Source: an uncultured Methanobrevibacter sp. (GTDB lineage Archaea; Methanobacteriota; Methanobacteria; Methanobacteriales; Methanobacteriaceae). From it: 64,000 bases of DNA. Of this stretch, positions 1 through 64,000 are shown piece by piece. Below the pieces are notes generated by a model, which did no database searches, had not been told where the DNA came from, and saw nothing but the letters and a program-made list of their open reading frames with translations. Position numbers and translations under genes: made by a program. Location of the stretch: NCBI RefSeq assembly GCF_947170395.1, contig NZ_CAMVTE010000007.1, forward strand, positions 4,576-68,575, written 5' to 3'. Within the stretch, counting starts at the first letter, position 1; each line of letters starts with the position of its first letter.

Positions 1-289
1 TGTTAATAGTTGAATACACAAAAATTGCTGGTGCCACACCAAAGGAAACTGCATCGGATAGTGAATCTATATTTTTTCCAAATCCAAATGAGTCCTGCCT
101 GTTGGTTTTTCTTGCTACCCAACCATCTACTGAGTCGAACATGATTGCAAATATCATTAACAGAGCGGCCATTCTGAAATCATGATTTATGGAACAGATT
201 ATGGATAAAAATCCGCAGCACATGTTTAGTAATGATATCACATCAGATATTGCAATAAATTTTTTAATGTTTGTATCTTCGATTTTCAT
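1..289 (-). CDS. pssA: Archaetidylserine synthase / CDP-alcohol phosphatidyltransferase (5' part; runs off window)
   Basis: Manual translation from ATG at 289: MKIEDTNIKKFIAISDVISLLN...FDSVDGWVARKT...FGKNIDSLSDAVSFGVAP, the CDP-alcohol phosphotransferase motif. Confidence 0.85.
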   Translation of the reverse strand, partial: MKIEDTNIKKFIAISDVISLLNMCCGFLSIICSINHDFRMAALLMIFAIMFDSVDGWVARKTNRQDSFGFGKNIDSLSDAVSFGVAPAIFVYSTIN

Positions 290-678
290 GTTAAACTCCA
301 GTAATACTTTTAATTTCATAGGTTATTAATTTTATCTTTGTTTTCGCCTTATTTTTATTAATATTTGTTTTTAATTATTTATAAGTGTTATTTTTTAATG
401 GTTTAATTATTTTTTTTATATTTTTAAAATTTACTTGCTACTGTTTATTTTTTTTTAATTTAGTCAAGGTAATTATTTACTTTGGTTAAAAAATTGTAAT
501 TTATTAATTAGTTTTGAAAAATCAACACTAAAAGATAACATATATATAATAATATTTTTAATAAATATTAAGTGTTAGACGTTAGGTAAGTAGCTTTAAA
601 ATTCATTTTTCAATGCATTTTAATGGTTATTTATTTTTAATATGTGAGTTTATATTAATTTAAATTGCGAGTAGTCAA

Positions 679-1317
679 ATGATAGAAGATAATATCCGTG
701 TTCTCAGACAGGCTGCAAGGGTCACAACCGATAAGGATTATAAAATCGAGAAAAATTGGTGTGTCATTGCAGGCAATGTTGATTTGGTTGATGAAATGGC
801 CTACAAAGCCATACTGTCCAATTCAACAATAAAGATTTTGTTCAGGGAACATGTGATGTTGAAGGATGGAAAATTGGATAAAAAATTTGATTTTCTCATG
901 CTTTACGGCAATTCCATTGTCATCGACAATTTCGAAAACGCTACAAAAGACTATGGCGGGGCGTATGTCAAGGTGCCGCGCAGGTATCTTTCCGAGGAAT
1001 CCAATGTGATGGTGTTTGTCGGACCTGATGATGTGATAAGGCGTGCCGTATCGACAATCGAGAGGTCAAGGATTCATTTCAAAATCCTTAAGGAATCTCA
1101 GACTACTAGTTTCATTGATGTTGATATAAATAAGGATGTTAAATTACCAAATTTCATCAAATCTGCTTTGAAACCTTTTTACAATGCAAATGAGGTTGTC
1201 TTAACAACTCTTGTTGTATCTGTTGAAAACGATGCAGATGTCGGAAAGGTTCAAAGTATAGCTACATCTAATAAGATATTCGTTATAGACTTTAAAGACA
1301 TTGTAACGGAGGATTAA
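679..1317 (+). CDS. Hypothetical protein, tightly coupled to the MreB-like gene
   Basis: 212 aa ORF; next ATG 2 nt after the stop; no recognised motif. Confidence 0.75.
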   Translation: MIEDNIRVLRQAARVTTDKDYKIEKNWCVIAGNVDLVDEMAYKAILSNSTIKILFREHVMLKDGKLDKKFDFLMLYGNSIVIDNFENATKDYGGAYVKVPRRYLSEESNVMVFVGPDDVIRRAVSTIERSRIHFKILKESQTTSFIDVDINKDVKLPNFIKSALKPFYNANEVVLTTLVVSVENDADVGKVQSIATSNKIFVIDFKDIVTED

Positions 1318-1319
1318 CC

Positions 1320-2393
1320 ATGAATATTTTTGGAAAAGACGAGGAAGAACCACAAGTTGATGATACCAGAGTCATTAGCAATAGTTTAGGAATAGATTTA
1401 GGAACTTTAAATACCGTGATTGCAAAACCTTCCGGAGATAAATTTGACTTATATCAAATTCCATCCGTTGTTGCAGTTAAAAAGGATGACCCATCAGAAG
1501 TTTTAGCTGTTGGTGAAGAAGCTAAAAGGATGCTTGGAAGAACTCCAGAAGACATTCTTGCGGTAAGGCCTTTGAAAAAAGGAGTAATCGAGAATGTTGT
1601 ACAGGCACAGGCATTACTCATTAAAGCAATGCAAATCGGTATTAATGAGGGAGAAAGCGTTGGAAGAATCGTTATCGGTATTCCTGGTGACGCATCTGAA
1701 GTGGAAAAGAATGCTGCTGAAGAAATTGGTAGAAAAGCTGGTGCACAAAATATCTTAGTTATCAGTGAAGGTTTGGCTGCAGCTATCGGTGCAGGTTTGC
1801 CTATTGCTGAACCGAACGGTACAATGGTTATTGATATCGGTGCAGGTTCAACAGATGTTGTTGTAATTTCTCTTGGTGGTATTAACGATATCGAAACCGT
1901 AAGATGTGGCGGTGACGACATTGACAACAGAATAGTTGAACTCGTTGCAGAAAAATATGATGTAGCTATCGGTATTCATGATGCCGAATCTGCAAAAATT
2001 GAAGTGGGTATGGTTCACTGTTCAGAACAAATTGAAAACCTAAGTGTGGAAGTCATTGGTAAATCCTTAGAAACAAACAGGCCTAAAAAAGTTGTAATTG
2101 ACTCAATGTTGGTTGCTGAAGCTGTAGAGCCTTATATTCAACAAATCATCGGTGGTTTAAACGTAATATTGGAAAGGTTATCTCCAGAATTGATGATGGG
2201 TGTTTACAACAATTCCGTTGCAGTCGGTGGAAGTTCAAGACTCAGAGGTCTTAAGGAAAGGATTTTCGATGAAATTGGAATTCCTATAGAAATTTCCGAT
2301 GATCCGATGACTGTTGTTGCAAAAGGTACTGCTATTGTAGCTGCTGAACCTCTTGCATTAGAACCTGAAGTCCGTCTTAGGGCAATGAAATAA
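1320..2393 (+). CDS. mreB: MreB/Mbl-like actin-family rod shape protein
   Basis: GIDLGTLNT, AAAIGAGLPI, VIDIGAGSTD and AVGGSS motifs. Confidence 0.9.
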   Translation: MNIFGKDEEEPQVDDTRVISNSLGIDLGTLNTVIAKPSGDKFDLYQIPSVVAVKKDDPSEVLAVGEEAKRMLGRTPEDILAVRPLKKGVIENVVQAQALLIKAMQIGINEGESVGRIVIGIPGDASEVEKNAAEEIGRKAGAQNILVISEGLAAAIGAGLPIAEPNGTMVIDIGAGSTDVVVISLGGINDIETVRCGGDDIDNRIVELVAEKYDVAIGIHDAESAKIEVGMVHCSEQIENLSVEVIGKSLETNRPKKVVIDSMLVAEAVEPYIQQIIGGLNVILERLSPELMMGVYNNSVAVGGSSRLRGLKERIFDEIGIPIEISDDPMTVVAKGTAIVAAEPLALEPEVRLRAMK

Positions 2394-2433
2394 ATAAATT
2401 TTTATTTATTTCTCTTTTTTTTATTTGATTTTT

Positions 2434-3048
2434 ATGGATATTTTAGGCATTGATGAAGCAGGCAGAGGATCTGTTTTAGGGCCTTTGGTTATTGCAGGTG
2501 TGGTTGTACCTGAAAAGATGGAAAAAGTGTTGGAGCGTATGGGCGTTAAGGATTCCAAAAGATTAGCTCCCCACAGACGAACTATTTTATCTCGAAAGCT
2601 TAAAAAGATGTTTGAATATGAGATTGTTGTGATTTCAGCTCGTGAAATTGATGAGATGAGAGCAGATGGAATCAATCTCAATGAAATAGAAAAAAATGCA
2701 ATGGAATCTATTCTGCTTAAAATAAAACCCGAAAAGGCTATTGTCGATGCCGTTGATGTAAAGGCACAACGTTTTCAGGATAATCTCTGCAGTGATACTG
2801 GTGTTAATGTCATAGCAGAACATAAGGCAGATGACAAATATATTGAAGTCAGTGCAGCTTCAATCATTGCTAAAGCAGAAAGAGATGATCATATAGCGCA
2901 AATCAACAAGGAATTTATTAAATCTGGAGGCATTGGTTCAGGTTATCCTTCAGATCCAAAAACAAAGGAATTTTTAACTAATTATACTTATGATGAAATG
3001 CCGGATTTTGTAAGAAGGTCATGGGCTACTGTAGCCAAAATGAAGTAA
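2434..3048 (+). CDS. rnhB: Ribonuclease HII
   Basis: GIDEAGRGSVLGP, VKDSK, SAASIIAK, GSGYPSDP. Confidence 0.95.
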   Translation: MDILGIDEAGRGSVLGPLVIAGVVVPEKMEKVLERMGVKDSKRLAPHRRTILSRKLKKMFEYEIVVISAREIDEMRADGINLNEIEKNAMESILLKIKPEKAIVDAVDVKAQRFQDNLCSDTGVNVIAEHKADDKYIEVSAASIIAKAERDDHIAQINKEFIKSGGIGSGYPSDPKTKEFLTNYTYDEMPDFVRRSWATVAKMK

Positions 3049-3139
3049 TTTTAAGATTTTTTTTAAATAATATTTAAGTATATGAAAAAATATAATATTC
3101 TTATAAAATTTTCGATAATAATAAACATAGAGGATAAAA

Positions 3140-3979
3140 ATGATTATTGAATACGTTACTCCACTTCTTGATGGGATTGTTGACATTTTCTCTCAGGGTG
3201 GAATTATTACTTACATAATTCTTTTTGTTGGAATTTATGGTCTTGTTATTTCAATAAGAAAAATCGCTTACCTTAGAAAAATCAGTAAGGTTGATACCAC
3301 TGAAATATTTGGGGTGGTTACCGCATCTATGGAAAGAGGCGGTGCTGTTGAAGCCTTAAAGCAAATAAACGGTTTTAAGAATCCTATTTCTAAGATTATT
3401 TCTGAAACTTTAAAAATCGGTTATAAGAATAAGACTGAAGTTGAGGAAAGTATGGAGCAGATTTTCATCGTTGAAGTGGCAAAGATGACTAAAGGATTGA
3501 GTACTATTAAAACCATTACGGAACTCGCTCCTTTTTTAGGTTTGATTGGTACTGTTATCGGTATTTGGATGACATTCAAATCATTGGGGGTTCATCCGGA
3601 TTCCGCAGCAATGGCTGAAGGTATTTATGTTGCATTGACAACCACAATCATGGGTCTTTTGGTGGCCATTATATTGTTGCCGGTTTATACCTATATCCAG
3701 GGGCTTATTGAAGCGGAAATGGATAAGATTGAACTTGCCACTAAAATGACCAACTGGGGATTCGCAGTTGTTAAGGTTAGAGTTGATTCTAATGTGGAAT
3801 GTGCACTTGAGGCCCTTCAGGAAGCCGAAGGTGTTGTTAACACAAGATTGATATCTGACCCTTATGCCAATATTAAGGTTTCATTCAAGCCGAGTATGTT
3901 AGATAAGAGTATTGCAAATATTATTTTAGAAAAATGTAATGTTAATGCTGAAATAACTGAAAGTAAGCTAAAACAATAG
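3140..3979 (+). CDS. MotA/TolQ/ExbB proton channel family protein with C-terminal soluble extension
   Basis: APFLGLIGTVIGI and GIYVALTTTIMGL signatures. Confidence 0.9.
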   Translation: MIIEYVTPLLDGIVDIFSQGGIITYIILFVGIYGLVISIRKIAYLRKISKVDTTEIFGVVTASMERGGAVEALKQINGFKNPISKIISETLKIGYKNKTEVEESMEQIFIVEVAKMTKGLSTIKTITELAPFLGLIGTVIGIWMTFKSLGVHPDSAAMAEGIYVALTTTIMGLLVAIILLPVYTYIQGLIEAEMDKIELATKMTNWGFAVVKVRVDSNVECALEALQEAEGVVNTRLISDPYANIKVSFKPSMLDKSIANIILEKCNVNAEITESKLKQ

Positions 3980-3987
3980 GTGATTGG

Positions 3988-4401
3988 ATGGCTATTGATG
4001 TAAGAAACTATAAGAAGAAAGTTTTGGATCAAAAACCAAGTATTAATTTAGTTCCTTTTATTGATATTCTGTTCACAATCATGATTTTTTTAGTGGTTAC
4101 TAGTAACTTTTCAGCTACTGATGTTCAAACTGATGATGCTGATGTTACAGAAGATGCATCCGGAAAGCCAAATGTCACCGATGTTTCGGGTGATGCTCAA
4201 TACTATGTTATGCCTGTAGCTAACTTGCATAAGGTTACAGTCAACGGTGTTGATAAGTCTGATACGATATCGGGTAGCGCCGTTGGTGTTCTGGGCAAAG
4301 TAATTGATCAAGGAGAAATTTCCATTAAACCGGGTGAAATAGACATTACAACTCCTGCTGGAATCTCTCCGGATGAGGCTGTAAAACGTCCTGAAGTTTA
4401 A
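3988..4401 (+). CDS. ExbD/TolR family protein
   Basis: [20 protein letters not shown] single TM helix with the conserved Asp. Confidence 0.88.
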
Positions 4402-4415
4402 TTGGGGGAATTATT

Positions 4416-5042
4416 GTGTATACAGGTAGAATATTATCAACAGGAATGAATAATGATGGTAAACCTTTTGTGGCATATCGTGTTTCAAGCAGGTCATTTC
4501 CAAACAGGCAATGTTTGAAATTTGAAAATCGTGCAGCGATTGTTCCGAAGGAAGGTTTTGAAAAGGATATTTATGAGAACACATACATCACATACAATTG
4601 TATTCGTATTGTAAGGGATATGGCTATTGTGTCAAACGGTTCTCATACTGATGTTATAGCAGATAAAATTGCTTTAGGAATGAATATCAAAGATGCTATT
4701 GCATATTCATTGCTCACTATGGACTATGAAAAGGATGATTATCATACTCCAAGAATTGCCGCTGTTGTTACATCCACTAACAAAAAGGACGAATATGGCT
4801 GTTATGTTGGAATAGCTAACGATAAGAAATTGTTGGTTGAACAAATCCCATATGGGGATGCAGTATTCATTTCAACATATGGAAGCCAGGTACATGATTT
4901 GGTTGAGTTTGAAGCAAAAACCGCTACCGAATCTGCTAAATTTATTTTCGATGAAGGTACTTTTGCAAATTATAAAAAGCCAGTAACTTCATGTGCTGCT
5001 GTTTTTGATGGAGAATGGACTATTGATGTCTATAATCCATAA
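4416..5042 (+). CDS. purO: Archaeal IMP cyclohydrolase
   Basis: [35 protein letters not shown]. Confidence 0.92.
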
Positions 5043-5075
5043 TTCTTTTATTTTTTTTAATTTTTAGATGATATT

Positions 5076-5840
5076 ATGACAATTGAACTGATAGGCTTAG
5101 AGAATATTCCCATTGTTGATGACAGTGATGATGTTTCAAAAATCATCAAGGATGCAATCGATAAGCAAGGCTGCTCAATCATGCATGGGGATATTATTTT
5201 AATCGCAGAAACTTTAATTTCAAAATCTGAAGGAAATTTCATCAAATTGGACGAACTGGCCCCATCCGATGAGGCTTTGGATTTGGCTAAAAAAGCCAAT
5301 AAGGACCCCAAACTTGTTGAAGCAATTATCCAGCAATCCAATGAGGTTGTTGAAGTGGGTCCCAGTTTCATCATTACTGAAACCAAACAGGGTTTTGTCT
5401 GTGCAAATGCAGGAATTGATGAGTCCAACGTCGGTGAAGGTCTGGCCACTCCAATGCCTGTTGATGCCGACAAGTCCGCTTTTAAAATTCGTGAATATTT
5501 GGAAAAGGAATTTGGCGAGGAAATTGCCGTAATCATAACCGATACTCAGGGAAGAGCATTCAGGTTCGGAGCAATCGGAACTGCAATCGGATGTTCAGGT
5601 ATTTCACCACTTTGGAAAAGGGTTGGAGAAAAGGATTTGTACGGCCGTGAACTTGAAACCACTGAAATTGCAACCGCAGATGAACTTGCAGCTGCCGCAT
5701 CTCTTATCATGGGGCAGGCAGATGAAGGATTGCCGGTTGTTCTTATTCGTGGATTTGCCAATTTCGATGATTTGAGAAATGTTGACTCAGACATATCTCC
5801 GTTAATCATGCCGAAGGAGTTCGACGTATTTAGAAAATAA
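5076..5840 (+). CDS. cofE: Coenzyme F420-0:L-glutamate ligase
   Basis: [26 protein letters not shown]; adjacent to cofD. Confidence 0.93.
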
Positions 5841-5848
5841 GTGGTTTT

Positions 5849-6754
5849 ATGATTACTGTTTTATCAGGGGGCACAGGAACCCCAAAATTATTGCAAGGCT
5901 TAAAAGAGATTATCGATCCAAGCGAATTGACAATCATTGTCAATACATTGGAAAACGATTACTTTGCGGGAGTTTACGTATCGGCAGATATTGATACTGT
6001 ACTGTATACCATGTCAGATTTAATCAACGATGAGCTGTGGTACGGAATTAAGGATGACACATTCATCACTCATGAAAGGCTTGAGGAAATTGGATGTCCT
6101 GAACTTTTAAGGATTGGTGATAAGGACAGGGCCACCAAAATCCAGAAAACATTGCTGATGGAAAAGTACGATTTGACAAGGGCCTGTGAAATTCAGGCGA
6201 AAAACATGGGTCTTGAGTGCAGAGTCATCCCGATGAGTAATGAAAACTCAGACATCAAAATAGTCACCGATATGGGTGAGCTGGAGTTTCATGACTTCTT
6301 AATAAAACACCGTTCAGAGCCTGAAGTTTTGGACGTTAAATTCTCAAAGGTTTCTCCGGCCGAGGGGATTATAGATGCAATCAATAATTCCGATGCGGTT
6401 ATTATCGGTCCATCAAATCCGGTTACTTCCATTTCACCGATATTGTCTTTGGAAGGTGTAAGGGAAGCTTTAAAAAATACTTTTGTCGTTGCCATATCTC
6501 CGATTATTGGTTCGGGTGCCGTTTCAGGTCCTGCAAACAAATTCATGAATGCACTTGGTGTTGAAGTCTCAGCAGCAGGTGTTGCATCAATGTATAGTGA
6601 TTTTTTGGATATGATGGTAATCGATGCAAAAGATGATGACAAAAAAATTAAGGTAAATCAAATAATTAATAAGGTAATAGTAACAAATACTATAATGAAT
6701 AATTTAGATGCTAAAAAAAATTTGGCTAAAATTATTATTGAAAATATTCCTTAA
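5849..6754 (+). CDS. cofD: 2-phospho-L-lactate transferase
   Basis: LSGGTGTPKLL, DIDTVLY, IGDKDRA, GPSNPVTSI, SGPA. Confidence 0.93.
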   Translation: MITVLSGGTGTPKLLQGLKEIIDPSELTIIVNTLENDYFAGVYVSADIDTVLYTMSDLINDELWYGIKDDTFITHERLEEIGCPELLRIGDKDRATKIQKTLLMEKYDLTRACEIQAKNMGLECRVIPMSNENSDIKIVTDMGELEFHDFLIKHRSEPEVLDVKFSKVSPAEGIIDAINNSDAVIIGPSNPVTSISPILSLEGVREALKNTFVVAISPIIGSGAVSGPANKFMNALGVEVSAAGVASMYSDFLDMMVIDAKDDDKKIKVNQIINKVIVTNTIMNNLDAKKNLAKIIIENIP

Positions 6755-6775
6755 TATTTTATAGGCGGTTATTCA

Positions 6776-7537
6776 ATGATACAAATGACTTTAATACAAA
6801 TTGACAATTATGGTCCTTGGACAGTAACTCCAAGGCCGAGAACTGAATCTGATTTACAAATGCTACAGGCAAGTTTATTTGCTGATTTAAATAATCATTT
6901 TGGAAATAAAAAAGGTTTAGTTTTCTTTACAAGATTCGACAACTTGCTTGCGATTTCAAACGGTCTTGATGAAGAGGACCATTTAAGAATTCAAAGATCT
7001 ATCAGAAACAGATACCCTATCACTATTAGTATGGGTGTTGGCGCTGCAGAAACTCCTCACGAAGCTCAAAAATTAGCTACCATTGCTCTTCAAAAGGCAG
7101 GTAGTGCTCAATCCGGTGAGAGAAAGGAAATTTTAGCTATCGACAGTTTGGTTAGTGAGGAAGACAGTTTTGTTCAGGCAGCACACATTGACATCAATAG
7201 TGTTACAGAAACCTTAACTGATATAGAATCTGCATTTGATACAAGTTTTATGGTTAATAAGGCTCAACATTACTTGATGACTAAATTAATCAAAAAAGGA
7301 GCATTGCTGTTCTTCATAGGTGGGGATAACTTCATGTCTCCATGTAACGGTTTGTCCGAACAGGAAATTGAAGACATCATGGTCGAAATTGATGAAGAGA
7401 TTGGTATCAAACTCAAAGCAGGTATCGGAAGAGGTAAAAACGCTGAAGATGCAGCTTATATGGCTGATATAGGTCTTGAAGAAATTCGTGCTCATAATAA
7501 TGAAATGTGGACTTGGGTAATTGAAAAGGAATACTAG
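6776..7537 (+). CDS. gch3: GTP cyclohydrolase IIa (III)
   Basis: [19 protein letters not shown] motifs. Confidence 0.88.
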
Positions 7538-7546
7538 GGAGTATTT

Positions 7547-8278
7547 ATGATTAAAGTAGTTGCGCCTATGGCTGGAATAACTGATGCTGATTTTTTAAAT
7601 AGGGTTATTCCATTAGGTTTTGATGTGGCTACTTTGGGGGGATACAGTTTAGATGCTCCAACAATTGAAGCAAGCAAAAAGATTATCGCTCGTGGAAGAA
7701 AGGAATTTGACTTTCCTTTAAACGATATCTTTTCACACATTGAAAGAGAGGTTGCTTCAATCAAAAGGGTTCACAGCAATGTAAAGGTATCAGCAAATGT
7801 TAGGTCAACAACTCCTCAACCAATAATTGATGTTGGGAATATTCCTGATTTGGATATAGTTGAAATTAATTGTCATTGCCGCCAAGACGAGATTTTAAGT
7901 ATTGGTTGTGGACAAGAAATGTTAAAAAGGGCTGATTTGAAAAAATTTATTTCTCAAGTTGTTGACAATGTTGATTGTGAAGTTTCAGTTAAAATCAGGG
8001 CTAATGTAGATGGAGTAGATACATTGGCTGTAGCTTGTTTAATTGAAGATGCTGGTGCTGATTATTTGCATGTTGATGCTATGAAAAAGGGAGTTTTCGA
8101 TGCAGATTACAGTCTTTTAAAGGAAATCTGTAATAATGTTCATATTCAAGTTATTGGAAATAATTCTGTTAACAGCGAAGCCAATATTAAAAAGATGATT
8201 GAAACTGGTGTAAACGGTTTTTCAATAGCTCGTGGGGTTATTTCCGGTAATTTAGATTTTAATATTTCTAATTTTTAA
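7547..8278 (+). CDS. Dihydrouridine synthase-like TIM-barrel flavoprotein (MJ0144 type)
   Basis: APMAGITD, EINCHCRQ, VSVKIRAN, IGNNS. Confidence 0.8.
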   Translation: MIKVVAPMAGITDADFLNRVIPLGFDVATLGGYSLDAPTIEASKKIIARGRKEFDFPLNDIFSHIEREVASIKRVHSNVKVSANVRSTTPQPIIDVGNIPDLDIVEINCHCRQDEILSIGCGQEMLKRADLKKFISQVVDNVDCEVSVKIRANVDGVDTLAVACLIEDAGADYLHVDAMKKGVFDADYSLLKEICNNVHIQVIGNNSVNSEANIKKMIETGVNGFSIARGVISGNLDFNISNF

Positions 8279-8351
8279 TATTTTTAAAACAATTGTTATT
8301 AGAAAACATTATTAATGGTTTAAAATAAAAATTATTTCAATAGGTGATTAC

Positions 8352-9950
8352 ATGGATTTTATAACTCTTAAGAATATTACCAAAACTTTTGATGGTGTTG
8401 ATGTTCTTAAAGATATTAATTTAAAGATTAGTGAAGGAGAGACTTTAGGTATTTTGGGAAGAAGTGGAAGTGGAAAATCTGTTTTAATCAATATGCTCAG
8501 AGGAACACTCGATTACAAGCCTGACGGTGGACAAATTTTAATCAATGTTGCAGTTTGTCCTGATTGTGGTATTGTCGAGTCCCCATCTCATGGCGGCAAG
8601 AAATGCAGCTGCGGAGCAACATTTGAAACTCAGGAAGTTGATTTCTTCAATTGTGAAAGGAAATTGTTTGCAAGCATTAAAAGAAGAATTTCCATCATGT
8701 TGCAACGTAACTTCGCATTATATGATGAAGAAACAGTTATCGAGAATGTCATGAGGGCAATGGGTGATGACAAACAGTATGAAGAAAAGATTTACTTCGC
8801 TTTGGAATTATTGGAAATGGTTCAGATGAACCATAGGATTACTCACATTGCACGTGATTTGAGTGGTGGAGAAAAACAGAGAGTTGTACTTGCAAGACAA
8901 TTGGCTAAAAACCCTATGATGTTTTTAGCAGATGAACCGACCGGTACTTTAGACCCGCAAACTGCGGTAAAACTTCACAATACTTTAAAAGAAGGTGTGA
9001 AGGATGAAGGAATTACCATGTTAATCACATCTCACTGGCCTGAAGTAATGGTTGAACTTGCAGATGAAGTAATCTGGCTCGAGGACGGTCAGATTAAACA
9101 GGAAGGAAACCCTCAGGAAGTTGTAGACAGTTTCATGGAAACAGTTCCTATTCCTAAAAAACCGGAAATCCCTGAGTTCGGTGAACCTGAAGTTGTTCTT
9201 GAAAATGTTAAAAAACATTATTATTCAATTGAACGTGGTGTTGTAAAGGCTGTTGACGGTATAAACTTAACAATTAACAAGGAAGAAATCTTCGGTATTG
9301 TAGGTTTAAGCGGATCCGGTAAAACAACCACTACCCGTATGTTAATGGGATTGACCGAACCAAGTAGTGGAGATATTCAAATCAAACTTGGTGATGAATG
9401 GATTGACATGACCAAAGTTGGTCCTCTTAACCGTGGACGTATCATGCCTTATATCGGATTATTGCACCAGGAATATTCTTTATATCCTCACAGAACCATT
9501 TTGGGTAACTTGACTGATGCTATCAGTTTAAACTTGCCTGCGGAGTTCGGTAAAATTAAAGCTATTCATGCATTGACCACTGTTGGTTTTACAGATGCAA
9601 ACGCTCAGTTAATTTTGGATAAATATCCTGACCAGTTGAGTGTAGGAGAAAAGCATAGGGTTGCACTTGCACAGGTTTTAATAAAAGAACCTAATCTCAT
9701 CGTCTTGGATGAACCTACAGGTACAATGGATCCTGTTACACGTGTTGTCGTAACCGATTCCATTTTGAAAGCCCGTGCAGAATTGGAACAAACATTCATT
9801 ATCATTTCTCACGATATGGACTTTGTTTTAGATGTTTGTGACAGGGCAGCCTTAATGAGAGGAGGAAAACTCCTTGATATAGGCACTCCTGAAGAAATAG
9901 TTGACAAATTAACTGTAGATGAAAAAGAAGACATGCTTAAAGAACATTAG
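8352..9950 (+). CDS. atwA: Methyl-coenzyme M reductase system component A2
   Basis: Two ABC ATPase domains ([16 protein letters not shown]), Cys-rich insert, no TM segments. Confidence 0.92.
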
Positions 9951-9956
9951 TTCTTC

Positions 9957-10649
9957 TTATTCATTCAATATTTTTTTTATTTTTTTCCATTCCGGACAGA
10001 ATTCGTCCATTAATTTTTTAAATTTTTTGCCGTGATTGAATTCAATCAGATGGCACAGTTCATGTATCATCACATATTCAAGACATATGGGATCTTTTTT
10101 TGCCAGATTCAAATTCAGTGTTATTCTTTTGTCCTGATATCTGCAGTTTCCCCAATTTTTCATGTTTCTGATTTTCACTTCAGATGGTGTTTTTCCGACG
10201 ATTTTTGTGCACTTGTCCAAAACAGGGGGTATGGCCTTTTTCATCTCGCTTCTATAAAATTCTGCCAGTATCTTTCCTCTTTTTTCAATTGTGCTTCTTT
10301 TTGGAATCGGCAAATACAGGATGGATTTTTCTTTATCCACCAGAACATGCTTTATGTTTTCATTTGAGATTAGCTGCATTGTGTATTCCTTTCCCCAAAG
10401 GTAGTGTTTTTCGCCGTTGTCATATTTCAGAGGTGCTTTGATGTTATTGTCTTTTATGTATGATTGTTTTTTTAAAATCCATTCTTTTCTGGATTTTACA
10501 AAATCTGCGATATCTCTGTCGGATAAAAACAGTGGCGCAGAGATTTTGACTTCACCGTCTGGGGGCAAAATGCGCATATACATGTTTTTAATGTTTTTTC
10601 TGTGTAATGTGATGGCTATTCCTTCAATAATTGTTGTTTCTTTTGTCAT
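9957..10649 (-). CDS. YgjP/DUF45-like zinc metallopeptidase
   Basis: WGNC and LEYVMIHELCHLIEFNH (HExxH). Confidence 0.85.
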   Translation of the reverse strand: MTKETTIIEGIAITLHRKNIKNMYMRILPPDGEVKISAPLFLSDRDIADFVKSRKEWILKKQSYIKDNNIKAPLKYDNGEKHYLWGKEYTMQLISNENIKHVLVDKEKSILYLPIPKRSTIEKRGKILAEFYRSEMKKAIPPVLDKCTKIVGKTPSEVKIRNMKNWGNCRYQDKRITLNLNLAKKDPICLEYVMIHELCHLIEFNHGKKFKKLMDEFCPEWKKIKKILNE

Positions 10650-10825
10650 TTTAAAAACCTGATTTATTAACCTGATTTTGGTGTTGCAGATAGTATGGTA
10701 TGGTATATTTATAAGTACTATTTTTGAATATTATATATTTTTCTCACAAAAGATTATATATTTAGTATTTCAATAAATTATATTATTATTTTGTAATTTT
10801 TACTATTATTGTTCGGAGGTTTATT

Positions 10826-11308
10826 ATGACTTGGGAAGATGCGCCATCTCATATTTGCAGAGGCGGGGATGTTAGAGGATTGGCTTTTTGTTGCCCTCCA
10901 GTCAAACCATGTCCAGTTTTAAATGCATTACAGGAAGTTAACTTAACTCCTCAAGAGTATATAGATATTAAAATTCAATTCGGAAAAGAAACCCGGTTAG
11001 GGGAAGGTGCCGGAACTTGTTTCGGTTCACTTATTTGGTGTTGCAAACCATCAAAACCTTGTCCGTTAAGGGACATGACTTTAAGGAATATGGGAATGAG
11101 TCATGATGAATATTTGGACTTGAAAAAGGAGCTGTCCGAAAAGTTGGTTGGCGTTAAAAAACCTGATCCTGATGAACGAGCAGAAGCATTGGCTGAAACA
11201 TTCCATGTAAGTAAATTGGAAGCCATGAATGTTTTAACCGAATGCAATAATGATTTAAGAGCAGCTGTAAAAGTTTTGCATGCAAGATCTCTTGAAAATT
11301 CTGATTAA
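10826..11308 (+). CDS. Methanogenesis marker 9 domain protein
   Basis: [22 protein letters not shown] and [19 protein letters not shown]. Confidence 0.85.
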
Positions 11309-11309
11309 A

Positions 11310-11930
11310 ATGGATTGGACTTCTCTTTATTTGAAAACTTCAAATTTAAATGTTTTTATTTTGGGAACTGGTGAAGTTGCAACCAGGCGTGCCAATAAAT
11401 TTCTAGACCATGGTGCCAATGTAAGGTTGGCGGGAAACAGTCTGTCAGATGAACTGGAACATAAGGGGGCTGTCTTGTGTTCAACTGATGATGTCGACGA
11501 TTTGGTTGAGTGGTCTGATATTGTTGTTGTCGCCAGCGGTGATGAAGAGATGTGTGATTATGTCTGCGGAATAGCTCACGACAAATTGGTCAATAGGGCC
11601 GATTTTCCACAGAAAGGGGATGTTATTGTTCCGACAAGTTTCAATATTGGAGAAATTGAAATATCTATTTTTACAAACGGCAAAAGCCCGTTGATGGCTC
11701 GTCAGTTAAGAAAAAAGATTCAGTCAATAATCACTGAAGAGGATATTCTGAAAATAGAGCTTCAGGATTATGCGCGCTCAATGTTAAAGGAAAATCTTGA
11801 AAACCAGAAAGAGAGGAGAAAATACCTTTATGAAATTTTTGAAGATGAGCATATTAATGATTTGATTGAAGAGAGAAAACTTGATGAGGCCAAGGCTTAT
11901 ATTGACAATTTAATAAGGGGATTAGAGTGA
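11310..11930 (+). CDS. Precorrin-2 dehydrogenase (SirC/CysG N-terminal type)
   Basis: Rossmann GTGEVA, LVNRAD, TNGKSPLMAR; overlaps hemA start. Confidence 0.85.
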   Translation: MDWTSLYLKTSNLNVFILGTGEVATRRANKFLDHGANVRLAGNSLSDELEHKGAVLCSTDDVDDLVEWSDIVVVASGDEEMCDYVCGIAHDKLVNRADFPQKGDVIVPTSFNIGEIEISIFTNGKSPLMARQLRKKIQSIITEEDILKIELQDYARSMLKENLENQKERRKYLYEIFEDEHINDLIEERKLDEAKAYIDNLIRGLE

Positions 11931-13126
11931 TACTTAATTTAAGGGTTGACCATAAGATGGCTGATATTCAGTCAATGGAAAATATTTCAAAGGAAATGGA
12001 TGAGCTGTTCTGGAAACTCCAGGAAAAATATTCCGTTGGAGAATATGTGGAGATTTCAACATGCAACAGGAAGGAATACTACATTAACAATGACAACATT
12101 CCGGAAGATGATGAACTGCTCTCCCATGAAAATCAGAGCATTCTAATTGAATATGGTCAATCAGCGGTTATGCATTTGCTGCGTATGACTTCAGGTCTGG
12201 AATCCATGATTGTCGGTGAAGACCAGATTTTGGGTCAGGTAAAGGATGCAAAGAATAAGGCAGTAAAAAATCATCACTGCGGAAAATCCCTCGATGCAAT
12301 TTTTACAAAGGCCATTCACGTTGGCCAGGTTGTAAGAAACAAGACCAACATTAACAAGGGGTCTGTTTCAATCGGTTCTGCAGCCATTGATCTTGCAGAA
12401 AAGCATATCGGCAGTTTGGATGACAAGTCAGTTCTTGTTATCGGTGCCGGAAAGATGGGCAGATTGGTTGCCAAGGCGCTTGCAGAAAAGGATTTGAATG
12501 CTATTTTTGTTGCAAACAGAACTTATTATGTTGCAGTTGACCTTGCAAAGGATTTGGGTGGAGAAGCTATTTTATTCAATGATTTGGAAGAATATTTGGC
12601 CACTGCGGATTTGGTAATAAGCGCAACCAGTGCTCCACATGCAATAATTGATAAAAAACGTCTGTTAGGTATTGAAAGGGATTATGAAAGCTTGATGATA
12701 GTTGATATTGCAAATCCTCGTGATATATCTGAAGATGTCTGTGAATTGGGTGTTAAATCTTTCAATATTGATGATTTAAGGGAAATTGCTGATGAAAATA
12801 CTCGCCTCAGAATCAAGGAGTTCGGTGAAGCTGAAAACATCATCGAAGAAGAGTTCCTTTTACTTAAAGAAAGCTTCAAAATAATGGAAGTTGAAGAAAT
12901 TCTTGGTAATTTAAGAGCATCTATGGAAGATATAAGACAACGTGAAACTCAAAAAGCTAGTGTTAAGTTGGCTGATATAGATGGCAGTGCAAAAATTCTT
13001 GATAATTTAACAAATTCCATTGTCAATAAGATATTCTTTGACATTTCCAAAAATGTTAAGGCAGCCGCAAAGGATGAAAACAAGGATATTATTGAAGCTG
13101 CAGAATACATTTTCGATTCAAAATAA
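11927..13126 (+). CDS. hemA: Glutamyl-tRNA reductase
   Basis: STCNR, SGLESMIVGEDQILGQVK, GAGKMG, DIANPRD. Confidence 0.95.
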   Translation: MILNLRVDHKMADIQSMENISKEMDELFWKLQEKYSVGEYVEISTCNRKEYYINNDNIPEDDELLSHENQSILIEYGQSAVMHLLRMTSGLESMIVGEDQILGQVKDAKNKAVKNHHCGKSLDAIFTKAIHVGQVVRNKTNINKGSVSIGSAAIDLAEKHIGSLDDKSVLVIGAGKMGRLVAKALAEKDLNAIFVANRTYYVAVDLAKDLGGEAILFNDLEEYLATADLVISATSAPHAIIDKKRLLGIERDYESLMIVDIANPRDISEDVCELGVKSFNIDDLREIADENTRLRIKEFGEAENIIEEEFLLLKESFKIMEVEEILGNLRASMEDIRQRETQKASVKLADIDGSAKILDNLTNSIVNKIFFDISKNVKAAAKDENKDIIEAAEYIFDSK

Positions 13127-13133
13127 GGATGTT

Positions 13134-14258
13134 TTATTCAAACATCCCTTTGATATCCTGATTTTTTATTTTTGTTGATTTTATTGCATAGTCAATATTG
13201 GACATGACAATCATGTTGGAATCATTGGCTATTGCATTGTGAAGGGCGGTCTTCAGAATCTTTTCTTTAATGTCCCTTCCGGACAGTCCTTTGGTAAGTT
13301 TGGCGATTTTATTCAAATCCAAATCGTATTTCAAAGGCATTGTCTTCAGATTTTTTTCAATGATGGCTAATCTTTCTTCATCATCAGGCAGACTGAATTC
13401 GATTTCCTCTTCAAATCTGCTTCTCACAGCATAGTCAAGTGATGTCGGATTGTTTGTAGCTCCAATTGTTATTACTGATTCATTTTCACTTATTCCGTCC
13501 ATTTCGGTTAAAAGTGAATTTACTATTTCTGAAACGTCTCCTCTTAGAGACTGAAATGACCTGTGAAGTGCAATTGCATCAATTTCATCTATGAATATTA
13601 TGGATGGTGAATTTTCGCTTGCTTTTTTAAACAAATCGTGGATTTTAGATGCACCGTCTCCAACATGGTCGCCTATCAGTGAAGTTGCCTTGATTAAATA
13701 CAATGGAACATCAAGCTCGTTGGCAAGGGCCTTGACAAGCATGGTTTTACCGGTACCGGGAAGTCCGTAAAAGAGAATGTTTTTCGGTGCCCATGGTCCG
13801 AATGTTTCGGGGTTTTCCAGATATTTTGTTATCACCTTGACCTTGTTTTTGGCATTTTTCTGTCCAACAATGTCTGAAAGCAGTAATTTTGATTTGATTT
13901 TTGATTTATCGTTTAATTTGTTCAATTCGTCTGTTATAATCTTGATTTTTGTCTTTTCAGAAATTATGGAGTTGTTTGGTTTTGCGGTTACTATCTCAAA
14001 ACCGTAATCCGGGATGATTTTTTGATCAAACAAGTGTGATTTTTCGCATACCTCCAATCCCAGCCACTGTTCACGGGCATATTCTTCAAATAGCTTGGTG
14101 TTGGTAATTTCTATATCTTCGTCCATCAAATTGAATTCAAATGGATAACCAACAGGTTTAACTACAACAAGCTCAGCATAGTCTTTGTTTTCATTATCTT
14201 TAATGACCGGTTTGGAATTGGCTGATTTCATCTCTTGTTTTTTGTTGTCACTTTTCAA
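13134..14258 (-). CDS. AAA+ ATPase (archaeal single-domain type)
   Basis: Walker A GLPGTGKT, Walker B IIFIDE, second region of homology ATN...LDYAVRSRF. Confidence 0.9.
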   Translation of the reverse strand: MKSDNKKQEMKSANSKPVIKDNENKDYAELVVVKPVGYPFEFNLMDEDIEITNTKLFEEYAREQWLGLEVCEKSHLFDQKIIPDYGFEIVTAKPNNSIISEKTKIKIITDELNKLNDKSKIKSKLLLSDIVGQKNAKNKVKVITKYLENPETFGPWAPKNILFYGLPGTGKTMLVKALANELDVPLYLIKATSLIGDHVGDGASKIHDLFKKASENSPSIIFIDEIDAIALHRSFQSLRGDVSEIVNSLLTEMDGISENESVITIGATNNPTSLDYAVRSRFEEEIEFSLPDDEERLAIIEKNLKTMPLKYDLDLNKIAKLTKGLSGRDIKEKILKTALHNAIANDSNMIVMSNIDYAIKSTKIKNQDIKGMFE

Positions 14259-14359
14259 ATCATCACCTCCTATGGCTCAATTTTAACATTTTTCTTATTT
14301 GTTTTAATTATTTAAATAGTTGTTGAAAGTAATATATCTATTGAATGGGAGTATAGTTT

Positions 14360-15430
14360 ATGAGTTTTAGAACAAGAAGAGTCGTATTCATGACGCCATT
14401 TTATATGCTGTTTGAATTTTTCCTGCTTAAATACACATTGGCGCTTTTGGGTGATGTCAGTGACATCTATTTGATTTTACTGACTGTGGTTATTGGTCTG
14501 CTGCATGTTGTGCCGATGTTTTTTGAGGCAAAAAAGTCAACACCTATGGGCAGGATGTGCCAGACGGTTGACGGCGTTTGGATGTGGGCATCATTGATGT
14601 TTCTAATTGATATAATAATCATTTATGCTCTTGGCATGTTTGTTGAGTTGCCTTTGATGATTAAAATTGCATTGTTGGCTATTGTTCCGATTTTAGGCAT
14701 TTACAATTATTATAAGGCTCATAAACTGGTTGTAAATGAAAAGACAATCGTGTTGGATAATTTGTCCCGTGAAATAAACATTGCTCATTTGTCTGATGTT
14801 CATTTCGGTTCTGTAAGGCACAGGGAAGTCATTAAAAAGGTCGCAGATAAGTTGAAGGAACTTGAAGATACCTGTGAAATAGCCATCATATCTGGTGATT
14901 TGGCCGACGGGTCATCTGTTGTTGAAGAGGATGATTTTTGTGAACTTAAAAAGGTCAATATGCCTATAATATTCACTCCGGGAAATCATGATTTCTATCC
15001 TGGTCTTGAAAATGTCTTCAGAGCATGCAAAAAGGCAGGAATCATTATTTTGGATAATCAAAGCTTTGAATTTGAATGTCTTAATATTTTCGGCTTGACA
15101 TTCAGTTTTGAGGATAGGGCAGTTCCAAAAATTGATGAAACACTTATTCGTGACGGTTTTGTAAACATCATAAATTATCATGTCCCCTATTATTTTGATG
15201 AGTTTTCCAAAATTGGTTTTGACATCCAGCTTTCAGGCCATACTCATGGGGGACAGTTCTATCCTGCAAAAACCTTTGCAGAAAGATTGTTCGAATACAA
15301 TATGGGTCTTTTCAAGAATGATTTGGGCAAATATATTCATGTGACAACAGGTGTCGGTTCAATGGATACTCCAATGAGATGGGGAACCGATTCCGAGATT
15401 GTCGTTTTGAAATTGAAAAAGAGAAATTGA
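14360..15430 (+). CDS. Membrane-anchored metallophosphoesterase
   Basis: N-terminal TM helices; DVH, GD, GNHD, GHTHGGQ. Confidence 0.9.
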   Translation: MSFRTRRVVFMTPFYMLFEFFLLKYTLALLGDVSDIYLILLTVVIGLLHVVPMFFEAKKSTPMGRMCQTVDGVWMWASLMFLIDIIIIYALGMFVELPLMIKIALLAIVPILGIYNYYKAHKLVVNEKTIVLDNLSREINIAHLSDVHFGSVRHREVIKKVADKLKELEDTCEIAIISGDLADGSSVVEEDDFCELKKVNMPIIFTPGNHDFYPGLENVFRACKKAGIIILDNQSFEFECLNIFGLTFSFEDRAVPKIDETLIRDGFVNIINYHVPYYFDEFSKIGFDIQLSGHTHGGQFYPAKTFAERLFEYNMGLFKNDLGKYIHVTTGVGSMDTPMRWGTDSEIVVLKLKKRN

Positions 15431-15479
15431 ATATAAGTTTTTAAATGACTTTCATCTAATATTAACTTAGGTATTTATC

Positions 15480-15992
15480 ATGGCAATAGAAAATAATCAC
15501 AATCACTTTTGTATTTACTGCGGAGCGAAAATAGATTCCAAGCAGAATTTCTGTGCGGTATGTGGAAAACCGGTTTACAAGGATGAGCCTGAAGTTCGAA
15601 TCCATCCTTCAAAATATAATGCTAAAATTGAGGAACTGGCTCAGGAGTATGATGTCAAACAGGCAAGAGCTAGTGAACTGGTTGAAAAGCTTTTCGATCC
15701 AAATCACCTGGCTTATGAGAGATTTTCAGCTTCAATAAATAAATCCAACAATCTTTTTGATATTCAATTGGGAATTGCAAAAAAGATGGCTGAAATAGAC
15801 GTTGATGAAAATCCTTTTGTTGAAAAGGAAATGGAATCCAAACTGGTTACTCTGCAGACTTTCATCGACAAGATGGATGATTTGACAAATGAACTGATTA
15901 TTCATTTAAGTTCAAATAAACAGGATAATGATGATATAAATAATCTTTTTAAGGATATGGATGATTTAATAGATTCCGTTAAGGATTATTAA
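15480..15992 (+). CDS. Zinc-ribbon domain protein
   Basis: CIYCG...CAVCG N-terminus followed by a helical region. Confidence 0.75.
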   Translation: MAIENNHNHFCIYCGAKIDSKQNFCAVCGKPVYKDEPEVRIHPSKYNAKIEELAQEYDVKQARASELVEKLFDPNHLAYERFSASINKSNNLFDIQLGIAKKMAEIDVDENPFVEKEMESKLVTLQTFIDKMDDLTNELIIHLSSNKQDNDDINNLFKDMDDLIDSVKDY

Positions 15993-16825
15993 ATCATGCT
16001 TTCATATATTTCTTTCATTTTAAGTGCGTCAACATCTCTTAAAGGTGTTTCGCAGATGATATTTGCCTTCCAGCCATTGTCAATAAGATTTGCCAGCAAA
16101 TCCTTAATGTTCGGACCGTATTCATCACTTTCATCAAGCGTGTGGTGTTTCACTTCACCATGATTTGAATATTCTATGGTTGTAAAGTGACAGTGCAGGC
16201 GGTCAATGTCAAGCTTGTTTTCGATTGTTGAGAATATGCAGTTGTAATCGTCTTTTTTTGTTAGAAATCCTCTTCCACGGGCATGGATATGGGCAAAATC
16301 TATTGTAGGTTCGAAATGATCAAATGTTGCACACAAGTCAACGATTTCTTCGATGTTTCCCTGTTGTGTTCTTTTGCCTGTGGTTTCAGGTGCGAATGTG
16401 AACTCCTCGATTCCTTCAGCTTCAAGTTCTTCAAACAATCTTCTAACTGTATCTTTTGATATTTCCATCGCCTTTTCAGGCTTTCTGTTCAGATATGCTC
16501 CTGGGTGGAATACCAGTCTGTAGGCGCCCATCCATTCTCCTGCACGTGCCATTGAAACGAGATGGCCGAGACTCTTTTCAAGCTTGTCTTCTTCCTTTGC
16601 ACATAAATTAATATAATATGGACCATGCATTGAAATCAGAACGTCATTCTTTTCGGATTCCTTTTTCAATGTGGTTGCAGAACTTTCACCAATCCTTACT
16701 CCATAGGGGGATTGATATTCGTATGAATCAAGTCCTTCCTCATGGATATATTTCGGAGCCTTATATGCCGCTCCCTTATAATTGACAGGGCTTCCTGCAG
16801 GACCAAAAAGTACATCATGTTTCAT
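15989..16825 (-). CDS. Endonuclease IV family AP endonuclease
   Basis: HGPYYINL, FHPG, PETTGK, DFAH, HCHF, ICETP. Confidence 0.88.
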   Translation of the reverse strand: MKHDVLFGPAGSPVNYKGAAYKAPKYIHEEGLDSYEYQSPYGVRIGESSATTLKKESEKNDVLISMHGPYYINLCAKEEDKLEKSLGHLVSMARAGEWMGAYRLVFHPGAYLNRKPEKAMEISKDTVRRLFEELEAEGIEEFTFAPETTGKRTQQGNIEEIVDLCATFDHFEPTIDFAHIHARGRGFLTKKDDYNCIFSTIENKLDIDRLHCHFTTIEYSNHGEVKHHTLDESDEYGPNIKDLLANLIDNGWKANIICETPLRDVDALKMKEIYESMI

Positions 16826-16861
16826 TTAAATCAGTTAAAAAAATAGTAAAAAAAGGGGAAT

Positions 16862-17878
16862 TTAGAATATTCCCATAGCTTTGTTGGTTTTTGCAATTGA
16901 CTTTTCGTTGTCACTTTCCATTTCAAGGAGTGCACGAATCGCATCGATGTTTTCAGGAATTACGTCAGATTCCTGGTGTACAGCTTGCATGTAGAACAGT
17001 TCATTTCCAACGACATTGATGGATTCTTTCCATACTGGAATTTCATATAAGTCGTTTCTGTTTCTTCCAAGCTCTTTAGCATATTCCATAAGCTCAGCGG
17101 TTGAACCTAAACCTTCTTCAGCTGACACTACAATGACTCTTGAACGTTTTTCCAATGCTTCAACGATTTCTTCGGTTTCAACATCGTTGTTGATTTCAAC
17201 CATGATGTTGTGTTGGTGCATCAGGGTAGTAGGAACGAGCAATGCCATTGTGGTTACATCAATGCCGTTCATTACGGTCTTTACGTCAGGACCGTGGTGG
17301 GAAGGCACTTTTGGAGGGTTAGGAACAATTGCGTTGATTGGACCCTTTTTGATTTCTGATGGGTCTGATCCTCTTCTAACCATTACTGCCCTTACTTTTT
17401 TAATGTCTGCAATAGGGTCAATTGTTGATAATGTACGGGTGAGTCCGGTAGTGTTACATGAAACTACTCTTGTGTAATCTGCACCGTATGAATCATCATA
17501 ATTTGAAATAGCATTAAATGAAAGACCGGTCAATTCGTGGTCTTCTCCACCTTGATAAATAGCTTTAACGCCTGCTTTTTTATACATTTCAAGATTTTGA
17601 GGTCCGATGCTTCCAGGTGTACAGTCGACAACAACATCTGCTTCCCGAATCATGTCTTCAACGGTACCGGCTATTTCAATTCCGGCGTCTTTAAATAATT
17701 GTTCTCTTTCCGGAATTCCAATGTATAACGGATAGCCTTTTTCTTCAACTGCAGTTCTTGCTTCGTAGTTTGGTCTAGTTTTACTTACACCAATTACTTT
17801 CATATCATCCTGAGCAGCTACTGCATCAGCCACTCTTTTACCGATGGTTCCATAACCATTAATTGCAACAGTTTTCAT
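16862..17878 (-). CDS. gap: Archaeal (type II) glyceraldehyde-3-phosphate dehydrogenase
   Basis: [37 protein letters not shown]. Confidence 0.95.
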
Positions 17879-17999
17879 TTTAATCCCTTTTTTATTTATA
17901 ATAATTTTAAAAATATTATTATATGGATTAAAATTTATTGTTTAAGTTATTTATAATTTGATATTTGAAAATTAGAAAAAAATAAAAAAAGAAGTAGAA

Positions 18000-18203
18000 T
18001 TATTCTACTTTGAATCCAGCTTCTTCGACAGCTTCGTTAATGTCTGCATCACTTACTTCGCCGGACATTGTGATGGTGGTGATTCCGGAGTCCAAATCTG
18101 CTTTGGCGTCATCGATTCCATCTACGTCTTTTAAGCAAAGTTCAACAGCGTTTACGCATGATGGGCAGTGCATGCCCACTACTTTAATTTCTTTTTCAGC
18201 CAT
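18000..18203 (-). CDS. CopZ-like heavy-metal chaperone (HMA domain)
   Basis: GMHCPSC motif, 67 aa. Confidence 0.9.
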   Translation of the reverse strand: MAEKEIKVVGMHCPSCVNAVELCLKDVDGIDDAKADLDSGITTITMSGEVSDADINEAVEEAGFKVE

Positions 18204-18266
18204 TTTTATTCACCTTTAATTGATATGTAATAGTAGGTCATCGGATTATTTAAATTTTTAGTATGC

Positions 18267-20081
18267 CTAACTTTTTGATGTTTTGTAGTTGACTAATGTA
18301 GAGGAATAAATGATGACAATAACGGACCCGATATTGTGAACCAATGCCCCTTCAATCGGGTTTAGACTGCCCAGAAGAGCCAATGCCATTGCCAGGAAAT
18401 TCAATCCGAGGGAAAATGCTATGTTGAGGTTAATTGTCTTTATTGTTTTTCTGGCAATAGATATTAAATGAGGCATATCTTCAATGTTGTCGTTGATAAG
18501 AGCAATATTGGCGGCATCAATTGATATGTCGCTTCCAATGCTTCCCATCGCTATTCCGACATTGGCCTTTCTTAGGGCAGGAGCATCATTTATCCCGTCG
18601 CCAATCATCGCAATCTTTTCGTCATTCATCTGTTTTTGTTTAATGTATTCGCTTTTATCTTCTGGAAGGCAATTGAATCTGGCGTTGTCGACGTTGACTT
18701 TTCCTGCAATGTATGAGCCGGTTTTTTCGTTGTCACCTGTAAGCAGTGTGGTCTTTATTCCCAATGTTTTCAATTTTTCAATTGTGCCTTTTGAGTTTTC
18801 TCTAACGACATCTGTTAAAATGACTTTACCAAGCATTTCTTTGTTTTTGCACACATATATTGCTGTTTCGCCGTTTTTCAATTGATTGTTATCATCAACG
18901 GCAATGTTTTTGTCTTCAAGAAACTTTCTGTTTCCTGCAATTATTGTATCGCCATCGATTTTTCCTTTCACTCCCTTTCCAAGATTAAGTTCAAAATCAG
19001 ACACTTCGGCCAAATCATTGCCGTTATAGTGTCTTACAATTGATTTTGCCAAAGGATGTTCTGATTTTGACTCGAGAGATGCGAGTAGATACATCATCTC
19101 TTCTTCGTTGACTGATTCTATTTTGGTTACTTTTGGTTTTCCATATGTCAATGTTCCGGTTTTGTCGAATATCAATTCGTCAATGTAAGCTAGCTCCTCT
19201 ATTGATGATCCGTCCTTTACCAGAATTCCATATTTTGTGAGATTTCCGATACTTGCCATAATCGCTGTAGGTGTGGCAAGCACCAATGCACAAGGACAGA
19301 ATACCACCAGAACGGTAACTGACCTTGTTATTTCAAAGGTTATCAGATATATTAATATTGCTGCAGAAAATGCTATTGCAACAATCAATGCTGCCCATTT
19401 GTCTGCGGTCTTTACGATTTCTGCATTTTCGGGTTTTGATGTTTCAACCAATCTGATTAATTTTTGTAGGGAACTGTCCTGGCTGATTTTTGTTGTTTTC
19501 ATTTTAAATGATCCGTAGAGATTTATTGTTCCGCTGTAAACCTCGTCATCCTTTATCTTGTCAACGGGCATTGATTCGCCTGTCAGCATGGACTGGTCGA
19601 TTGATGTTTCGCCTTCAACAATTATTCCGTCAGTTGGTATGTTTTCGCCTGGAAGAACTTTTAGGATGTCTCCGACTTGTACTTGTTCGACAGAAATTTT
19701 TTCTTCGATTTTGTTTCTAATTCTTGTTGCAACTTGAGGTGTTAGTTTAACAAGTTCCTTTATTCTTCCTTGAGTTCTGGATACAGTATATTCTTCTAAA
19801 AATCCACCGATTGCCATTATTGTTGCAATTTCACCTGCTGCAAAAACTTCTCCAATAATAATTGAAGCTATTATTGCTATGGATACAAGCAAATCCGCCT
19901 TTATGTCGAATTCACTTACTAATCCTTCAATACATTCTTTTAATATCGGTAATCCACAGAGTATTACTGCGACCCAAGATAGATAATCGAGTGATTGAGT
20001 AAAGCTTGCAATAAGACTTGCTGTGGACACAATTATTAGTAGTAAGTCAATCTTTTGACTTTTGTCTAATTTGATTTTCAT
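18267..20081 (-). CDS. P1B-type heavy-metal translocating ATPase
   Basis: TGES, CPC, DKTGT, SEHPL, GDGINDAP; no N-terminal metal-binding domain; ATG at 20081 preferred. Confidence 0.92.
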   Translation of the reverse strand: MKIKLDKSQKIDLLLIIVSTASLIASFTQSLDYLSWVAVILCGLPILKECIEGLVSEFDIKADLLVSIAIIASIIIGEVFAAGEIATIMAIGGFLEEYTVSRTQGRIKELVKLTPQVATRIRNKIEEKISVEQVQVGDILKVLPGENIPTDGIIVEGETSIDQSMLTGESMPVDKIKDDEVYSGTINLYGSFKMKTTKISQDSSLQKLIRLVETSKPENAEIVKTADKWAALIVAIAFSAAILIYLITFEITRSVTVLVVFCPCALVLATPTAIMASIGNLTKYGILVKDGSSIEELAYIDELIFDKTGTLTYGKPKVTKIESVNEEEMMYLLASLESKSEHPLAKSIVRHYNGNDLAEVSDFELNLGKGVKGKIDGDTIIAGNRKFLEDKNIAVDDNNQLKNGETAIYVCKNKEMLGKVILTDVVRENSKGTIEKLKTLGIKTTLLTGDNEKTGSYIAGKVNVDNARFNCLPEDKSEYIKQKQMNDEKIAMIGDGINDAPALRKANVGIAMGSIGSDISIDAANIALINDNIEDMPHLISIARKTIKTINLNIAFSLGLNFLAMALALLGSLNPIEGALVHNIGSVIVIIYSSTLVNYKTSKS

Positions 20082-20105
20082 ATTAAACAGCCCCAATAGT
20101 ATAGG

Positions 20106-20123
20106 TATACCCCATAGGGTATA
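20106..20123. promoter_or_regulatory. Putative CsoR-type operator upstream of the ATPase
   Basis: Palindrome TATACCC-CATA-GGGTATA; near-identical copy at 20427. Confidence 0.75.
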
Positions 20124-20141
20124 GTATAATTTGAAAAAAAA

Positions 20142-20414
20142 TTATAGTCGTGAGTAGTATTCCATTATTGTTGAAATGTCACTCAATGCGTCATCTGCAT
20201 CACCCTGTTCAATTGCATCTCTGACACAATGTTCAAGGTGTCCTTCAACTATAATATGGCCAACTTTATGTAATGCGGATTTTGATGCGTTTATTTGCAT
20301 TAATATCTGTTCACATGGAATGTCTTCATCAATCATGCGGTCAATTGCATTGATCTGTCCGATGATTTTTTTAAGTCTTCTATGTAAATTTTCACTGTCC
20401 ATACATTCTTTCAA
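20142..20414 (-). CDS. CsoR/RcnR family metal-sensing repressor
   Basis: RLKKIIGQ, C in DIPCEQIL, HLEHCV; TTG start at 20414 inferred. Confidence 0.88.
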   Translation of the reverse strand: MKECMDSENLHRRLKKIIGQINAIDRMIDEDIPCEQILMQINASKSALHKVGHIIVEGHLEHCVRDAIEQGDADDALSDISTIMEYYSRL

Positions 20415-20426
20415 ATTAACACAACC

Positions 20427-20444
20427 TATACCTGCTAGGGTATA
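20427..20444. promoter_or_regulatory. Putative CsoR-type operator (autoregulation)
   Basis: TATACCTGCTAGGGTATA between a TATA-like box (~20457-20464, minus strand) and the csoR start. Confidence 0.72.
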
Positions 20445-20514
20445 TGAATCTTTTAGTATATAAATGTTTGGATGGCGAAAAAAATAAAAAAAGAAAAGGA
20501 GGAAAACATCAAGA

Positions 20515-21615
20515 CTATGCTTGATTTTCCATTTCCTCAAATTTAGCTGGGAAATATTCGTCTACAACGTATTCTAACCCATATTTTGAGAAAGATTGCT
20601 GTTCTGCTTTCTTACCGATTTTAAGCATCTTTTTAATTTCAGTTTGCCAGAAATCAGTTTTATACCTTGGGTCTTTTGAAAGCTCTTTCAGTCTCATGAC
20701 GTCAACATCTTTGAGTTTGTCTGTTGGAAGGTCATAGTTGATAATGTCTGATGCTGTTACTCCAATGAATTTCGCATCAGGAGTAGCTAACTGACTGTTA
20801 ACGTGAGCTAATTTTGCACTTCCAGAAATGATAACCTGTGCAATGTGGAATCCCCAAGGGTCTCCGTCGTTACAGATATAGACTGGCAAATCAAGGTCGT
20901 GGTTAACCCTTTTAATGAATCTTCTTGTAGCACGGGCAGCCTGTCCCTTAAGCCCGACAATCAAACAGTTGAATCTTTTGTGAGCATTTTCCTGCACGAG
21001 CCTGTGGAACATTCCCATGGTTTCCACTGCCAATACCTTATCGACATTGTGGTCTAAAAAGTCCACCTGGTCAATTGTTGGTGAGATTGTATAACCTGAT
21101 TTTCCCATTTTGGCAGCATTGACTTCAGTACCTTCATCCAATAGGGTGAGGTCACCATAAACTGATGCTCCGTCTTCTTCCGGCATTAACCCTAACTCTT
21201 CACGAGTGGTTCCTAAAGTAACTTCCAAATCTTCTCCAACAATGTTTGATTCCTGCTGTGTTTTGAAACTGATTCCCCAACCTTCAGAAACGTAATACAT
21301 CTCCCTGATGGTAGCGGTCTTTTCACGAGCTACAAGATCTTTACAGAAATTACCTACATAAACCATCTGGCCCAATTTTCTGATTTGCTTTACGTTACCG
21401 AGAGATCTTCTTCCGAATCTGTCTCCCAATACGTAGTATCTTTCTGCAGTGTCATAAATGATATTTCCGGTACCTCTGGATGGGACTTTAATGGAAGGAA
21501 CTTTGTTTTTCTCAATATCTTCGATGATTTCCTGTCCTAACCCTGTAAGTTTATTAAGAGTGTACTCTTTTCTTTCTTCCTTATGTGATTTACCGCCTTC
21601 TGGCTTTTTACTCAT
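20515..21615 (-). CDS. top6A: DNA topoisomerase VI subunit A
   Basis: TIREMYY, TOPRIM DGDPWG, KAEQQS. Confidence 0.95.
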
Positions 21616-21623
21616 TTAAATCA

Positions 21624-23336
21624 CTACTCCTCAAATTCCTCTTCATTATCATCATTGTCTATGAAATTGTCTAATGTGGAACTGCCTGATTCGACAGTGC
21701 GTCCGAATTCATCAACCTCTTCCATGATGATTGCATCAAGTTCTTCCTCTTCCTCTTCTTCTTCCACTTTCTCTCCAAGCAATTCGGCAAGAGCCCTTTT
21801 GGTTACTTTTGCCAGAACCTCATGGTATTCAGGAACTCCTGTTTCACCAAGTTTTGCAGCTTCTTCGATAATTACAGGAACGTATTCTTCGAATACTTTT
21901 GAACGTTTTTCCTTTTCCTTGGCTGCTCTTTTGGCTCTGATATGCTTTTGAAGTTTACGTGCCAGTTTCATTGTGGCCTGTCTGATTTCGTGAACGATTT
22001 CAGGTTCAGGTGAAACACTTTGTTTTCCTGTTGAAAGGTAAGGTACCTGTGTTGAGATAATATTTACAAATAATGTCAATGGAGTGTTGTCCATATCTCT
22101 TAAACCGTAACGTTTCCAGTCGATACTTTTAAGGGCTTCTGTAATTGCACAGCTTCCTGCATCAAATGTCAATGGAACTCTGTTAGCGAACCTCATGATT
22201 TCTGATTTTCTTTTCTCGCTGACAACTCTTCCTGCATCTCCACCGTAGGCAAGACCCGCTTCAATAATGAATGAAACACCACCTGCGTATGTAACAGGTT
22301 TTCTTGTAATTGTCGCTACAAATTCAGGTTTAAGGATTTGTTTCATACCCTTTTCGATTTGTTCGGATCCGATTGGTATAAGTCCGTCGGTTGGCGGAGC
22401 CATGAATTTCATTTTCTTGAAGCAGTGGACAATAGCTTCAGCTTCAGGGAATGTCATTGCTTTCGGACGTTTGTTCATGTCAATTCCAGTTACCTCAGCA
22501 ATTTCATCAACTCTTTTGTTTGACATTCTGGACATTGAAGAAGTCATCATACTTTTGTATCTTCTTTTGTCGGTATTTTTAGCCATTGTCATTAAGTCAT
22601 CTGCACTTACACCTTTTGGGTGAGGCAATACTTCTTTTGGCTGTACTGGAACGACGTCAGCCGCTCTTTTAAAGATGTATTTGTGTCCGGATGGGTCCCT
22701 GAATGTAATCTTTGCATGAGGGTTTCCGATCATGGTTCTTCTGATGTATTCAAAAGCACCCTGTTCTGCCAATGAGTAGGACACGTCTTTGAATTGCAGT
22801 TCAATGCATACACCAGTACTTTCTGCTGGATAATCCTCTCTTTCCATCAGGATTCCACGGTTATTTTCAACATCCATCTGGAACTTCATCTTAACTCCCT
22901 TGATTTCATCGCCTTCCTTGTAGCATGAAATTACACGGGCAGGTTTACCGGTGGTCATCTGTGAGAGAAGTACACAACCACTACAACCTAAACCCTGCTG
23001 TCCTCTGGATTGGATGTTTCTGAATTTGGATCCTGCAAACATCATACAATATACCTGCATTACATAATCTTCAGGAATTCCGGGTCCGTTATCCTTATGT
23101 CTTAAAATATAATGTTCCTTATCAATACGTTTCAATTCAATATCGATATCAGGCAATATTCCAGCTTCTTCGGCTGCGTCAAAACTGTTTGTAATCAGTT
23201 CGTGAAATACAATAGTTAATGAACGAATTTTACCTGTAAATCCAAGCATCTGCTTGTTTTTTCTAAAGAACTGTGATGGGGTTAACCTTTGAAAGTCTTC
23301 TTCCCAATCAAGTCCCATTTGTTGTTCCGGGGCCAA
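21624..23336 (-). CDS. top6B: DNA topoisomerase VI subunit B
   Basis: GHKL motifs [23 protein letters not shown]; RFANRVPL. Confidence 0.95.
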
Positions 23337-23753
23337 AATTTTTCCTCCTTAAATTATATGTTTTAATGTATTATATGATATTATATTTAAATCAAATGAG
23401 AGAGCATTTGAAAAGTAATATTAATTCGGTGCCCTAGCTAGTTCGATTAAATATATGGTAAAATAATAATTAAAAAACATGTAAAAAATATAGTATTTAC
23501 ACTACACTATCTATATATGTTGGTTACAGTATATAAGTTTTTACTATATTTTTAATAATTCTTATAGCAATCTTTTATTAAAATTGATTTGGTTGTAGAA
23601 TTGGTTTTCGTTTTGATTTTTTAAACTTTATCGGGCTTATTTTTCAAATTAAATAAAAAGTTGTACAGGTCTGTAAAATTGTTTTGGGTTCGTAAAATTG
23701 CTCTTATTTGATACTGGCTCCTTTAAATAAATTAAAAAACAAATAGCTTACTC

Positions 23754-24488
23754 ATGATTTCAAAAAAAGATGTAATCAAATTCATTAAAAAAGTTCATCT
23801 CGAAGATGTGACTAAATCTTACAAGGATTTGCTGAAGGATAATCGGGGAGGATTTTTAATTCCATTTGAGTTCAAATTGACTGACAGAGATTATGAGCGC
23901 TATCGCCACCTTCCCATCAACTGGTCGATTGGTCCGATAACCAAGGAGGATTTGCCTGATGAGTTTTCCCAAAGGGCGGTCAAGACTGTTGACATGTTTC
24001 GAAGAAAAACTTTTGATTTGGATTACGAATGCTTAATCTATTTCAACATTCATTCTGGCAATATAGTTTCATGTGCTTTTTCGGACAATAGGCATGATGA
24101 GGTTAATGCAGTAATTTTTCCGGATTGTATTGAAGGAATGCATATTGCATCTATACATAATCATCCTCATCAATATTATTCACCTCCTTCAGGCAAAAAT
24201 TTTGAGATGTTGGGTCTAGACTTTGAAGAATATGAAATAATTTCTGCTAAAAACAAATTATGGATTTTAGAATCAAAAGAAATGGTTTTTGATGATGAAA
24301 TAATTCAGGATATTCGTAAAAAGGCTAATGAATCATTTCAATCTTATTTGCATGATGCTAATTTCGTGTTGGATAATGGTTATCAGGTCATTGATAATGT
24401 AGAAAGGGATTATGGGATTTTTCTGTTAAACTATTTAAATAGTGAATTTGAAAATATTAAATTAACCAAGGTGGATTTAAATGACTGA
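23754..24488 (+). CDS. Hypothetical protein with JAB/MPN-like HxH motif
   Basis: YEC...SIHNHP...SPPSGKN. Confidence 0.6.
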   Translation: MISKKDVIKFIKKVHLEDVTKSYKDLLKDNRGGFLIPFEFKLTDRDYERYRHLPINWSIGPITKEDLPDEFSQRAVKTVDMFRRKTFDLDYECLIYFNIHSGNIVSCAFSDNRHDEVNAVIFPDCIEGMHIASIHNHPHQYYSPPSGKNFEMLGLDFEEYEIISAKNKLWILESKEMVFDDEIIQDIRKKANESFQSYLHDANFVLDNGYQVIDNVERDYGIFLLNYLNSEFENIKLTKVDLND

Positions 24489-24702
24489 TTTTGATTATAG
24501 GGGAATTCCAGTTCATGTTTCACGTGATGCCGGTTACAGTAAAATTGACTCCATTTCTCCTGAAAAACGAAAGAAAGCTAAAGAAAAAAAGAATAATTCA
24601 AATGTTAAAACCCGTATAGATGTGTTGGATGAGCTTTTTTCAAAAATGGGAGTTATAGTTCATCCTGAAAGAATGACAAATTGGTATGCATTTACTGATT
24701 AA
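24481..24702 (+). CDS. Small hypothetical protein overlapping the upstream gene
   Basis: 73 aa ORF, AAGGTGGA RBS-like sequence, 8 nt overlap. Confidence 0.55.
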   Translation: MTDFDYRGIPVHVSRDAGYSKIDSISPEKRKKAKEKKNNSNVKTRIDVLDELFSKMGVIVHPERMTNWYAFTD

Positions 24703-24730
24703 AAAAATAGTATGTTAGGAGCTTTGGCTC

Positions 24731-25348
24731 CTAATAGTCTTTTTCATCGAAGTCGATTCCATCCTTGAATTCGATTTTATCATCTTCGATTCCGACTAAA
24801 TCCTTGAATTCCTTCATTTTCAGTGTTTCTTTTTTATGCTCCAAAAAGCCATAAACGGATTTGTGTCTGGATCCGTTCAATATCATTTCAATGGCTTCTT
24901 TTGCAATCATGATGTTGTCCATCTCTCCAATCAGGGAAACGGTTTTACCATAAATCGCCATGTCAACTTCAGCCATTTCCATTATTATTTCACGTGTTTT
25001 CCCGTCTTTTCCGATAATTCTTCCTTTGTATCTTGCAAGGGCTTTTTTAGATTTTCCAATGTATAACGGTAAACTCAACACTTCAAGGTAAATGTCATCG
25101 CTGATTAATTTGAGTGCAACTTCAGGGTTGAATCCCCGTGCAATTGCCTTTACAATATGATTTGCATTCCAAACACCTAACGGGTCTTCCATGTCATCTC
25201 TAGGTGTGATATAAACTGTTCCATCTTCACTATCAATATCCAAAAAGGTTCCTGTCACTTTCTCAATGGATTTTTTTACTCCGCCATTGCTTCCGATTAA
25301 TGCCCCCACTCTATTTTGAGGTATTTTTAAATAATCTGTTTCCGGCAT
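24731..25348 (-). CDS. KH-domain rRNA processing protein (Dim2/Pno1-like)
   Basis: LIGSNG and GRIIGKDGKTR KH loops; AGGTGA RBS before ATG 25348. Confidence 0.88.
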   Translation of the reverse strand: MPETDYLKIPQNRVGALIGSNGGVKKSIEKVTGTFLDIDSEDGTVYITPRDDMEDPLGVWNANHIVKAIARGFNPEVALKLISDDIYLEVLSLPLYIGKSKKALARYKGRIIGKDGKTREIIMEMAEVDMAIYGKTVSLIGEMDNIMIAKEAIEMILNGSRHKSVYGFLEHKKETLKMKEFKDLVGIEDDKIEFKDGIDFDEKDY

Positions 25349-25501
25349 AATTTTCACCTTTTATTTCTAATTGTTATTAATTATCTAATCCTAATTTTTT
25401 AAATGTTTTCATTGACGGCAATTCAAACATTGATGAGAACAGTTAAATATGATGTTAACTATATTTTACCAAGTACAGCAATTTTAAACGGAGGATGTGG
25501 G

Positions 25502-26020
25502 ATGCGCAAGAATACTATATTTGCAATTTCTTTCTTTTTAATAGGTTTGGTGGTGTTGTTTTCATATCATTCTGGAGACCCCGTTCCTGGAGGAGATAAG
25601 TATAGGCTTCCAGAACCGAGGGAGATTGACATTAACGGCATTCCATTTGAAATCTCATGGGGATTTCTCGAGGATGAAAATTCACATGGCATTAAATATG
25701 GCGATGTCCTCTTAAATCATAATGCAACTGTAGCTGAGCGGACGTTTCACCAAAACGACATCATACTGCTTGACATCAAAGTCTATGACTTTAAAGGTAG
25801 TGATGTATCATATGAGGATTTGAATAAGCTGAATGACGGGTCCTGGCAAACCAAGTCAATCAATGGTGTTGACGGCATTTTTAAGATGGAATCTGTTGAC
25901 ACATATTCAGGTTTTGTTAAAAACACTCATCCAAGATATTATTTCACCTATATTAAGGACAATAAGCTTGTAATGATTCAGTGCGATAAGTTGAATACTT
26001 TAAATGATATTGTTGAATAG
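25502..26020 (+). CDS. Secreted or membrane-anchored hypothetical protein
   Basis: GGAGG RBS then MRKNTIFAISFFLIGLVVLFSY hydrophobic leader. Confidence 0.65.
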   Translation: MRKNTIFAISFFLIGLVVLFSYHSGDPVPGGDKYRLPEPREIDINGIPFEISWGFLEDENSHGIKYGDVLLNHNATVAERTFHQNDIILLDIKVYDFKGSDVSYEDLNKLNDGSWQTKSINGVDGIFKMESVDTYSGFVKNTHPRYYFTYIKDNKLVMIQCDKLNTLNDIVE

Positions 26021-26131
26021 AGTTTCTTTTTAATCTTAAATTCATTTTTAAAAATCTGGAATTGTCCAAATTTAAATATTTAATTCTACAAAAATAATTT
26101 CAACAGTCAACAATTTTTTGAGGAATTTCAG

Positions 26132-27340
26132 ATGGATTTGAAAAATAACCTGCTTTTAACAGCCTATACGATAATGGTTGGAATTGTGGCCGGATTGATT
26201 ATATGGGGTTTTATTCGGGCAATGAACTTTGGAATTCATCTGTTGTGGGTTTATCTGCCGGGATTGATTAATTTCAAATATTATACTGTTGTTGTATGTC
26301 TGGCAGGCGGAATTATAATAGGTTTGTGGAAAAGCAGGTATGGTGACAGTCCGGAAGATTTAAATGAGGTAATTAAAACGGTCAAGGAGAATCACAGATA
26401 CTCCTATGCCAATATTTTCCCGTCAATTGTATCTTCCATATTGCCGCTGATATTCGGTGCAAGTATCGGACCTGAAGCGGGTTTGACAGGCATTATTGCA
26501 GGGCTTTGTACTTGGGTGGGAGACAAATTGAAGATATTCAATGAGGAGCTTGAGGAATTGGCCAATATAGGTATTACCGCAACATTGGGTACGGTATTTG
26601 TCTCTCCGATGTTCGGTTTTGTGGAACCTATAGAAAATGAGCAAAGCAGTCTTCCAAAAACCTCAAAAAACATTCTGTATTTTGTAGCCATTTTAAGTTC
26701 CTTTGGAATATTCATTTTCCTCAATCATCTGACTCATAATCAGGCAGGTCTTCACTCAATGGGCACGGCCACATTGTCAAATCTGAATTATCCTGCTTTA
26801 ATAGTGCTGATAATTTTGGGAATGATTCTGTCATATGTATATTTCTTAAGCCATCGTTTGTCCAAAAAATTATTTAAAAAGCTGGAGGGCAATTTCATTG
26901 TCAAGGGAGCAATTGGCGGTTTGATTTTAGGAATAATCGGAACTTTACTGCCTTTGACAATGTTTTCAGGTGAACATCAGATGTATATGCTATTGGATAA
27001 CGGTGCCCAGCTGGGATTTGCCGTTTTGATTTTGACAAGTGTCGTGAAGATAGTTCTGACAAACGTTTGCATAGAAACTGGCCTTAAGGGTGGGCATTTC
27101 TTCCCACTGATATTTTCAGGAACCTCGATGGGATATGCTTTGGGCGTTCTTTTGAATATGGATCCGATAATTTCAATGTCTGTTGTTACAGCATCTTTCA
27201 TGGCCAGCATTTTAAGAAAACCGATAGCTGTGGTATTGCTTTTGATAATTATATTTCCTATGAATTTGATTCCGTTGATGCTGGTGGCTGCTGTGGCGGC
27301 TTGTTTGTTGGATGTTCCTAAATTTTTAGAGGCTATGTAG
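26132..27340 (+). CDS. CLC family chloride/fluoride channel protein
   Basis: GASIGPEAG, GGHFFP, FSGE; many TM helices. Confidence 0.85.
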   Translation: MDLKNNLLLTAYTIMVGIVAGLIIWGFIRAMNFGIHLLWVYLPGLINFKYYTVVVCLAGGIIIGLWKSRYGDSPEDLNEVIKTVKENHRYSYANIFPSIVSSILPLIFGASIGPEAGLTGIIAGLCTWVGDKLKIFNEELEELANIGITATLGTVFVSPMFGFVEPIENEQSSLPKTSKNILYFVAILSSFGIFIFLNHLTHNQAGLHSMGTATLSNLNYPALIVLIILGMILSYVYFLSHRLSKKLFKKLEGNFIVKGAIGGLILGIIGTLLPLTMFSGEHQMYMLLDNGAQLGFAVLILTSVVKIVLTNVCIETGLKGGHFFPLIFSGTSMGYALGVLLNMDPIISMSVVTASFMASILRKPIAVVLLLIIIFPMNLIPLMLVAAVAACLLDVPKFLEAM

Positions 27341-27349
27341 GTTTGTTTG

Positions 27350-27387
27350 ATAAATTGGGTGTTATCTAAACTTGGAATCCACATATT
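27350..27387 (+). repeat. Imperfect direct repeat, copy 1 (duplicate of rio1 3' end; att-like)
   Basis: ATAAATTGGGTGTTATCTAAA-CTTGGAATCCACATATT matches 33150-33188 at 34 of 39 aligned positions by hand. Confidence 0.75.
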
Positions 27388-27787
27388 TTCGTAAAAACGA
27401 TTTTTTACTTGCAGCTCTTCGGGCAGCATTTTTCTGTAATAAAATTTGGACCTAACTTAATATAAATTTGTATAATTTTAATGATGTGTTCAATATTATT
27501 TTATCCATGTAATATTGCTTTATACTTGAAAAATTGTATTTATTTCATTTTATTTACTTCATTTTGACTGTTTTGTTAGATATTTTTGATTTTAAGAATT
27601 ATAGGTAGGTTTAAATATACAATAATACAAATTATATATATGTCTGAAATCATGTTGGGTTAGGGTTATTACTGTTAGAAATAACGTTAGTCAGCTAATA
27701 TTTAATATGATTTAAATATAAATAGAGAATATAAAAAAGTAAAATAAAATTTGGAGAAAGTATTGTTCAATTAAGGAGGAATTTTTC

Positions 27788-28399
27788 ATGATGTCTCAAC
27801 TTGTGGAAATATTATTCGATGATTTAAAAGGTAATTTAGGAAAACAATACATATTATCCCTTTTAGATAGTAATAACCAAGAACCTGTCCATGGGAAAAC
27901 TCGTTTAATGAAGGAATTGTTTTTCATATCTTTAAATGTTCCTGAATTAAGTAAAGAATTTGAATTTGAAGCAGACAACTATGGTCCAAGCAGTGATGTG
28001 ATAATGGGATACATAGATGATATGAGTCAAATGAAATTAATTGCTGCTGAAAAAAGAAGCCATGGAAATGTAACTTACAGTTTAGGTGAATATGGAAAAA
28101 AATTCCTCGAACAAGAAAATTTAGACCTTGATTATGAATTAATCTCTGAAATGAAAATATTATGTCATGGTATAACTAATGATGAACTGTTGGCATTAAC
28201 TTATTTTTCATTTCCGGAAATGACTGAAGAATCATTGGTAAAAAATAAAATATGGGCTAAACGTCAAAAGTTGGCATTAGGATTGTATAGTAAAGGCAAA
28301 GTTAGTCTTGAAAAAGCGGTCGAAATCTCCGGATTAAATTATAGGGAATTCCTAGATTTATTAAATTCTAGAAATATAAAAGTGGAGTTAGTATTATGA
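27788..28399 (+). CDS. SocA/Panacea(YwgA)-like N-domain fused to UPF0175-like HTH; putative antitoxin
   Basis: GKTRLMKELF...FEADNYGPSS N-terminus; LALGLYSKGKVSLEKAVEISGLNYREFLDLL C-terminus; AAGGAGG RBS. Confidence 0.65.
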   Translation: MMSQLVEILFDDLKGNLGKQYILSLLDSNNQEPVHGKTRLMKELFFISLNVPELSKEFEFEADNYGPSSDVIMGYIDDMSQMKLIAAEKRSHGNVTYSLGEYGKKFLEQENLDLDYELISEMKILCHGITNDELLALTYFSFPEMTEESLVKNKIWAKRQKLALGLYSKGKVSLEKAVEISGLNYREFLDLLNSRNIKVELVL

Positions 28400-28902
28400 A
28401 ACTAATGGACACTTCAAGCATGGTACTATTTTTAGAGTTTATTTCAGAATATGAATTTCTAATTAAATTTTCTGAATCAGGTGAAGTAATGATTATCACC
28501 GCACAAGTAGAAGAAGAATACAATGAGAAAAAAGATTCATCGATACAAAATCCAAATTATAATTTAGATAAACTATTAGAAAAAGAAATAATTATTAAAG
28601 AAACCTGTGAAATTAATGAAATATTCAAAAGAAGATACTTTAAATTAGGAATCGGTGAAAAAAGTATCATGAGTCTGGCTTTAGAATATCAAGAACATGG
28701 CTATGAATGTTATTGTGTTCTTGATGACAAATATGCTAGAGATGTTTGCCAAAAATTGGAATTGAATGTCAAAGGATCTATTGGATTACTAGTGCTTCTA
28801 AAAGAAAAAGGATTACTTGAAAATCCAAATGAAGTTGCCAATAAAATTCGCGAATCTCCATTCAGAATATCAAATACAGTATTGGAGGTATTAAATGCAT
28901 AA
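28396..28902 (+). CDS. PIN-domain nuclease (DUF3368-like)
   Basis: MDTSS, VEEE, LGIGE, LDDKYAR, GSIGLL; 4 nt overlap with upstream gene. Confidence 0.8.
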   Translation: MKLMDTSSMVLFLEFISEYEFLIKFSESGEVMIITAQVEEEYNEKKDSSIQNPNYNLDKLLEKEIIIKETCEINEIFKRRYFKLGIGEKSIMSLALEYQEHGYECYCVLDDKYARDVCQKLELNVKGSIGLLVLLKEKGLLENPNEVANKIRESPFRISNTVLEVLNA

Positions 28903-30066
28903 AGTTAAAGTATCACATCAAGAAATAGATGAAGATTTATTCATTCGTTCTGAAAAACTTAAAATCAATAACAAAACATTAAGAACTCCAATAAAAGCAG
29001 TTAACATGCCTAGCTTAAGGAATGATGTTCCTTTAAACCCTATTGTTAAAGGTGTGAATGAAATCTTTAAAACATTCAAATACAAGGATATTAAAGGATA
29101 TTGCACTGGTGAAAAAGATGAAACAAATATTTATAAAAGCATCAATACTCCATTAAATAAAACTGATAGGAATACTGAAGTCAACATATGTTTCATTCAA
29201 TTGCCAGATTCACAATTGCCTCAAGACAATGAAATTGATTTTATAGCTAATGTTTCTTATGTTTACTCAGATATTACTCCATTACCCTTAGTTCAAAGTT
29301 TGTTTAAAGGTAATGATGGTATTAAAGATTTGGGAGTGTTAATGAGTTCATGCAAAAATGTATAGACTCGATTAACAGATTAAATAATAAACCTATACTT
29401 GGAATTATTCCGGGAACTATCCCCTCTCCATTAGTGGGATTCCTGATTGATTTTTATTATAAGAATGATATCACTTCATTTGCTTTTGATTTCCAAGGAA
29501 GAATCCATAAAAACTATGAAGTTCAAATCAGGGCTATGATTACTAAAATTTTAGAATTGGACATCTCCAACGAGTCTTTCCTATACTCCTGCAATACTCA
29601 AAGAGGAAAAGTAAGCAAAGGATCAACTATCATTAAAGGCAATGATATTGCGGTTTATAATTATGGTTTTGATGTGATGGGGGATTCTCATGTCAAATCT
29701 AAATGGCCCCCTGATGTTGCAAGAAAACTGAATGAACGTGCAGGTAATGATTTAAATATCAGATTATTTAATTCAGATGATTATGGGCATTATAAATTTT
29801 CAGATTTGGATGCTATTAAAAAAATGTATCCATTTAATGAAACTGCAATTACTTTAGATTGCTTTGACCCAGCTATCATAAAGCAAAGGGCAACAGATTC
29901 TCAGAAGTTGTTCAATACTGAACGTGTTGGATTGGAATTAATGAAATATAAACACATGTTAAACCGAAGTGAATCAACTTATGAGTATATCAATACTAAA
30001 GAACAAATTAGGGATTCTCTAGATAAATTTAGAGTGTATAGATCTAATTTGGATAAACTATTATAA
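28895..30066 (+). pseudogene. Frameshifted ~390 aa protein, possibly a TGT-like (tRNA-guanine transglycosylase fold) TIM barrel
   Basis: ORFs 28895-29365 and 29350-30066 join by adding one A at ATTAAAGATTT (~29321-29331); N-terminal RSEKLKINNKTLRTP, GFDVMGD and FNTERVGLEL recall TGT segments. Confidence 0.5.
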
Positions 30067-30103
30067 TTTTAGGTTATTTTTATTAATTATTAGCAGGTAC
30101 ATC

Positions 30104-30613
30104 ATGTCAGGGTATGAAACGGTTTACGCAAATAATAATGTGATGGATGATTTTTCAGACATTCTTAACAAGTTTTACAATTCCGTTAAAGATAAATTCA
30201 CTAAAAATGAAGAAATATCTTTTGATGAGATTATTATCAAATATTCAGAAGATAATGAATTTCTGAAAGATTTAGACTTCATTAAATCTTCCTTAAATGA
30301 AATTTCAGAAATGATGGAACAAATCAACTTTGAAAATGATGAATATTATAACTTTGCATCAATCAAAAGAATGATTATCTACATTGTTGATAATCCTGAA
30401 AAATACTTTTTCCAGTCTCATTTCATAGTACTTCTTTTAAAAAACTTCAACGATTTGATTGTTAAAGAAAGACAATTGGATGATTATCAAGAAGAATATG
30501 AGAAATTTGATAAGTTCTTATATGAACAGGAAGATTACTTCTACACTGAAATCTTTGACGGTGATTCAAAATATGATGATGCAATAGATAAAGTAACAAA
30601 TATCTTGGGGTAG
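30104..30613 (+). CDS. Acidic helical hypothetical protein
   Basis: 169 aa ORF with GCAGGT RBS-like sequence. Confidence 0.65.
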   Translation: MSGYETVYANNNVMDDFSDILNKFYNSVKDKFTKNEEISFDEIIIKYSEDNEFLKDLDFIKSSLNEISEMMEQINFENDEYYNFASIKRMIIYIVDNPEKYFFQSHFIVLLLKNFNDLIVKERQLDDYQEEYEKFDKFLYEQEDYFYTEIFDGDSKYDDAIDKVTNILG

Positions 30614-30617
30614 GCTA

Positions 30618-30674
30618 ATGAATACCTTTTTAGACACTAATGTAATAATAGGTTACATTTATAATATTGAATGA
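30618..30674 (+). pseudogene. Truncated PIN-domain gene (N-terminal remnant)
   Basis: MNTFLDTNVIIGYIYNIE*, starting 4 nt after the previous stop; FLDTNV is the PIN first-strand motif. Confidence 0.6.
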
Positions 30675-32131
30675 TTTAATATCGGATTAATATAAAATAT
30701 ATATTAAATTTAAAAAACCAGCGGATGTTAATGTTGGACAATTTAATATATCAAATGCATTATCATTATTAGTTTTTAATAAAAAAGTCAATAATTAGTA
30801 TTGGAGGAAATTCATGACAAAAAAATTCATTATTAGAGATGATGATAATCCTAAAATTATTCACAATGATTTGTCAGATTATCTTGATGTTGAATCTATT
30901 TTAAAAAAGGATTATGAATATATTTATGAATCTATTCTAAATGAAGGATTTATATTGGAAAATAAGTTAGGGGATGTTTTTAAAGAAATATTATTTGAAA
31001 ACAAAGTCGTAGGGTTTGCTTTTTATGAATTAAATTCTGCAACGGATTTTGTTTTAAATGAAATTTATGTTTTACCGGAATTTAGAGGCAATTCATTATT
31101 TTTATTGGAAATTTATATACTTCTTGCAGCAGGCAATTCATTAAGTATTTTGCAGCCAACAAAAAATCTTGTTGAAATTTTGATTCATTATGGATTTGCA
31201 TCTAAATTAAGTAAAAATATTGTAGCTAGTGCCATTAGCTTTGATTTTAAAAATGAAGATATCTTATCCAATTCTAATGAAGAATTTGATGATGAGCAGA
31301 TAATGTCTTCCAATATTTATGATTTAGATATTCGCTCCAGTTTATTTCTTATGGATATTTCAACTCCAGGACGAAATATTATTTATTATCACGAAGAACT
31401 TGAAAATGATTTTAATGAGTATGGAAAACGTAAATCATTAAATGATAGTTATTTTAATGAAATCAAAGATTTATTCCTGCAGAATTCTGAAGAATTTGCT
31501 CAAATAATGTTTGATTTAAAAGATAAATTGCCGAAGTCTCAATTGGGATTTGATATAGTTGTAGGGCATGGCGATGAATTTTCAGATTATATGCAAGATA
31601 TGATTGATGATGGAATCATTTCTAAAAATAAAGCTCAGGAAATTAAGGATGTTTTAACAGAAGAATATGAACGTGGTGAAGTTACAGATGATGGAATAAT
31701 CACCCGTTTTAACTTTTTCCTAAACGATTTGGATTCACAAATAGACATATTGGATATTTTTCAGTTGAATACAAAGATATGTCCATATTGTTACAACCCC
31801 ATAAATTTATCTGATGAATCATGTCAAATCTGTGGTTATAATCTGTTATATGAGCCTGATTGATGATGATTTTGAAGAGGGATTCTCATTGATAAAGAAA
31901 ATATTTCTTCTTCCCTGTCGGAGTTATTTGAAAGATAAAATAGAAAATACAAACTTGAAAATATTAATTATGGAAAAGAGTATCCCACAAGCTATGATTT
32001 GGATCAATTTAAAATTTTAAAATTCATTGATGAATATCATAATTTGGATTTGGCATTTATTATAATTAATAATTTAAAATTGCCTTAGGATATATTTTCT
32101 GAATTATTATTTAGTGAAGAATATGTTACTT

Positions 32132-32390
32132 TTCAACTACCCCGACCTGTAGAGGTCGTGGATTGTGAGTTATTTTCACAATCCGCTAGTTGAATAGCCT
32201 CAGACTTATTATTAATAAGTCTACGTTATTGAGAAATATTATAGTTACCTATAGATGTTTAAGCCTAGTCTGTAGCTCTAAGGTGGGCGATTAAACAGTT
32301 CTGAGATGGTAAGAACAGTGTTGCTCACATATAAAACTCTCAAATAACATTGGCGAAGGCTAAACTTACCCAGGAATAGGGGGTAAACTT
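32132..32390 (+). ncRNA. HEARO / IscB omega-RNA scaffold
   Basis: TTCAACTA pairs with TAGTTGAA (32187-32194); hallmark blocks AGCCT, CTACGTTA, CCTAGTC..TAGCTCT, TTAAACAGTTCT..GAACAGTG, AACATTGGCGAAGG; 3' end approximate. Confidence 0.85.
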
Positions 32391-32468
32391 TATATTAGTT
32401 TACAAACTAAACAAAACGGCAATTCCTCCTCGACCTAAAAGAGGTCGAGGTATCCTTGCCAAATATAG
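32132..32468 (+). mobile_element. Non-autonomous IS200/IS605 (IscB-type) element lacking iscB and tnpA
   Basis: Matching end hairpins CGACCT-GTAG-AGGTCG (32143-32158) and CCTCGACCT-AAAAG-AGGTCGAGG (32428-32450) inside GGCAA...TTGCC; GC-richer than flanks; interrupts a reading frame. Confidence 0.85.
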
Positions 32469-33031
32469 ATGAATTTTTTAATCAGGTTTGATTTCGATGA
32501 TTTTAACAGATTTCATGATGTTAATGATGGGGATTTCAACCAAATAGTTTCTAAATATCTTGATGAGCATATTAAACTGGCTAAGAAGAAAAGAGATTTT
32601 GACTATTTGATAAATTGTTTTTCTGCTAAAGCAACATTTTGTGTATTGGATGAAAATCTAGATGATGCGCTAAACTGGGAAATGATGAGATTTTGTTTAG
32701 CAATTAATCCAGTATATTTAGATAAAGAATATTATAATTTTTACTTACCTTTAAACCAAGAAAATATAGATAATTTAAGGTTATTGAAAGATGAATTTTC
32801 AATTAAAATATTAATGGATTCATTTGAAAAATCTTGGGATTATTTTAAGTTTAATAGGGGCATTGTTTCAAAAGAGGATGCTAAAGTTATTCTTGAAAGA
32901 CTGCTAAATAATCATGAGGATTTGAAATTAATTAATAAAGAAATTAAAGGAAAATACTTTGGGAAAAATCGCAGTGACGATACTCTTCAGATGAATTTGA
33001 ATGATTACTTTAAATGAATGGAGTTGGTTTT

Positions 33032-33151
33032 TCAGGATTCAAATTCATCTTTGAATTCCCTATAGGAATTGTAATCACTTTTTAATTGTTTTTTAACAAA
33101 TCTAATTAATTCATCATCTTTTAGATTATCAAAGATCTCATCAATTTCCAT
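33032..33151 (-). pseudogene. Short gene remnant at the island edge
   Basis: MEIDEIFDNLKDDELIRFVKKQLKSDYNSYREFKDEFES* begins 14 nt after the rio1 stop. Confidence 0.4.
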
Positions 33152-33188
33152 AAATTTGTTTTTATCTAAAACTTGGGATCCACATATT
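33150..33188 (+). repeat. Imperfect direct repeat, copy 2 (rio1 3' end and stop)
   Basis: ATAAATTTGTTTTTATCTAAAACTTGGGATCCACATATT. Confidence 0.75.
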
Positions 33189-33939
33189 CCCAAATTTCTT
33201 TAAAATTAGTTTCAACACCCAGTTTTGTATATTCTCTGACAAGGGTGTTTATGTCTCGTTCAAGAAGCTCTTTAGAAATCGGATTGTCCAGTACTACTGA
33301 CTGTGAAACGTCAATGATGACAGGTTCTTCATTTAAATTTAAAATATTGTAGTTGGACAAGTCACCATGGACCAGTTTCGCTTCACGAACGAACAATTTG
33401 AGCTGCACCAATAGTTTGTTAAAGAATTCATCCGGATTTTTAGGTGGCTGGTTTTTGACGGGCTGTGCCGGATTTCTGTCTTCATCTCCAATAAATTCAA
33501 TAATCAAAACATTATTGGAACTTGTAAATGGTTTTGGAACGGTTACTCCCGCATCGTATAGTCTTGTCAGGTTTTTAAATTCTTTTGTAACCCAGGAATA
33601 AATTATTTTCCTTTTGTTTTTGGTTTTGACGTTAAATCTCGGATCTCCTTTAAGATAATAATCCATTTTTTTAAAATCGGAAGTGGCTATCCTGTAGATT
33701 TTAACTGCCACAAAACTTTCATCATCTCTGATGCCTGTAAGCACGTTTGCTTCTTTGCCGGTACTTATGGCTCCATTTAAAACGTCAATGAATCCCTGAT
33801 TAGCTAGTTTGTATAATGTTTCCAGTGTTATTTTATCGAAAATTTCATTTCCCACTTTTCTTTCTGAACTGTCCTTTTTTCGTTTTCGGGAATGCAATTT
33901 TTCGTGAGCGGCATCTGCTTTAGCTATTTTGGAATCCAT
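33166..33939 (-). CDS. rio1: RIO1 family serine kinase
   Basis: STGKEANV, AVKIY, LVHGDLSNYNIL, IIDVSQSV. Confidence 0.93.
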   Translation of the reverse strand: MDSKIAKADAAHEKLHSRKRKKDSSERKVGNEIFDKITLETLYKLANQGFIDVLNGAISTGKEANVLTGIRDDESFVAVKIYRIATSDFKKMDYYLKGDPRFNVKTKNKRKIIYSWVTKEFKNLTRLYDAGVTVPKPFTSSNNVLIIEFIGDEDRNPAQPVKNQPPKNPDEFFNKLLVQLKLFVREAKLVHGDLSNYNILNLNEEPVIIDVSQSVVLDNPISKELLERDINTLVREYTKLGVETNFKEIWEYVDPKF

Positions 33940-33966
33940 TTATATCAAAAAAATAAGTAAATAAAG

Positions 33967-34272
33967 CTACATTTTTAAGTAGCCTTTTCTTTCAAGCCAG
34001 TTTGATTCTGTTTTGGTGTATCTCCAGATTACATCGGCTTTTTCATCAGATTGGAAATCCCATGGTTTTACAAGGATTACGTCTCCTTCACGAATCCAAA
34101 TACGTTTTTTCATTTTTCCAGGGATTCTGGTCATTCTTATATTTCCATCTGCACAACGGACTTTTAGTTTTCCATGTCCCATAATTTGTTCGACTACTCC
34201 AGGAATTTCACCTTTTTTAGGGGTTCTTACTCTCCTGTACTCTTGCTGTTGATTTTGATTAGGTTTTGACAA
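33967..34272 (-). CDS. eif1a: Translation initiation factor aIF-1A
   Basis: RIPGKMKKRIWIREGDV..PWDFQ. Confidence 0.95.
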   Translation of the reverse strand: MSKPNQNQQQEYRRVRTPKKGEIPGVVEQIMGHGKLKVRCADGNIRMTRIPGKMKKRIWIREGDVILVKPWDFQSDEKADVIWRYTKTESNWLERKGYLKM

Positions 34273-34379
34273 ATACTCTCCTCCAAAAATATAATACCTT
34301 TCACATTAGATTAAATTATTTATATATTTATGAATATATTATTATATTAAGTTATTGGATACTATATAAAGGGGTAACT

Positions 34380-35603
34380 ATGGGAACTGAATTTTTAAAA
34401 ATAAAAGAATGTGATGAAGCTATTGACATTATTAATGAATTATTCGACAAAAACCTTGCTGCACAAAGTGAAGAGATAGCAGTAACAGAATCCTATGGAA
34501 GGATTCTTTTTGAAGACGTTTACTCAAGAATGGACTTCCCGCCTTTTGACAAGGCATTAAAGGACGGATTTGCAATTCTTGCCGAAGACAGTTTTGGGGC
34601 TTCAGAAGAGTCTCCAAACACCCTCGAGGTCATCGACTTTTTGGAGGCAGGTTCAACCACAGACAAAAAGGTCGAAAAAGGCAAATGCATCGAAATAAGT
34701 ACTGGTGCAGCCATGCCTGAAGGTGGTGAAGCTGTAGTGATGGTGGAATATGCCGAAAAGTTCGACGGTAAGGTCAATCTTCTTACAACAGCCACTCCTT
34801 CACAGGATGTTGCAAAGAAAGGCTCCGATATAGAGGAAGGAAAACTGATTCTTAAAAAAGGGGACTTTTTAAATCCGGGTAAAATAGGCGTTCTGCTCTC
34901 ACAGGGTTTTGAAACAATTGAAGTTTACAAAAAACCTACAGTCGGTATAGTGTCATCAGGAAATGAAATCACACTTCAGGGCGAGGAGTTGGAATATGGA
35001 AAAATCTATGACGTAAACGGTGGAATGATTAAAAACGATGCAATTTCCTGCGGTGCGGATGCAAAATTCTTAGGGGTCATGAGGGATGACTACGATGAGG
35101 TAAAAAGCAAGATTACGCAATCCCTTAAGGAAGTTGATGTGCTTTTCTGCTCAGGCGGAACCTCAGCAGGTCTTGGCGATGTCCTCAAACATGTTCTCGA
35201 TGAGCTTGGAGAAGTTTACATTCATGGAATATCAGTACAGCCTGGAAAACCTACAATCGTAGGTGTTATTGATGGAAAGATTGTCATCGGACTTCCAGGA
35301 AATCCTGTCTCTGCACTGATGATATTCAACGCATTTGTTGCCGAACCTTTAACAAGACTTGCAGGAATCGACAGGGACTTTGAGCTTAAAACCACAAAGG
35401 GAACAATGACCCGCAGAATCCACTCTCAAGTCGGAAGGATGCAATACCAGTTGGTTAAAGTCGATGGTGATGAGGTTCATCCAATTTTCAAGGATTCCGG
35501 AGCGATATTTTCACTTTCAACAGCAGACGGTTATGTCAAAATTCCAAAACTTGTTGAAATCCTTGATGAAGGCGAGCAAGTAGAAGTCTTTTTATTCAAT
35601 TAA
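34380..35603 (+). CDS. moeA: Molybdopterin molybdenumtransferase
   Basis: PPFDKALKDGFA, ISTGAAMPEG, SGGTSAG, PGKP, LPGNPVS. Confidence 0.9.
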   Translation: MGTEFLKIKECDEAIDIINELFDKNLAAQSEEIAVTESYGRILFEDVYSRMDFPPFDKALKDGFAILAEDSFGASEESPNTLEVIDFLEAGSTTDKKVEKGKCIEISTGAAMPEGGEAVVMVEYAEKFDGKVNLLTTATPSQDVAKKGSDIEEGKLILKKGDFLNPGKIGVLLSQGFETIEVYKKPTVGIVSSGNEITLQGEELEYGKIYDVNGGMIKNDAISCGADAKFLGVMRDDYDEVKSKITQSLKEVDVLFCSGGTSAGLGDVLKHVLDELGEVYIHGISVQPGKPTIVGVIDGKIVIGLPGNPVSALMIFNAFVAEPLTRLAGIDRDFELKTTKGTMTRRIHSQVGRMQYQLVKVDGDEVHPIFKDSGAIFSLSTADGYVKIPKLVEILDEGEQVEVFLFN

Positions 35604-35630
35604 GATTAAAAAATTATGTAAGGTGTAATT

Positions 35631-36092
35631 ATGGATTATGAAGTAAAAGTAATTCCAGAACAGAAATTGGGAGTAATAAACTGCAAGACTCCAATTGAAG
35701 ATTTAGGCATATTTCTTTCCATATTGATGGGTTGGGTTGATGCAGAGGAAATTGAAACCGAAGGGGAACCTTTCGTTGTTTATTTCTCACCAAGGCATGA
35801 AGTCAACGAAGGTGATGCGGTATATGACGTAAGCATTGCCATTAAAGGTGATGCCGATGAAACCGACAGAATCCGTGTCGTTGACATGATAGAAAACAAG
35901 GTATTGGCAGCCAAACATTTCGGGTCTACAGATTCAATCATGGATACCTATGCAGGTCTTGTTGAGGTTGCTCAAAAGAACAATTATCATATCATCGGAT
36001 CTCCTAAGGAAGTCCTAATCAAAGGTTTCCATAACTGTGACAATGAAAATGAGTTCATAACCGAAATTCAATTGCCGATTATTGAAATGTAG
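35631..36092 (+). CDS. GyrI-like small-molecule binding protein
   Basis: HFGS...TY...EVLI...TEIQLPI effector-binding pattern. Confidence 0.8.
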   Translation: MDYEVKVIPEQKLGVINCKTPIEDLGIFLSILMGWVDAEEIETEGEPFVVYFSPRHEVNEGDAVYDVSIAIKGDADETDRIRVVDMIENKVLAAKHFGSTDSIMDTYAGLVEVAQKNNYHIIGSPKEVLIKGFHNCDNENEFITEIQLPIIEM

Positions 36093-36100
36093 GTGTTAGA

Positions 36101-36352
36101 ATGTCTAAAAAAGATAAGTTTGATATCGATGAGGAAATCGAAAAGATTGCCCGCAATTCAAATTTCAATATCAGAAAAACAGAATATTCCTTTGAAAAGC
36201 AGTTAAAAAAATTGGATAAGGAAATTGATGCTGCCATGAATCAGAAACTGAAGGATTTTGATGAAAACAAGCAGCTGACTTCAGATTATTTAACAATTGA
36301 CTATAAACAGGATACAATTGACAGATATAGAGAAAAATTAAAAAAGATTTAA
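36101..36352 (+). CDS. Small hypothetical protein
   Basis: 83 aa ORF, AGGTG RBS. Confidence 0.6.
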   Translation: MSKKDKFDIDEEIEKIARNSNFNIRKTEYSFEKQLKKLDKEIDAAMNQKLKDFDENKQLTSDYLTIDYKQDTIDRYREKLKKI

Positions 36353-36362
36353 TTTTCTCTTT

Positions 36363-37673
36363 CTAATTTTTTCCGACAACCCTCAAATCATGTACCAGCA
36401 GTTTTGGTATGATGTATGGACCGTACTGTTTGATTTCACAGTTTAAACCTTCTACTTTTTTCATTATTTCAAAGATGTTGCCTGAAATCATTGCCTTGTC
36501 AATAGGGTCTGCCAGTTCACCATTTTCTATTTTAAATGCATTGCTTGCCTCTACTGAGAAGTCTCCGGAAATAGGATTTGCTGTATGTGCTCCCAAAACG
36601 CTTGTTGTAAGCACGCCACTTTCAATTTCATCAAGATTTCTCATTTCACTGAATTTGAATTCCAGATTGCTTGGTGAAATCATGGGTGTTGAAAGATAAG
36701 ACCCTCTATATCCGTTTGAGGTTGTCTTGACGCCTTCCTTGTTGGCAGTGTAAATGTCATAAATGAATGAATTCAAAACGCCATCCTTAATCAGGTCAGT
36801 CTTTTGGCTGACGCTTCCTTCACCGTCACATTTTGTGCTGAGCAGTCCCTTTTCCAAAAGGGGATTGTCTGTTATGGTAAGGGTAGGATTTGCGATTTCA
36901 CTTCCTGTTCTGTCCTTCAGAATTGACCTTCCGCGCATCACGTTTTCACCGTTGAATGCAGACATGAATGTTTGAAGAAGTCCTGTTGCAGCATAATAGT
37001 CCAAAACAACACTGTAGTCTCCGGTTTCAATAGGTTTTGTATCAAGTGAGCTTTTTGCCAAATCACAGACTTCCTGGGCTAGCTTTTCACCGTCCATATC
37101 AAAGAACCTTGATGACTGTGAGTTATATGCGGTTGCAATCCTGCCGTCCTTTTGAATGGTTACGGACAGTCCCACGCCGAAGCCGGTTCCTTCATTTTCG
37201 ATTGAAACTCCATTTGAGTTGACAATCAGTGACCTGCCTTCGCTTGCGGAAAATCCTGAACCGGTAATTTCACAGCCGCTGTCGGATGCTGTTTCAATCA
37301 CGTTTTTTAGAAACTCGACGGATTCGTCAAGATCAAGGTCATTGAATTTCTTGTCATAAACCTTTTCAACTTCCGCTACCTTTTCTTTTTGGGAAAATGC
37401 ATAATTTTCATCATTTTTGTTCAGTTTGCTGTTTTCAATAGCCTGAAGGCCGGTTTGGGCAATTTTATCAAGATTTGATGTAAATGCAAAACCGAGCTTA
37501 TGGTCTTTAAGGATTCTTATTCCAATTCCCTGTTCGATTTCTTCCTTGGCAAAGTTCAGCTCGTCCTGTTTGGAGTCCAGTTCAATGACTTTTGACTCGT
37601 CAATAAAAATTTCATATTCATCGCATTTGCCTTCAACGGCTCTTCTTGCTTCGTCAGCCAGTTCATATATCAT
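36363..37673 (-). CDS. TldD/PmbA family protein
   Basis: DGEG, GAHTANPISGDFS; start moved to MIYELAD. Confidence 0.88.
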   Translation of the reverse strand: MIYELADEARRAVEGKCDEYEIFIDESKVIELDSKQDELNFAKEEIEQGIGIRILKDHKLGFAFTSNLDKIAQTGLQAIENSKLNKNDENYAFSQKEKVAEVEKVYDKKFNDLDLDESVEFLKNVIETASDSGCEITGSGFSASEGRSLIVNSNGVSIENEGTGFGVGLSVTIQKDGRIATAYNSQSSRFFDMDGEKLAQEVCDLAKSSLDTKPIETGDYSVVLDYYAATGLLQTFMSAFNGENVMRGRSILKDRTGSEIANPTLTITDNPLLEKGLLSTKCDGEGSVSQKTDLIKDGVLNSFIYDIYTANKEGVKTTSNGYRGSYLSTPMISPSNLEFKFSEMRNLDEIESGVLTTSVLGAHTANPISGDFSVEASNAFKIENGELADPIDKAMISGNIFEIMKKVEGLNCEIKQYGPYIIPKLLVHDLRVVGKN

Positions 37674-37680
37674 ATTATCA

Positions 37681-38385
37681 CTACAGTGCAAATTTTTCAA
37701 TGGCTTCAGCCACTCCATCACCAAAGTTCTTCTCGCAGGTGTATGTGCTAATCTCTTTGAGTCTGTCTTCGGCATTTCCCACGGCTATTTTGTAACCGAC
37801 CTCTTTTAGAAAGTCCTCGTCGTTTTGGCTGTCTCCGATGGCCATGACGTTTTCCATGTTTATGCCGTTTCTCTCACAAAGGTATTTCAGTGATGTTCCC
37901 TTGTTTACTCTTTTATCGGTTACGTGGAGTGCAAAGCCGCTGTCATAAATTTCAAGTTCATCGAGATATTTGAAGTCCTTCAGCGCTTCATTTAAATCTT
38001 CAAGGGCAAGTGTCTTGTAGAATACAGTTTCTGTCAGTCTGTACATGTTGTCATGAGATGCATGCTGGGCGAATCTGTCTCCTAGCTTTTCTTTCAGGTG
38101 ATTTTCCGCTGATGTGACAAAGTCCCTGTCGACTAATGTTTCAACGGCATTGTCGTTTTCACCTTCCTTAAAGACAACACCTCCGTTTTCTGCAACAAGT
38201 CCTCCGCTGCATCCGATAAGGACTTCAGCGGCATATGCATAGTTGACCACATTTCCTGTAACGATTATTGTTGGTATTCCTGCAGATTCCGCTTTTCTTA
38301 AGGCTTCGATTGCTGATATGCAGATTTGCCTTTTCTCGTCTGTTATTGTTCCGTCGATGTCTACTGCTATTGCTTCAATTGTCAT
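37681..38385 (-). CDS. HAD phosphoglycolate phosphatase (archaeal)
   Basis: DIDGTITD, AENGG, NKG, GDSQND. Confidence 0.85.
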   Translation of the reverse strand: MTIEAIAVDIDGTITDEKRQICISAIEALRKAESAGIPTIIVTGNVVNYAYAAEVLIGCSGGLVAENGGVVFKEGENDNAVETLVDRDFVTSAENHLKEKLGDRFAQHASHDNMYRLTETVFYKTLALEDLNEALKDFKYLDELEIYDSGFALHVTDKRVNKGTSLKYLCERNGINMENVMAIGDSQNDEDFLKEVGYKIAVGNAEDRLKEISTYTCEKNFGDGVAEAIEKFAL

Positions 38386-38386
38386 T

Positions 38387-39433
38387 CTATCCTCTTGAGT
38401 ATCTGTGTGCAATGTTACAGGTTCCTTCTTTACTTACCATACATGCTCCAATAGGGTGGAGCGGATTGCATGCCTTTCTGAATAGCTTGCAATCTTCAGG
38501 CCTTGCAAGACCCCTTAAAATAGGTCCGCAGATACAGCCTTTAGGAGCTTCATTAACGTCTTTGACTTCAATGTCGTATTTTTCACGTGCATTGAACTCG
38601 GAAAACTCGTCCTTGATTTCCAGAATTGAATTAGGTATTTTGGGAAATCCTCTCCATTCCCTTGATGTCACGTCAAATACCTGTTCCATCATTTCCTGGG
38701 CTATGACGTTGCCTTCCTCTTTTACTGCTCTTGAGTATTCATTGTCTACTTTCGGTGTTTCATTGTGAATCTGTCTTAAAATCATATAAACTGACATTAA
38801 AATGTCAAGAGGGTTGAATCCGGCCACTGCCTGTGGGATTCCAAAGTCTGTTGAGAAGTATTCGAAAGGTTTTGTTCCGATTATTGTACATACGTGTCCC
38901 GGCTGAATCAGTGCGTTCAGGCTTGTCTCTCCTGAATTGATTAAAAAGTCAATTGCCGGAGGTATCAGCCTGTGGCATGAAAGCACAGAGAAGTTTTCAG
39001 GCGGTGTTGAGAGAAGTTCCGCAGCGGTTGTCGGTGCGGTTGTTTCAAATCCTGCTGAAATGAATGCAACATCATTGTCCTGCTTTTCAGCTATTTCAAT
39101 AGCTCTGTTGATTCCGTAAACCACTCTTACATCTCCACCTTCTGCCTTTGCATCTGCAAGGGATCTTTCAGAACCCGGAACCCTTAACATATCTCCGAAA
39201 GTGGTTATTGTAACTCCTCTGTCGATAAGTTCAAGGGCCTCATCGATTTCACGTGACGGCACTACGCAGACTGGACATCCCGGACCTGCAATAATTTCCA
39301 CTTCGTCAGGAAGCAGGCTTCTAATCCCATTTTCCATTATTGTGTGTTCGTGGGACCCACAAACGTGCATTATTTTAACGGGTGTAGCTAATTTATTTAT
39401 TCTTTCTATTAATTCTTTTGACATATTTTTCAT
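38387..39433 (-). CDS. hypD: Hydrogenase maturation protein HypD
   Basis: CGSHEH, GPGCPVC, GFETT, PGHV, CMVSKEGTC. Confidence 0.95.
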   Translation of the reverse strand: MKNMSKELIERINKLATPVKIMHVCGSHEHTIMENGIRSLLPDEVEIIAGPGCPVCVVPSREIDEALELIDRGVTITTFGDMLRVPGSERSLADAKAEGGDVRVVYGINRAIEIAEKQDNDVAFISAGFETTAPTTAAELLSTPPENFSVLSCHRLIPPAIDFLINSGETSLNALIQPGHVCTIIGTKPFEYFSTDFGIPQAVAGFNPLDILMSVYMILRQIHNETPKVDNEYSRAVKEEGNVIAQEMMEQVFDVTSREWRGFPKIPNSILEIKDEFSEFNAREKYDIEVKDVNEAPKGCICGPILRGLARPEDCKLFRKACNPLHPIGACMVSKEGTCNIAHRYSRG

Positions 39434-39518
39434 ATTAACACCGAAGATTTAATATTATACATTGAATATATTTAGTATAAGATGTATTATATTTTGTTAT
39501 AATTTATTAGTGATTATC

Positions 39519-41192
39519 ATGTTTAACAATAATCTTATTCTGGTAGTTATTCCTGCAAGGGGCGGTTCAAAAGGCATTCCCCGTAAGAATCTCAGACTGC
39601 TTAACAACAAGCCTCTCATTTCATATTCGATTGAAACCGCAAAGGCTTGTGAGTATGTTGATGATGTTGTGGTAACTACCGATGATTCACAAATCGCATT
39701 GATAGCCGAAAAGTTCGGAGCCAGCGTCATCAGACGTTCACCTGAGCTTGCAACCGATGAAGTAACATTGGACCCGGTAGTTCACGATGCCATGATTCAA
39801 AAGGAAAAGCTGGCATTCGATGAATATGATATCATTATCACCCTTCAGCCGACCTCACCGCTGATTACCACACAAACCCTTGACAGGGTAATTGAAAAAT
39901 TCGATGACTTCAGTCTCGACAGTGTGCTTTCAGTAGTTGATGACAGGCATTTGAGCTGGGGATATGATGAGGACAACAAAAGATATTTCCCGAATTACAT
40001 TGAAAGACTTGATGCAGATCAGCTTCCGAAATCATTCAGGGAAACCGGAGCTATTCTGGCCACCAGAAGACAGTTTGTCCGGGAGGATTCCCGTCTGGGA
40101 ACCAATATAGGTATTGTTGAAGTGTCCCGTGAGGAACGTGTCAACATCCAGACCTATGAGGACTGGTGGATTGCAGAAAATTACCTTCAAAAGAAAAGGA
40201 CTGCAATTGTTGTCAACGCTTCTGATGAAATCGGAATCAGTCACATTAACAGGTGTCTGTCCCTCGCTTCCAAACTGGTGTTTCACGACGTGCTGTTTTT
40301 GATTGACGAGCATTATCAGCTGGGAGTGGATATGGTTGATAAAAACAATTTCTCATACCAGACATATGACGATATGGGGGATTTGCTGAAATACCTGAGG
40401 GCATATGGTCCTCAGATTGTAATCAATGATATTTTGGATACTTCTGAAGAATACATTTCCGCTTTAAAGATTGAAGACTATTTCGTTGTCAATTTTGAGG
40501 ATTTGGGTGTCGGAAGTGACCTTGCAGATGTTGTATTTGATGATTTGTATGAACATGAACTGGGTGCACGAAACGTGTTTACCGGCCACAAGTATTTCAT
40601 ATTGAAGGATGAGTTCTACTATCAGCCTCCTAAGATAATTACGAATGCGGTAAATCGGGTTCTGATTGCATTCGGGCAGTTTGATTCAAACAACGTAACC
40701 GAAAAGATAATCGATTCCATACTTGCCACAAATTATGAAGGCAGAATCGACGTTATCTTGGGCCTTGACTATGAAGGTCTTGATAATCTCATATCAAAAT
40801 ATGAATCAAACCCTCTGATTCAGATATACAGAAACGTTTCAAATGTCAGCGAGTTCATATTCAAGGCTGACCTTATTTTCACATCTCCAAACAAATCCAT
40901 GTATGAGATTTGTTCAATCGGGGTTCCGACAATCTGTCTGTGTCAGGATGACAGGGATGTCTCCCATGTATTTGCAAACAGCAAAAACGGATTCATAAAC
41001 ATGGGTCGTGTGGAGGATTTGTCCCAAAAAGATATAATCGATCAGTTTGTCAATGTGGTCAATGATTTCGATTTGAGAATGCAGATGCACAAAAAGATGC
41101 TTTCAATCGATTTGAAAAACGGTTTTGAAAATATTCTTGCTGTTATTGAGGAAGAATACCGTAAATTTGAATTCAATAAAAATTTGAAATAA
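39519..41192 (+). CDS. Acylneuraminate cytidylyltransferase (NeuA/PseF) fused to a PseG/SpsG-like GT-B domain
   Basis: IPARGGSKGIPRKN, LQPTSP; second half IGISHINRC...YEICSIGVP. Confidence 0.8.
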   Translation: MFNNNLILVVIPARGGSKGIPRKNLRLLNNKPLISYSIETAKACEYVDDVVVTTDDSQIALIAEKFGASVIRRSPELATDEVTLDPVVHDAMIQKEKLAFDEYDIIITLQPTSPLITTQTLDRVIEKFDDFSLDSVLSVVDDRHLSWGYDEDNKRYFPNYIERLDADQLPKSFRETGAILATRRQFVREDSRLGTNIGIVEVSREERVNIQTYEDWWIAENYLQKKRTAIVVNASDEIGISHINRCLSLASKLVFHDVLFLIDEHYQLGVDMVDKNNFSYQTYDDMGDLLKYLRAYGPQIVINDILDTSEEYISALKIEDYFVVNFEDLGVGSDLADVVFDDLYEHELGARNVFTGHKYFILKDEFYYQPPKIITNAVNRVLIAFGQFDSNNVTEKIIDSILATNYEGRIDVILGLDYEGLDNLISKYESNPLIQIYRNVSNVSEFIFKADLIFTSPNKSMYEICSIGVPTICLCQDDRDVSHVFANSKNGFINMGRVEDLSQKDIIDQFVNVVNDFDLRMQMHKKMLSIDLKNGFENILAVIEEEYRKFEFNKNLK

Positions 41193-41202
41193 AAAAAAGA
41201 AA

Positions 41203-42753
41203 TTAAATTTCTGAAGAACAATCTGCAGAATAGTTGTTTATTAAAACGGCACATTTGTCGATTGTTTCAGAATCTAATTTTATAGTGCTTGTCTGGATTT
41301 GATTCAATAACTCTTCAATGAACAGATCCTCATCGGTTAAAGGCATATTGATAACTACAACCTCGTTGTTGATGAAACCTACCAGAGGTTCAACAAAACA
41401 GTTTTTGATGTTGTTGTCATTAAGGAAGTTAATTAAATCTTCACCTAAACTTAAAGCTTTTTGTTTGATTTTATTGTCCTGGGAGAATTTAGCCTGTTTG
41501 GTTGTGTATCTAAATCTTCTCATGTTTCCTGAAGCAGGAATCTCTTCAATTTTTTCATCATCGCTTTCGGTTGATCCAATCAGATTTAAATTTTCATTTT
41601 CAGATTCTAATCTAAGTTTAGGATTGTATTTCTGTGAGAGAAGTGCATAAATTCCTGTTGGACCTACAACCAGGTGGTTGATGCTTGAGTTGGATGTTGG
41701 AGTCTTTACATTATAGAAAACATAGAACTCTTCAGGCAAGCTTAACAGGTGTTCCCTGATGATTCTTGTTCTTATTTCAGTTTCTTTAACATCTCTAGTT
41801 TTGTAAATTCCATAACATAAGATAATAACTCCAATGAATAAAGCAATGATTCCAACGCCACTGTTTATCAAGAGGATTTCGATAATGCTTAAAACGAATA
41901 TCACCGCACCTACAAGAAGGAGTGTAGTGTTGGTGTCCATGTTCTTTATATCGAAATCATCATATCCGGTACTTAGAAGGGATCCTGTAGTTGAATCTCC
42001 AACTCCAGGTTCAGGTTCAGGGATTGTAAGCCTGTCAATAAAGCCTCCAAAGGACCTTTCATGCTGTTCTTCAGTAGAGGTTGGATAATATTGATTCATG
42101 CTTTTGAAAAACTCATCTTTAAGGAAAGTTTTCAAAATATTGTAATCGTTAGTTTTTGGAAGGGCAAATTCCTTTCCAAATTTGGATAAAACAGATTCCG
42201 GAATTGTTGTCCTTGCGGTTTTCAATTCAAACTCTTCTGCCTCTTTGAGTTCTTGCTCTTCTTTTTCTGCATCAGCAATTTTGAGCATGCTCTCTTCGGA
42301 GAAGAAGTTTTCCAATCTGTTAGTAATTGATTTTAAGGAGCGTGTATTATCTTCTGCTTGTTCTTCCATCTCAGGTTCAGCATCTTGGACTTTATTTTCT
42401 TGTCTGATGGTTTGAATTTCTTTTCTTCTTTCCTCAACATATTTGTCCAATTCCGCATTCAGCTCGTCGTCCAAATATCTTAAGGAACCTCCGCAGCTAT
42501 CACATTCATAATCAAGTATGCTATCGCTACTTTTGATTTTGTATTTCAATCCGCAGTCCTCACATTGGACTATCTGGGAATTGTCATACTTAAATGAATC
42601 AATAAATGAGGAACGAGAACTAGCTTCTACATCAGAATATTCTTCCAAGTATTCCAGGTCTCCTGCACATGAAGAACACTCGAATGTTGATATATCGTCA
42701 TCATCATCGAGTTGGTATTTTGCACCACAGTTCTTACAGCATACAACTTTCAT
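41203..42753 (-). CDS. Zn-ribbon, TM-hairpin and NERD-like domain protein
   Basis: Four CxxC pairs; two TM helices; INHLVVGPTGIY. Confidence 0.72.
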   Translation of the reverse strand: MKVVCCKNCGAKYQLDDDDDISTFECSSCAGDLEYLEEYSDVEASSRSSFIDSFKYDNSQIVQCEDCGLKYKIKSSDSILDYECDSCGGSLRYLDDELNAELDKYVEERRKEIQTIRQENKVQDAEPEMEEQAEDNTRSLKSITNRLENFFSEESMLKIADAEKEEQELKEAEEFELKTARTTIPESVLSKFGKEFALPKTNDYNILKTFLKDEFFKSMNQYYPTSTEEQHERSFGGFIDRLTIPEPEPGVGDSTTGSLLSTGYDDFDIKNMDTNTTLLLVGAVIFVLSIIEILLINSGVGIIALFIGVIILCYGIYKTRDVKETEIRTRIIREHLLSLPEEFYVFYNVKTPTSNSSINHLVVGPTGIYALLSQKYNPKLRLESENENLNLIGSTESDDEKIEEIPASGNMRRFRYTTKQAKFSQDNKIKQKALSLGEDLINFLNDNNIKNCFVEPLVGFINNEVVVINMPLTDEDLFIEELLNQIQTSTIKLDSETIDKCAVLINNYSADCSSEI

Positions 42754-42889
42754 ATTATCCTCTTTAAAATTACTTATGATATTACTTTTTTATTTTTGTT
42801 TTTATATATCTTTCTAATTAATGTCATTATTGTATTATTCATGATGGAGTGGAATTTAGTTGTTTTCATTTAAATGGTTTAAATAACAG

Positions 42890-44599
42890 TTATTTTTCCA
42901 GATGGTATATGTGAACTTCTCCGTTTCGATATATCTCAACATACGGTTCGCCGATTGTCTTGTTGTCCTTGGCTATGAAATATTCCACATTGTTTTCAAG
43001 CATTTGGTCTGTGAAGTTTGTTTCATTGGATACCTTTTCATATGATGGAATCTGCATCTTCAGGATAAATGACATGTCTCCACCACGGTCTGCCCAGATT
43101 GTCTTGTTTGCATATTGGGGGTCGTATTGGCTGAGCCATTCTCCGACAGCCTTCTCCTCACTGGCCGCTGTCATGAAATTCGGATGCATCTGATTGTCAA
43201 ATGTGTGGGGTGAGTTTCCAAGGGCAAAAACGCCTGTACATAATAATATTGCACAAATCAGCGCTATCGGAGCGATAGTTTTGATTTTGTCCATGTATTT
43301 TACTTCCTTCAATCTCTCAAAAATCAGTGTCATTGACAGTATTATGAAGTATGCAACGACAGGAAGCATAGGCATGAAATATCTGTCCACCTTGATGTGG
43401 TAATATGTAAAGAATGAGAAATTGATTACAAACCAGCAAAGCATTACAAAATCAAAAGCCAGATGGTCCATTTTTGTCTTGTATAATAGCCTATATAATG
43501 CCAGCAGGGCTATTGAAATGATTATGATGGAATATATGATTGATATGCTTAGAAATGTTATTAGGTATATTGCCAGTCCTAGGACAAATATTGCCAGTTT
43601 CAGCTTTTTGTTTTCATTTTTCAATATTTCTCTGTTTTCGGCTGAGAAAAGCTTTTTGAGATACAGTATGAGTCCTGCAATTAAAATGACAATAAGAATA
43701 TATGAAACTATTGAAGGGTATCCTCCAATCCAGCTCATTGCTCCGATTTGAAATGCTCCGGGTTTCAGGGAATACGGAACGAAATTAGGTGTTCCAAGAT
43801 AAATCAAAAAGTTGTTTGTGTAATAGAACACGTTGTTGGTTGCAGCGCTGATGGCATTGTCGGTTGAGTTTGAGATGTATCCTCCCTGGACTATGAATGT
43901 CAAATCTATGTTGAGACTGAAGTATATTGCGATAAATGCTGCAAAAACCAATGCTCCGGCACCGATTCCGATAAAAATGTCTTTTATGTTTTGTCTGATG
44001 TATGCGATAGGGTCCTTTACCAGGAAAAATGGAATCAGCATTACCGGAATCATCAGCAGCGCTGTGTATCTTGTAAAGAATCCGAGAATTGCAAGGGGAA
44101 ATGCGATGTAGAGGAATTTGGTGTTCCTTTTGAATGACAATACTGTGAAATATATTGTCCAGATTGACAGGCACATTCCCGGAATGTCCAGCATTCCTTT
44201 TGTAACCCAGACGATTACCAACGGAAATGTTGAAAGAATCATTGAACCTGTAAAGCTTAAAACCTCATCAAAGCGGAGCCTTAAAAGCGCATACATTCCA
44301 AGGGCTGAAAATATATAAAATATGCTGCTTACAACGATTATTGTAGTGTCTGATATGAATCCCATTCTGAAAAATATCGATGTTATCATCGGAATGAGCG
44401 GGGACAGTCCTCTTGTATTTGCCAGTCCGGTATCGTATCCTGCATAAAACAGCGCATTGTTTAAATAGAAAAATACGTCCCGAACATAGTATACTCCGGC
44501 CCTGCCGTCAATGTTTAAAAGCAGCAGAGTAATTGCCGCAACAATCACAAGCAGTGATGATATTGCGATTATGTCCTTTTTATGTTCCTTGAAATTCAT
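42890..44599 (-). CDS. GT-C (family 39/PMT-like) membrane glycosyltransferase
   Basis: Polytopic; RDVFFY, LDIP, FFTRYT, KVDRYFMP. Confidence 0.78.
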   Translation of the reverse strand: MNFKEHKKDIIAISSLLVIVAAITLLLLNIDGRAGVYYVRDVFFYLNNALFYAGYDTGLANTRGLSPLIPMITSIFFRMGFISDTTIIVVSSIFYIFSALGMYALLRLRFDEVLSFTGSMILSTFPLVIVWVTKGMLDIPGMCLSIWTIYFTVLSFKRNTKFLYIAFPLAILGFFTRYTALLMIPVMLIPFFLVKDPIAYIRQNIKDIFIGIGAGALVFAAFIAIYFSLNIDLTFIVQGGYISNSTDNAISAATNNVFYYTNNFLIYLGTPNFVPYSLKPGAFQIGAMSWIGGYPSIVSYILIVILIAGLILYLKKLFSAENREILKNENKKLKLAIFVLGLAIYLITFLSISIIYSIIIISIALLALYRLLYKTKMDHLAFDFVMLCWFVINFSFFTYYHIKVDRYFMPMLPVVAYFIILSMTLIFERLKEVKYMDKIKTIAPIALICAILLCTGVFALGNSPHTFDNQMHPNFMTAASEEKAVGEWLSQYDPQYANKTIWADRGGDMSFILKMQIPSYEKVSNETNFTDQMLENNVEYFIAKDNKTIGEPYVEIYRNGEVHIYHLEK

Positions 44600-44609
44600 G
44601 GTTCTCCCT

Positions 44610-45452
44610 CTAAATCGATCCGAATACGAATGCGACAAACGCAATCAGCATTCCAATTTTCAGATACTTTGATACCTTTCCTGCAGTTTGCCTGTCCTGA
44701 TTTTTTCCAATAAGCAATGCTGAATACAGGAATAACAAAACGGCTATTGCAATAACAATCAGATAATAAAATCCGAATATGTGGTTGAAGTACAGGATAG
44801 GGCATAGTGTGCAGTCAATGATTATCAAAATGACTGCAAGTGCGGCGGTGATTTTTTCGCCGTATAAAATCGGAAGTGTCTTTGCACCCTCCGATTTGTC
44901 CCCTTCCATGTCTTCAATGTCCTTTACAAGTTCCCTGGCTGTTGTCATTACAAATGCGAAGAAACCCAAATACAGGGATGTAAGTATGATTGTAGGATTG
45001 TTAAGTGTAAATCCTCCGAATACAAATCCGAAGCCTGTCATGAATCCGACAGTGATGTTTCCAATAAGCGGCATTGTCTTCAGTTTGTATGCATATAGAT
45101 AAAGTATGACATCTGAGATTAAAACGATGATGAATGGAATCCAGTTGGATGTAATATAACTGATTAAAAACCCGCAGACTGTTCCAAGCAAAAAGAGAAG
45201 GTATCCGTAATTTCTTCCTGCATTTAGTGAAATCCTTCCGGATGGTATTGGCCTTTCCGGCTTGTTTATCAAATCGATGTTGTAGTCGAAATAGTCGTTA
45301 ATCACGTTTCCCGCAGCGGTTTCAAAAAACACTGCAAGCATTGCAAGAACTAACGGTATGGAAATGGTCTTGTCAATAATGGCTATTAGAATTATTGCTA
45401 TTGCTCCCATCAATGCATTTCCTGGCCTTAATATCTCTATATATGGATTCAT
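44610..45452 (-). CDS. UbiA-family digeranylgeranylglyceryl phosphate synthase
   Basis: NDYFDYNIDLINKPERPIPSG, RELVKDIEDMEGD. Confidence 0.9.
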   Translation of the reverse strand: MNPYIEILRPGNALMGAIAIILIAIIDKTISIPLVLAMLAVFFETAAGNVINDYFDYNIDLINKPERPIPSGRISLNAGRNYGYLLFLLGTVCGFLISYITSNWIPFIIVLISDVILYLYAYKLKTMPLIGNITVGFMTGFGFVFGGFTLNNPTIILTSLYLGFFAFVMTTARELVKDIEDMEGDKSEGAKTLPILYGEKITAALAVILIIIDCTLCPILYFNHIFGFYYLIVIAIAVLLFLYSALLIGKNQDRQTAGKVSKYLKIGMLIAFVAFVFGSI

Positions 45453-45575
45453 GTTATCTTCCTTTTATTCAGTTTAAATCTATTGATTAAAGCATACTTT
45501 TATATAGATTATTTCTATAACATAATATTAGTATCTTATTTAATAAAATTATTACTTAAATTAATTTATTAGCTG

Positions 45576-46679
45576 GTGTTAAATTTGGATAAAATTAAAA
45601 TCGCTATTGTTGGAATAGGTAACTGTGCAAGTTCACTTATTCAGGGAATTCATTATTATGATGGTAAAAAGCCGGAAGATTCAATAGGGCTCATGCACTG
45701 GGAAATTGGAGGATATGAACCTAGTGACATTGAAGTCGTTGCGGCTTTTGATGTGGATGCAAGAAAGGTTGGAAAAACCATTGATGAGGCAATTTTTGCA
45801 AAACCCAACTGTACAACAGTTTTCCAGAAAGACATTCCGAAATACGACGTAAAGGTCAGTATGGGTCATGTGTTGGATGGTGTTGCTGAGCACATGTCCA
45901 ATTATGATGATGAATACACATTTGTCGTAAGTGATGAGGAACCTGTTGATGTCGTTTCAGTACTGAAGCAAAGTGGTGCTGAAATTTTGGTGAACTACTT
46001 GCCTGTAGGTTCTGAAGAGGCTGCAAGATATTATGCGCAGTGCGCTCTTGATGCGGAAATAGCTTACGTTAACTGTATGCCTGTTTTCATTGTAAGCGAT
46101 GATGAATGGGATAAAAAGTTCAAGGCAAAAGGAATACCTATAGTTGGAGACGATATCAAAGCTCAAATTGGTGCTACAATTACTCACAGAACACTAGCTA
46201 GTTTATTCATGGATCGTGGTGTTAAACTCGACAGAACATATCAGATTAACACAGGCGGTAACACTGATTTTTTAAATATGCTCAACCGTGAAAGACTGGA
46301 CTCCAAAAAGGAATCAAAAACCGAAGCTGTTCAGTCAGTATTGGATGAAAGAATGGAAGACCGTGACATTCACATAGGTCCTAGTGATTATGTTCCATGG
46401 CAAAACGACAACAAGCTATGCTTCCTTAGGATGGAAGGGCGCACATTCGGTGATGTTCCTATGAACATAGAACTCAGATTGAGTGTGGAAGACTCTCCAA
46501 ACTCTGCAGGTTGTGTGATTGATGCTGTCAGATGCTGTAAATTAGGTCTAGAAAGAGGAATTGGTGGACAATTGACTTCTATTTCTTCATACACCATGAA
46601 ACATCCTCCGATTCAATACACAGACGATGAAGCATATGAAAATGTTGAAAAATTCATTTCCGGCGAGCTGGAAAGATAA
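45576..46679 (+). CDS. ino1: Inositol-3-phosphate synthase
   Basis: GIGNCASS, NYLPVGS, GDDIK, GGNTDFLNM, DSPNSAG. Confidence 0.93.
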   Translation: MLNLDKIKIAIVGIGNCASSLIQGIHYYDGKKPEDSIGLMHWEIGGYEPSDIEVVAAFDVDARKVGKTIDEAIFAKPNCTTVFQKDIPKYDVKVSMGHVLDGVAEHMSNYDDEYTFVVSDEEPVDVVSVLKQSGAEILVNYLPVGSEEAARYYAQCALDAEIAYVNCMPVFIVSDDEWDKKFKAKGIPIVGDDIKAQIGATITHRTLASLFMDRGVKLDRTYQINTGGNTDFLNMLNRERLDSKKESKTEAVQSVLDERMEDRDIHIGPSDYVPWQNDNKLCFLRMEGRTFGDVPMNIELRLSVEDSPNSAGCVIDAVRCCKLGLERGIGGQLTSISSYTMKHPPIQYTDDEAYENVEKFISGELER

Positions 46680-46822
46680 TTTTTCATATTCTTTTTTTTA
46701 TTTTTAACTTTTTTTCCGTTTAAAGTAATTTATATTATTAATTTATATATTACGAAAAACATATATTATAGTTGGATATTTTAACATTATTTATAACTAA
46801 ATTTTAAAAGAGGTGTAATTTA

Positions 46823-48532
46823 ATGGCAAAAGTAAGATTTACAGAAACAGCACTTCGTGATGCTCACCAATCCTTGCTTGCAACCAGGATGAGAACAAGA
46901 GATATGATTCCTATTGCAGAAGAGATGGACAATGTCGGATACTTCTCTGTTGAAGCTTGGGGTGGAGCTACTTTTGATACCTGCATTAGATACTTGAACG
47001 AAGACCCGTGGGAAAGATTAAGACAATTGAAATCTGAATTCAACAAGACTCCTATTCAAATGCTTTTGAGAGGGCAGAATTTAGTAGGTTATAAGCATTA
47101 TCCTGATGATATTGTCACCAAATTTGTGGAAAAGTCTTATGAAAACGGTGTTGATATCTTCAGAATTTTTGATGCCTTAAACGATGTAAGGAACATGGAA
47201 AAGGCAATCAAAGTGGCTAAAGACCAGGGAGCACATGTACAGGGTACCATCAGTTATACTATAAGTCCTGTTCACACATTGGACGGTTTCGTAGAGCTTG
47301 CAAAAGACCTTGAAGCTCTTGACTGTGATTCTGTAGCCATCAAGGACATGGCCGGATTAATTACTCCTAAGGCTGCTTATGAATTGGTTTCTGCATTAAA
47401 AGAGGAAACCGATTTGCTTGTTGACTTGCACTGTCACTGTACCAGCGGTATGACTCCAATCAGTTATTATGCTGCCTGTCAGGCCGGTGTTGACATTTTG
47501 GACACTGCAATATCTCCGCTTTCATGGGGAACAAGCCAACCACCAACAGAAAGTATGGTTGCAGCCCTTCAAGGCACAGAATTCGATACAGGCCTTGATT
47601 TAAAATTACTCACTCACATCAAAAAATACTTTGACGACATCAAGGAAAAATACCTTGGCATTCTGGATCCTATCTCTGAAAGTATCGATGCTGATGTACT
47701 GTTATACCAGATTCCTGGAGGAATGCTTTCAAACCTCATATCCCAGCTCAAGGAACAAAACGCAATCGACAGATATGATGACGTTTTAGAGGAAATGCCT
47801 CGTGTAAGAAAGGATATGGGATATCCGCCTTTAGTAACTCCTACAAGTCAGATTGTAGGTATCCAATCAGTTATGAACGTATTGGGCGGTGAAAGATACA
47901 AAACAGTATCCAAAGAGGTCAAGGAATACATGAAAGGAATGTACGGTAAAACCCCTGCTCCTGTAAATGATGAAATTTCCAAAAAAATCATCGGAGACGA
48001 AGAGGTCATTACCTGCAGGCCTGCCGATCTCCTCGAGCCTGAATTCGACAAATTCAAAGCAGATGGTGAAGAGCAAGGATTCATAGAATCCGATGAGGAT
48101 GTGCTGACCTATGCGTTATATCCTCAGGTCGCTCCAAGATTCCTCAAAGGCGAAGCCGAAGAAGAAGAGCTCCTGCCTCCTCACACACTTTCAGATGAGG
48201 GAATTGAAATTCCAACAGAATACAACGTCGAAGTCGATGGAGATATCTTTGAAGTCAAAATCATGCCTACCGGATTCATGGACGTCACTGAAGGCAGCCA
48301 AAGGCCGGTCGGAAACGTTGAAGGTGGTGTAATATCTTCAATGCAGGGTATGATCATCAAGCTCAATGTAAATGTTGGAGACAAAGTTGAAAAAGGCGAT
48401 AACATCGGTGTAATCGAAGCAATGAAGATGGAAAACGACATCCAATCAGAATTTGAAGGTACTGTCGAGGAAATCTTCGTTGAACCTGGTGATGCCGTAA
48501 GTATCGGCGATATTTTAATGGTTATCAAATAG
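46823..48532 (+). CDS. pycB: Pyruvate carboxylase subunit B
   Basis: RDAHQSL, WGGATFD, LLRGQN, IKDMAG, biotinyl EAMKM. Confidence 0.93.
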   Translation: MAKVRFTETALRDAHQSLLATRMRTRDMIPIAEEMDNVGYFSVEAWGGATFDTCIRYLNEDPWERLRQLKSEFNKTPIQMLLRGQNLVGYKHYPDDIVTKFVEKSYENGVDIFRIFDALNDVRNMEKAIKVAKDQGAHVQGTISYTISPVHTLDGFVELAKDLEALDCDSVAIKDMAGLITPKAAYELVSALKEETDLLVDLHCHCTSGMTPISYYAACQAGVDILDTAISPLSWGTSQPPTESMVAALQGTEFDTGLDLKLLTHIKKYFDDIKEKYLGILDPISESIDADVLLYQIPGGMLSNLISQLKEQNAIDRYDDVLEEMPRVRKDMGYPPLVTPTSQIVGIQSVMNVLGGERYKTVSKEVKEYMKGMYGKTPAPVNDEISKKIIGDEEVITCRPADLLEPEFDKFKADGEEQGFIESDEDVLTYALYPQVAPRFLKGEAEEEELLPPHTLSDEGIEIPTEYNVEVDGDIFEVKIMPTGFMDVTEGSQRPVGNVEGGVISSMQGMIIKLNVNVGDKVEKGDNIGVIEAMKMENDIQSEFEGTVEEIFVEPGDAVSIGDILMVIK

Positions 48533-48565
48533 ATAACCTCATATTTTCTTTTTTTGGATGATATC

Positions 48566-49564
48566 ATGAAGGATATTTTTGATGAATGCCAATTCGGCGA
48601 TTTGAAACTCAATGGGCGTATTGTAAGAACAGGAACCTGGGAGACAGAAACCGAAGAGGGCGGATTTTTGACACCTGCAATTTATGACAGATACGAAAGG
48701 ATTGCAAGCAGCGGAACAGGTCTGATAGTTTCTGAAATATTTGCCCTTGACCATAAGGACAGGTTCTTTGAATATTCAACAAATCTGAATTACAGAGGAT
48801 TCATCAAGGACTATCAGATGGTTACAGATATTGTCCACAAATACGGAGTTCCTATTTTGGGCCAGCTGGCATTTTTCTATTACGATGACGGTGAAAATCA
48901 GAAGGTGGAAGCCAATGACATTACCGAAGAGGGCATCAGAAAACTACAGGCTGAAGTGATAATGGCGGCCAAGAAATTCTCATTTGCAGGCTTTGACGGC
49001 ATTCAAATCAATATGGGGAATAACTTTTATCTTTCACGATTCATGAATCCCTACTTCAACCAGAGAACCGACAAATATGGTGGAAACACCGAAAACAGGG
49101 TAAGGATTTCTTCTGAAATAATCAAGGTCATCAAAAAGACCATGGACATGCATGTAAGCTGCAGAATCAATCCGTGGGATGTTAGAAAAGGAGGGGTGAC
49201 CTCTGAGGAAAGCATTGCAATTGCAAGGGAGCTTGAAAAGGCAGGTGCAGATAGCATTCAACTGACTGCAAGAACCATTTCCCAAATCTATGACAAGGGC
49301 GTAAAGCATCCGTTTTTGGTTTATGTTGACGAGCTGATTGATGCGGTTGACATTCCTGTGGTGTTGGGCGGATCTCTAAGGGATATGAAAACAATCAATG
49401 AGGTTTTAAACAGTACTCAAGTTGAATTTGTTTCTATGTCCAAACCATTTGTGGCCCAGGCTGACTTTTTAGCGGATTGGAAGGCAAACGGTGAAGGTGT
49501 GGCTATTTGTCAAAGTTGCAATAATTGTTATAGCAAAAAGAAGAGCACTTGTTTTAAATACTAA
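48566..49564 (+). CDS. NADH:flavin oxidoreductase (OYE-like)
   Basis: AGFDGIQI, NQRTDKYGG..ENR, C-terminal CQSCNNC. Confidence 0.8.
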   Translation: MKDIFDECQFGDLKLNGRIVRTGTWETETEEGGFLTPAIYDRYERIASSGTGLIVSEIFALDHKDRFFEYSTNLNYRGFIKDYQMVTDIVHKYGVPILGQLAFFYYDDGENQKVEANDITEEGIRKLQAEVIMAAKKFSFAGFDGIQINMGNNFYLSRFMNPYFNQRTDKYGGNTENRVRISSEIIKVIKKTMDMHVSCRINPWDVRKGGVTSEESIAIARELEKAGADSIQLTARTISQIYDKGVKHPFLVYVDELIDAVDIPVVLGGSLRDMKTINEVLNSTQVEFVSMSKPFVAQADFLADWKANGEGVAICQSCNNCYSKKKSTCFKY

Positions 49565-49726
49565 AATAAGATTTTTACTTTTATTTTATTAATTTCGATT
49601 TATTTTTTTTTGATTATGATATTTAAGTATTTTGGAAGTGTGATTTTGTGTAGTTGTGCACTTTCAAAGTATTTATTATTGATGAAGTTGATAGTAGTTA
49701 TTAACTGATAATCGTTGGTGATTATA

Positions 49727-50032
49727 ATGAACAATAGAATTGAAATTGCTTATGAGTTCGCAAATGAGATTAATTCCGATGATATTATTAAAATCATATT
49801 ATATGGTTCTGTTGCTCGTGGTGATGATACAGAAGAATCAGACATAGATATTTTAATCATTTCAGACTATGAAAGCAAAATTGAACCAAAAATATCTAAT
49901 GAAGTATTTAATATAATTGCCAATTATAATGAGTATATTTCTGCTCAAATTATTTCTGAAGAAATTTTCAATCAAACAAAACATTTCTCTTTTTTAACTA
50001 ATGTCATGAAGGAAGGTGTTTTAATTGGATGA
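49727..50032 (+). CDS. Minimal nucleotidyltransferase (MNT) antitoxin
   Basis: LYGSVARGD..ESDIDI. Confidence 0.88.
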   Translation: MNNRIEIAYEFANEINSDDIIKIILYGSVARGDDTEESDIDILIISDYESKIEPKISNEVFNIIANYNEYISAQIISEEIFNQTKHFSFLTNVMKEGVLIG

Positions 50033-50393
50033 AACAGAAGAATTTCTTAAAAAAGCTAATACAAAACTAGTCGCCAGTAAAATTTTATTTGAATCTGAAG
50101 ATTATTCCGACTCTGTTAGTTTATCATATTATTCAATGTTTTTAATGGCTAAAATTCTTTTAATTAAAAAAGGTTTTTATCCTAAAACTCATTCTGGAAT
50201 GATTAACACATTTTATAATGAATATGTGGGTAATGGGGATTTTGATGAAGAAATATTTAAAAATTTTGCTAGAACACAATCTTTAAGAGAAAAATCTGAT
50301 TATTCTGCTTTTGATGGGATAACTGAGGAAATAGCTAATGATAAAATTATTCAAGCAGAAGAGTTTATAGCTGAAGCTCAAAAATTTTTATAA
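50025..50393 (+). CDS. HEPN domain protein
   Basis: YYSMF, PKTHSG, LREKSDY; overlaps the MNT gene. Confidence 0.85.
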   Translation: MDETEEFLKKANTKLVASKILFESEDYSDSVSLSYYSMFLMAKILLIKKGFYPKTHSGMINTFYNEYVGNGDFDEEIFKNFARTQSLREKSDYSAFDGITEEIANDKIIQAEEFIAEAQKFL

Positions 50394-50521
50394 AGTATTT
50401 TTTTTAAATTTAATCTATTCTGTAATATGATTAGCTAAATAGTTATTACATTTGTTTAAAATACTATTCAGTTCTAACAAGTGTTTGTTTTAAGCATGAC
50501 CCTTGCGTTCCTTTTTGATGT

Positions 50522-51007
50522 TCAGTATCTTGACCACTGGTATGCAATTCGGGGCGATTTTCTCACATGGATTATTCCACATTTCTTAAAACCGTTCTTT
50601 TCAATTTGTTTTTGCATGATTAAATTGTCTTTGTGGGTGTCTATTCTGATATTGTTTGATACGGTTTTGCAGTAATCTATCGCACACTTAAAAATGCCGT
50701 GCACTTTCCCGTCGCTTGCTATTCTGTGCACGGTTACATAGGCTTCATCATTAAGCCATTGGCCATTTTCTATATGTTGGTAGGAAGGTTCAATAGTGTC
50801 AAAAAGGGCAAATACTCCATGAATGCCATCATCATCAAAAATCAGGTAACAGGCCTGGTTTGTGATGTCGTCTGTGATTAAATCTTTGCCGGGATATGAG
50901 CGTCCCCACTGGTTGGGATTGCCCGATGCAATCATAAAATCCTGTGCTGTTCGATAAATCTCCATTATCGCAGTTATGTCCTCATGTTTTGCTTTTCTGA
51001 TGTGCAT
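50522..51007 (-). CDS. GNAT family acetyltransferase
   Basis: QW..YP, VHRIAS, RIDTHKDN..MQ..IEKNGF. Confidence 0.85.
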   Translation of the reverse strand: MHIRKAKHEDITAIMEIYRTAQDFMIASGNPNQWGRSYPGKDLITDDITNQACYLIFDDDGIHGVFALFDTIEPSYQHIENGQWLNDEAYVTVHRIASDGKVHGIFKCAIDYCKTVSNNIRIDTHKDNLIMQKQIEKNGFKKCGIIHVRKSPRIAYQWSRY

Positions 51008-51251
51008 GATTATTATATGGTTTGAACATGGTTTTTAATGTTTTTATCTACGTTCATAGTGGAATCCTTTTTCATTAAATTGGTACTAGAATATTTCTTT
51101 TTTAATTGAATTTCCAACCAATTAAATTAATACTTGATTCAGTTCACACTAATTTTATTAACTCTATTTTTAACTTGCTGGCTTCTATTAGATTTGTTGA
51201 CTTTTTTCAAATGCATCATCTATATTAAAAACTTCCAATATATAATTATAC

Positions 51252-52262
51252 ATGGCAAAAGATGACAGAAGCAGTGTCAATCCGTTTACGGGCAGGTCCC
51301 ATTTTGACATAATAAACGACGATGATTTTTTAAGGGATTCATACAATGAATACTATTCCATCATAAACAGATCACAACTTCTCGATGACACTCCAAACGG
51401 GCAACTGGTCAGAAATGTTGCAATCAGACTGATTCAGGCAGTGGAAAACCACCTGGCAAAAATCGGAAGAAGCGATTATACCGAGGATTACTATGACTGG
51501 GATTTCCATCTTGTTGCAGACGATACTGTAAATGCTTTCTGCATGCCTGGAGGCAAAATAGTGATGTTTTCAGGAATTCTTTCTGTTGCAAATACAGAAG
51601 AGAAGGTGGCTTTCATATTGGGCCATGAAATGGCACATGCCCTTCTTGACCACTCAAGAACCCAAATAAGCGCCCAAAACGCTCAAAACGCTATCACTTC
51701 CGCAGCATGGTTTGGAAGCTTTGCCCTGGATTTGGTCGGTCTTGGGGGTATCGGGGATTTGACAAGGGCAGCTACCAATGTTGCAAGTATTGGATCTCAA
51801 TTTTTCCTTTTAAATCCGTGGGGAAGAGACCAGGAGATGGAAGCCGACAGGCTTGGAATGATGATTATCCACTGGGCGGGATATGACATATCGCCGATTC
51901 CTGCATTCTGGCAGGCAATGGCCGGAGGAAATCCGAACGACCATGACTTCTTTTCAACCCACCCGTCAGACACCAAGAGAATCGAAGCTATGAAACAGCT
52001 TATTGTGGAAATCGAAAATGAAAAGGACTTTTACTCAGCTCCCGTTTTGGCCGACTCTTCAAAGCCGACCTCCCAAAGCCGGAGTGTTGTGGGTGAAAAT
52101 GTGGTCAAATACTGTCCGAACTGTGGGGCTAAGGCGGATATTGATGCTAAATTCTGCACTTCTTGCGGATCCAAGTTCGATGATGAGCTGAAATGCGCAA
52201 ATTGCGGAGCCCAAATATTTGAGGGTGATGTTTTCTGCACCAATTGCGGATGCAAACTTTAG
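51252..52262 (+). CDS. M48 zinc metallopeptidase with C-terminal double zinc ribbon
   Basis: NAFCMPGG, GHEMAH, EMEAD, STHP; four CxxC. Confidence 0.88.
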   Translation: MAKDDRSSVNPFTGRSHFDIINDDDFLRDSYNEYYSIINRSQLLDDTPNGQLVRNVAIRLIQAVENHLAKIGRSDYTEDYYDWDFHLVADDTVNAFCMPGGKIVMFSGILSVANTEEKVAFILGHEMAHALLDHSRTQISAQNAQNAITSAAWFGSFALDLVGLGGIGDLTRAATNVASIGSQFFLLNPWGRDQEMEADRLGMMIIHWAGYDISPIPAFWQAMAGGNPNDHDFFSTHPSDTKRIEAMKQLIVEIENEKDFYSAPVLADSSKPTSQSRSVVGENVVKYCPNCGAKADIDAKFCTSCGSKFDDELKCANCGAQIFEGDVFCTNCGCKL

Positions 52263-52273
52263 GGGGTATTAAT

Positions 52274-52528
52274 GTGGATTTGGAAGAAACGGTAAAATTC
52301 ATCAACAGATCATCTTACAGGTTAAAAATCGTAAAATCAATAGGCACTGGAGTCAAAATGCCGAAGACAATATCTATTGAAACAGGACTTCTTTTAAATC
52401 ATGTGTCATATTCATTAAAGCTTTTGAGAAAGAAAGGCATTGTCGTGTGTCTTAATCCTGATGCCTATAAGGGACGTCTTTACAAGCTTACGGACATGGG
52501 TTTGAAGTCTTTGAAGTGTCTCAAATAA
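52274..52528 (+). CDS. Winged-helix transcriptional regulator
   Basis: SSYR, HVSYSLKLL, GRLYKLTDMG; GTG start after GGGGG. Confidence 0.75.
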   Translation: MDLEETVKFINRSSYRLKIVKSIGTGVKMPKTISIETGLLLNHVSYSLKLLRKKGIVVCLNPDAYKGRLYKLTDMGLKSLKCLK

Positions 52529-52632
52529 CTTTTTTTGGAAAACTTTATATATTTCCTATTGATAATATAATGTGTGTAAGTTATTAACAACCTATTAACA
52601 TTATATTAATTAATTTCAGGGAGTGATAATCG

Positions 52633-53247
52633 ATGGTTAAAATAACACATTGCATGCAGGATTTGGATTTGATATTTCTGATTGACAAAAGCGGTTCAAT
52701 GTATGGCTCTGAAGAGGATACAATGGGTGGATTCAATGCATTCATCCAAAAGGAACGTGCAAAGGATTTCAACACAAAAGTAACCACAATCCTTTTTGAC
52801 AATGAATATGATGTATTGTACAAAAGAAAACCGATTTGTGATGTTGGTGATTTGACCAGAAACGAATATCAGGTCAGAGGTTCAACCGCACTTCTCGATG
52901 CAATCGGAAGGACAGTTGTAAGTCTTGAAGGCGAAATTGACAATAAGGTGCTCTTTGTCATAATAACCGACGGTATGGAGAATTCCTCACGCGAATTTTC
53001 AAAATCCCAAATCAGAAAAATGATTGACTCTCATAAATGGGAATTCATTTTCCTTGGTGCTGACATTGATTCATATTCCGAGGCAAGCAATATCGGCATT
53101 AGAAAATCCAGAACGGCCAATTATGTAAAATCAAGAGAAGGCTTTAAAAGGGCATTTGATTCCATTGAAAATGTAACCTACTGCATGAGAAACGATGTTG
53201 ATTTGGATAATGCAAATTGGAAACGTGATTTGGAGGAATATGATTAG
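52633..53247 (+). CDS. von Willebrand factor A domain protein
   Basis: MIDAS DKSGSM, GSTALLDA, ITDGMEN. Confidence 0.88.
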   Translation: MVKITHCMQDLDLIFLIDKSGSMYGSEEDTMGGFNAFIQKERAKDFNTKVTTILFDNEYDVLYKRKPICDVGDLTRNEYQVRGSTALLDAIGRTVVSLEGEIDNKVLFVIITDGMENSSREFSKSQIRKMIDSHKWEFIFLGADIDSYSEASNIGIRKSRTANYVKSREGFKRAFDSIENVTYCMRNDVDLDNANWKRDLEEYD

Positions 53248-53921
53248 TTTTCATATTCACTTAAATCTTTAATTTTTGCCTTTTTGAAGGCTCTTTTTCT
53301 TCTCATGCAACTTTCACAAACACCGCAGTGTTTGTCTCCTCCTTTATAGCATGAATAGCTCACATCCATTGGAGCGCCAACCTCACGGCCCAGCATGACT
53401 ATTTCTTCCTTATTTAAATCGATGGCAGGAGCTTCAATTCTGATGTCATCAGGTGAACCGGCTTCAATCAATTTGTTGAAGTTTTCCAGAAATTCCTTTG
53501 AGTTGTCTGGAAATGTGGCTGCCTCCTCTGCATCCCATCCGACAATTATTATTTCAGCACCCATGCTTTCGGCATATGAAAGTGCGATGGATGTAAAGAC
53601 GGTATTTCTTGCGGGAACCCAGACGCTGCTTGCGGTTTCAATGCTTCTTTTGGCATCATCCAAATCGTCTGCTGTGACTTCAGGGATTTCTTCACAAGTA
53701 TTGAGGCTTGATGTGCTTATCTGTGAAAGCCATGGAAGTTCAATCACTTCATGTGTCCAGTTCATTTTCTCACAGATTTCCCGTGCAGCTCGAAGTTCTC
53801 TTTTAAAGCTTTTTTGCCCGTAGTCGAATGTTATTGCATGAATTTCATATTCATTTGCATATGCGCTTGTTGCAACGCAGCAGTCAAGACCTCCGGATAA
53901 AACTGAAATCGCTTTTTTCAT
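53244..53921 (-). CDS. queC: 7-cyano-7-deazaguanine synthase
   Basis: SGGLD, VPARN, SYSCY, CGVCESC. Confidence 0.93.
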   Translation of the reverse strand: MKKAISVLSGGLDCCVATSAYANEYEIHAITFDYGQKSFKRELRAAREICEKMNWTHEVIELPWLSQISTSSLNTCEEIPEVTADDLDDAKRSIETASSVWVPARNTVFTSIALSYAESMGAEIIIVGWDAEEAATFPDNSKEFLENFNKLIEAGSPDDIRIEAPAIDLNKEEIVMLGREVGAPMDVSYSCYKGGDKHCGVCESCMRRKRAFKKAKIKDLSEYEN

Positions 53922-55087
53922 TTTATCATCTCCCTGACGTTTTTAAGGGGTATGCCTGTCTTTTCAGCTATTGCTTTTAAATCTTCATATTCTGCCCTTT
54001 TTGAGATTATTTCTCCGTTGACGTATCCTATTTTGAAGGTCACTTCAAACTCCTCGCCGTTTATCTCAATTGTCTTTTTTTCAAATTCACGTTTGGCAAT
54101 GCCTCTATGCATGTTTGGGGAAATCCTAATTCCCAGACTTCCGGTTTGCCTGAATATCTCTTCAACCAGAATATCTCTGTTTTTTTGCGGTGAAATCACT
54201 TTCAGAAGACTTCCGGGGCGGTTTTTCTTCATTATGATTGGTGTAACGGACACATCAGAGGCTCCCATATTAAGAAGCCTGTCGAAGAGATATCCGATTT
54301 CCTCACCGGTTAGGTGGTCCAGATTTGTTTCAATAACATCAATTTCATCGCTTTCGGTAATGTCTGATGCTTCTATTATCCTTAGCACGTTCGGATGGTC
54401 AAAGTCCTTTTTGCCGGCACCGTAACCTGTCTTTTTCGGTTGGATGAGTGGCATGAACTCTCTGATTTCATCGCATATTTCTGCATAAATGGCACATCCT
54501 GTCGGTGTTGCAAGCTCGCTTTCAACAGGTCCTCCAACCATTTTGCCACCTTTTAGGATTTCCACAACGGCAGGTGCCGGAACGGGAATTATTCCGTGAT
54601 CTGTTTTTACTCTTCCGCCTCCAACTGCTATCGGAAGACCGATTACATTGTGGCTTTTGAGGTTCAGTGAATGGTATGCATATATTGACCCGATTACATC
54701 CGCTACCGCATCACTGGTTCCGACTTCATGGAAATGAACTTCATCCAATGGTTTTCCATGCACTTTCGCTTCAGCTTCTCCGATTCTTTTAAAAACTTTA
54801 ATCGATGTCTCTTTGACATTTTCATCCAAATCAAGGTTTTCGATTTTCCCGATAAAGTCCGAATAGCTTATGGCATCCCTTTTTTCAAGCATTTCGACTT
54901 CACAGTATGTTGACTCGATTCCATGTTTTGATGTCTTTTTAAAGTTCACCCTGACTTTTCCAAATTCGCTTGCTGACTTTTCCATGATCTGCTTTAGCGC
55001 ATCTGCATCGGCGCCCAAATCCACCAGGGCACCTATAATCATATTTCCGGCAATTCCGCTGGACTGCGGGTCAATAATAATTGTCAT
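53918..55087 (-). CDS. larC: Nickel pincer cofactor biosynthesis protein LarC
   Basis: SGIAGNM, VHFHEVG, PVPAPA, ELATPTG, MKKNRP. Confidence 0.9.
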   Translation of the reverse strand: MTIIIDPQSSGIAGNMIIGALVDLGADADALKQIMEKSASEFGKVRVNFKKTSKHGIESTYCEVEMLEKRDAISYSDFIGKIENLDLDENVKETSIKVFKRIGEAEAKVHGKPLDEVHFHEVGTSDAVADVIGSIYAYHSLNLKSHNVIGLPIAVGGGRVKTDHGIIPVPAPAVVEILKGGKMVGGPVESELATPTGCAIYAEICDEIREFMPLIQPKKTGYGAGKKDFDHPNVLRIIEASDITESDEIDVIETNLDHLTGEEIGYLFDRLLNMGASDVSVTPIIMKKNRPGSLLKVISPQKNRDILVEEIFRQTGSLGIRISPNMHRGIAKREFEKKTIEINGEEFEVTFKIGYVNGEIISKRAEYEDLKAIAEKTGIPLKNVREMIK

Positions 55088-55173
55088 GATATAATTCCCT
55101 TCAATTTTTTAGTTAATATAAGATTTAAATTAAATAATTAATATAGTATATGTATTGATTTGTAGGTTGCAGC

Positions 55174-56244
55174 ATGGAAAACATTAACATCATTGAAAAG
55201 GACTATGGGATTTGCATCAGAAATCCCGATTATTTTTTGGCGGTAAGTGACTTCAGGGTAAGCGACGGCATTGACATTATTGAAAACGTCAATATCGTTA
55301 AGGCAAAGGACGATTTTGTTGCAACGGCCAAAAGGGCTCAGGCATTCAACCAGTCCGAGGCATCATACATCGCTCATCCCACAGATTCCCTGAAATATTT
55401 CACAAATACATATGGCGATTTGACAATATTCACTTTCATGGCAAATGATGTTGAAGTTGAAGACTTCAGTGATGGTCTTGGGGTTGCAAACTCTCCTAGG
55501 GGCTTTGCGGACGCACGGATAAACATTAGCCATGTAATCTACATGGATAAGGTAATTTCACCCAAGGATTTGATTGGAATATTCAGGATAGTTTCAAACG
55601 CAAAGGCAAAGTTTCTATCCTCCATGGCGCTGCCTTTCCATATTCAAAACATCCTCAACACAGATGATTTTCTTGCAGTCCTTTCCAACGTTCGTGTAAG
55701 CGAAGACGAAAGCCTGGACATCAACAACGCCCAGTATGATGAAATAGACTTTGGAGAGCTTAAAGTCAGGCTTGAGGAGGCAATCGAGATAACAATCGAG
55801 GATGCCTTTGAAAAGCTCAATCTGACTTACGGCATTTTGGATTATCTGGTGTCCGAAGGCATTCTTATCGGGGATTTGGTCGAGGCCGGCCTTGAGCTTT
55901 TGGATGGTGTTGAAATCACCGATGAGCTTAAAGGCAAAATGGAAGCTCTGATTCTTGCCTCATTAGCAGACATTGATGTGATTTGCCTTTTGATTGCTGC
56001 AATAAGAACGGAACATGACCTTTCAGCAGACCGCATCAGGGAAGTGGGCATTGATGATGATTTCTGTGCCGGTGAGGTATTTGGCGTTGCCGTTTCAAAC
56101 CATATCGGCGCAACAAAAGGAGCCCTAAATTTCAAAAGATACGCAGATGGCGAACCTGGAATCATTTACGGGCTGCCTCCGGTATTGGACGGCGCTTTTG
56201 CAGGCCTTATTGCAGGATGTGCTGCAAGGCTTTTTGATGATTAG
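55174..56244 (+). CDS. CobZ/PgpA-like C-domain fused to a possible CbiZ-derived N-domain
   Basis: C-terminal NFKRY..PGII..L...LD...GLIAG; located upstream of cobS. Confidence 0.55.
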
Positions 56245-56403
56245 TTAATTTTTGCTTAAAGATTTGAAAAGCAGTCCTTTCAGTGTTTTCATTTCATCCG
56301 ACTTAAGCATTGATGAGGTTCAATATAACTCAACTTTAATATATAATGTTCCATATATTGATAATTAGGTTCATACTGATATCAGTTGCTGGAGCATAGA
56401 AAA

Positions 56404-57186
56404 ATGGAAAATGACGATTATTTTGAAGATGAGGAATTCTCACCGGTCAGATCTCTTTTGGGACTTCTGACATTCTCAACAATACTTCCGATTAATGTTT
56501 TCACATCAATCGAGTACATGACAAAGCTTACATGGTGCTGGCCGTTTTTACACATTTTCATAGGTATTCTGGCTGCAGTCTGCGGGTATGTTTCAGTAGA
56601 ATTTCTGCATTTGAATTCATTTTTCACAGCTGCAATAGTATATGCTTTTTTAATGCTTATTACTGGATACAACCATCTTGACGGCGTAATGGATATGGCC
56701 GACGGTGTAATGGTTCATGGGCCGCCCGAAAAGAAAATCAGAGTCATGAAAGACTCATCAGTAGGTGCTGGCGGCGTTGCAACACTGTTTTTGGTGGCAA
56801 CTCTTACAATTGCCGGGCTCTACAACATTCTCGATTACGGATTTCTTGTTGGAATCATAATCTGTGAGATGTCAGCAAAGATTTCCCTTCTTACAACCGC
56901 ATTGCTTTCACTTCCTCTCACTCCCGGAATCGGAAGCTATTTTATAAAAGAGACTAATATTGCCAATTATTTCGCATCAACTGTAATAATCGCCATCATT
57001 GCAGGTCTTTTGGGCGGTACCGTTGGAATATTTGGCGTTGTGGGTGCCGTCATCAGTGGCATTATAATAGCTGTGATTGCAAGGCGCAATTTTGTCCTTG
57101 CAAATGGTGATGTGCTTGGAATGAGCAATGAAGTCGGACGTCTGTTTGCACTTCTGTTTATGGCAGTGGCTTTATTTTACGTTTAG
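56404..57186 (+). CDS. cobS: Adenosylcobinamide-GDP ribazoletransferase
   Basis: HLDGVMDMADG, MKDSSVGAGG, NGDVLG. Confidence 0.9.
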   Translation: MENDDYFEDEEFSPVRSLLGLLTFSTILPINVFTSIEYMTKLTWCWPFLHIFIGILAAVCGYVSVEFLHLNSFFTAAIVYAFLMLITGYNHLDGVMDMADGVMVHGPPEKKIRVMKDSSVGAGGVATLFLVATLTIAGLYNILDYGFLVGIIICEMSAKISLLTTALLSLPLTPGIGSYFIKETNIANYFASTVIIAIIAGLLGGTVGIFGVVGAVISGIIIAVIARRNFVLANGDVLGMSNEVGRLFALLFMAVALFYV

Positions 57187-57264
57187 ATTATTTTTACAAG
57201 TCAAAATCAATATTGAAGTCTTATTATCTCATATTTATATATGATAAGGGCTAGATGTAGTATT

Positions 57265-57388
57265 GATGAGATTCACCGCCACTGTATGCAAATTATTTAA
57301 TTTTTTCATCATTTGACATGATGGCTTTGAAATTTTCTCTAGAATTACATATTTACCTCCCAGGATTTAAAAAGGCGGTATTCTCATC
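57265..57388 (+). ncRNA. Candidate structured small RNA (or MITE-like element)
   Basis: Ends pair (GATGAGATTCACCGCC / GGCGGTATTCTCATC); TTTATATA box at 57234-57241 about 24 nt upstream; internal hairpins. Confidence 0.4.
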
Positions 57389-57435
57389 ATTTGAAAACAA
57401 TTATATATTTTCAAGATTAATGTATTAATGATAAT

Positions 57436-57975
57436 ATGAATGTTAATGTTTTAAGATTGGACCACAGACTGAAAAGAGACACACGCATTACGACTCATGT
57501 ATGCCTGACTGCCCGTGCATTCGGAGCAAGCAAAATTTATCTTGCAGGAGAACGTGACAACAGGCTTATGGAAAACGTCATGGATACTGCTTCAAGATTT
57601 GGAGGAAATTTTGAAATAGAATATGCCGAAAGCTACATGGGCGTCATCAACTCATGGAAGGCAGACGGCGGAAAAGTGGTTCACCTTACCATGTACGGAT
57701 CACAGGCCCACGAAGTTGCTCCCGAAATCAGACAGGACGGAAGCGACATTCTGATAGTTGTCGGAGGGGCAAAGGTTCCTGGAAAGGTCTATAAGGCTGC
57801 AGACTGGAACGTGTCAGTTACAACACAGCCTCACTCAGAAGTGTCCTCTCTGGCCGTATTTCAGCATTTGCTGATGGACGGAAAGGAGTTCGATTTGGAA
57901 TTTGAAAACCCCGTACTTGAGGTCATACCGACAGCACATGGAAAAACCGTTAATATTCATGACGAAAACCGTTAG
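57436..57975 (+). CDS. trm56: tRNA (cytidine(56)-2'-O)-methyltransferase
   Basis: RDTRITTHVCLTARAFGA, HLTMYG, QPHSEV. Confidence 0.92.
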   Translation: MNVNVLRLDHRLKRDTRITTHVCLTARAFGASKIYLAGERDNRLMENVMDTASRFGGNFEIEYAESYMGVINSWKADGGKVVHLTMYGSQAHEVAPEIRQDGSDILIVVGGAKVPGKVYKAADWNVSVTTQPHSEVSSLAVFQHLLMDGKEFDLEFENPVLEVIPTAHGKTVNIHDENR

Positions 57976-59066
57976 GAGATAAAATCGTCCAGTCTCTTGA
58001 TGGCTCTTATTTTATCCCTTTTTTCAATTCTCGCCTGGTCAATGGCATCACGTATGGTCTGGATTGAATGGTCATAGACTTCCCTGTCAACAGGATATGG
58101 AAAGCCGTCCTTTCCTCCGTGTGTAAAACTGTATTTGACGGGATCCTTCCAGCTTGCAGGCTCGCCATAAACCAGATCTGAAATCAGCGCCAGCGCCCTT
58201 ATTTTTTTTGGACCGATTCCCTGAAGAAGAATCAGCTCCTCATAGTTTTCAGGCTGTATTTCCCATGCCTTTGTCAGGACTTCAAACTCCTTGTCAGATA
58301 TGTCCATGTCCAGAACAGGGTGATGTTCAGGCATTGTAAAGTCCTCTAAAAGCATCTGATTGTCTTTTCTTTTAAAGTATTGTCTTAAATGATTTGGATT
58401 ATCGTTAATCAAATCAACGCTTATTTTTTGGGCTTCCTCACTTTCCTTTGAAGACATGTTCAGGGTATTTGGAGTTTTCATGTCGCAGGATATTCCGCTG
58501 TGGGGGTCATTGAGAAGCTTTTCGACCTGCGAGCCCAGCCAGTGATATCTTCGGGCATATTTGTTTTGCGTGTTCATGCCCTGCTGGATGACTGCCCAGT
58601 CTCCCTTTTCCGTTACAAAAAAGTTATGCTGGTATAGGGTATATCCGTCCTGAATGCAGGAGTTGTCGATTTTTGCGGATAATTTGCTTGTCTCAACCAG
58701 CTTTTCGGTGGTTTTGCTCTTCAGGTTAAAGACATCTCCCGCATGCATGATTCCCTCAGGCGTTTTCCTGGATTTTGCTCCTTTTCCGCCTGTCAGATAA
58801 ATTCCATGCTCTTCCGGACTTAGGGATGCCTTGAGTGCGCCCAGCGTGGTTGTTGTTGTTCCCGAGGAATGCCAGTCAAAACCTAAAACGCAGGAGAACG
58901 CCTGAAACCAGTAGGGATTTGAAACCCTGTTTAAAAATTCCGCCAGACTGTATTCTTCGATAATGACGCTTGCAAGAGCTCCGGATAGCTTGACCATTCT
59001 TGTAAACAGCCATTTTGGCGGATGTCCTCCGTGGAGCGGTAAGTTGACTGCACCTCTTCTTTGCAT
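57972..59066 (-). CDS. DUF763 family protein
   Basis: LPLHGG, DWHSSGTTT, QQGMN, RRYHW, HGGKDGFPYPV. Confidence 0.85.
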   Translation of the reverse strand: MQRRGAVNLPLHGGHPPKWLFTRMVKLSGALASVIIEEYSLAEFLNRVSNPYWFQAFSCVLGFDWHSSGTTTTTLGALKASLSPEEHGIYLTGGKGAKSRKTPEGIMHAGDVFNLKSKTTEKLVETSKLSAKIDNSCIQDGYTLYQHNFFVTEKGDWAVIQQGMNTQNKYARRYHWLGSQVEKLLNDPHSGISCDMKTPNTLNMSSKESEEAQKISVDLINDNPNHLRQYFKRKDNQMLLEDFTMPEHHPVLDMDISDKEFEVLTKAWEIQPENYEELILLQGIGPKKIRALALISDLVYGEPASWKDPVKYSFTHGGKDGFPYPVDREVYDHSIQTIRDAIDQARIEKRDKIRAIKRLDDFIS

Positions 59067-59208
59067 GTAATATGATATATGTTTAATAAATATTAGTTTT
59101 TTAGAAAGAGCATTTGAAGAGTAACTTGTACAAATATTTATAACGATTGTTTTTCAGAAATATATATGTAAACTTTTTTAAGAAATTTTATTTTCCGGAG
59201 GCATTGTT

Positions 59209-61503
59209 TTGGCTAAAAGAATGATTTTATCGACTTTTTTGGTATTGCTGGCAATCTTATCCATTGGTATGGTCTGCGCAGGTGACGTTAATCTCACAGA
59301 TTCACAAATGTCCGATAGTGATGGTGCCGTTGCCATTGAAGAGCACTACCTTTCACAACCGGACGATGAAATGATTTTACATGAACAGGCTAAAAACCAG
59401 ACAGTGCTTTCATCTCCAGAAAATGACGTGTACGGATACTACAGTGTCGTTTTGAAAGACTCAAATACAAACGCCACACTGTCAAACAGAACTGTCTATT
59501 TCGGCATTGACGGCATCAATTATGATGCGTCCACAGACGACAGAGGTATTGCCAGTGTCTTTTTGGGTGATGTCGGAAAATATACTGTAAGCGCTTATTT
59601 TGCAGGCGATAATGATTATGAAGAAAGTGATTTGACCTGCAAGGTCAACGTATTGCCTACAGTAATAGTAAACGATGTTTTGAAATACTATAAGGGAAGC
59701 CAGCACTACACTGCAACATTCTTTGACTTTTGGGGAAACTGTCTGGCAAACGCCAATGTTTCAGTTACAATCAACGCCAGACAATACCCGCTTAAAACCA
59801 ATTCCAAAGGAGTTGCAACCCTTGCAATAAACTATTATCCCTGCAGCTTCAAGGCAACCACAACCAATCCCGTCACAGGATACAGCGTAAATACAACCGT
59901 CAAGGTCCTCTCGACAATCACTTCATCCGATTTGAAAAAGGTTGAAGGGGACGGCAAAAATTTCGTTGTGAAATTCTTTAAAAACAACGGAAAGCCTCTG
60001 GCCAATCAAAACGTAAAATTCAAGATAAAGGGCAAAACATATACTGTCAAAACCAATGCCAACGGCCAGGCAACTCTGTCACTTAAAAACTTCAAGAAAG
60101 GCACATACACTGTAGTGTCATACAATAAGGACGGCTATTCAAAGAAAAACAAGATTACAATCTATAAGGTTGCAAACACAAAACTGGCTGCAACTTCCGG
60201 CTTTTACAATTTCCTTTCAAACGAAACCAAGCAAATCAAGGTCAAGTTTACCAACACAATCGATGACGTTTCAGGAAAATCAGTCAAGTTCATTATAAAC
60301 GGCAAGACCTACACAAGAAAGACAGATTCAAAAGGTGTGGCAACCCTTGACATGGCATCATTTTCCAAAGGATTATATACTGTTGACTACCAGTTTGACG
60401 GAAACAAGTTTTTCAAATCAGCTAAGACGTCAGGAATGGTTTCAATTTTCGGTTCAACAGTTCCTAAACTGACTGTCAAAAGCACCAAGAACTTCGGTTA
60501 TGGTGCATACACGCTATTTAAGGTTGCACTGGCGGCTGATGGCGTTCCTCTGCCGAAAAGGACAATGACATTCAATATCAATGGCGTTGAATATTCAGAA
60601 ATCACAGACAACAGCGGTATGGCATCAGTGCCGATTGATTTGGAAATCGGCAATTATACTGTAACCTACAGGACAAATGCGCTTTATAAGATAAGCGGAA
60701 CTTCCGCATCATGCAACATAACAGTTTTCCAAAGGGACAATTCAAAACTCGCCTGGAAATGCGGAACATCGTTTTCTGATTCGTCACAGTCATTCAAGGT
60801 GCTTTTAACCGACATGAACGGAACTCCAATCGCCTCAGGCCGTCTCGAGCTTGAAGTCGACGGTGAGACATACTACGGCAAAACCTCATCAGACGGCTAT
60901 GCAACAATCAAGGCCACTTCCGCTTTAGGTAAAAATAAGGTTGTCGTAAAGTTTCTTGGAAACAACAATTTCCTTCCAACTTCAATGTCCAAAACCGTAA
61001 ATGTCAAGCTTTCAAAATTCGGAAACGGGCTTAACGAGAAAAATGCTGGGTCTCTCTCAGCATATCTCAAGGCATCCAGAAACTGTCCTGTAAACAGCGC
61101 CGCAATCAAGGCACTTGTAAAGTCACTGACCAAAGGCCTGAGTGATGACATCGACAAGGCAAAGGCCATATTCAATTACGTAAGGGACAATATCGATTAC
61201 GACTATTACTACAACACCCATAAGGGCGCAACATCCACATTGAAATCCGGATCAGGCAACTGCGTCGACCAGGCACACCTTCTTGTGTCAATGTATCGGA
61301 CTGCGGGCTTTAAGGCAAGGTATGTTCATGGAGTATGTCGCTTCAGCGATGGGGTGTTCGGCCATGTATGGACTCAGGTCAAGATTGGAAACACATGGGT
61401 TGTAGGAGATTCCATAAGCTATAAAAACTCCTTGGGCAAGATTAACAATTGGAAAACCACCAACTACAAGATAAAGGCAAAATATTCAAGCCTGCCATTC
61501 TAG
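59209..61503 (+). CDS. Adhesin-like surface protein with Ig-like repeats and a C-terminal transglutaminase-like domain
   Basis: Signal peptide; TD/TN..GxA repeats; Cys-His-Asp candidates GNCVDQ, GHVW, VGD. Confidence 0.85.
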   Translation: MAKRMILSTFLVLLAILSIGMVCAGDVNLTDSQMSDSDGAVAIEEHYLSQPDDEMILHEQAKNQTVLSSPENDVYGYYSVVLKDSNTNATLSNRTVYFGIDGINYDASTDDRGIASVFLGDVGKYTVSAYFAGDNDYEESDLTCKVNVLPTVIVNDVLKYYKGSQHYTATFFDFWGNCLANANVSVTINARQYPLKTNSKGVATLAINYYPCSFKATTTNPVTGYSVNTTVKVLSTITSSDLKKVEGDGKNFVVKFFKNNGKPLANQNVKFKIKGKTYTVKTNANGQATLSLKNFKKGTYTVVSYNKDGYSKKNKITIYKVANTKLAATSGFYNFLSNETKQIKVKFTNTIDDVSGKSVKFIINGKTYTRKTDSKGVATLDMASFSKGLYTVDYQFDGNKFFKSAKTSGMVSIFGSTVPKLTVKSTKNFGYGAYTLFKVALAADGVPLPKRTMTFNINGVEYSEITDNSGMASVPIDLEIGNYTVTYRTNALYKISGTSASCNITVFQRDNSKLAWKCGTSFSDSSQSFKVLLTDMNGTPIASGRLELEVDGETYYGKTSSDGYATIKATSALGKNKVVVKFLGNNNFLPTSMSKTVNVKLSKFGNGLNEKNAGSLSAYLKASRNCPVNSAAIKALVKSLTKGLSDDIDKAKAIFNYVRDNIDYDYYYNTHKGATSTLKSGSGNCVDQAHLLVSMYRTAGFKARYVHGVCRFSDGVFGHVWTQVKIGNTWVVGDSISYKNSLGKINNWKTTNYKIKAKYSSLPF

Positions 61504-61649
61504 TCATTTTTTAATTTTTTTTATCACATCTCATTTTTTGCCATTTTCATCGAATTAGGCAAAACTTTAATAAATGATGGTTACTAAAAGTATAAAATGT
61601 TATATTTATTAACAAATTATTTAATCAAAATTATTAAGGAGCGATAATT

Positions 61650-62387
61650 ATGGCTATAGATAACGGAGATTTTGTTAGAGTAAACTTTACTGGTAAAGTT
61701 AAAGAAACTGATGAAGTATTTGATACTACTTACGATGAAATTGCACAGGAAGCAGGAATTTTTGATGAAAATAAAACTTATAAGGCAATCCCAATTGTTG
61801 TAGGCGGAAATCACTTATTGCCTGCAATTGAAGAAGCTATCATTGGTTTAAAAGAAGGGGAAACCAAACACATTGAAGTCGATTCCGACGATGCATTCGG
61901 ACCACGTGACCCTAAAATGATTCAATTGGTCCCTATGAAAGAGTTCAAAAAACAAGGCATGACTCCTGTTCCAGGTATGAGAATCCAATCCGAAGGAGCA
62001 ACCGGAAAAATCCTAACCGTAAACGGCGGAAGAGTAAAAGTTGATTTCAACCATGAATTAGCTGGAAAAGACCTGGTATATGATGTTGAAGTAACCGAAA
62101 TCATCGACGATGAAGAAGAAAAAATCAAAAGCATGATCGAGTTACACTACTCCAACCCTAACGTTGATATTGAAAAAACCGAAATCAACATTGTTGACGG
62201 TGTAGCAAACATCAAATTGGATGAAATGTCCAAATTCGACCAGCAATCCTACATGGACGTTACCTTTGCAAGATTCAGAATTGCAAAAGACATCTGGGAA
62301 AACATCGAAGGCATTACCAAAGTCAACTTTGTAGATGAATTCGAAAAAAGAGAAGAATCTTCCGAAGACGAAGATGAAGAAGAATAA
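61650..62387 (+). CDS. FKBP-type peptidyl-prolyl isomerase (long archaeal type)
   Basis: [20 protein letters not shown]. Confidence 0.92.
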
Positions 62388-62470
62388 ATATTGAGTTATT
62401 TCAAATAACTCCCTTTCTTATTTTTTTCAAAGCACTAAATTAAAATACTATTTTTAACAAACCATCATTC

Positions 62471-63043
62471 ATGTTAGAACTTGACGAGCTATTGGCAATT
62501 TTCAACGAAGGCAAAACCCTCTCAATGGATGAGGATGCCGCTTCAGCATGCAACTATTACGCACAGGAGGCGCAAAGGATTACCTGTGAGCTGAACTACA
62601 AATACCATGACTTTGATGAAATCAGACAGCTGTTTGATAAATTGATAGGCGACAAAGTAAGTGATGATTTCCGACTGTTTCCACCATTTTTTACTGATTT
62701 TGGAAAAAACATCCATCTTGGCAAAAACGTATTCATAAATGCAGGATGCAAGTTTCAGGACCAGGGCGGCATTTACATTGGAGATAATGTGCTAATTGGC
62801 CATAATGTGGTTTTGGCCACTTTGAATCATGAGGAAAATCCATCAAAAAGAGGCAATCTGATTCCTGCTCCAATAAAAATAGGAAATGACGTATGGATTG
62901 GCTCCAATGCAACTGTGCTTGCCGGTGTAAGCATTGGTGACGGGGCAATCGTTGCAGCAGGTGCTGTCGTTACCCGTGATGTGGCAAAAAATACAGTAGT
63001 CGGAGGCATTCCGGCAAAATACATCAGAGACATCAAATTCTAG
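62471..63043 (+). CDS. Sugar O-acetyltransferase (maltose acetyltransferase-like)
   Basis: [11 protein letters not shown], hexapeptide repeats, VWIG, GIPAK. Confidence 0.88.
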
Positions 63044-63531
63044 AGTTTCTCGCCCCTGCAGGCGCCGACAATTCCTGGTATGTCTTCCACTTCCAGCTCA
63101 TACATGGCTTCCATGCCTTCATTTTCAAACAGGACGCATTTCTTTTTCTTCACCCTGCTTGTAAGAAGCGCTGCCACAGGCGGTGTTATTACAAAAATCG
63201 AGTTGTTTTCATCAAGGCTTTTGACGGTTTCATCACTCAGCATGCCCTTTCCGATATGGACTTTAACGCCGCTTTTGCTTAAAAAAGGAATTGTAGATTC
63301 TATTTCCACTTTGCTGCTTGTTGTAGGGGCAATTCCTGCATCGCTGAAGGCGGTATGCATGATGACCATCCCATCAACATCAAATGGAACCTCGCCTTTT
63401 TTAATCAGCTCCACAAATTGGGGAAGAGCCGCATCACGGCCGGTATAGATGGTTCCGGAAATTGAGATTTGATCTCCGACATTAACGTTTGCCAAATCCT
63501 CATCGCTGATAGGTGTAGTCAGTTGAATCAT
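63040..63531 (-). CDS. Fe-S hydro-lyase (fumarate hydratase) beta subunit
   Basis: [23 protein letters not shown]. Confidence 0.82.
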
Positions 63532-63657
63532 ATTAATAGTTATTAACTTTTGATTTTTAATAAATTTTCCATTATTTCATAATATATTTAAATGTTTAAA
63601 AACAGACATATACACATTCTATATTTATTTATCATGAATATATTAGGAGATTAAAAA

Positions 63658-63924
63658 TTGATTATTGTTGATGAAAATTTATGTAAAGGATGCCATCTTT
63701 GCTTATTCATGTGTTATAAGAACGTGTATGCAATATCTCCTGAAGTTAACAAAAAAGGGGTTCAGTTACCTTTTGTTAAGTTTGAAGAGAGGTGTACCAA
63801 ATGCGGCACTTGTGAAGTGGCATGTCCTGATCAGGCTATCACAGTGGATTTGCCTGAAAATTGGTGGATGAAAGAAGGAAATGAAGTGAACTTTAATCCT
63901 AATTTCACAAAGGGGAAAAAGTAG
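63658..63924 (+). CDS. korD: 2[4Fe-4S] ferredoxin-like delta subunit of 2-oxoacid oxidoreductase
   Basis: CKGCHLC and CTKCGTCEVACP; precedes the alpha subunit. Confidence 0.8.
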   Translation: MIIVDENLCKGCHLCLFMCYKNVYAISPEVNKKGVQLPFVKFEERCTKCGTCEVACPDQAITVDLPENWWMKEGNEVNFNPNFTKGKK

Positions 63925-63933
63925 GTGTATAAA

Positions 63934-64000
63934 ATGGCTGAAGAATTTTTTATTCAAGGAAATGAAGCATGTGCTAAAGGAGCAATAGCTGCAGGCTGCA
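63934..64000 (+). CDS. korA: 2-oxoacid:ferredoxin oxidoreductase alpha subunit (5' fragment)
   Basis: MAEEFFIQGNEACAKGAIAAGC... Confidence 0.75.
   Translation, partial: MAEEFFIQGNEACAKGAIAAGC

What the first reader, a model, noticed from the sequence alone, without database searches (positions are those of the whole stretch)
32112..32473. Stand-alone IscB omega-RNA (HEARO) mini-transposon with readable guide and TAM in a methanogen
Seen: a 337 bp insert (32132-32468) with a full HEARO-like fold. TTCAACTA pairs with TAGTTGAA, hairpins GGATTGTGA/TCACAATCC and AGACTTATTA/TAATAAGTCT are present, and GTTATTGAGA pairs long-range with TCTCAAATAAC before ATTGGCGAAGG. The IS200/IS605 end hairpin follows almost at once, with no iscB ORF between. 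Both ends share the CGACCT..AGAGGTCG hairpin, and ATGAA follows the right end. Known: IscB omega-RNAs take their 5' guide from flanking DNA and use a 3' TAM (ATGA-type TAMs are reported for some IscBs, from memory); Y1 TnpA recognises such end hairpins. Inference: the guide is about TAGTGAAGAATATGTTACTT (32112-32131), the empty site is ...GTTACTT|ATGAA, and the element depends on IscB and TnpA supplied in trans. The pairing is intact while the host gene has decayed, which suggests recent insertion or selection on the RNA.
Basis: partly seen in the sequence, partly recalled or inferred. Interest (0 to 1): 0.8.

Follow-up and report, generated by a model that had tools for sequence, protein, structure and literature searches.

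The report
Guide-RNA mini-transposon that erodes its flanks
A 337-base gene-less jumping element that keeps only the guide-RNA scaffold of a Cas9-ancestor nuclease sits in four places in this methanogen genome; the kind is known, but three of the four copies replace 230-536 bases of host DNA, likely through repeated rejoining of the element's ends.

Summary
Confirmed. Window 32132-32369 is a full-length HEARO/omegaRNA (126.8 bits, cut-off 83). The 337-bp element has 4 copies (at least 99.4% identical) at different sites, each followed by ATGAA. It is an iscB element with the nuclease gene deleted. The genome holds two intact iscB elements with the same ATGAA target, but their omegaRNAs are only 74% identical to this one. 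No Y1 tnpA was found (assembly 89% complete); related ends flank tnpA elsewhere in the genus. The minis occur in at least 4 of 103 genomes. Stand-alone omegaRNAs and PATEs are published, and this scan found them before on other DNA.

The extra finding: relatives carry the predicted empty site, but the window lacks the next 230 bp, up to a second ATGAA. Of 12 sites that could be scored, 8 show deletions of 115-972 bp at the element ends and 4 are clean. One genome pair shows a deletion growing on the guide side after insertion, which rewrites the guide. TnpA-mediated rejoining is the likely cause; IscB-driven spread of the deletions is untested. No expression data were obtained.

The parts
32112..32131 (+). 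Predicted guide (host flank); the last 16-17 nt would be functional
   Evidence: Position 5' of the omegaRNA scaffold; guide length from PMC9640706 passages; followed by ATGAA in element-free relatives. No close guide+ATGAA match elsewhere in G000: best seed 6 nt, at least 4 mismatches in 16
32132..32468 (+). 337-bp non-autonomous IS200/IS605 element (iscB deletion derivative)
   Evidence: 4 copies with different flanks; matches full iscB elements only over the first ~285 and last ~50 nt
32132..32369 (+). HEARO / omegaRNA scaffold
   Evidence: RF02033, 126.8 bits, full model; pseudoknot-capable 32262-66/32357-61, with compensatory changes in the resident iscB elements (sequence)
32132..32165 (-). 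Y1 right end: TTGAA cleavage motif, subterminal hairpin 32140-32161, guide tetranucleotide CAAT
   Evidence: Guide and cleavage tetranucleotides co-vary (TGAA/CAAT vs TTAA/AAAT) in 18 of 18 elements
32383..32403 (+). Conserved 7-bp hairpin that in full elements holds the iscB start codon in its loop; likely the 3' end of the omegaRNA
   Evidence: 7 of 7 pairs in 29 of 31 elements; the last pair is T-A in 18, G-C in 6, A-T in 5
32395..32416 (+). Remnant of the first codons of iscB, then the internal deletion junction
   Evidence: Comparison with full elements
32417..32468 (-). Y1 left end: hairpin 32428-32450, guide tetranucleotide GATA (32451-32454 on +)
   Evidence: Fits target TCAT in 16 of 18 elements; same end family as tnpA-coding elements in the genus
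32469..32473 (+). ATGAA: TnpA target (TTCAT) and predicted IscB TAM
   Evidence: 4 of 4 minis and 3 of 3 iscB ends in G000; GstIscB TAM is TTCAT
30814..32131 (+). 5' part of the interrupted host gene (about 700 aa in G004); 349-aa open frame, then stops
   Evidence: tblastn 87%
32469..33017 (+). 3' part of the host gene (182-aa open frame from a native Met); the 230 bp before it, coding a SAP domain, are deleted

Best explanation
This is a recently spread, protein-less IS200/IS605 element made by internal deletion of an iscB transposon; it keeps both transposase-binding ends and a complete omegaRNA scaffold, is likely moved by a Y1 TnpA encoded elsewhere, and would give a guide RNA from host read-through transcription that an IscB made in trans could use to cut the empty site after excision. 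Shown: identity, copies, ends, ATGAA target, parentage, empty alleles and flank deletions. Inferred: TnpA mobilisation (about 0.9), transcription (about 0.7), use by the resident IscB (about 0.45). The 230-bp loss most likely arose after insertion, when an element end was rejoined at a second ATGAA, either directly by TnpA or by a local hop followed by recombination between the two copies. A guide-side event of this kind replaces the guide.
For: Rfam hit. Four copies with 0-2 differences from the window copy. Two iscB ORFs of 411 and 419 aa pass NF040563 at 373 and 368 bits (cut-off 175) and keep RuvC and HNH motifs. End-guide co-variation in 18 of 18 right ends and 16 of 18 left ends. Y1 tnpA over the cut-off in 20 of 103 genus genomes, some with the same end family. 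Elements lie in the sense of the upstream coding DNA in 16 of 16 callable cases (14 of 30 unclear) against 66% for random ATGAA sites, as published for iscB. Deletions at 8 of 12 scorable sites; ATGAA directly follows the guide-side junction in the relative at 4 of those 8. G086 and G094 share one insertion and TAM-side junction, and G086 lacks 781 more bp exactly at the guide-side end. Both window junctions are in contigs of other runs, and element depth is about 4 times flank depth in X1 and X4.
Against: No tnpA in G000 by profile or tblastn, nor a hit in G107. The resident IscB is from the other clade: omegaRNA 74% identical, and IscB of the mini's parent clade is about 54% identical. G107 (92% complete) has two minis and no iscB hit. 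No RNA evidence. The window copy has a mismatch in its right-end hairpin (position 11). At 4 of 8 deletions the relative does not show exact ATGAA at the guide-side junction (AGGAA, GTGAA, TTGAA, ATGCC), including one relative 98% identical. Three of the 8 lie in one host gene and are not independent. Four iscB-family sites, one TnpB element and one 48-bp remnant are clean.
Confidence: 0.75

Rival explanations
1. Passenger scaffold: the element moves by TnpA, but its omegaRNA is not used by any IscB and persists only because it overlaps the right end and the copies are young.
For: Clade mismatch with the resident IscB; no iscB hit in G107; no RNA evidence; compensatory changes among minis could be inherited from parents.
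Against: All 8 minis keep the whole scaffold and break just after the start-codon hairpin, and they have at least two origins (one clade rejected, p-AU 6e-10). Only about 35 nt are needed as a TnpA end, and 48-49 bp remnants exist in the same genome.
Confidence: 0.3
2. Deletion drive: each guide-side deletion to an upstream ATGAA makes a guide that matches the still-intact parent allele, so IscB cuts the parent and gene conversion spreads the deletion.
For: New guide plus ATGAA is intact in the undeleted allele at 4 of 8 sites; deletions are frequent and nested in one gene (115, 896, 972 bp).
Against: The G086 junction is AGGAA in a 98% identical relative, which fits the TnpA guide rule but not an exact TAM; samples are small; 3 of 5 scorable full-length elements are clean.
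Confidence: 0.2
3. Assembly collapse: two nearby copies were merged and the short DNA between them was dropped.
For: G000 has no contig under 3.2 kb; the missing pieces are not elsewhere in it; no read or contig spans a whole copy.
Against: Depth ratio about 4, not 7, in X1 and X4 (a rough measure); the pattern recurs in independent assemblies and in 1.5-kb elements; it would need double insertions at most sites.
Confidence: 0.07
4. Deletions came first, by microhomology repair between ATGAA repeats (for example after an IscB cut), and the element entered or returned afterwards.
For: Both endpoints are ATGAA at several sites.
Against: G086 versus G094 shows growth of a deletion at the end of an already shared insertion; no element-free deleted allele was seen.
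Confidence: 0.1

Closest known systems
HEARO RNA (Rfam RF02033) = IscB omegaRNA; stand-alone omegaRNAs (Altae-Tran 2021, seen only through commentary PMC11610941)
   Same: Full-length scaffold, 5' guide from the flank, no linked iscB.
   Different: Methanogen host; shown here to be a multi-copy mobile unit with both ends; function in trans untested.
ISGst IscB element and PATEs of Geobacillus stearothermophilus (bioRxiv 10.1101/2023.03.14.532601; passages and section 5 read)
   Same: TTCAT/ATGAA target, omegaRNA at the right end, TAM/TEM-guide co-variation, tnpA in trans, sense-orientation bias, protein-less derivatives.
   Different: Their PATEs are described for ISGst1 and ISGst5 and as needing TnpB in trans; donor joints are scarless; the word 'deletion' does not occur in the main text.
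ISC transposons with N|ATGA target (Kapitonov 2016, PMC4810608; passages)
   Same: iscB-only non-autonomous elements, ends shared with TnpB elements, insertion 5' of ATGA, no duplication.
   Different: Insertions are reported as precise; here 8 of 12 scorable sites lost host DNA.
PATEs and terminal-only remnants of Haloquadratum (PMC3119063; passages)
   Same: Archaeal protein-less IS605 derivatives; 52-bp fused-end remnants like the 48-49 bp ones in G000; tnpA often missing or broken.
   Different: No omegaRNA described; their 'deletion-coupled insertions' are untargeted and not tied to IS605 target motifs.

Membership tests
HEARO / IscB omegaRNA (RF02033) | Covariance-model match above the gathering score over the full model | tested here: met
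   126.8 vs 83 bits, positions 1-211
HEARO / IscB omegaRNA (RF02033) | Scaffold 5' end at the transposon right end, guide from the flank | tested here: met
   Four copies diverge exactly before 32132
HEARO / IscB omegaRNA (RF02033) | Expressed RNA | tested here: inconclusive
   Two RNA runs gave only 32-34 nt matches from other organisms
HEARO / IscB omegaRNA (RF02033) | Binds IscB and guides TAM-dependent cleavage | not testable with these tools
   Needs biochemistry
Full ISC/iscB element | iscB ORF downstream of the omegaRNA | tested here: not met
   Only about 7 codons remain
Non-autonomous IS200/IS605 derivative (PATE) | Subterminal hairpins at both ends, no terminal inverted repeats | tested here: met
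Non-autonomous IS200/IS605 derivative (PATE) | Guide tetranucleotides matching the cleavage and target tetranucleotides | tested here: met
   18 of 18 right ends, 16 of 18 left ends. Guide position from PMC3201880; the position-by-position pairing rule is recalled
Non-autonomous IS200/IS605 derivative (PATE) | Fixed 4-5 nt target, no target duplication | tested here: met
   ATGAA in 4 of 4; the clean copy on C16 has abutting flanks in 3 relatives
Non-autonomous IS200/IS605 derivative (PATE) | No protein-coding gene; several copies; empty sites in relatives | tested here: met
Non-autonomous IS200/IS605 derivative (PATE) | Insertion without loss of host DNA | tested here: inconclusive
   Met at 1 of 4 copies in G000; the other 3 have deletions that are probably later events
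Non-autonomous IS200/IS605 derivative (PATE) | Cognate Y1 TnpA available in trans | tested here: inconclusive
   None in G000 (88.8% complete); present with related ends in the genus

The most novel reading that the evidence does not exclude
IscB-family elements in this methanogen genus ratchet away host DNA. TnpA rejoins the guide-side end to an upstream ATGAA, the omegaRNA thereby gains a new guide that matches the undeleted parent chromosome, IscB (in trans for the minis) cuts that parent, and gene conversion fixes the deletion: a natural self-reprogramming deletion drive.
Probability: 0.2. Interest if true: 0.75.

Novelty: new member of a known kind. Interest (0 to 1): 0.42.

Why it matters
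The element itself extends a known kind to a gut methanogen and gives a natural 337-bp test case, with four readable guides, of whether orphan omegaRNAs are used in trans and across IscB clades. The flank deletions matter more. IS200/IS605 movement is described as precise, yet two thirds of scorable sites here lost 115-972 bp ending at target motifs. That changes how guides and empty sites are read from genomes: the present guide need not mark the original insertion. If IscB favours the deleted alleles, it would be an RNA-guided route to gene loss in archaea.

Tried and rejected
Resident Y1 tnpA: none by PF01797 or by tblastn with 8 genus TnpA proteins. Guides aimed at other host sites: none of 6 guides has a close match next to ATGAA in G000 (best seeds 6-8 nt). 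Viral or plasmid carriage: 0 pattern matches in viral contigs, no phage match, 4 partial plasmid matches at 77-80%. The sigma-70 promoter scan was at chance level and does not suit archaea. The X6 contig with the 230-bp allele is about 90% identical and is treated as another species, not a sister strain. Sites L048 (759 bp, weak alignments) and L114 (repeat region) were left out of the deletion count; 6 of 20 elements had no two-flank match. My first right-end guide test mis-picked the hairpin for the 8 TGAA-type elements and was redone. A single origin for all 8 minis was rejected; for the 7 without L098 it was not (p-AU 0.45). L095 and L096 are minis lacking the right end and were not counted. 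Altae-Tran 2021 was not held; Weinberg 2009 was not read.

Full report
Observation. The window holds one Rfam match at gathering level: HEARO (RF02033) at 32132-32369, full model, 126.8 bits against 83. A possible pseudoknot (32262-66 with 32357-61) is intact and differs by compensatory changes in the resident iscB elements (sequence).

Copies and boundaries. The genome (G000, 2.25 Mb, 70 contigs, 88.8% complete) has four 337-bp copies: the window copy, C7:72184, C19:33225 and C16:38698, with 0-2 differences from the window copy. Upstream flanks all differ, and ATGAA follows in 4 of 4; ATGAA occurs at 0.3% of positions. The HEARO model finds 6 matches: these four and two at C11 and C2 that lead into intact iscB genes (NF040563 at 373 and 368 bits). 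A third, partial iscB lies on C58. All three iscB ends are followed by ATGAA. The mini matches full elements over its first ~285 and last ~50 bases only, and keeps about 7 codons of the iscB start, so it is an internal deletion derivative.

Ends. On the bottom strand the element reads as a standard IS200/IS605 unit: target TTCAT, left-end hairpin with guide GATA, right-end hairpin with guide CAAT and terminal TTGAA. Guides 5' of the hairpin foot are described in PMC3201880 (passages); the position-by-position pairing rule is recalled. Across 18 elements the right-end motif and guide co-vary (TGAA/CAAT in 8, TTAA/AAAT in 10; 18 of 18), and the left guide fits in 16 of 18. No Y1 tnpA was found in G000. 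It is over the cut-off in 20 of 103 genus genomes, and some of those elements have the same end family. A TnpB element in G000 shares the hairpin sequence and uses target TTTAT.

Family. HEARO matches occur in 19 of 103 genus genomes. Of the 27 non-G000 loci examined, four are minis (G107 twice, G113, G053), one is truncated, one ends at a contig edge and 21 lead into iscB. Metagenomes add two complete and two broken minis. Seven minis group with a clade whose IscB is about 54% identical to the resident one; L098 belongs to the resident clade, and a single origin of all 8 is rejected (p-AU 6e-10). All 8 break just after a 7-bp hairpin that holds the iscB start codon in full elements (all pairs kept in 29 of 31; last pair T-A 18, G-C 6, A-T 5). 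This suggests that the whole RNA is retained, though kin are not independent. Of 30 elements, 16 lie in the sense of upstream coding DNA, 0 antisense and 14 unclear, against 775:396 for random ATGAA sites. This bias is published for iscB and explained by transcription from outside the element (bioRxiv 2023.03.14.532601, section 5). Against use in trans: the resident omegaRNA is 74% identical, G107 has two minis and no iscB or tnpA hit, and no RNA evidence was obtained.

Empty site and deletions. But they have 230-231 more bases before the second ATGAA where the window resumes. A contig of run X6 shows the same (skips 337, 230 letters between). The lost piece codes a SAP domain and is not elsewhere in G000. 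The other copies: C7:72184 lacks 505-506 bp (G006, G004; three other relatives lack the whole gene and are uninformative), C19 lacks about 536 bp (G009 only; repetitive end), and C16 is clean in three relatives. Both full iscB elements, the TnpB element and a 48-bp remnant in G000 are clean. Over 20 iscB-family elements, 14 had both flanks in an element-free relative: 8 show deletions (230, 505, 536, about 350, about 159, 972, 115, 896 bp), 4 are clean and 2 were too weak to call. By type, 6 of 7 minis and 2 of 5 full elements are deleted. At 4 of the 8, the relative has exact ATGAA directly after the guide-side junction; the others have AGGAA, GTGAA, TTGAA or ATGCC. Internal ATGAAs are often skipped. 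Three of the 8 lie in one host gene: G086 and G094 share an element (96% identical) and its TAM-side junction, and G086 lacks a further 781 bp exactly at the guide-side end, with 98% identical flanks. So deletions can grow after insertion, on the guide side. Assembly collapse is unlikely: both window junctions are in other runs and element depth is about 4 times flank depth in X1 and X4, although no record spans a whole copy.

Mechanism. Most likely TnpA peels the element out as a single-stranded circle and pastes it beside TTCAT; host transcription makes guide plus scaffold; IscB cuts the empty joint and recombination restores the element, as shown for Geobacillus. For this element these steps are inferred. 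The deletions need a second target-recognition event: either the left-end guide picks a TTCAT beyond the right end and TnpA joins the right end there, or a copy hops locally and the two copies recombine. I cannot separate these. After a guide-side deletion the new guide matches the parent allele wherever the junction is ATGAA, so IscB could favour the deleted allele; the AGGAA junction shows that this is not required.

Known and new. Stand-alone omegaRNAs are reported by Altae-Tran 2021 (seen only in commentary PMC11610941, part 1 of 2), PATEs needing nuclease in trans by the Geobacillus preprint, N|ATGA targets by PMC4810608 (passages), and fused-end remnants by PMC3119063 (passages). This scan noted similar minis in other genomes. 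Excision is described as without DNA gain or loss. Four searches for adjacent or flanking deletions by this family listed no paper on it; I saw listings only, and subscription literature is not held. Adjacent deletions by IS607 are recalled from memory. One search for Methanobrevibacter with IscB gave a single unrelated listing. Verdict: a real new member of a known kind, with a recurrent flank-deletion pattern that deserves a test. Interest 0.42.

Noticed in passing
G000 C10:59255-59302 (L147) and C61:279-327 (L148): 48-49 bp single-hairpin remnants of TnpB-type elements (left and right ends fused), followed by ATAAA; the C10 one is a clean insertion against G049.
   Followed up: partly
G000 C55:2812-4212 (L145): Intact 1401-bp tnpB-only element sharing the hairpin sequence with the mini; further ends of this family lie at contig edges (C1, C11, C19, C45, C60; a second type at C34, C37, C38), so a tnpA could be unassembled.
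   Followed up: partly
window 32383-32403: Co-varying hairpin just beyond the Rfam model; in full elements it holds the iscB start codon in its loop and may couple omegaRNA folding to IscB translation.
   Followed up: partly
G000 C2:95737 (L008) and C7:72184 (L003): The C2 iscB element sits between a ribosome-binding site and the start codon; the C7 mini's guide-side junction is at a stop/start boundary.
   Followed up: partly
runs X2, X4, X6: Other junctions of the element appear in these samples, including one that lacks the last two bases and the ATGAA, so sites are polymorphic among strains.
   Followed up: no
L067 (G080:C48:43407): omegaRNA with about 10 iscB codons and no left end: a truncated remnant rather than a mobile mini.
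   Followed up: no
window 31885: Runs X1, X4 and X6 have one extra G here, so one frame lesion in the host gene differs among strains or is an assembly error.
   Followed up: no
window 28895-30066: Two overlapping ORFs (156 and 238 aa) look like one gene split by a frameshift, next to a small PIN-like toxin-antitoxin-type pair at 27788-28902 (labels from inspection only).
   Followed up: no
G000 C10 near 59196 (L147): About 4 kb present in four to five relatives is missing about 57 bp from the 48-bp remnant, not at its boundary.
   Followed up: no
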